Shown: positions 1 to 38,687 of the stretch, one piece after another
Layout: each line of letters begins with the position of its first letter
Position numbering within the stretch: the first letter of the stretch is position 1
Source: Cyanobacteria bacterium P01_A01_bin.123
Lineage (GTDB): Bacteria > Cyanobacteriota > Cyanobacteriia > Phormidesmidales > Phormidesmidaceae
Assembly (NCBI GenBank): GCA_039815185.1
Contig: JBCBZT010000061.1
Coordinates: 1 to 38,687, forward strand
Length of the DNA stretch: 38,687 nucleotides
Direction of reading: 5' to 3'
Position numbers and translations under genes: made by a program
The notes under the pieces: generated by a model
What the model saw: the letters and a program-made list of their open reading frames with translations, nothing else
Told to the model about the DNA's origin: nothing
The model's database searches: none

Positions 1-20
1 CTATCGATATCGATAGTGCC
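1..20 (-). terminator. Hairpin 3' of apcC (probable apcABC terminator or ApcZ-like 3' end), cut by the window edge
   Basis: Perfect palindrome ctatcgat|atcgatag at 1-16, about 55 nt downstream of the apcC stop. Any further stem or U-tract lies outside the window. Confidence 0.45.
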
Positions 21-74
21 GACGCTGCTTAAAAGGTTTAAACCTGCAACATTGGTTAGCAACAATGAGTTCTT

Positions 75-278
75 CTAGAGCAAGCCAGCATTCATACCCG
101 GTTTGCCGGTTGCCAATTCAACCTTAACAATCCGACCGCCCATTTTTTGAATTCGCTGCTGTTCACGAAACCAGTTTGTATAGGGGACAAGTTTAGTGAA
201 ATAAGTATTTTGTAACTCGCGCTGTGTCCGGATTCGCGTTTGGCTCGGAACACAAGCCGTAACCTTGAACATCCGCAT
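75..278 (-). CDS. apcC: Phycobilisome 7.8 kDa core linker (Lc7.8)
   Basis: 67 aa, MRMFKVTACVPSQTRIRTQRELQNTYFTKLVPY..WFREQQRIQKMGG. Directly downstream of apcB. Confidence 0.98.
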   Translation of the reverse strand: MRMFKVTACVPSQTRIRTQRELQNTYFTKLVPYTNWFREQQRIQKMGGRIVKVELATGKPGMNAGLL

Positions 279-471
279 GGCAATAGTTCTCCTATGTCGT
301 ATCAGAGCTAAAATCTAACTTCTTAACGGGCTAATGAATCAACAGCTCTAGTTCAATCTCAAACGTATTAATCAAAACCTGAAGTTGCATGCAAACCTTG
401 GTAACCGCTTTACCCAGGGGACTCCACAGTTTTTGCCTCTGATGGGCTAAATTCAGCTATTAATCAGAACA

Positions 472-563
472 TCTGGAAGTCAAGAGTCAATGCTAAACAG
501 CAACAGCAACAAGCCCAACTTAAAATAGCGCTGATGATCTAACACTCACTCCAGACTTCCAGA
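472..563 (-). promoter_or_regulatory. Long intercistronic RNA stem-loop between apcB and apcC
   Basis: Perfect 10-bp inverted repeat tctggaagtc (472-481) / gacttccaga (554-563). The stem extends inward with G-U pairs in the minus (mRNA) orientation. Confidence 0.7.
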
Positions 564-692
564 GCTTCCAGTCAGGATCCGGCTGGGTAAACCCTACCCA
601 AAATCCAGAGTTCAATCTTGTCCACATCCAGATTTCTAACTTTCCCTCAAGCTAAAAACTCAAGTTCTCAAATCAGATGGGACTCAAATGAC

Positions 693-1178
693 CTAGCTCA
701 AGCCGGAGCAGATGTAGTCAAAGTAAACGCCCATTTCTTTACCAGCATCAGCGCCGACTAAAGTAGCGGTTACTTCCTTCATAGCTTGGATAGCCTGAAC
801 CGTTGCACCTACAGGTACACCCAAGGAGTTGTAGGTTTCTTTCAGACCGTTGAGCACCCGCTCATCCAAGATGGAAGGATCCCCAGCCAACATAGCGTAG
901 GTGGAATAGCGGAGATAGTAATCCAAGTCGCGGATGCAGGCAGCATAGCGACGAGTAGTGTACATGTTACCGCCGGGACGGGTGATGTCAGAGTAAAGCA
1001 GGGACTTTGCTACCGCATCCTTTACGATTTCAGCGGCGTTAGCACTGATAGTAGTCGCAGCCCGAACGCGTAGTTCACCCGTCTGGAAATAGACCTTGAG
1101 CTTTTCCATGGATGAACCGTCAAGGTACTTACCCTGAACGTCTGAAGAATTAATGACAGCTGTGATTGCGTCTTGCAT
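693..1178 (-). CDS. apcB: Allophycocyanin beta subunit
   Basis: 161 aa, [20 protein letters not shown] start, GGNMY methyl-Asn site, chromophore Cys in [11 protein letters not shown]. Confidence 0.99.
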
Positions 1179-1230
1179 GATTTTGCTTCCTTAAAATAAC
1201 CAGTGTCTCAACAAATAACTCGACCGATGC

Positions 1231-1716
1231 TTATTGCATTGCGCCAACAACATAGTCAAAGTAAGAAGCTGCTTCAGCAGCATCTTCGCCAGACAATAGA
1301 GAAGAAGCCACGCCCTTCATGCAACGAACAGCTTCTGCAACAGCAGGTATAGAAGTGCCTAGAGAGTTGTACATCTCACGCACACCTACCAAACCAATCT
1401 CTTCAATGGGGGTGACATCTCCTGCAACCACACCGTAGGTAATCAGACGCAGATAATAGTCCATATCACGTAGGCAGGTCGCCGTCATCTCTTCACCGTA
1501 GGCATTACCGCCGGGAGAAACAACATCAGGGCGCTTTTGGAAAAGCTGATCGCCAGCTTGCTTAATAATGCGCTCACGGGACTCGGTCAAAACCTGGGCA
1601 ATGCGCAGGCGGCGTTCACCTGAGGTGACAAACCCCTTGATGCGATCTAATTCACCAGGGCTGAGGTAACGAGCCTCAGCATCGGCGTTCACGATTGATT
1701 TCGTGACAATACTCAT
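1231..1716 (-). CDS. apcA: Allophycocyanin alpha subunit
   Basis: 161 aa, [27 protein letters not shown] start, chromophore Cys in [16 protein letters not shown] ribosome-binding site upstream. Confidence 0.99.
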
Positions 1717-2222
1717 GGATGGATTCCTCCAAAAGAATTTAACCAGACTTGTTTTAACTGGCGTACACCTGATAAACGGTGTTGGGCCAAAAGCCTAAAT
1801 CTAAGAGATTTAGCACACTAAACCATCGAGTGTTGCTGTGGAACCCAACAATGGCCGTGCATGAAACGATGAGACAGGCGCTAAACACAAAAGACACTGA
1901 GTTTAATGTCTCAAAAAAGCAGGATCTCATCTTAAGGTTCGATAGACCTGCTTAATCTGTCTTGAATTCTTAGCTGCTCAACAACCTCACCGAGGATATT
2001 TTCCGGTATTGAGCTAGTCTTCCTAGGGATTCCGCAATATTTTGTAACATACATACTCAGTTTTGAAGAAATCAAGTAACCCTGCACAGCTAAAAGGATT
2101 AACCGATTTTCTCAAAACCAGAAAATTAAGCTGAATCTAATTTAACCCACCCCTGGGTTGATTTTTTCAGCCAAACGTTACAAAAATTAAATTTCGGCAA
2201 TCAATAGATATTCCATCTCAAA

Positions 2223-2268
2223 CTCGGCCAGACCAAACTGCCCCAATGGACAACCTGTTCTGGCCGAG
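2223..2268 (-). terminator. Stem-loop immediately 3' of apcE
   Basis: Perfect 10-bp inverted repeat ctcggccaga / tctggccgag. It extends to about 18 bp with G-U pairs on the minus strand and is followed by UUU. Confidence 0.7.
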
Positions 2269-2281
2269 CACTTAGCGGGGC

Positions 2282-5032
<2,751 letters not shown>

Positions 5033-5044
5033 TCAAAGGCTCCC

Positions 5045-5076
5045 TTCAAAATGGTGACTGTTCAAAATAGTGACTG
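5045..5076. repeat. 16-bp tandem direct repeat just upstream of the apcE ribosome-binding site
   Basis: ttcaaaatggtgactg / ttcaaaatagtgactg, one mismatch. Confidence 0.85.
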
Positions 5077-5471
5077 TATCGTCCCTGTCTGGGCTTATTC
5101 CACACGTCGCTTACTGCGAGTCGGGCTCAACCGACAAAACCCTAATTTCCCTAAAGCTACTGGCGACCCAATGGGCCCAAGATCTTAGAAAAATGAGACT
5201 GAAGTTTCAGGCAGATTAGCTCGAGCTGAATCTTGATAACCCAGGCTTTCAGATTAAAACGATTTAGAGACGCTACACTCATTTATCAAAACTGTGTAAC
5301 ATCTCGTTTCTTTTTATCTGCCAGCGATCATAGACTGAAGCGGTTACTTTTCTGAAATGATCCCTAAGTTTTGTTACGCACAGCTCGGCAGGAGTTTCCC
5401 TAATTAATGCCATTGCTTTTAGAGCCACAATGCTGACGCAAAAATCCATTGTCCATTAAGTATTGTTGCCG

Positions 5472-5480
5472 TGATATGAT
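5472..5480 (+). promoter_or_regulatory. Candidate extended -10 promoter of the atp1 operon
   Basis: TG-a-TATGAT, 55 nt upstream of the atp1 GTG start. Confidence 0.45.
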
Positions 5481-5535
5481 CCACTTGATTAATTCGAAGG
5501 CTAAGAACGCTTGAACGGCAAGGATTTGAACGCCC

Positions 5536-5982
5536 GTGACTTTCTCAGAAAATCAGATAGAGTTTGATGGCACTGAAACCTTTGAGGAAACTTCCCCTGC
5601 TGATGCTTCGGATAGGCAGGCTGTTTTATCATCGATGGAAGATTATTACAGGCTCCAGCAAAATCTCCTGAGATTCACCCTGATTCTGTCAGCCGTCATC
5701 TTCGGATTTGTTTGGGTGTTCTATTCACTACACGTTGCTCTGAATTATTTAATTGGAGCGTGCACAGGTGTGGTTTACTTGAGAATGTTGGCAAAGGGTG
5801 TTGCTGAACTAGGACGACAGCGCCAGCGTTTGGGTAGTGGCCGCCTAGCTCTATTTATTGGCTTAATGGTGGTAGCAACTCAATGGCAGCAGTTGGAAAT
5901 CGTGCCAGTCTTCCTCGGGTTTCTAACCTACAAGGCCTCTCTGATTGGTTACACAATCTGGACATCTATTCCGACTGAGTAG
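5536..5982 (+). CDS. atp1: ATP synthase protein I (Atp1/UncI)
   Basis: SMEDYYRLQQNL...ALNYLIGACTGVVYLRMLAK...FLGFLTYKA. Hydrophobic, first gene of the atp operon. GTG start is uncertain. Confidence 0.92.
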   Translation: MTFSENQIEFDGTETFEETSPADASDRQAVLSSMEDYYRLQQNLLRFTLILSAVIFGFVWVFYSLHVALNYLIGACTGVVYLRMLAKGVAELGRQRQRLGSGRLALFIGLMVVATQWQQLEIVPVFLGFLTYKASLIGYTIWTSIPTE

Positions 5983-6048
5983 CCCTTTTGGTGTCGATAG
6001 TCTAACACTCTTTTTTTCTGAAGATTCCTACGGAAACCTTAAAAATTT

Positions 6049-6804
6049 ATGGGGATGTTGAACTCACTATCTATCTTTTCTCCCTTACCCCTGGCCGAAT
6101 TAGAGGTTGGGCAACATCTTTACTGGCACTTGGGTAACTTCAAGGTTCATGGCCAAGTTTTTCTGACATCTTGGTTCGTCATTGGTGTTTTAGTCGTTGC
6201 ATCACTGTTGGCAACCCGCAAGGTCGAACGAGTTCCGTCAGGGCTTCAGAACTTCATGGAGTACGGCCTCGAATTCATTCGAGACTTGGCTAAAAACCAG
6301 ATAGGTGAAAAGGAGTACCGCCCTTGGGTACCGTTCGTGGGCACTCTGTTTTTGTTTATCTTTGTGTCCAACTGGTCAGGTGCGCTGATGCCTTGGCGTT
6401 TGATTGAACTCCCGGCTGGAGAACTCGCGGCACCAACCAATGATATCAACACTACGGTTGCGCTTGCTTTGCTCACCTCTCTAGCCTACTTTTATGCAGG
6501 GTTTAGCAAACGTGGATTGGGTTACTTTGCCCGCTATATTGAACCCACGCCAATTTTGCTACCGATTAATATCCTTGAAGATTTCACCAAGCCCTTATCC
6601 CTAAGCTTCCGTCTTTTCGGAAACATTTTGGCAGATGAGTTGGTGGTTGCTGTGCTTGTATTGCTGGTACCTCTGTTTGTACCCTTGCCTGTGATGGCAC
6701 TTGGGTTATTTACTAGCGCGATTCAAGCTCTAATTTTTGCAACTCTAGCTGCTGCTTACATTGGTGAAGCCATGGAAGGGCATGGTTCAGAAGAGCATGA
6801 GTGA
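6049..6804 (+). CDS. atpB: ATP synthase Fo subunit a (cyanobacterial name atpI)
   Basis: [22 protein letters not shown] and [14 protein letters not shown] with the essential Arg. Confidence 0.99.
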
Positions 6805-6948
6805 TGGCTAAGTAGCTGTTGTTCAGTTGAAGAGTGTCAGTTGATTGCCGCGTTGTCGGTCAATGCTGGCTGCGTGAGCCGGGTTCATTATTAAGGTTCG
6901 AACCTTGTCCGTCTCCCCATACTGTGTTTGATGTCGATTGTTCATTGA

Positions 6949-7206
<258 letters not shown>

Positions 7207-7217
7207 GCATGTTTGAG

Positions 7218-7254
7218 CGACTGTGGAAGCTTGAACAGCCTCCACAGTCGTTTT
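7218..7254 (+). terminator. Intercistronic hairpin / partial terminator after subunit c
   Basis: cgactgtgga-a-gct / agc-c-tccacagtcg, followed by TTTT. Confidence 0.75.
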
Positions 7255-7318
7255 GAAACAGGCTATAAAGATTGTCTGATTTCAAGTTTATACCCTCAAA
7301 ATTGTTGAGAGTCTCGAT

Positions 7319-7804
7319 ATGATGCATTGGATAGCTCTATTTGCTGTAGAAGCTGCAGCAGAAGAGGCAGGTGGCTTATTTGACTTTGATGCAACCCTGC
7401 CACTGATGGCCGTTCAGTTTTTAATATTGGCGGCCATTTTGAACGCGGTTTTCTACAAACCTCTAGGCAAAGCCATTGACGAACGCGATGACTACGTTCG
7501 TTCAAGTCAATCTGAAGCAAAGGAGCGCCTTGCTAAAGCCGAGCGTCTCGCAAAAGAGTATGAGCAGTCTCTAGCCGATACTCGCCGACAAGCTCAAGCA
7601 GTTATTGCTGAGGCTCAAACTGAGGCCCAAAAAATCTCAGCTGAGAAGATTGCAGCAGCTCAGCAGGAAGCCCAGGCTCAACGAGAGCAAGTCCAACAAG
7701 AAATTGAGCAGCAGAAGCAGACTGCCTTTTCGGCATTAGAGCAGCAGGTCGATGGTTTGAGCAAGCAAATTCTTGACAAGTTGTTGGGGCAAGTCGCGGC
7801 CTAG
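7319..7804 (+). CDS. atpF2: ATP synthase Fo subunit b' (cyanobacterial name atpG)
   Basis: [25 protein letters not shown] signature followed by a long coiled coil. Confidence 0.96.
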
Positions 7805-7932
7805 GGCCTTCTTGCCATGGGCTTGGATAATATTTCAGGGTTATCTATGAGAATTGGCTGTTTCAGAAAAGAACCTGCACTGTGTTAGATGCAGGGTCAG
7901 GTTGTGAGCAGCATGAGGTACGGTGAAGGCTG

Positions 7933-8463
7933 ATGGAAGCTATGAATATTTTGTGGTTGCTAGCTGTTGAAGAGGCTGAAGTTGGGCTCAATTTTGATGT
8001 CCTTGAGACTAACATTATTAACTTAGTCATCATCATCGGTGTCTTGGTTTACTTTGGCAGCAAATTCTTAGGCAATACTTTAAGTAGTCGTCGTTCGGAC
8101 ATTGAAACCGCGATTCGAGACGCGGAGCAGCGCAAGCAGGTTGCCTCATCTGCCCTGGCTGAGGAGCAGCAAAAGCTAGCTCAGGCTCAGGTCAATGCAG
8201 AGCAGATTAAAGCAGATGCGCAGGTAAGTGCAAATAAAGCTAGAGAAACCGTTTTGGCCCAGGCTGAGCAGGATGTTGAAAGGCTCAGAGCGGCAGCGGC
8301 ACAGGATTTATCTGCTCAACAAGAGCGGGTTATCCGAGAGCTTAGGCAGCGGATTGCTGCTTTAGTGATCACACAGGTAGAAAATGAACTCCCAAGTCAC
8401 TTGAATGGAGATGTTCAGAAGCGTTTGGTGGATCAGAGTATTGCATTGTTAGGAGGTCGCTAA
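7933..8463 (+). CDS. atpF: ATP synthase Fo subunit b
   Basis: LNFDVLETNIINLVIIIGVLVYFG signature. The stop overlaps the delta start (TAATG). Confidence 0.96.
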   Translation: MEAMNILWLLAVEEAEVGLNFDVLETNIINLVIIIGVLVYFGSKFLGNTLSSRRSDIETAIRDAEQRKQVASSALAEEQQKLAQAQVNAEQIKADAQVSANKARETVLAQAEQDVERLRAAAAQDLSAQQERVIRELRQRIAALVITQVENELPSHLNGDVQKRLVDQSIALLGGR

Positions 8464-9023
8464 TGGCCGCGGGTATCGTTACATCAGATATTTTTGAACC
8501 CTATGCGAAGGCACTAATGTCTCTCGCGCAGAGCCATGACCTAGTCGACCGCATTGGTGAAGACGCAGCGACTGTGTTAGAGGCACTGGATAATTCTGAT
8601 GAGTTAGTCCAGTTTTTAGGCAGTCCGTTAGTAAATGAGGATGGTAAGAAGGCTGTTTTGAGGCAGGTTTTTGCCGAAACACTGCATCCCTATAGTCTCA
8701 ATTTTTTGATGATTCTCGTTGATCGCAACCGAGCCACATATACATTTGGCATCTTTAATCAGTATCAGATACTGCTACGGGAATTGAAAGGTGTTGTTCT
8801 AGCCGAGGTGGTTTCTGCCGTTGGATTGTCTGAGGATCAAGCCAATTTGGTTCGCCAGCGTGTGCTTGAGATGACGGGTGCCAGTGGTGTGGAGTTAGAA
8901 TCCACAGTCGATAGTGATTTGCTTGGGGGCGTCATTATCAAGGTAGGCTCCCAGGTGATCGACGCTAGTCTGCGGAGCCAGATTCGTCGCCTGAGTTTGC
9001 AGTTAAGCAGTGTTGTGGTCTAG
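8463..9023 (+). CDS. atpH: ATP synthase F1 delta subunit (cyanobacterial name atpD)
   Basis: EPYAKALMSLA...DLLGGVIIKVGSQVIDASLR. Confidence 0.97.
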   Translation: MAAGIVTSDIFEPYAKALMSLAQSHDLVDRIGEDAATVLEALDNSDELVQFLGSPLVNEDGKKAVLRQVFAETLHPYSLNFLMILVDRNRATYTFGIFNQYQILLRELKGVVLAEVVSAVGLSEDQANLVRQRVLEMTGASGVELESTVDSDLLGGVIIKVGSQVIDASLRSQIRRLSLQLSSVVV

Positions 9024-9107
9024 GGCAAAGGTAGCTTTGCGCTTGTGGCTGGGGCCACATCTGTGATTGTCCGTTGTTGAGTATTGATGAAGTAGAGTAG
9101 CACCCCT

Positions 9108-10625
9108 ATGGTAAGCATCAGACCTGACGAAATTAGCAGTATTATTCGCCAACAGATTGAACAGTACGATCAAGATGTAAAAGTCTCTAATGTCGGTACT
9201 GTATTGCAGGTAGGAGACGGGATTGCCCGGATCTATGGCCTAGAAAAAGCGATGGCAGGGGAACTGCTAGAGTTTGAAGATGGCACAGTGGGCATCGCCT
9301 TAAACCTGGAAGAAGACAATGTTGGGGCCGTACTGATGGGAGACGGTCGCAGTATTCAAGAGGGAAGTTCGGTCACCTCAACGGGCAAAATTGCTGAGAT
9401 CCCGGTTGGGGAAGCCATGCTGGGTCGGGTTGTGGATCCACTGGCGCGCCCCATTGATGGTAAAGGGGATATCCAAACGACTGAAACTCGCTTGATTGAA
9501 TCGCCTGCTCCAGGCATTATTCAGCGGAAGTCTGTATACGAGCCACTGCAAACAGGAATTACGGCGATTGATGCCATGATTCCAGTGGGCCGTGGTCAGC
9601 GTGAACTGATCATTGGTGACCGTCAGACAGGGAAAACTGCGATCGCGATCGATACTATCCTCAATCAAAGCTCAGAGAACGTTGTTTGTGTTTACGTTGC
9701 TGTGGGCCAAAAGGCATCTTCGGTAGCACAAATCGTCGATGTCTTGAGAGAGCGAGGCGCATTGGAATACACCATTGTAGTCGCAGCAAATGCCAACGAC
9801 CCAGCACCACTGCAATACCTGGCACCCTATACCGGCGCTGCTCTGGCTGAGTACTTCATGTATAAAGGTCGTCACACCCTAGTGGTTTACGATGATCTCT
9901 CTAAGCAAGCTCAGGCCTATCGCCAGATGTCTTTGCTGCTGCGCCGCCCACCGGGTCGTGAAGCGTATCCCGGGGATGTCTTCTACTTACACTCTCGTTT
10001 GTTGGAGCGGGCTGCAAAGCTGAGCCCAGAAATGGGTGAGGGAAGCATGACAGCACTGCCCATTATTGAAACTCAAGCGGGTGACGTCTCAGCTTACATT
10101 CCTACCAATGTGATTTCTATCACCGATGGTCAAATCTTCCTATCCTCTGACCTGTTTAACTCGGGTTTGCGCCCGGCCATTAATGCCGGTGTTTCGGTAT
10201 CCCGGGTAGGTGGCGCTGCTCAGATTAAGGCCATGAAAAAGGTGGCGGGTAAGGTCAAGCTAGAGCTAGCCCAGTATGACGAACTGCAAGCGTTTGCCCA
10301 GTTTGCGTCTGATTTGGATGCCGCAACCCAGCAGCAGTTGGCGCGTGGTGCACGGTTAAGGGAATTGCTCAAGCAGCCCCAGTATTCACCCCTGCCTGTG
10401 GAAGAACAAGTGGCAATTATCTACGCCGGGATTAACGGCTATCTGGATGAGATTCCAACCGATAAGGTCGCTGAGTTTGCAATTGAAATGCGAGCCTACT
10501 TCCGTAATAGCAAGCCTAAGTATGCTGAGTTGGTCAAGAGCGAGAAGAAGCTAACTGATGAAATTGTGACTTTGCTGAAGGAAGGGATTGGCGAAGCCAA
10601 GCAGACATTCATGGCTGCAGCTTGA
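9108..10625 (+). CDS. atpA: ATP synthase F1 alpha subunit
   Basis: 505 aa, GDRQTGKT P-loop and [22 protein letters not shown]. Confidence 0.99.
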
Positions 10626-10717
10626 AGTTGATCTCTAACTGTCTACGGGAGAGCGGGATTAATAATGCTTGCCTTCTCTCCCAGAACCTAGCCAAGCGCC
10701 AATGTTGAGGAAGCCCG

Positions 10718-11665
10718 ATGCCTAATCTCAAAGCAATTCGCGATCGCATTAAGACGGTCAAAAACACTCGAAAAATTACAGAAGCGATGCGTCTGGTCGC
10801 GGCAGCTAAGGTTCGTCGCGCCCAAGAGCAGGTGACGGCCACCCGTCCTTTTGCTGATCGGTTGGCCCAAGTCTTGTTTGGCCTACAAACCCGTCTCAAG
10901 TTTGAAGATGTGGATTTGCCCCTACTGCAAAAGCGGGACGTTCAAACTGTTGGGTTGCTGGTGATCTCCGGCGATCGCGGTTTGTGTGGTGGCTACAACA
11001 CGAACGTCATTCGCAGAGCCGAAAATCGCGCTAAAGAACTGACAAAAGAGGGGCTAGATTATAAGTATGTGCTTGTGGGTCGCAAGGCCAATCAGTACTT
11101 TAAGCGTCGGAACGCACCCACTAGTGCTTCATACACAATGCTGGAGCAGATCCCAACGGCGGATGAAGCCGCGATGATCGGTGACGAACTGTTATCGCTG
11201 TTCTTATCTGACTCGGTTGATCGGGTTGAACTGGTCTATACCAAGTTCGTCTCTTTGGTGAGCTCTCGTCCAGTGGTGCAAACTCTGCTGCCTATGGATC
11301 CCCAGGGGCTGGAAGCATCTGATGATGAAATCTTTCGTTTAACGACCCGTGGGGGTCAGTTTAGGGTTGAACGTGAAAAGCTCGAAGCTGAGACCCAAGC
11401 GCTGCCTCAAGACATGATTTTTGAGCAAGATCCGGTACAGATTTTGGATGCGTTGCTACCGCTGTATCTCAACAATCAGATCTTGCGGGCATTGCAAGAA
11501 TCGGCAGCAAGTGAGTTGGCGGCGCGGATGACCGCCATGAATAATGCCAGCGATAACGCCAGTGAGTTGGTTAAGACCCTCACCCTTTCTTATAACAAGG
11601 CGCGTCAGGCGGCCATTACCCAAGAAATTCTTGAGGTCGTTGGTGGTGCTGAAGCCCTGGGTTAA
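10718..11665 (+). CDS. atpG: ATP synthase F1 gamma subunit (cyanobacterial name atpC)
   Basis: [23 protein letters not shown] and [16 protein letters not shown], plus the cyanobacterial [12 protein letters not shown] insert. Confidence 0.99.
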
Positions 11666-11699
11666 GGTTTGACTGCTTACCCATCAATGCTCATTGTTT

Positions 11700-11726
11700 A
11701 GAAGGGGCTATGGCCCCTTCTTTTTT
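11700..11726 (+). terminator. Rho-independent terminator of the atp operon
   Basis: agaaggggc-tatg-gccccttct, followed by a T run. Confidence 0.9.
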
Positions 11727-11767
11727 ATGGCTCCGCGGGGAAACTCGCACGATTTTTCACTTTGTCC

Positions 11768-12853
11768 ATGACTGCTATTCCCAACCGTCAAATTCGTCTG
11801 CAGTTTCAGACACCTTATGGCTTTGTCCACCAAGATTTATCAGCGGTGCGATGTGTCAACGATCGCTTCCTATGGCTAGGTTCTGACGAAACCGCTGCCC
11901 TTGAACGCTTAACGCTAGCGGATAAGACTGCTGCAGAACACCACCATATTCCGTTAAGTGATTATCTGGATTTGCCCAATCCTGACGATGAAGAAGTTGA
12001 CGTTGAAGGCATTGCCTATACAGACCATTATCTCTGGGTTGTCGGCTCCCACAGTCTAAAACGGAAAAAGGCCAAACTTGACATCAGCGATGCCGATAAC
12101 ATCGATCGCATGGCTGAACTGGAGCAGGAAGATAATCGCTATCTGCTGGCGCGAATTCCCCATGTGCAGGGTGAGCTATTCAAACTGTGTTCTCATCCAG
12201 ACAACCCTGACATTAACCTAACCGCCGCCCAGATCAAGTTCAAAAAATCAGGCAATCAGCTCATCAAAGCCCTTGAAGATGATCCCCACCTAGGGCCATT
12301 TTTGAAGGCTGATATTCCGGGTAAAGATAATGGCTTTGACATTGAAGGCATTGCTGTATTTCCAGATGAATCGGGTGAGGCTGAGGATATCCGGATTTTT
12401 GTCGGGCTGCGGGGGCCAGTGCTGCGGGGCTGGGCCATCTTACTAGAACTGCAAGTCAAAGATGATGGGGAGGGGGAGCTAAGGCTAGCCAAAATTGGCC
12501 CGGATAAAACCCGCTACCGCAAACACTTTGTCAACTTGCAAGGGTTGGGCATCCGCGATTTGTGTCCGCTGGGGAAAGATCTGCTGATTTTAGCGGGGCC
12601 GACGATGGAACTAGCCGCCTCAGTCAAGCTATTTCGTCTAGAGAACATCGTTCAGATTAAAGACAACGCCTTAATCCAACCCGCTGAAATGCTGGATTTG
12701 CCCTATGGTCAGGGCTACGACAAAGCGGAAGGAATTACGCTTTTGCCGGATGGTGATTTGCTGGTGGTGTATGACTCTCCCGGCAGCGATCGCGTGGATG
12801 ATGCCAGAACCTCAGTTCTGGCTGATGTGTTTGCGATTAATTCGATCTCATAA
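11768..12853 (+). CDS. DUF3616-like protein (probable beta-propeller)
   Basis: DLSAV..LWLGSDE, DVEGIA..YLWVVGSHSLKRKK, IPGKDNGFDIEG and GLRGPVLRGWA motifs. ATG 11768 is preferred over TTG 11762. Confidence 0.75.
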   Translation: MTAIPNRQIRLQFQTPYGFVHQDLSAVRCVNDRFLWLGSDETAALERLTLADKTAAEHHHIPLSDYLDLPNPDDEEVDVEGIAYTDHYLWVVGSHSLKRKKAKLDISDADNIDRMAELEQEDNRYLLARIPHVQGELFKLCSHPDNPDINLTAAQIKFKKSGNQLIKALEDDPHLGPFLKADIPGKDNGFDIEGIAVFPDESGEAEDIRIFVGLRGPVLRGWAILLELQVKDDGEGELRLAKIGPDKTRYRKHFVNLQGLGIRDLCPLGKDLLILAGPTMELAASVKLFRLENIVQIKDNALIQPAEMLDLPYGQGYDKAEGITLLPDGDLLVVYDSPGSDRVDDARTSVLADVFAINSIS

Positions 12854-13082
12854 CCCGAATGGCTATAATCGCTCAAAATGCTTGATGTCCCTTCGACGAT
12901 ACACAGCCGTCAAATACCGATGGTTTGCTGTTGAAATTACAGTCGCAATAGGCTTCATTGCCTTAAAATAGCTTAAAGTCTGGCGCGTTCAATTTTGATT
13001 GGAAGTCCTGCTCTCGCGGAGTTGTGGTTCCTCATGGTGTCCGTGCCGTTTGTTGTCAACCTTAAGACGTGAGGTTTTCCTG

Positions 13083-15767
13083 GTGAGCAGTTTCAACGCG
13101 AAGCAATCTCTCTCTGTTCACGGCAATTCTTACGTAATCTATAGCCTTGACGAAGCCGCAAAGACGTTGGGCGATCTCAGTCGCTTGCCCTACAGTCTCA
13201 AGGTCTTGTTGGAAAATTTGCTGCGGAACGAAGATGGCCGTACGGTTACGGCTGAGGATATCCAGGCCGTCGCCGATTGGTTGCAAACCCAAAGCTCCAC
13301 CCGAGAAATCGCCTACCGTCCAGCGCGGGTGTTGATGCAAGACTTTACTGGGGTGCCTGCCGTAGTCGATTTAGCGGCGATGCGCGATGCCATTGTCAAC
13401 CTCGGCGGTGACGCCGATAAAATCAATCCCCTCTCTCCGGTGGACTTGGTGATTGACCACTCGGTGATGGTGGATAGCTTTGGCAGCAGCAACGCCTTTT
13501 TAGACAACGTAAAGTATGAGTTTCAGCGTAACCAAGAGCGCTATGCCTTCTTGCGCTGGGGGCAAAACGCCTTTGATAACTTCCGCGTCGTGCCGCCAGG
13601 GACAGGCATCTGCCACCAGGTGAATCTAGAATACTTGGCTCAAACTGTTTGGACCAAAGACGTTGATGGCGAAACCGTGGCCTACCCCGATACGTTGGTG
13701 GGCACCGACAGCCACACCACGATGATCAACGGGCTATCTGTCTTGGGCTGGGGCGTGGGCGGCATTGAGGCAGAAGCCGCCATGTTGGGGCAACCGATTT
13801 CAATGTTGATTCCTGAGGTGGTGGGCTTTAAACTGACGGGTCAGTTGCCTGAAGGGGCAACGGCTACCGATCTGGTGCTAACTGTGGTTGAAATGCTGCG
13901 CAACCATGGGGTCGTGGGCAAGTTTGTAGAGTTCTATGGCGATGGCTTATCAAACCTCACCCTGGCCGATCGCGCCACGATCAGCAATATGGCACCGGAA
14001 TATGGGGCCACCTGCGGTTTCTTCCCGATTGACCGTGAGACGCTGCATTATCTGGAATTTTCGGGACGTGAGCCAGAAAGAGTTGCTTTAGTCGAAGCCT
14101 ATGCTAAGGCTCAAGGACTCTGGCGCGAAGATGATACCCCAGACCCAATTTTTACGGCTACCCTGTCACTAGACTTGGCAACTGTAGAACCGTCTTTAGC
14201 GGGGCCAAAACGTCCCCAAGACCGAGTGTTGCTCTCTAACTTAGCAGAACAGTTCAAGACGTCTGATTTCCCCAGTTTCAGTGGTTTGGCGTCCTACTCA
14301 GATAAGCGTTCGGTGCCTGTAGGTGGGACTGATTATGCCTTGGAAGACGGGGCGGTCGCGATCGCGGCCATTACCAGTTGTACCAATACATCCAATCCCT
14401 CCGTCATGATCGGGGCCGGGTTAGTGGCCCGCAAGGCAGCTGAGAAAGGTTTAAAAGTAAAACCGTGGGTCAAAACCTCCCTAGCCCCGGGTAGCCAAGT
14501 GGTGTCAGATTATCTAGAAAAAGCCGGACTCCAGCAAGACCTGGATGCTCTCGGGTTTAACCTGGTGGGCTATGGCTGCACCACCTGCATCGGCAACTCT
14601 GGCCCCTTGCCTGAACCCATCGTCAACGCCATCAATGAAAAAGACTTAGTGGTGGGTGCAGTGCTCTCCGGCAACCGCAACTTTGAGGGTCGCGTTAGCC
14701 CCCACACAAAGGCCAATTATTTAGCCTCACCGCCGTTGGTGGTTGCCTACGCGATCGCAGGCAACCTCTCCATCGACCTCAAAATCGAACCCCTCGGCAC
14801 CGACAGCGACGGCAATCCGGTCTATCTGAAAGATATTTGGCCTTCCACTGACGAAATTAAAGCTGTGATGGCCGAAGCTATTACACCCGAGATGTTCCGG
14901 AGTCGTTACGGCAATGTTTTTAAGGGTACTGAAGCTTGGCAAGACATCGACACCGTCGATAGCCAAACCTACACTTGGGCAGATGAAAGCACCTACGTCC
15001 AAAATCCACCCTATTTTGCAGGCATGAGTGCCGAAACTAACGGTCAAGCCACCAGCGATATCAAAAACGCACGGCCTTTGGCTATTTTGGGCGACAGCAT
15101 CACCACAGACCACATTTCTCCGGCTGGCGCAATTAAAAAAGAAAGTCCGGCGGGCAGCTATTTGGTCAGCAATAATGTGGTGCCGATGGACTTCAACTCC
15201 TACGGTTCGCGGCGCGGTAACCATGAAGTCATGATGCGCGGCACCTTTGCCAATATTCGACTCAAAAACGAAATGGTGCCCGGTTCTTCCGGTGGCGTTA
15301 CCCGTTTCATGCCGGATGGTCAAGAGATGTCGATTTACGATGCGGCAATGAAGTACCACGCTGCCGCCACGCCCCTGGTAGTGATTGCGGGTAAAGAATA
15401 CGGCACAGGCTCATCCCGCGACTGGGCTGCTAAGGGCACTCGACTGCTCGGGGTCAAAGCTGTTGTGGCCGAGAGCTACGAGCGGATTCACCGCTCTAAC
15501 CTTTTGGGCATGGGCGTTCTGCCTCTCCAGTTCACCGAGGGGAACAATCGTCAAACGCTCAAACTAGACGGCAGCGAGACTTTTGATATCACTGGGTTGA
15601 ACGGGGGAATCAACCCCGGTATGACCGTGACGATGACAGTGCATCGCATTGACAGCAGTACTTCAGCAGTACCACTGTTGTGCCGCATCGACACCCTAGA
15701 CGAGGTGGAGTACTACCGCAACGGTGGTATTTTACATTACGTCTTGCGGCAATTGTTGGCTGCGTAA
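13083..15767 (+). CDS. acnA: Aconitate hydratase A (AcnA/IRP family)
   Basis: [20 protein letters not shown], Fe-S ligands in [12 protein letters not shown] and [37 protein letters not shown] 13083, with GAGG upstream, is the likely start rather than 12999. Confidence 0.96.
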
Positions 15768-15883
15768 TCTTCGACCTCTTATGTTTGGATAGGCACCCAA
15801 GACTTTGCCCATCCCACAGTTGATGTTGCAGACTGGGTACCCAGGACTCCATGTTACGGTATATGAAGTTCTGGTTTACGCCC

Positions 15884-16786
15884 ATGATTTCTTCACCGAT
15901 TGATACTATTGTCCATTCCCAAACCTGGCAATGGCAGGGATTTAAGATTCGCTATCAAAGTGCAGGTCAGACAGGGGCACCAATGCTCTTGATTCATGGA
16001 TTTGGCGCATCTAGTGAACATTGGCGTAAAAACCTGCCCGACTTAGCCCACACGAACCGAGTCTACGCCATTGATTTAATCGGCTTCGGTCAGTCTGCTA
16101 AGCCTACTCCTGGCAACCCGTTGGACTACACCTTTGAAACCTGGGGGCAGCAGATACTGGATTTTTGCAAAACCGTGATTGGCGAACCCGCCTTTTTAGT
16201 GGGCAACTCGATTGGTTGCGTAGTCGCTCTGCAGACAGCAGTGATGGAGTCCGCATGGGTGCAAGGCGTGGCGATGTTGGATTGCTCGTTGCGCCTGCTG
16301 CACGAACGCAAACAAGCAGCTTTACCCTGGTACCGGCGGGCACCCGCCCCTCTGCTCCAAGCGATTTTAGGGAATCGAGCCATTGGTCATTTCTTCTTTT
16401 CTCGCATTGCTCGCCCCCGCTTTATTCGTAACGTCTTGAAGCAAGCCTATGGTCGCAAAGAAGCCGTGACCGACGACTTGGTGCAAAGCTTATTGGCTCC
16501 GGCTCAAGATCAGGGCGCAGCGGATGTGTTTTTGGCCTTTGTTCGATATTCTCAGGGGCCTTTAGCAGAAGATTTACTGCCCCAATTAACCTGCCCTGTA
16601 TTGGTGATATGGGGCGAAGCCGATCCATGGGAGCCGATTGAACTCGGTCGCGCCTTCCAGCAATACGCAGCGGTAGAAGATTTTGTGTCGCTGCCTGGCA
16701 TCGGACATTGTCCCCAAGACGAGGCCCCTGAACTGGTAAACCCACAAATTCGAGATTGGGTCGCTCGGCACAGTGCATCTCCATAG
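15884..16786 (+). CDS. Alpha/beta-fold hydrolase (pheophytinase/dephytylase-like family)
   Basis: LIHGFGAS oxyanion loop, LVGNSIG nucleophile motif, WGEADPW and GHCPQDE. The start could be 15851, 15863 or 15884. Confidence 0.85.
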   Translation: MISSPIDTIVHSQTWQWQGFKIRYQSAGQTGAPMLLIHGFGASSEHWRKNLPDLAHTNRVYAIDLIGFGQSAKPTPGNPLDYTFETWGQQILDFCKTVIGEPAFLVGNSIGCVVALQTAVMESAWVQGVAMLDCSLRLLHERKQAALPWYRRAPAPLLQAILGNRAIGHFFFSRIARPRFIRNVLKQAYGRKEAVTDDLVQSLLAPAQDQGAADVFLAFVRYSQGPLAEDLLPQLTCPVLVIWGEADPWEPIELGRAFQQYAAVEDFVSLPGIGHCPQDEAPELVNPQIRDWVARHSASP

Positions 16787-16838
16787 CCTTAAGCTACGCT
16801 AGCCTAAGCTCAGCCGGACTATCCATCAAGTTGCCAAT

Positions 16839-16868
16839 AAAAAACCCTGTGATGCGCGCATCACAGGG
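16839..16868 (-). terminator. Minus-strand Rho-independent terminator with no minus-strand gene
   Basis: Perfect 24-bp palindrome ccctgtgatgcgcgcatcacaggg, with U6 on the minus side only. Confidence 0.75.
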
Positions 16869-16889
16869 CATGGCAGTCAAACGCTTGTT
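16839..16889 (-). ncRNA. Candidate ~50-nt small RNA
   Basis: Minus-strand TAATAT -10 box (16900-16895), an A start about 7 nt downstream, then the terminator above. Inference only. Confidence 0.4.
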
Positions 16890-17036
16890 AATTGATATTA
16901 GTGTGGCGCAGGTTGATGGTAGCCCTTACCAACTCTGTGCCGATTTATTGATTGTCCTGATTTAATCTGGGCTATTGACCGACAATGCTGATAACGTAGC
17001 TTCTAGAACTAGAGTTAGACGAGTGACATTAAGCCC

Positions 17037-17903
17037 ATGGCGACGGTTTGGGAGCTAGATTTTTACTCACGACCCATTTTGGATGAGAACGAGAAAAAGC
17101 GCTGGGAGGTGCTGATCTGCGAAGGTGCACAGGAGGTTCGAGATGAGCCCGAGTCGCTATTTCGCTACAGCAAGTTTTTGGCGAATACAGAGGTCAATTC
17201 GATTCAGCTGAAGGCGGCGATTGAAGAGGCGATCGCCCAAGCCCCTAGCCCTCCCGACCGGATTCGCTATTTCCGCTATCCGATGCAAAATATGATTGCC
17301 CGAACCTGCGAAGAGATAGGCATCCCGGCCAAACTCAGCCGCCGTACCCTAGCGCTGCAAACGTGGCTCGACTATCGCAATCAGGAAGTCTATCCCAAAG
17401 AGCCCGGCTACAAGCAGTCGGTGGTACCCAGAGTCGCTGCACCACCGCCCCTACCCAAACCGCTGCCCGATGCTTTAGTCGGTCAACAATGGGCCTTGGT
17501 CACCCTTGAAGCCAGCGCTTTTGCCGATATGCCTGACTGGCAAATTGATTTTGGTGAGGGGTTTCCACTGTCGATGGCAGGACTAGAACCGTCGGCTAAA
17601 ATTCCAGGCATCCTGATCTTCTCATCGCGGGCGTTACCTCTAGCTGCCTGGATGTCAGGCTTAGAATTAGCCTCAGTGCAAGTAGATTTGGCGACTCAGC
17701 AACCCCAACTGCTACTCGAAACCGGCGCGATCGACAGTTGGATTTTGGCGAATCTAGCTACGGACAAAACCAGGGCAGAGGCAGAAAACTTCGAAGCAGC
17801 CAAAGCAAAATCTAACCAGGTGCATTTTATTGCGGTTCAAAGTGATCCAGAGGCTGAGGCTTTTACGGGGTTTTGGATGCTGCGATCGCTGATGTTTGGG
17901 TAG
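17037..17903 (+). CDS. Tab2/Atab2 family RNA-binding protein
   Basis: WELDFYSRPILDENEKKRWEVLIC N-terminal signature, RALPLAAWMSGLE and HFIAVQSDP..FTGFW. Confidence 0.93.
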   Translation: MATVWELDFYSRPILDENEKKRWEVLICEGAQEVRDEPESLFRYSKFLANTEVNSIQLKAAIEEAIAQAPSPPDRIRYFRYPMQNMIARTCEEIGIPAKLSRRTLALQTWLDYRNQEVYPKEPGYKQSVVPRVAAPPPLPKPLPDALVGQQWALVTLEASAFADMPDWQIDFGEGFPLSMAGLEPSAKIPGILIFSSRALPLAAWMSGLELASVQVDLATQQPQLLLETGAIDSWILANLATDKTRAEAENFEAAKAKSNQVHFIAVQSDPEAEAFTGFWMLRSLMFG

Positions 17904-17918
17904 TTAGGAGATGGTGAG

Positions 17919-18773
17919 ATGGCAGGGTGGTGGGATGATGGGCCTGAACGACAATCTATCGGGCGGGTTATTGGCACTTATGTGCTGCTGATTGCGATCG
18001 CGATCGCGATGTTATTGCCGCTCATTTGGCTAGTGAGTACGGCGTTTAAGTCTCCGAATGAAAATATTTTTGCCTTTCCACCCCAATTTATTCCCCAGTC
18101 ACCGACCTTCGATAATTTCATTAGGGTATGGCAGACCAACCCCTTTGGCCGCTATTTCGTCAACAGCATTGTGGTGGCAGTGTTGACGGTGGGTTTAAAC
18201 CTACTGTTTTGTTCGTTAGCGGCCTATCCTCTGGCGCGGCTCCAATTTCGGGGACGCGAGGTGATTTTTTCGCTGATTGTTTCCACTATCTTGATTCCAT
18301 TTCAGATCGTGATGATTCCGCTGTATATCTTGACGGTGCAGTTAGGGTTGCGCAACAGCTATTTGGGGTTGATTTTTCCATCCATTGCGTCGGCCTTTGG
18401 TATTTTCTTGCTACGGCAGGCGTTTCAAGGGGTGCCGAAAGAGCTAGAAGAAGCAGCTCGCATGGATGGCTGTTCCGAACTGGGAATTTGGTGGCATGTC
18501 ATGATGCCCTCAGTACGTCCAGCGTTAGTGACCCTGGCTATTTTTGTATTTATTGGCTCGTGGAGCGATTTCCTCTGGCCGCTGATTGTGCTCGATCAGC
18601 CGGAAATGTACACCCTGCCGCTGGGTGTATCGAAATTGGCGGGGAGCTTTTCCCTCGATTGGCGACTGATTGCCGCCGGTTCAGTCATTTCCATTGCGCC
18701 GATTATTGTCTTTTTTGTGATGATGCAGCGGTATATTGTGCCAACTGAATCGGGGAGTGGGGTGAAGGGATAG
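17919..18773 (+). CDS. Carbohydrate ABC transporter permease (MalG/LacG-like)
   Basis: About six transmembrane segments and the EAA loop PKELEEAARMDGCS. Confidence 0.93.
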   Translation: MAGWWDDGPERQSIGRVIGTYVLLIAIAIAMLLPLIWLVSTAFKSPNENIFAFPPQFIPQSPTFDNFIRVWQTNPFGRYFVNSIVVAVLTVGLNLLFCSLAAYPLARLQFRGREVIFSLIVSTILIPFQIVMIPLYILTVQLGLRNSYLGLIFPSIASAFGIFLLRQAFQGVPKELEEAARMDGCSELGIWWHVMMPSVRPALVTLAIFVFIGSWSDFLWPLIVLDQPEMYTLPLGVSKLAGSFSLDWRLIAAGSVISIAPIIVFFVMMQRYIVPTESGSGVKG

Positions 18774-18783
18774 TCACTAAGCC

Positions 18784-18819
18784 AAAACCGGAAACGTCGA
18801 ACCTGACGTTTCCGGTTTT
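18784..18819. terminator. Bidirectional terminator between the convergent permease and ugd genes
   Basis: Perfect 15-bp inverted repeat aaaaccggaaacgtc / gacgtttccggtttt with a 6-nt loop. Confidence 0.9.
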
Positions 18820-18925
18820 AATCCAGTTCTTCAGCGCTCAATTACCATTGCGGTAACTGTGGCCAAGTAAGATGATTGGCATAGCCGCCCTCAAAGGGGC
18901 TAAACCAACCCTAAGGAGCCATCAC

Positions 18926-20311
18926 TTAGCGGCCAATCCCCACATACCGGAAGCCCGCTTCTTCAATCAGGGCCTGATCGAGGAAATTACGGCCATCGAT
19001 CATCACCGGAGCGCTCATCGACTCGGCCATCTTGACGTAGTTCAGATTCTTAAACTGTGTCCAGTCGGTTACTAGCACTAGAGCATCACAACCATCTGCC
19101 AACAATTCAGGATCGGTTTCTACAATTACGCCAGAGAGGCCATTCCGCATACCGCTTTGGGAAATAATCGGGTCATAAGCCTTGACCTTAGCTCCTAAGC
19201 GGTTGAGTTCTTCAATCAAACGTAGTGCTGGTGCATCGCGAAGATCATCGGTATCGGGCTTAAAGGTGAGCCCCAATAGCCCTACAGTCTTACCCTTGAG
19301 AATCTTGAGCACCTGCTGGAGTTTTTCAATGGTGATAATCCGTTGACGCTCGTTGACATTCACTGCTGCTTTCAGCAGTTCTGCCTCATAGCCGTAGTCA
19401 TCAGCAGTATGAATCAGCGCCGACACGTCCTTAGGGAAACAAGAACCACCCCAACCCAGGCCCGCTTGCAAGAACTTACTGCCAATCCGAGAGTCTAGCC
19501 CGATTCCCTTAGCGACTTGGGTAACGTCTGCCCCAACGCGATCGCAGATGTTTGCGACTTCATTGATAAAGCTAATCTTGGTCGCCAAAAACGAGTTGGA
19601 TGCATACTTCACCATTTCCGCTGAACTCAAGTCAGTGGTGACCACAGGCACCTGCGGCAAAGACTTATCTTCAGCTAGTTTGCGCTCAACAATAGGCGTG
19701 TAAAGCTGCTTCATCATCTCAATCGCCTTAGAACTGTTGCTGCCCAGCACAATCCGGTCAGGGTTGAAGGTGTCATAGACGGCAGATCCTTCACGCAAAA
19801 ATTCGGGATTACTGACCACATCAAAATTGGGTTCCGGCGTAGATGCTTCTACGGCAACGCCACCCGCTCCAACTAACGCTTTCTGACGCTCTGCAATCCC
19901 GTCTAACACAATCATCCGCACCCAATCACCAGATCCAATGGGTACCGTTGATTTGTTAACAATCACTTTATAGCCGCCGTTGAGGTGCTCACCAATGCCC
20001 CGCGCCACAGCCTCAACATAGCGTGTGTCACTTTCACCCGTCGGTAGGGCCGGTGTCCCCACAGCAATAAATAAGATTTCACCGTGGCTAACACCATTCG
20101 CCAAATCAACACTGAAAGAGAGTTTGCCACTCTCCATGGAAGATTTCATCAGATCAGACAAGCCAGGCTCATAAATGGGAGACTGACCTGACTGCATCAG
20201 CTTGACTTTCTCTTCGTTGTTGTCGATGCAAATGACGTCATGGCCTGCATGGGCCAAGCAAACACCTGTCACAAGGCCAACGTATCCTGTTCCGATAACA
20301 CAAACACGCAT
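18926..20311 (-). CDS. ugd: UDP-glucose 6-dehydrogenase
   Basis: GTGYVG Rossmann motif, NKSTVP, SNPEFLREG, catalytic GGSCFPKD and FKPDTDDLR. Confidence 0.96.
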   Translation of the reverse strand: MRVCVIGTGYVGLVTGVCLAHAGHDVICIDNNEEKVKLMQSGQSPIYEPGLSDLMKSSMESGKLSFSVDLANGVSHGEILFIAVGTPALPTGESDTRYVEAVARGIGEHLNGGYKVIVNKSTVPIGSGDWVRMIVLDGIAERQKALVGAGGVAVEASTPEPNFDVVSNPEFLREGSAVYDTFNPDRIVLGSNSSKAIEMMKQLYTPIVERKLAEDKSLPQVPVVTTDLSSAEMVKYASNSFLATKISFINEVANICDRVGADVTQVAKGIGLDSRIGSKFLQAGLGWGGSCFPKDVSALIHTADDYGYEAELLKAAVNVNERQRIITIEKLQQVLKILKGKTVGLLGLTFKPDTDDLRDAPALRLIEELNRLGAKVKAYDPIISQSGMRNGLSGVIVETDPELLADGCDALVLVTDWTQFKNLNYVKMAESMSAPVMIDGRNFLDQALIEEAGFRYVGIGR

Positions 20312-20444
20312 AGGGCTTAGTCCTCTTTAGTAGTAATAATGGCGTAAGGGTTTCAAATCAAAAGGTAAGTAGGCATCAGCACAAACTGCAATCAATGCGG
20401 ATGTAGTGCCTCAATCAGCAAATTTTCCGGTCTAGTCTTCTGCA

Positions 20445-21410
20445 CTATACCGAAGCAATGGAGTCAGCTAAGGTATGACCGTCCTGTTCTAAACGGGCAC
20501 GAAAATCTTGAATCGTTAGGGCCAAGCCATCCTTGAGGGGAATGGTCGGTTCCCACCCCAGCCAAGCCTTGGCCCGACTGATGTCAGGCTTGCGACGACG
20601 GGGGTCATCCTGGGGTAGGGGTTCAAATTTAAGCTTGGCATCCGGATTCACCATGTCTTGAATGGTTTGAGCCAGTTGCAAAATCGTGTATTCATCAGGG
20701 TTACCCAGGTTGACTGGCCCGGTATGTTCACCGTTCATTAACCGCATCAACCCATCAACCAGATTGGCGACATAGCAAAAGCTACGAGTTTGGGAGCCAT
20801 CACCATACACGGTAAGGGCTTCTCCCTTGAGCGCTTGAACCACAAAATTGCTAACGACTCGACCATCGTTTTCCAACATGCGCGGGCCATAGGTGTTAAA
20901 AATACGAGCCACGCGAATATCCACGTCATTCTGACGGTGATAATCGAAGGCTAGCGTCTCAGCTACTCGTTTGCCTTCGTCATAACAACTGCGAATACCA
21001 ATGGTATTGACGTTACCCCGGTACTCTTCTGATTGGGGATGCACTTCCGGGTCACCATAAATTTCAGAGGTTGACGCCAATAGGATCCGCGCCTTGACCC
21101 GCTTTGCCAAACCCAACATGTTTAGCGTGCCCATGACATTAGTTTTAATCGTCTTTACCGGATTGTATTGATAATGCACGGGAGAAGCTGGACAGGCCAA
21201 GTGATAAATCTGATCTACCTCTAGGCGAATGGGATCAGTAATATCGTGGCGAATCAGTTCAAAATAGGGATTAGACATCCAACGCAGTACATTGCGCTTA
21301 TGCCCTGTGTAAAAGTTATCTAAACAAACCACTTCATGACCAGCGTCCATGAGCCGATCAATTAGGTGGGAACCAATGAAGCCAGCACCACCTGTGACTA
21401 AAATTCTCAT
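20445..21410 (-). CDS. UDP-glucuronate decarboxylase (UDP-xylose synthase, SDR family)
   Basis: [30 protein letters not shown] and RSCYDEGKR (YxxxK). Upstream of ugd on the same strand. Confidence 0.93.
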
Positions 21411-22088
21411 AATTTCATCGGGGGTAAAACATCAAGGAATTAAGGAAAGTAAGACTTAGCACTTATTAGGTTCAGGTTGGTAACCTAGAGTTGTTTTCTC
21501 AAAATGCTCTATAAGGTCGAACTAAGGTAGGCTTTAGCAGAACCATATTAACTAACTAAAAGCATGCCCGGTCAATAGCTGAGAACCTGGACAGTTGCAC
21601 CGCTAAAACCGTTCACAAGCCTTCCTTTTAAGTGTATTTTTATACATTGAAATCATTGCCATCGAATTCACAATACTCGTCTTTGATTCAGTTTGGACGC
21701 TAGTTTAATCGGTTAAACTACCTGACTTTTGTAGCAAGCTAACAAAGTCCAGGAAGCTCACAGTGACTTGCAGTCAAAGTTCACCAAAACTTCAATACAC
21801 TCTAAAGGAGTACCCAAAATCGGGGATAACCTATCAGTCTGGGGCAAGCTTGCCAATCGATAGGAATCTTGATCATGACGTCAAGTTCCCGAAATCCAAC
21901 CTTGATTCAAGATTCCTTGACCTTAAAGCTACTTACTTATGGGTTCACGACTAATCTGAGATTTCCCGGAAAAGTTAAGAGTTAGCCAGGATCATCCCCA
22001 AAAAAACCAGGGTATTTTTAAGCATAGGCAACTGCTGCAGCCTGATACAGTGCTAGGTGTCGTTGTCTTTTGAACCGGAGGAGGGCGT

Positions 22089-22970
22089 ATGACATCTCCA
22101 GCAATTCAGTGGTACCCCGGTCACATTGCCAAGGCGGAAAGAGCGCTGGCGGAACAACTTAAGCGGGTTGATGTGATCTTAGAGGTCCGCGATGCCCGGA
22201 TTCCGCTGGCGACCCATCATCCCCGAATTTATCACTGGATCGGCAACCGTGAGCGGGTTTTGGTACTCAATCGCATGGATATGATTTCCGATGGGGTGCG
22301 TGAACAATGGCATCAATGGTTTGAGACCAAAGGAGAGCGGGTCTATTTCATCGACGCAAAGCATGGCAAGGGAATTGAGGCGATCGCCAAAGCCACGCAA
22401 ACTGCAGGGACAACCATGAATCAACGCCGCCGCGATCGCGGCATGAAGCCCCGGCCAGTCAGAGCTGTGGTGCTGGGATTTCCAAATGTAGGCAAATCGG
22501 CATTGATCAACCGCCTGCTTAAACGACGGGTAGTGGAAAGCGCGCGTCGAGCCGGAGTGACGCGCCAGCTGCGATGGGTCCGTTTATCTGATCAGCTAGA
22601 ATTGCTGGACGCCCCAGGGGTGTTACCGGCTCAACTCAAAGATCAAACGGCTGCCCTCAAGTTAGCCATCTGCGACGATATCGGCGAAGCTGCCTACGAT
22701 CACCAACGAGTGGCTGCTGCCTTTGTTGACTTACTCAAGCAGGTTGAAATCTTACCCGGCAATCCCAGATTGACTGAGCTGCTGCGCGATCGCTACAACG
22801 TAGACCCTAAGAGTATTACAGGGGAAGCATTCGTACATCAAATGGCTGCCGTCACCCATAAAAACAATGTTGATCGAGCCGCACGCCAACTTTTGACTGA
22901 TTTTCGCAGAGGTATTTTGGGCAATCTAGCGTTGGACTTACCACCATCCATCAATGGATATTCTTCCTAA
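22089..22970 (+). CDS. ylqF: Ribosome biogenesis GTPase YlqF/RbgA
   Basis: IQWYPGHIAKA, EVRDARIP, GFPNVGKS and LLDAPG (circularly permuted GTPase). GGAGG upstream. Confidence 0.97.
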   Translation: MTSPAIQWYPGHIAKAERALAEQLKRVDVILEVRDARIPLATHHPRIYHWIGNRERVLVLNRMDMISDGVREQWHQWFETKGERVYFIDAKHGKGIEAIAKATQTAGTTMNQRRRDRGMKPRPVRAVVLGFPNVGKSALINRLLKRRVVESARRAGVTRQLRWVRLSDQLELLDAPGVLPAQLKDQTAALKLAICDDIGEAAYDHQRVAAAFVDLLKQVEILPGNPRLTELLRDRYNVDPKSITGEAFVHQMAAVTHKNNVDRAARQLLTDFRRGILGNLALDLPPSINGYSS

Positions 22971-23119
22971 TCACTAGCCCTGAGGTAATCAGATCTTATT
23001 AATCAGCTTAAGGAACTCCGAAGCGCGCGGATTGAGTCAGCTAATACTGAAGGGATTATTACTTATTCATTTTGCTATGGCTTTACGTTTTCTCTTAATC
23101 ACTCCTTGAACCCTATCGC

Positions 23120-24301
23120 TTGCCGTCTATGAATTCCAATCCCCTCAAGATTTCAGTTATTGCCCCAGATCTATCCGGAGGCGGTGTCGCCCGCGTCTAC
23201 CTTGTCGCCATCATGCTTCAACAATTGGGGCATCATGTCGAGGTCGTCGGCTGCCGCTCTGGCGAAAATATCTATCCGTCTCCCCCCGAAGGTCTCCCAG
23301 TTACAACCGTCCCCAGGAAAAAAATACCGGGATTTACTCAGTCTGTACTACAAGTGCTGGGCAAACTCCAAGGCGATATTATCTACGCGATCAAGCCTCG
23401 CCTAACCAGTCTCGGCATTGGCTATCTCAAACAGCGATTATCTGGAAGACCCTTACTCGTTGACATTGACGATTGGGAAATGAGTTGGGTTGGGGGCGAC
23501 AACTACCGCTATCATCCTAAATTCAAGGAGCTGGTGCGCGATATTTTGACGCCCGAAGGCAAGCTACGTAATCCAGAGCATCCCTTTTATGTGCAGCAGA
23601 TGGAATCTTGGGTCAAGCATGCTGATGCGGTTACGGTGACGACTCAGTTTTTGCAACGGCGCTTTGGTGGCTTCTATTTGCCCAATGGCAAAGATACCGA
23701 CTGTTTTGATCCGGCCCGCTTTGATCCTGAAGCCAGTCGTCAAAAGTATGGGCTTAGCGGCTACCGGGTACTCATGTTTCCCGGCACAGCTAGACCCCAC
23801 AAAGGTTTAGAAGATCTGTTGATTGCCTTAGAAAAGCTTAACCAAAGTGACCTCAAAGTCGTTATCGTGGGCGGAGATAAATTCGACGATTACGAAGATA
23901 AACTCCTGAAACGGTGGCAACCCTGGCTGATTAAGTTACCACGATTTTCTATGGCCGAGATGGCTGAAGTTGTCTCTGCTGCGCATGTTGTTGTCGTCCC
24001 CCAACGCGATACCCTAACAGCCTGTGCTCAGTTCCCCCTCAAGCTGGCTGATGGTATGGCCATGGCCAAACCGATTTTATCGACCCGGGTTGGTGATATC
24101 CCCGATATCTTAGGTGATGCAGGCTATCTGGTTGACCCTAGCAGCCCCGATCAAATTGCAGAGACTTTACCCAAAATCTTTGCCGATTTTGAGCAGGCAC
24201 AGCGCAAGGGTGAAGCAGCCCGTCAGCAATGCCTGCAAAACTACAGTACCCATGCGATGGGAAAAACTTTGTCGAAAATACTAGAACAATGGCAATCGTA
24301 G
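23120..24301 (+). CDS. Glycosyltransferase family 4 (GT-B fold)
   Basis: LSGGG N-terminal loop, FPGTARPHKG and FPLKLADGMAMAKPILSTRVGDIP. The start may be ATG 23129. Confidence 0.9.
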   Translation: MPSMNSNPLKISVIAPDLSGGGVARVYLVAIMLQQLGHHVEVVGCRSGENIYPSPPEGLPVTTVPRKKIPGFTQSVLQVLGKLQGDIIYAIKPRLTSLGIGYLKQRLSGRPLLVDIDDWEMSWVGGDNYRYHPKFKELVRDILTPEGKLRNPEHPFYVQQMESWVKHADAVTVTTQFLQRRFGGFYLPNGKDTDCFDPARFDPEASRQKYGLSGYRVLMFPGTARPHKGLEDLLIALEKLNQSDLKVVIVGGDKFDDYEDKLLKRWQPWLIKLPRFSMAEMAEVVSAAHVVVVPQRDTLTACAQFPLKLADGMAMAKPILSTRVGDIPDILGDAGYLVDPSSPDQIAETLPKIFADFEQAQRKGEAARQQCLQNYSTHAMGKTLSKILEQWQS

Positions 24302-24308
24302 TTGCACT

Positions 24309-26321
24309 ATGAAAACGTCCCCCAATCGACTGCTCCTGAGTTTTGCACTGAGACATCCCATCTGGATTATCCTAACCATCCTGTTGGGATTTTCGGGTGC
24401 GGTCTTTAATGGGGTCGGTGCCACTCTGATCATTCCAGTACTGCTGGAATTCCTAGGTCAATCACTGACTGAGGCAGATAACCTGCCGCCGATTCTAAGC
24501 CAATTTTTCAGCGTATTTGACGATATCCCCGAAGCCTATCGCATTAGCGTTATGTTGGGGGCCGTGTTCTTCACCATTGTGCTCAAGAATCTGGCTAACT
24601 ACGCCAGCATCATGGCTGGAGCTGCGTTAACACGAGCCCTCACGGTTGATATGCGAGATGAAGGCCTCCAGCTATTGCTAGAGGTAGATCTTGATTACCA
24701 CTTCAAAATGCGGGCTGGGGATATTATTCAGCGGCTCAACGACCAGGTCAGCCGCGCCACCACCGCCATCAAGACTTTGATAGAACTGGTGCGCGTGGGC
24801 CTCAATATCATCTTCTTCGTGGTTCTCTTGGTAAGTATCTCTTGGCAGTTGACCCTAACTGCAACGGTACTGTTCGGCATGATTATTGCGCTCAATCAGT
24901 TTGCAGTGAGCCGTTCCCGCCAATTTGGCCGCAATCTAGCTGATACGTCCAAAGCTTATTCCATTAGGGTTTTGGAGATGCTCAATGGGATGCGCTTGGT
25001 TAGATCGACGGCTAGCGAACCGCGAGAATATAAGCTCGTTCGACGGTTAATTCATGCCCGGGAGAAGGCATCATTTGATTCTCTGGCCAATTCCGCCTTA
25101 ATTACGCCCATCAATGAGATTGGCAGTATTTTGGCACTGATTTTGATGGTGATCATCAGCCGGGGTCTATTTTCAGATCGACTCGATACGCTGGCCACGA
25201 TTTTATTGACCTATTTGTTTGTGCTATCCCGCATGATTCCGTTTTTAGGGCAACTTAACGGGGCTCGGGGACGATTTGCCAACAATGCAGCCAGTGTGGA
25301 ATACGTCTACGATTTTTTGCGCCGTGACAATAAATCCTTTATGAAAAAGGGCACGGTGCCGTTTTCCCATCTGGCTGAGGGGATTCGGTTTGAAAATTTG
25401 TCTTTTACCTATCCTGGCACTGAGACTCCAGTGCTAAAGCAGGTTGATTTGTATTTACCCAGGGGAACAACCCTGGCTTTAGTGGGGGCTTCAGGGGCGG
25501 GTAAATCAACCCTGGCTGATTTGCTACCTCGCTTTTATGACTTAGATGGGGGTCGCATTTCCATCGATGGCAAAGACCTGAGAGACTACGACATTAGCTC
25601 CCTACGGCGGCAGATGGGCATTGTCAGCCAAGATACGTTTTTGTTTAACATGTCGATTCGGGATAACATTGCCTACGCCCGACCAGGTGCTTCCGATGAC
25701 CAAATCATTGATGCGGCAAAACGAGCTAATGCCTATGAGTTTGTTGCCAGGATGCCGCAAGGGCTAGATACGCTGATTGGCGATCGCGGCGTGTTGCTCT
25801 CTGGGGGGCAGCGTCAACGGTTGGCGATTGCCCGGGCATTGCTGCAAGACCCCGACATTTTGATCTTAGATGAAGCGACTAGTGCCTTAGATACGGTGTC
25901 AGAACGGCTAGTCCAGAAAGCGCTAGATGATCTCAGTCGCGATCGCACTACCCTGGTGATCGCCCACCGCCTCTCTACCATTCAAGAAGCCGATCAAATT
26001 GCCGTTCTCGGTGCTGGGGAAGTTTTGGAAGTTGGAAATCACAGAGACTTGATCCGGCGCGGTGGAGCCTATAAAAATCTCTACTCCATGCAATTTAGTG
26101 AAACCACTAAACAGATTATCAAAGCAGCCAAAAATGAAAGCTTAACCAAGGTTTCTTATGAGGTACGTAATAATCTAAATACAATCTTAGGCTCGCTGCA
26201 GCTCTTGGCCGATGGGTTTGTCGATGATGTTGAAGAACAGCGAGAACTAACCCTAGAAGCTTATCAATCTGCCCTGGTGCTTCTAGAGCGGTTGAAAAGC
26301 AACGAAGATGATGTCCAATGA
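24309..26321 (+). CDS. ABC exporter (permease + ATPase, HepA/MsbA-like) with a C-terminal HisKA-like extension
   Basis: N-terminal transmembrane domain, GASGAGKST, LSGGQRQR, LILDEATSALD and IAHRLST, followed by an extra ~70-aa tail. Confidence 0.93.
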   Translation: MKTSPNRLLLSFALRHPIWIILTILLGFSGAVFNGVGATLIIPVLLEFLGQSLTEADNLPPILSQFFSVFDDIPEAYRISVMLGAVFFTIVLKNLANYASIMAGAALTRALTVDMRDEGLQLLLEVDLDYHFKMRAGDIIQRLNDQVSRATTAIKTLIELVRVGLNIIFFVVLLVSISWQLTLTATVLFGMIIALNQFAVSRSRQFGRNLADTSKAYSIRVLEMLNGMRLVRSTASEPREYKLVRRLIHAREKASFDSLANSALITPINEIGSILALILMVIISRGLFSDRLDTLATILLTYLFVLSRMIPFLGQLNGARGRFANNAASVEYVYDFLRRDNKSFMKKGTVPFSHLAEGIRFENLSFTYPGTETPVLKQVDLYLPRGTTLALVGASGAGKSTLADLLPRFYDLDGGRISIDGKDLRDYDISSLRRQMGIVSQDTFLFNMSIRDNIAYARPGASDDQIIDAAKRANAYEFVARMPQGLDTLIGDRGVLLSGGQRQRLAIARALLQDPDILILDEATSALDTVSERLVQKALDDLSRDRTTLVIAHRLSTIQEADQIAVLGAGEVLEVGNHRDLIRRGGAYKNLYSMQFSETTKQIIKAAKNESLTKVSYEVRNNLNTILGSLQLLADGFVDDVEEQRELTLEAYQSALVLLERLKSNEDDVQ

Positions 26322-26418
26322 TAAAGCTTTGGCCACATCCACATCTAGAGTCATCGTTTCCCCTCTAGGGACATAGGGCTCTACGCCCCTGCTTAGGTTC
26401 TCAAATCGGATTTATTTT

Positions 26419-27468
26419 ATGCTGACCGGTACAGCACCATTGACCTTGTCCAACGAGCTGCATCAGCGGCTCACCTCGCCGCTCAAAATTGGCGCGGTGA
26501 CGGTCAATAGTCGGGTGTTGCAATCGCCTTTATCTGGAGTGACTGATTTGGTATTTCGGCGGTTGGTGCGACGGTATGCCCCAACGTCCATGATGTATAC
26601 CGAAATGGTGAGTGCTTCAGAACTCCACCATATGCGTCAGTTGCCAACACTGATGGAGATTGATCCCCATGAGCGTCCGATTAGCATTCAACTCTTCGAC
26701 TGTCGCCCTGATTTCCTAGCTGAAGCCGCCCAAAAAGCTGTTGAAGAGGGAGCTGACACTGTCGATATCAACATGGGTTGCCCAGTCAATAAAATCACCA
26801 AAAACGGCGGCGGTTCTTCCCTATTGCGCCAACCGGAGGTCGCCGAGGCAATCGTACAGACCGTGGTGGCTGGGGTAGATGTGCCCGTGACGGTAAAAAC
26901 CCGCATTGGCTGGGACGAAACAGACATTAATGCGGTGGAATTTGGTCGCCGAATGGAAGCGGCAGGGGCACAAATGTTGACCTTACATGGACGGACTCGT
27001 GCCCAGGGGTATAACGGGCCGGCTCGATGGGAGTGGATTACCCGAGTCAAAGCAGCCCTATCGATTCCGGTGATTGCCAATGGGGATATTCATTCAGTGG
27101 CAGCAGCGCTACGTTGTTTGCAGGAAACGGGTGCAGACGGCGTCATGTGCTCTCGCGGCACTTTAGGGTATCCGTTTTTGGTAGGCGAAATTGATCACTT
27201 CTTCAAAACGGGGGAAATCAAAGCCCCCCCAGGTATTGTCACTCGGCTGCGCTGTGCCCGCGAACATTTGATTATGCTGTGGGAATACAAGGGCGATCGC
27301 GGCATTCGCCAAGCCCGCAAGCATATGACCTGGTATTGCAAAGGGTTCACTGGAGCAGCTGAGCTACGGGATCACCTATGCCGGATTGAATCGGTGGAGG
27401 CCGGATGTGATTTACTGGACGGCGCGATTTCTAAACTTGAGTTGCTCAGACCAAGTCACTCAGGTTAA
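26419..27468 (+). CDS. dusB: tRNA-dihydrouridine synthase B
   Basis: SPLSGVTD, DINMGCPV, TVKTRIGW, TLHGRTR and IANGDI. Confidence 0.95.
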   Translation: MLTGTAPLTLSNELHQRLTSPLKIGAVTVNSRVLQSPLSGVTDLVFRRLVRRYAPTSMMYTEMVSASELHHMRQLPTLMEIDPHERPISIQLFDCRPDFLAEAAQKAVEEGADTVDINMGCPVNKITKNGGGSSLLRQPEVAEAIVQTVVAGVDVPVTVKTRIGWDETDINAVEFGRRMEAAGAQMLTLHGRTRAQGYNGPARWEWITRVKAALSIPVIANGDIHSVAAALRCLQETGADGVMCSRGTLGYPFLVGEIDHFFKTGEIKAPPGIVTRLRCAREHLIMLWEYKGDRGIRQARKHMTWYCKGFTGAAELRDHLCRIESVEAGCDLLDGAISKLELLRPSHSG

Positions 27469-27655
27469 ATGACCTAGATTAGATTGAGTCACCCTGATCG
27501 AAACACCTAAATTGAGTTACGTTCATCCACAGCTTTACCCTAAGTTGATCTGAAATTTCTTACCATAGAAGAGCGAGACCGCTATAGTTGAAGGGCGGCT
27601 TTTTGCTACTGAAGGTAGCGAGTTTCGTGACTGACGCTTTTCATTCGACTGGCTT

Positions 27656-28303
27656 ATGACCTCCTATGCAACTTCCACAGCGCGGGCTGACATGGGCGAA
27701 CTTCGCCGCTTGCGTAGCCTATTGCCCCCCGAACTACAAAGCTGGGTAACGGTAGAACCGGCCACTGACGTGGCGCCACCGTTGATCACCTGTGAAGAAT
27801 TGGGCAAAGATCAGGTAGAAGTCCAGGTCGATTTGGCCAAGTGGGAGCTGCTTGCCCTAGATCAGCGTAACTTGATCTTTTGGCACGAAGTAGCGCGTAT
27901 CCAAAATGACACCATTCCTCGGGATGGATGGGAAATGGCGGCCCTGGCCATTGGTCTGGGAGGAGCCGTGGGTGAGTTATGGGTACAAGATGGCTTGCTG
28001 TTAATTTTGGCCCTGGGACTATGTAGTATTTCAGGGTGGCGGCTGTATCGTCGCAATAACGGCCAAAAGACCTTGAAAGAAGCAATTGATGCCGATGACA
28101 AAGCGATCGCGATCGCGACCCGCTTTGGCTACACCCTCCCGAATGCCTACAAAAGTCTAGGCAGCGCCTTGAAAACGCTGATCGAACAGACCCCGAAAAA
28201 GCGCCAACGCGATCGCTACGTGAAGCGGCTGGACGCACTGAAGAAAAGTGCAGCCCGAGCTAAAGATCGTTCAAAAGGAGGGGCTCCCCGTCCCGCCTAT
28301 TAA
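27656..28303 (+). CDS. DUF3318-type conserved cyanobacterial membrane protein
   Basis: ELRRLRSLLPPELQSWV, QRNLIFWHEVARIQ and two central hydrophobic helices. Confidence 0.75.
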   Translation: MTSYATSTARADMGELRRLRSLLPPELQSWVTVEPATDVAPPLITCEELGKDQVEVQVDLAKWELLALDQRNLIFWHEVARIQNDTIPRDGWEMAALAIGLGGAVGELWVQDGLLLILALGLCSISGWRLYRRNNGQKTLKEAIDADDKAIAIATRFGYTLPNAYKSLGSALKTLIEQTPKKRQRDRYVKRLDALKKSAARAKDRSKGGAPRPAY

Positions 28304-28331
28304 ACCTATCAAAGCTATTGGTTCATCGGTC

Positions 28332-29543
28332 TCAAGCAATACTGCCTCGTTTGCGGGCTTCTTTGTAGGACGTTCCAACATTGCGCAATCCGGCTCGAAC
28401 CATTTGGTCTTCGAGTAAGGCAAAGAATCGAGCCCGATCACCGCTACGAACCACTGCTTGGTTATGGGCTTCGGCTAAGGTTACGGGATAGCCATAGCCC
28501 TTTTGCACCTGGGTCAAGGTCAAACTCAAAGCGGTTTCTAACAGAGTTGGATTTTCGGCTACCCAAGCGGGCATTTCCACCCGTGCCACCTCGGCCCCCA
28601 CGTGGACATAACAAAAATAAATCGAATGCTCCCCGTAGACAGTCAGGATGGGGGCCGAACTACGCCATATAGGACTGCGTTCGCCTGGGGATAGATGCGT
28701 AGCCCAAAAGGTAACATCTCGGAGTGGATTAAAGACCTGGCAAGGGGCGCGATCGGTCTGCCCAGGGCAATGATTCAAGCAATCTGGAGTGTCATAGGGG
28801 CAGCTCTCTAAGCGCAAGAAGTTGAGGGCTTCACCGCTGCGCGACACACTGAGATAACCCACTAAGGGAATGTCTAACTGCCGTAGCCGTTCCCAGGCAT
28901 CTAGGATCGGGGGCAAAATGCGATCGCGGGCCTCTGTCGGCATTTGTTCTAAAAACCAATAAATTAGCGACCCGTCTACCATGGCTAGGACAGGTGCCAG
29001 GATAGGCTCAGCAGATTCATGCCTCTGCTTAGACGCGCTTAAGACTTCCTCTCCCAACTCCGCCAGCCCCACTGCTTCGGCTACAGTGCGGCGATGCCCC
29101 ATCCACTCTTCTGTGCTAATGCCCCACTGTCGAGACAGGTACAGGTCTTCCGGACGATAAACGACTTCCGGCTGATTGTCGATGATAGGGTAGCGACTTT
29201 GATCGTAATGCAGCCCAATACGGCCCACATTAATCAAATAGCAGTAGGCAATTTCATGGTGGCTAGGAGAAATTTGTGACCCGTCGGTAGCAATGACCGT
29301 ATGACAGCTGGGGGCAGGCGGAATGGCTAGGCGAGTATCCAGGGGTTCTACGGGGCAAGCAGCGGTAAATCCTAAGCGATCGCGCCCTGATTCAAGCTGA
29401 GCTACTAGTTGCGGTTGGTGGACTAGGGCCTGAGTTAGCAATCGGCCTGCTTTTTCCACCCGGTAACGAGCGGCGGCAGCTTCCTGAGTCAAATGATCGC
29501 TAATGCCCTGCATTTGGTGGGCAATCTTCATCAGATCAAGCAT
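28332..29543 (-). CDS. nurA: NurA-family nuclease
   Basis: IATDGSQ, MVDGSL and GYGYPVTLAEAHNQAVV motifs. ATG 29543 (MLDL..) is preferred over 29588. Confidence 0.88.
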   Translation of the reverse strand: MLDLMKIAHQMQGISDHLTQEAAAARYRVEKAGRLLTQALVHQPQLVAQLESGRDRLGFTAACPVEPLDTRLAIPPAPSCHTVIATDGSQISPSHHEIAYCYLINVGRIGLHYDQSRYPIIDNQPEVVYRPEDLYLSRQWGISTEEWMGHRRTVAEAVGLAELGEEVLSASKQRHESAEPILAPVLAMVDGSLIYWFLEQMPTEARDRILPPILDAWERLRQLDIPLVGYLSVSRSGEALNFLRLESCPYDTPDCLNHCPGQTDRAPCQVFNPLRDVTFWATHLSPGERSPIWRSSAPILTVYGEHSIYFCYVHVGAEVARVEMPAWVAENPTLLETALSLTLTQVQKGYGYPVTLAEAHNQAVVRSGDRARFFALLEDQMVRAGLRNVGTSYKEARKRGSIA

Positions 29544-29786
29544 AGCTAGATGTCTAAGAAATCCAATCGGAACTTGGCGGTTTAGCATTCGCCTTTAGAC
29601 AGCCATCAGCCAAAGCACAGGTGACAACAGACTAAATCATGCGAATTTAGAACTCATGTACTAAATGCCAGTGAACTCAGAATAGCAGATGTAACCTATG
29701 TCTGATTTGAAAACTTAGTTTTTGAATACGGCGTAGACGTGAGTAAATGGGAATTGCGCGTTTAGGTATTGTGAACTGTGTGCTCT

Positions 29787-30452
29787 ATGGAACTTAGAGA
29801 TAAGGTTTACCTTTACCTCCATGGTTTTGCTTCGAGTCCGCGATCGCGAAAGGCTCAAACCCTGCGATCACGCTTTGCAGAATATGGCGTTCCCTTACAA
29901 ATTCCTGACTTAAACCAGGGTGACTTTACCCATCTGAGTTTGACCCGTCAGATTCAGCAGGCTTCAGCACTTTTGACCACAGCTGATTCAGCAATCGTCA
30001 TCGGTTCTAGCTTTGGCGGTCTAACGGCAGCATGGCTAACCCAGCAACAATCGCTGCAACCCAAACTCCAAAAGCTGGTGCTGCTGGCACCAGCCTTCGG
30101 TTTTTTGGATCACTGGTTACCCAAATTAGGCCCTGAACAACTAGAACGCTGGTGTAGCGAGGGCGCCTTATCGGTCTACCACTACGGCGAAGGGCGATCG
30201 CTGCCGTTAAGCCATGCTTTTATACAAGACGCACAACAGTATTCAGAACAACAGTTAACCCAGGCTATTCCAACGCTGATTTTACACGGTCTCCACGATC
30301 AAGTCATTCCTGTTGACGCTAGCCGTGCCTACGCTGCTCAGCGACCTTGGGTACGGTTGGTTGAACTCGATAGCGATCACGCTTTGGCCGACGTTCAAAC
30401 AGAAATTTGGCAGCAGGTGAAAGCCTTTTTGAACCTTAAATCCCTGGCATAA
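29787..30452 (+). CDS. YqiA/YcfP-family esterase
   Basis: [18 protein letters not shown] (GxSxG), HGLHD and SDH catalytic motifs. Confidence 0.88.
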
Positions 30453-30483
30453 TGAGGGCGTTGGTTTAGCTGTCTGTCCGTTT

Positions 30484-31650
30484 ATGCTGCCCTTTCTTCG
30501 TGCTGATTTAGCTGAGTTTGTTGCCTATACGCCCCATGACGATGACGGTGATAGTCCCCAACAGCCAGCACGTCTTGATTCGCTCGATACCAATGAAAGC
30601 CCTTTTGACTTACCCAAGGATGTGAAGCAAAAACTGGCTTGGCACTATCAGCATGAGATTCAGACCAATCGTTACCCCGATGGGGGACATAGTAGCCTCA
30701 AACAGGCGATCGCGACCTACATCATCGAATCAGCCCCATCAGATGTCCGTGGAGTAACCCCTGCCCATATTTCTGTCGGTAACGGCTCCGACGAATTGAT
30801 TCGTTCCTTGCTGATTGCCACCTGTTTAGGCGGTGCTGGATCAGTGCTGGTGGCCGAGCCCACGTTTTCAATGTACAAGATTTTGGCTCAGACGCTGGGT
30901 ATTCCAGTAGCTGTGGTGCCGAGAGCAGAGGAAACGTTTGCGGTGAATTTGACCGCAGCTCAAACCGCACTCACCACAACTCAATTCCCCCCCGTGCGCA
31001 TCGTGTTTATGGTGCATCCCAATTCCCCCACGGGCAATCCGCTTACCCCAACAGAACTAAACTGGCTCCAGACATTACCACCAGACATCTTGGTGGTGAT
31101 CGACGAAGCCTATTTTGAATTTAGCCAGCAAACTACCGTTGCAGAAATCCTTCGCAGGCCCAATTGGGTAGTTACCCGTACCTTTTCCAAAGCCTTTAGT
31201 CTGGCAGCCCATCGGGTCGGTTACGCGATCGCCACCCCCGACTTGATCACTATCCTTGAAAAAGTCAGACTCCCCTACAATTTGCCTAGCTTTTCCCAAT
31301 CGGCAGTTCAAGTGGCCCTTGCGCATCGTCAGATGCTACTCAAGCAAGTGCCCCTACTCTTACAAGAACGCAACCATCTACAGCAAACCCTACGAGCACT
31401 ACCCAATATCAAAGTTTGGGGCAGCGCCGCTAACTTTATCTATGGACGGTTCCACAATCCCAACTCTGATCAACATCAGAATCAAGCCCTGACCCAAACC
31501 ATCTTTGAACAGTTAAAAGCTCAAGGAACCCTAATTCGCCACACAGGCGGCGGCTTACGCATTACCGTTGGCAGCCCAGCGGAAAATCAGCGCACCTGCG
31601 ATCGCCTTAGCGCTATCCTCGCTCACCTTAATGAAAATGAAAGGCCCTAG
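30484..31650 (+). CDS. hisC: Histidinol-phosphate aminotransferase
   Basis: [35 protein letters not shown] and RTFSKAF (PLP-binding Lys). Confidence 0.9.
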
Positions 31651-31775
31651 TCGTTCGTCAAACTTTAATCTCGTAGCTTAGCTTAATGAACGTAACCTAT
31701 GCCCCTCTGCCAAAGTGTGGCTTCATAAGCTCTACACCACGCTACATAACTCATAACTTTAGCGTTGACACCTGG

Positions 31776-32471
31776 CTAATCCGTTAGCCGAGCCTTACGG
31801 ATTGTTCCCGGTAAAACGCCGACTAACAAAGCAAACGCTTCGTCGGGCACCCGTTCAATAATGCGATTGTCAAAATAACTCTTAAACTGCTCTAAAATCA
31901 TCCGGGCTCGCTGCGCTGGCACTGCCTGATCAGTAAAATTTTGGGTCAGCCGAATCCACTGCAACCGAATCTTCAAGGCTTTTTGCTGTTCCTCATGGGA
32001 CTCAGGAGCGACTAACGATAAATTCCCTAACGGAATCACCCGCCGGCATCCTTGATCGAACACACCGCCGACAGCAGCCCCTGGCCCCGCAAACTCCGCA
32101 TGAAATCCTTTGAAGATGATTAAGCCATTGCGGCGGCGACTATTAACCACCCACAGCTTGCCGCTGTTGATCTGGGTAAACGTTTCAGTAGCCTCCAATT
32201 GCTGATTCACAGAATGATGAATTATGTTGCCTTCGCGATGAGTAGGGGGAGACTCAGTTCCCGTTACAGGGGCATTAATCTGGATGAGATCAGCCTGATT
32301 CAGGGTTTGAGCGTAGGGTTCGGACGCAAGTTGTCGAGTTAGCCCGACTGGCGTAGCAGTCTTCGTAAGCTTAGCGGAGCCTCCAGATTTAACATCCCAA
32401 ATTTTAGGGGATTGCTCTGACATGTGCTTACTCGTTTGGCTAGAACTTCTTAAGGACGCCATAAAGATCAA
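31776..32471 (-). CDS. Conserved hypothetical protein, possibly a degenerate Crp/Fnr-type HTH protein
   Basis: Long ORF with a low-complexity N-terminus, an AEFAGPGAAVGG core and a C-terminal QRARMIL...DEAFALLVGVLPGTIR. The start is uncertain (TTG 32471 or ATG 32462). Confidence 0.7.
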   Translation of the reverse strand: MIFMASLRSSSQTSKHMSEQSPKIWDVKSGGSAKLTKTATPVGLTRQLASEPYAQTLNQADLIQINAPVTGTESPPTHREGNIIHHSVNQQLEATETFTQINSGKLWVVNSRRRNGLIIFKGFHAEFAGPGAAVGGVFDQGCRRVIPLGNLSLVAPESHEEQQKALKIRLQWIRLTQNFTDQAVPAQRARMILEQFKSYFDNRIIERVPDEAFALLVGVLPGTIRKARLTD

Positions 32472-32837
32472 GCATGATATATGAATCTTCGATGAACTTC
32501 ACCATCTACCCAATTATCCGTCCCTAAAAATCGTCGGAAGATTTTACCCCTAACACCGATATACTCTACTAGAGTCGTTAGCCGCGTCAGGGTTTTTTCA
32601 GATCTTTTACGCAGCAATCAGGAAATCTTGAAGAAACCGTAAACCTTCTCAAAGGAAACCCAAATCATATATCAAGCCTAAGTAGTCTCAGCGTATATAA
32701 ACTTAGGCTAGAATACACAGCTATTTTGGAGATCTAAATCAACGTTTAATTTGAAAGCTTGAGTTTTTAGCTTAAGAAAAACTACGGATCCGGATATGGG
32801 CAGATTTCAATAGACAGCTGTTTTGCCAACGACTATC

Positions 32838-33488
32838 TCAAGCTGGGTCAGAAAAATCTGGAATTTGCAGAGATTGGGGCAGGCGCGTTACTGTTAACGG
32901 TTTGTGCATCAGCAATCGTTTGGGCTGCCCAAAGACGTTGGCAGACAAGCTCCATTCCACAGATTGCAAACGAAATCCTGCCTTGTGATATAAATTTCGT
33001 GCCTGATTATTATTTTCCATCACATGCAGGTAAAGGTCTTGAAAGCCCCATTCCAAAGCCAATTGTTCGCAGGCTTGCAAAAGTTGTCTCGCGACACCCT
33101 GCCGTCGAAATCTAGGGTCAACGGCTAAGTTAGATAGATACAGGTAACGCGGTTGATTGAACAGCCAAACATAGGTTGGACGGCAAGACATTTCAACCGT
33201 ACCGACCAATTCGTCCAGATCAGACTTAGACCCAGTTTGGGAGAAAGTCCAGGGTGCTGTCTGCACAGACCGGGCTGCTGCTAAGCAAGCGTATTGAGTT
33301 ATGTAGCCATTCAAGCGAGTTTTCAGGTCTTCGTGAATACCAAATCTCAGTAACGGGTAAATCAATCGTATCCACCCCGTATTGCAGTAAAATCCAGCGG
33401 TTAAGAGATCAGCCAATTGCCCTAAGTCTTTGAGCGTTGCAGTTCGAATCTGAAAAGACATCGCAGAATTTGCTGGGAAGATCGCCAT
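32838..33488 (-). CDS. GNAT-family N-acetyltransferase
   Basis: YLSNLAVDPRFRRQGVARQLL (motif A) and LHVMENNNQARNLYHKAGF. Confidence 0.92.
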   Translation of the reverse strand: MAIFPANSAMSFQIRTATLKDLGQLADLLTAGFYCNTGWIRLIYPLLRFGIHEDLKTRLNGYITQYACLAAARSVQTAPWTFSQTGSKSDLDELVGTVEMSCRPTYVWLFNQPRYLYLSNLAVDPRFRRQGVARQLLQACEQLALEWGFQDLYLHVMENNNQARNLYHKAGFRLQSVEWSLSANVFGQPKRLLMHKPLTVTRLPQSLQIPDFSDPA

Positions 33489-33744
33489 AGCGAGAAATTA
33501 CGGTTGTGGTAAACACCTGATTCAAACGGGCATTCTATATTCAGTTCTACACCACCCATCCGGATCCCCTGTGGTCAAGCATCTCATCTTTACAATAGAA
33601 AATCGGGAAACCGCCTAATATAGTAGAGAACCATCCACTAGCATGAGTCAGTTACAAAGGCGGTGGGCGATGGCACTTAGGGCCATACGGAAATCTGATC
33701 AGTGTTGTCCTTTGGCACTTTCGCCTGAACTGTGAGAGTGGTGC

Positions 33745-36700
33745 ATGGTCATTTCAGAACATAGTCGATCCAGTCGCGAATCTAAACCGAAGATTCTGGT
33801 TGTCGATGATGAACCAGACAATCTCGATCTGCTTTATCGTACTTTTTACCGGGAGTTTCGGGTTTTACGTGCCCAAGATGGTCCCAGTGCCCTTAAGCTC
33901 TTGGCGGAACAAAGCGGCATTGCGGTCATTATCTCTGACCAGCGGATGCCGGGGATGAGCGGTACTGAGCTGCTTCGGCAAACGGCAATTCAGTATCCCA
34001 ATATTATTCGGATTATTCTCACGGGGTACACCGACGTTGAGGACTTGGTTGAGGCAATCAACGCTGGGAAGGTATTTAAGTATGTCACTAAGCCATGGGA
34101 TGAAGATGATCTCAAAGCGGTGGTTCGCCAAGCCGTAGAAACTCACAAAGTATTGAAGGCACGCACTGAAGATCTCAGCCGGATTCTGCGTCAAGAATCT
34201 TTGCTGAATGCGGTAACTAATACGATCCGAGGGGCCAAGAGTTCCCAGCAAATGTTGCAGACCATTGTCGATACCATCGGCCCCATGCTTGAGGTGCACA
34301 TTGGCATTGTGCAGGCATTCCAAACCGAGGGGGGGGAGGCCTATTTTGTCTTTCAAAGTGAGACCAGTGGGGAAGAAGCTGCATCTGTCTTACCCCTAAA
34401 AATGCTGCAACAGACTGTTTGGGAAACTCGCGAAGTTGAAGTCATTGAACAGATCGAAGAGAGCGCTACAGGCCCTTTTCTGTCGGGGGATCCGAGGCTG
34501 GCAGCCTTACAGGCAGTCGACATCCAATCTACCCTGGTCATTCCGATTCAATTTAAACAGGACTTGATTGCTGTACTTGCCCTGCATCAACGGCACCAGC
34601 CTCGATCTTGGAAGGGAGAAGAAGTGCAGTTGCTCCTAACCATGGCAGATCAAGCGGCGTTGGCCTTTTCCCAAATTTCCACCTATGAGAAGGTACAGGC
34701 TTTGGCCAAGCGTGAGGTGTTAATCAACACGATCACCCAGTCGATTCGCTCTAGCCTAAACCCCCAGGAGATTTTTGCCGCGATTACGCAAAAGCTGGGC
34801 CAAGCTCTGCGGACTGATAGTTGTGCCCTCTCACTTTGGACAGAGGACGATGAGTTTGTCCTGTGTGTGGGGCTACATACTTCGGCTGAAGCCACCTTTG
34901 GCGGGAATCGGCTAAGCCAGGAAGGGGGCAATGGCGCAGGATCACAGGCCAGTGCTGCGACTACCCTTGCGGCAAAGACGTTGGATGGGGCAGCGTTCCC
35001 CCAAACTCCACGTTCCCAAGTCCCCATTGCTGGCAATCCGGTGTTGCAACAGCTGTTGGCAACCCAACAACCCGTCGTAATTGATGATTTAGATCAGCAT
35101 CCAGAATTGGCGGTGCAGGATATTCCCATGCGATCGCCAGCTAAAGCGCTCCTGATCGTACCGCTGATTGTTGATCAGCAAATTATCGGCAGTATTTCGC
35201 TCAGGCAAACCCAGCGATCGCGTCATTGGCGAATTGATGAAGTTGAACTAGCTCAGGCAGTCGCCTCGCAAGCAGCGTTGGCGGTGCAGCAGGCACGCCT
35301 TTATCAAAAGACACGGCAACAAGCCGAACAGCTTTTAGAGCTGGATAAGCAAAAGACCGAATTTTTTCAAAATATCTCCCACGAATTTCGCACCCCGCTC
35401 ACCTTGACGATTGGCCCTTTAGAATCGGCGGTACATCGCCAAGAGGGGCTCGACTATGACCAAGCGGTGATTGCTTTACGGAACTCCCGGCGGTTGTTGC
35501 GGTTAGTAAATCAACTGCTAGATTTGCAGCGGCTTGATGCGGGGCGCATGCAGCCGACTTTTCGCAGCTGTGATCCGGTGGAATTCATCACGGAGATTGT
35601 GGAGGCGTTTCGACCCTATTGCGATCGCAAACAATTAAACCTGATTACCCATCTCAGTCCTTCTGAACCGCTATATCTCGATTTTGAAAAGTTTGACAAG
35701 GTACTTTACAACTTGCTCTCCAATGCCATGAAATTTACGGCGGCAGGGGGCACAATCACCATAAGGCTAACAACAGCGGGCGATCGTTGTGTTATCGAGG
35801 TTCAAGATACAGGAATTGGCATCCGCGAAGACCAATTGGTTCATCTATTTGAACGGTTTCGACAAGCCGATGGCTCTACCAACCGCAGCTATGAAGGGAC
35901 GGGCTTAGGGCTGGCCCTGGTGAAAGAACTGGTAGAACTTCACGGGGGAGACGTCATCGTTGACTCAGAATATGGCCAAGGAACAACCTTTCGACTCACC
36001 ATTCCCTTTGGCAGCAGCCACCTACCCGCTAACGCAGTTGTGGAAGAGGCCGCCAAGATTGAAGGGCAGCGGGCAGCCGTTGAACTCGCTGATATCGAAA
36101 CTATTGCCGCAAACCCAGCCCAGATTCCCACCGAACTGCCCCCGATGATCCAGGGTTCAAACCAGACCCCAGTGGACAATCACCATGCCCACATCCTGGT
36201 GGTGGATGATAATCCCGATTTGCGCGCCTATCTCTCCAGCATTTTGCAGCGAGAAGGTTATCAGGTACGCACCGCCTACAACGGGGCCATGGGTTGGGAA
36301 CTGACCGAGACCTATCATCCCGAATTGATCATTACTGATTTGATGATGCCAGGGGTGTCTGGGTTGGAGCTGATTCAGCGAATTCGTCTGGATGCAAAAC
36401 TGCAAGGCATTCCGGTAATTTTGTTGACGGCAAAGGTTGATGATGAAACTCGACTTGAAGGAGTTGAACAGGGAGCGGATGCTTATCTGTCTAAGCCGTT
36501 TAACGACCGCGAACTCTTGGCCGAGGTACGTAATCTATTGGCTCTGAAGGCGAATGAACGGCGGGTTGAGGAATTGAATACTTACTTGACGGAGTCAGTG
36601 CTCCATCGATTTTTACCCGCGAGTCTAGTGAAAAAAGCAGCCCAAGGCGAACTCCAGCTAGATCTGCGTCCAGAACCCCGGTTAATCACGATCGTCTTTA

Positions 36701-37284
36701 GCGACATTATTGGCTTTACAGAGCTTTCTAATCTGTTGAAATCGCGCCGGGTCGCTGAACTGCTCAACGAATATCTTGCGGCCATGACCGAAGCCATTTT
36801 CACAAATGGTGGAACAGTCGATAAATTTATGGGCGACGCTGTGTTGGCACTGTTTGGCGCTCCTGAAGAGCTAACGCCAGAGGCCCAAGCCCGACAAGCG
36901 ATCGCAGCAGCCCGACAGATGTATCAAAAACTCGATGAACTGAATCAACGCTGGCAAGCCCAAGGCATTGGGCCAGTCCAGTTTCGCTGCGGTATTCACC
37001 AAGGCACCGCCGTGGTGGGGATGTTTGGCAACGATGAGCGGGCTGACTACACCGCCATTGGCCCCAGCGTTAACGTAGCAGCTCGTCTCCAAGATGCCGC
37101 TAGTGCAGATTGCATTTTGGTTTCAGAAGCCATTGCCCGACATTTACCCCCCGATGAAGTAGAACAATTTGGTTCTGTCAATCTCAAAGGCATTGACGAG
37201 GCTGTGTCTACCTACGGCATTCGCATTCACCATTCTCAACCAATTACTGCGCCGCCCACCGCCGAGCCCTCCGGACAGCCATAA
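33745..37284 (+). CDS. cyaC: Hybrid adenylate cyclase CyaC (REC-GAF-GAF-HisKA-HATPase-REC-class III cyclase)
   Basis: VVDDEP..SDQRMP receiver, SHEFRTPL H-box, NLLSNAMKF and GTGLGL, a second receiver TDLMMP, and the FSDIIGFT..DKFMGD..YTAIG..VNVAARL cyclase with ATP-specifying K/T. Confidence 0.95.
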   Translation: MVISEHSRSSRESKPKILVVDDEPDNLDLLYRTFYREFRVLRAQDGPSALKLLAEQSGIAVIISDQRMPGMSGTELLRQTAIQYPNIIRIILTGYTDVEDLVEAINAGKVFKYVTKPWDEDDLKAVVRQAVETHKVLKARTEDLSRILRQESLLNAVTNTIRGAKSSQQMLQTIVDTIGPMLEVHIGIVQAFQTEGGEAYFVFQSETSGEEAASVLPLKMLQQTVWETREVEVIEQIEESATGPFLSGDPRLAALQAVDIQSTLVIPIQFKQDLIAVLALHQRHQPRSWKGEEVQLLLTMADQAALAFSQISTYEKVQALAKREVLINTITQSIRSSLNPQEIFAAITQKLGQALRTDSCALSLWTEDDEFVLCVGLHTSAEATFGGNRLSQEGGNGAGSQASAATTLAAKTLDGAAFPQTPRSQVPIAGNPVLQQLLATQQPVVIDDLDQHPELAVQDIPMRSPAKALLIVPLIVDQQIIGSISLRQTQRSRHWRIDEVELAQAVASQAALAVQQARLYQKTRQQAEQLLELDKQKTEFFQNISHEFRTPLTLTIGPLESAVHRQEGLDYDQAVIALRNSRRLLRLVNQLLDLQRLDAGRMQPTFRSCDPVEFITEIVEAFRPYCDRKQLNLITHLSPSEPLYLDFEKFDKVLYNLLSNAMKFTAAGGTITIRLTTAGDRCVIEVQDTGIGIREDQLVHLFERFRQADGSTNRSYEGTGLGLALVKELVELHGGDVIVDSEYGQGTTFRLTIPFGSSHLPANAVVEEAAKIEGQRAAVELADIETIAANPAQIPTELPPMIQGSNQTPVDNHHAHILVVDDNPDLRAYLSSILQREGYQVRTAYNGAMGWELTETYHPELIITDLMMPGVSGLELIQRIRLDAKLQGIPVILLTAKVDDETRLEGVEQGADAYLSKPFNDRELLAEVRNLLALKANERRVEELNTYLTESVLHRFLPASLVKKAAQGELQLDLRPEPRLITIVFSDIIGFTELSNLLKSRRVAELLNEYLAAMTEAIFTNGGTVDKFMGDAVLALFGAPEELTPEAQARQAIAAARQMYQKLDELNQRWQAQGIGPVQFRCGIHQGTAVVGMFGNDERADYTAIGPSVNVAARLQDAASADCILVSEAIARHLPPDEVEQFGSVNLKGIDEAVSTYGIRIHHSQPITAPPTAEPSGQP

Positions 37285-38294
37285 TGTCGCCCCCAAATCC
37301 AAATGCATCCCCGATGATTTGGCTACGCCATCAAGATCCGCAGCGGCTGTGGGTAAAAATTGCCTTGATTTCCGTAGTGGTACACGGCCTGTTGTTATGG
37401 CTGGGGTTTCCTATTCTAATGCGGACACAATCCGCCGTGACTGCCAGCGAAGAAGCTGTGGTGGTGCCGATTGAATTGGTTGATAGTCCGATACCCCCTC
37501 AACCAGCAGCAACTGAGGGGAGTGATTCGAGTGCGATCGCATCTGAAATTTCCCCCACGCCGCCTACTCCCCAGTCTCAATCGTCTGAAGTCCAATCCTT
37601 CCAACCCAATCAAGGCACAACGGCTCCCCTTTCAAATGGATCCTCCGCTGCCAATACTGCCCCCGCCAATGCTGGCAATACAGCACCCTCTAATACTGGG
37701 CAAGCAGGCACCTCTGTTAACCCAGGTGCACCTGCCCCCAATGGTGGAAATGCTGGGAGCCCCAATCGTAACAACCGAGAGGGAACAGCAGACAATTCCT
37801 CTACACAACCGGGAACTAACGTCCCCAACCGTAGCGGAACTGACAATCCACCCCCAACCTCTGGACAAAGTGGCAACCCAGAAACAACAGGCAATCCCTC
37901 TAATCCAGATAACCTCGCAGTCTGGGTACATCTTTCTCACGGCGCAACCCCTACCGATGAAACAGACATTCCGCCACAACTACCGACGCTGCTTGACCCC
38001 AGCCCACGACGCATCAACTTGACACCAGGCACAGCGATCTGTAGCGTTGCTAATCCAGCAATCATTACCCAATACAGTCAAAGCGGTTTAACTGTATCGC
38101 TTAGACTGACGGTTGAAGACAATGGTCAAGTATCAAACGTCTCGGTTTATCAGTCCAGCGATAATCAAACGTTTGACGAATTTGCTCGTTGTCTAGTGCG
38201 TCAACAAGGCTTGCAGTTCAATCCTGCCCAAGACGGTGGTCACGCTGTCCCCACCACGTTGATGATTCTCAATGTGTCCCTTAGCCCTGGATAA
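37284..38294 (+). CDS. TonB-like energy transducer protein
   Basis: N-terminal transmembrane helix with SxxxH (ISVVVHG), a long Pro/Ser/Asn/Gly linker, and C-terminal VSLRLTVEDNGQVSNVSVYQSS..FDE..FNPA resembling TonB_C. Confidence 0.75.
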   Translation: MSPPNPNASPMIWLRHQDPQRLWVKIALISVVVHGLLLWLGFPILMRTQSAVTASEEAVVVPIELVDSPIPPQPAATEGSDSSAIASEISPTPPTPQSQSSEVQSFQPNQGTTAPLSNGSSAANTAPANAGNTAPSNTGQAGTSVNPGAPAPNGGNAGSPNRNNREGTADNSSTQPGTNVPNRSGTDNPPPTSGQSGNPETTGNPSNPDNLAVWVHLSHGATPTDETDIPPQLPTLLDPSPRRINLTPGTAICSVANPAIITQYSQSGLTVSLRLTVEDNGQVSNVSVYQSSDNQTFDEFARCLVRQQGLQFNPAQDGGHAVPTTLMILNVSLSPG

Positions 38295-38390
38295 AGCTTG
38301 AATTAGCAACAGGCCAACAGTCTAGGAAATATTTATGTTACGCTAGCCTATGCTCTAGTCAACGGGGCGCAGGCGCAAGCTTGTCATCTT

Positions 38391-38461
38391 GCGGGTGTAG
38401 TTTAGTGGTAAAACCTTAGCCTTCCAAGCTAATGATGGGGGTTCGATTCCCCCCACCCGCT
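38391..38461 (+). tRNA. trnG: tRNA-Gly (anticodon TCC)
   Basis: Acceptor stem GCGGGTG/CACCCGC, anticodon arm TTAGC-CTTCCAA-GCTAA, T-arm GGGGG-TTCGATT-CCCCC. CCA is not encoded. Confidence 0.98.
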
Positions 38462-38549
38462 TAAAAACTTGAGCTTCCTACCAGTTATGGGTTTCAAGCA
38501 TATTTTCAGTCCTCTTGGCTACCCCAAATTAGTTTGCTTAGCCTAAATA

Positions 38550-38687
38550 GGGCTCGCTGAAAAAGTCACTTTTGACGATTTTGTGAAACGGTAGCGCGAT
38601 CAGACGTGTCCGGCAGACAGTGGTTAAGGTCATGCTTTGGCGAAGGTGTGACGGCCTTGCCAGGGAGCGACCGTAAGTCGCCAAAAA
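38550..38687 (-). mobile_element. Probable end of an insertion sequence (IS5/IS1182-like), truncated by the window edge
   Basis: GGGCTCGCTGAAAAAGTC resembles, from memory, cyanobacterial IS terminal inverted repeats. A minus-strand frame is open from the window edge and ends ..DFFSEPYLG*. Confidence 0.5.

Follow-up and report, generated by a model that had tools for sequence, protein, structure and literature searches.

A conserved kinase-derived hairpin without its phospho-acceptor histidine on a predicted cyanobacterial glycan exporter: a candidate docking site for a DevR-like regulator

What is a hairpin resembling part of a histidine kinase doing at the end of an ABC exporter? The question is raised by a 38,687-nucleotide stretch of DNA from Cyanobacteria bacterium P01_A01_bin.123, the whole of which is called the window here and which encodes on its forward strand a 670-residue protein (24309-26321) composed of a membrane domain, an ATPase domain and a C-terminal tail. 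The membrane domain (ABC_membrane, PF00664, residues 41-290, 24429..25178; Pfam E 3.3e-16) precedes the ATP-binding core (ABC_tran, PF00005, residues 376-525, 25434..25883; Pfam E 4.1e-34), and a motif scan found the Walker A (393), Q-loop (439), signature (497), Walker B (517), D-loop (525) and H-switch (552) motifs intact. By its domains and intact motifs, the protein belongs to the fused single-chain membrane plus ATPase type of exporters (MsbA/HepA/PglK). Its best NCBIfam match is HepA_fam_ABC at 538 bits, below the cut-off of 725 bits (NF045513), and two related exporters, at 580 and 554 bits, also stay below it.

The exporter gene starts 7 bp downstream of the end of a gene for a 393-residue GT4 glycosyltransferase on the same strand (23120..24301; Pfam Glycos_transf_1, E 4.8e-20). 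GT4 is the most constant neighbor of the exporter: in four locus sets, a homologue with at least 40% identity was found within the fetched flanks of 22/28, 14/16, 54/58 and 21/29 loci. The exporter neighbors in relatives also include GT10 and genes of the Npun_R2821/R2822 families, the GT10 homologue of the genome studied here being located on a different contig from the exporter. Glycan export is thus predicted for the pump from its exporter family and neighboring genes, and the HepA-like body, together with the GT4, GT10 and Npun_R2821/R2822-family neighbors in relatives, suggests that the cargo would be a lipid-linked glycan. Of 16 wide loci (L034-L050), 15 have a glyoxalase II gene (gloB) in the vicinity of the GT4 and exporter genes; in the present genome it is on a different contig. 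Promoter and terminator scans gave counts at chance level. Elsewhere in the window, a reverse-strand open reading frame for 231 amino acids (31776-32471) has no Pfam match at E 0.1.

A sequence-only reading of this locus proposed that about 70 residues beyond the end of the ATPase domain follow the H-box hairpin pattern of histidine kinases. The stretch quoted there was found letter for letter, and 74 residues (597-670; 26097-26318, forward strand) follow the end of the ATPase domain at ...YSMQF596. In a Pfam search with the full protein, residues 608-657 match HisKA (PF00512) at E 1e-4, and their score of 22.7 bits does not reach the curated cut-off of 26.9; the profile check proposed by that reading, run with the tail alone, gave E 2.8e-5 and 24.5 bits, again below this cut-off. 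HisKA in a CyaC-like open reading frame of the window (33745-37284) scores above the Pfam cut-off. The top Atlas matches of the tail are HisKA (score 0.93), and its closest non-self match in its own genome is a true kinase's domain for dimerization and histidine phosphotransfer (DHp; E 3.3e-9). Judged from these matches, the resemblance of the tail to HisKA exceeds chance. The tail nevertheless lacks the marks of a HisKA kinase: the phospho-acceptor His, the Pro at H+5 (five residues after the His position) and the HATPase_c domain are all missing. In alignment with kinase DHp domains, the His position is occupied by Tyr617, whose TAT codon was verified at 26157-26159, and no Pfam match to HATPase_c follows the tail, which is directly ended by the stop codon. 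The tail DNA (26097-26321) has 41.8% G+C compared with 49.9% in the remaining gene, possibly owing to amino-acid composition.

The two-helix hairpin expected for a DHp was recovered as a prediction by AlphaFold2. In the model of the exporter, built with 53 sequences (pLDDT 83.6, pTM 0.71), a helix at 587-634 is continuous with the last ATPase helix and is followed by a loop at 635-640 and a second helix at 641-669. The pLDDT values are 73-86 across residues 611-670 and below 50 at the joint (598-602), where the model is hence uncertain.

Far from being unique to one strain, the tail is kept in 57 of 63 exporter orthologues from 151 cyanobacterial genomes. The whole-protein search in these 151 genomes of the class yielded 62 orthologues with at least 655 bits, of which 56 have the tail, five (all from family f15) stop right behind the ATPase domain and one is cut by a contig end; one extra genome, with a match at only 414 bits, was excluded as carrying a paralogue. 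A re-search with the membrane domain in 60 of the remaining 89 genomes added one tailed exporter (genome G017). Six more distant paralogues are without the tail. When 301 genomes were searched with the tail, all 29 top non-self loci were ABC fusions. In a scan of named genomes, for which the query contained the tail and was therefore biased towards tailed loci, all 58 loci matching into the tail carry it and none of the 22 non-cyanobacterial loci does. With residues 590-670 as the query, a word-based search for homologues returned only three proteins, which the whole-genome searches indicate to be a sensitivity limit. The f15 loci in question are L184, L188, L190, L214, L215 and L170, with tail loss in five genomes. 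The 90% cluster of a 748-residue exporter also contains unrelated proteins of 36-53 residues, an oddity of database clustering.

In families f7 and f26, two tails are present in tandem (L195:2779-3222, L042:7731-8189, L181:1240-1695 and L271:6335-6787); the second copy retains the Tyr motif in f26 and has lost it in f7. For the f26 tandem of L195, with 20 such sequences, the four helices are predicted to form one four-helix bundle (pTM 0.84). A Foldseek search with this model gave no match at E <=0.001, and the VIA fold search returned generic four-helix bundles and no DHp chain (best 6egc_A, Z 16.4, rmsd 2.6, 139 residues aligned); the absence of a DHp chain is uninformative here, because DHp bundles consist of two chains. 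In six f26 paralogues (L219-L224, second copies), an insert separates the ATPase domain from a Tyr-bearing pseudo-DHp, and in all three that were scanned it matches ComFB, a c-di-NMP receptor, above the cut-off.

Is the missing histidine a sign of decay? The survey of His versus Tyr in homologues, also suggested by the sequence-only reading, showed Tyr in 45, His in 9, Phe in one and Lys in one of the 56 orthologous tails. That reading remarked that the Tyr617 codon lies one base from CAT, which is true of the codon; as a mark of recent decay it fails, because the relatives use both Tyr codons (TAC in 31 and TAT in 20 sequences, six paralogues included). Pooled over 16 close pairs, dN/dS amounts to 0.101 in the tail, as against 0.112 in the membrane domain and 0.067 in the ATPase domain, the pairs being hand-picked and their synonymous sites near saturation; in three of the 16 pairs the tail identity is just 53-58%. 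The tail is under purifying selection, like the membrane domain, and is an old, selected pseudo-DHp. Conservation, codon use and dN/dS led us to reject the idea that a kinase fusion has recently decayed in this strain alone.

The same data bear on whether the tail itself accepts phosphate, on Tyr or, in the His variants, on His, or is a neutral remnant, a pair of options to which we give hardly any credence. The nine His-bearing tails and the His-Glu pairs in several f7 loci would fit a phospho-acceptor. However, only one of these nine tails has the acid at H+1 and none has the Pro at H+5, which is absent from all 56 tails (0/56 vs 48/48 for the kinase K1 described below). In a quick 74-row tree built from the exporter body without the tail, the His state requires six changes, five of them forced by starred branches, in agreement with repeated one-base swaps between Tyr and His. 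The neutral remnant is excluded by the dN/dS value of 0.10.

From which kinase did the hairpin come? The closest true kinase in the genome, the search for which had also been recommended, is K1, a soluble GAF kinase whose DHp is the match at E 3.3e-9; it is followed by the small kinase K3 and the membrane kinase K2. In a tree of DHp domains (96 rows and 62 columns, a shortness that restricts its resolution), the 26 tails sampled fall into a single clade (100/100) within a group containing K1, K2 and K3 (98/67) and separate from 47 other kinases, so that the tails are placed among true DHp domains. In named NCBIfam models, neither K1-K3 nor the lone receiver described below had a match above the cut-off, and cluster look-ups gave generic names only, with the exception of DivK. 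Names from Anabaena were assigned from supplementary file 1 of PMC3141674, by matching its rows in gene order and length and not by sequence comparison; the regions in that file are padded by about 100 bp (the alr0584 start is 679827 there vs 679928 in PMC2211374). On this basis, K3 corresponds to alr0117 (hepN), a 305-residue product encoded after alr0116 and overlapping by about 38 bp the gene for the 156-residue All0118, as in L146; K1 corresponds to alr1308 (585 residues, followed by a 744-residue gene product, as in L261/L263); K2 corresponds by length alone to all0330; and the exporter corresponds to alr0583 (746 residues, followed by a 400-residue GT4 and with a glyoxalase II gene nearby, as in L271). 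The tree thus shows that the tail descends from the Alr1308/All0330/HepN kinase clade, these names being given by gene order and length. An identity of K1 with HepK was ruled out, since K1, a soluble GAF kinase, corresponds to Alr1308, and another kinase, that of L152, is a better fit to the 575 residues of HepK.

Several observations concern the donor clade more widely. K1 (L031, L231-L280) is very conserved and single-copy in nearly all genomes having it, lepA adjoins it in 34 of 49 loci, and alr1308 is mentioned in one paper of the literature searched. Five non-ABC proteins (P0109, P0117, P0134, P0124 and P0158) carry one or two His-less DHp domains of the same clade, in one case behind a GAF-like region, which suggests that the DHp of this clade was disarmed on more than one occasion. 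The 556-residue P0140 contains many repeated DHp-like hairpins with Phe at the His position.

This ancestry raises the possibility of a mixed four-helix bundle between the tail and the DHp of K1 (Alr1308), K2 or HepN, in which the tail would tether or inhibit the kinase and the state of the exporter would feed back on signaling, as in RetS-GacS. The core residues of the tails closely match those of K1, K3 is present in all tail genomes and K1 in all but G320 (whole-protein search set, compared by eye), and HepN is reported to regulate hepA and hepB expression (bioRxiv 10.64898/2026.04.08.717354). DHp-DHp heterodimers exist and block autophosphorylation (PMC8498467), and the RetS-GacS system provides a precedent for pairing with the DHp of another kinase, although both of its partners are full kinases and no transporter is involved. 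With regard to structure, the best PDB match of the tail sequence is 7n0e_A (E 1.5e-4), which we take to be the GacS DHp of the RetS-GacS heterodimer. On the other hand, in a homodimeric exporter the second subunit already provides a hairpin at high local concentration, the tandem tails are predicted to complete a bundle within a single chain, and the tail is kept in G320, where K1 was not found. We regard pairing with a kinase as rather improbable.

Which surface has been kept? Arg620 (H+3; 26166..26168, forward strand) is the sole invariant residue (56/56 tails), and Asn H+7 (43/56), Gly H+11 (53/56), Leu H+15 (47/56), Asp/Glu H+18 (51/56) and Glu H+26 (54/56) are also kept; all six are kept in K1 too and are assumed here, by DHp convention, to face the regulator. 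None of the 44 other kinases of the genome has all six together. Arg H+3, Asn H+7 and Gly H+11 occur in 44, 27 and 35 of these 44 kinases, respectively, and may be structural, being general HisKA features; Asp/Glu H+18 and Glu H+26 are marks of the clade, found in 10 and 5 of the 44. Tail positions H+3, H+7 and H+12 correspond to R553, T557 and Y562 of DivL (PMC4211667), a protein considered below.

Other positions behave differently, and they bear on the view that the tail is a structural module, either a latch zipping the ATPase domains together or a platform for GT4 or another non-signaling partner, with its ancestry incidental. The hydrophobic core is among the best-kept parts of the tail (Leu H+6 in 55/56, Leu H+13 in 54/56 and Leu H+42 in 50/56), the specificity positions H+8, H+12 and H+14, fixed in K1, drift in the tails, and new conserved Glu residues differing from K1 at H+46 (47/56) and H+49 (53/56) point to a new contact. 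The constancy of GT4 as a neighbor and the five f15 genomes that lost the tail and kept the exporter agree with such a module as well. Yet in one of these tail-less genomes, G248 (L314), GT4 is still encoded beside the exporter, and its adjacency therefore needs no tail. A latch would not obviously explain an invariant Arg and a Tyr kept through both codons, and the intramolecular tandem bundles of f7 and f26 would abolish a latch between subunits. Taken together, a structural module appears unlikely, yet worth keeping in view.

The DHp phosphatase motif E/D-x-x-T/N can act without kinase activity, and the window protein contains it as Glu618 and Asn621. The tail could accordingly be imagined as a dedicated phosphatase of phosphorylated DevR (DevR~P), a role that we consider very improbable. 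An acid is present at H+1 in 38/56 tails and Thr/Asn at H+4 in 33/56, but the two residues occur jointly in just 21/56 tails vs 48/48 K1 kinases, and DivL, with the same Tyr, has no phosphatase activity (PMC4211667).

If the tail is a docking surface, what would dock? The candidate is a 134-residue lone receiver encoded elsewhere in the same genome (G000:C121:52259-52660), which we take to be DevR. By gene order and length it corresponds to devR/alr0442 (134 residues): in 29 of 30 loci the receiver has a gyrA-like gene as its neighbor, divergent in the present genome, which parallels the position of all0441 next to devR. Members of the receiver cluster are annotated as DivK. The receiver is found in 97 of 151 genomes. 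K1 is found at E 1e-75 in 101, or in 97 after removal of four hybrids of 1370 residues (~260 bits), and both are present together in 96 of the 98 genomes having either (tables compared by eye). K3 occurs in 83 of the 151 genomes, in the same families as the receiver and K1. The absences follow whole families: f18, f19, f21, f40, f47 and f51 are without both K1 and the receiver, and the co-distribution therefore rests on few independent events.

With respect to the exporter, the receiver was found in each of the 57 genomes with a tail; a single exporter genome, G248, is without it, and there the tail has been lost. Four of the five genomes with tail-less exporters retain the receiver, and 35 genomes have the receiver without the exporter. 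The receiver gene adjoins the exporter gene in G362 and G339, an adjacency seen in a single genus and missing in G325 of that genus. In f15, the sister genome G401 retains a divergent His tail and has the DevR-like receiver in two copies.

In Anabaena, HepN and HepK-DevR have been tied to envelope polysaccharide, HepK is the reported kinase of DevR, and the function of DevR is called unclear owing to its lack of an output domain (bioRxiv 10.64898/2026.04.08.717354). At 12 h of nitrogen step-down, devR and alr0117 rise about threefold and hepA goes from 0 to 18.8 RPKM, whereas alr0583 stays at 2.3-3.6 RPKM throughout and is therefore not heterocyst-specific (PMC3141674). The likely orthologue of HepK falls outside the donor clade of the tail. 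We found no published link of HepK-DevR/HepN signaling to alr0583 in the literature searched.

The closest functional parallel is provided by DivL of Caulobacter crescentus, which has Tyr550 at the His position and no kinase or phosphatase activity and binds DivK~P, for which it requires Arg553 at H+3 (PMC4211667). The exporter tail has the same Tyr and the same Arg at H+3, no kinase activity is expected of it, and the partner proposed for it, a lone receiver, likewise bears the label DivK in databases. In contrast to the exporter tail, DivL retains PAS and CA domains and exerts control over the kinase CckA, and phospho-specific binding also involves a PAS domain of DivL (PMC4211667). The exporter tail consists of the hairpin only, has no Pro at H+5, is derived from a clade of cyanobacterial kinases and forms part of a transporter; binding has been shown for DivL alone.

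We propose as the leading explanation, with a confidence just short of even, that the tail is a candidate DivL-like pseudo-DHp which would dock DevR~P and tune the predicted glycan export. In this mechanism, the two tails of an exporter homodimer would form a DHp four-helix bundle, and the donor kinases would have DevR as their cognate regulator. DevR~P would bind the tail bundle in the manner in which DivL is bound by DivK~P, with no phosphotransfer involved. Its binding would alter closure of the ATPase domains, and hence export, through the continuous helix, with lipid-linked oligosaccharide made by GT4 and the neighboring transferases as the putative cargo. The drift at H+8, H+12 and H+14, the position of HepK outside the donor clade and the lack of a PAS domain in the exporter count against DevR docking. 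A broader version, which we put forward more tentatively, is that a lone DHp hairpin from the HepN/Alr1308 clade could make a glycan exporter a direct output of two-component signaling, gated by DevR~P and, in one lineage, receiving a second input through ComFB. The dead docking module suggested by the sequence-only reading stands in so far as the tail is a conserved DHp derivative without His and ATPase; its suggested link to a two-component pathway is supported indirectly, by the donor clade and the co-distributed receiver.

Other known systems share single features with this one. Like HepA (Alr2835), the heterocyst polysaccharide exporter, the protein combines a membrane domain and an ATPase in one chain and has glycosyltransferase neighbors; unlike HepA, it reaches a score of only 538 bits, below the threshold of 725, and the HepA model stops at residue 596, before the tail. 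The HepK-DevR/HepN signaling of Anabaena PCC 7120 is paralleled by the donor clade, which includes HepN (K3), and by the receiver, which matches DevR in gene order and length, but a HepK-like kinase lies outside the clade from which the tail came. The ComFB insert of the f26 paralogues resembles a ComFB-ABC transporter fusion of Limnothrix, whereas the window exporter has no ComFB; this fusion is noted in the main text of bioRxiv 10.1101/2024.11.10.622515, from which the term "HisKA" is absent. In the literature searched, whose coverage excluded most subscription journals, no account of a fusion of an exporter with a pseudo-DHp was found, nor any mention of alr0583 or Npun_R2821/R2823/R2824. 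The domain fusion is real and widespread and appears to be unpublished, and the tailed exporter is best regarded as neither a kinase, a DivL nor a HepA, though one that would work like DivL.

DevR has been linked to heterocyst envelope polysaccharide for two decades, and the fusion gives it a concrete candidate target, alr0583, in a model strain. If the structural alternative is right, the tail would represent an accessory domain that is conserved and unannotated, and its interest would be moderate. If DevR~P docks on the tail as proposed, a phosphoregulator-gated ABC exporter would supply the missing target of DevR: a response regulator would control an ABC exporter directly, by way of a disarmed kinase domain, and the DivL principle would have been reused in another phylum.
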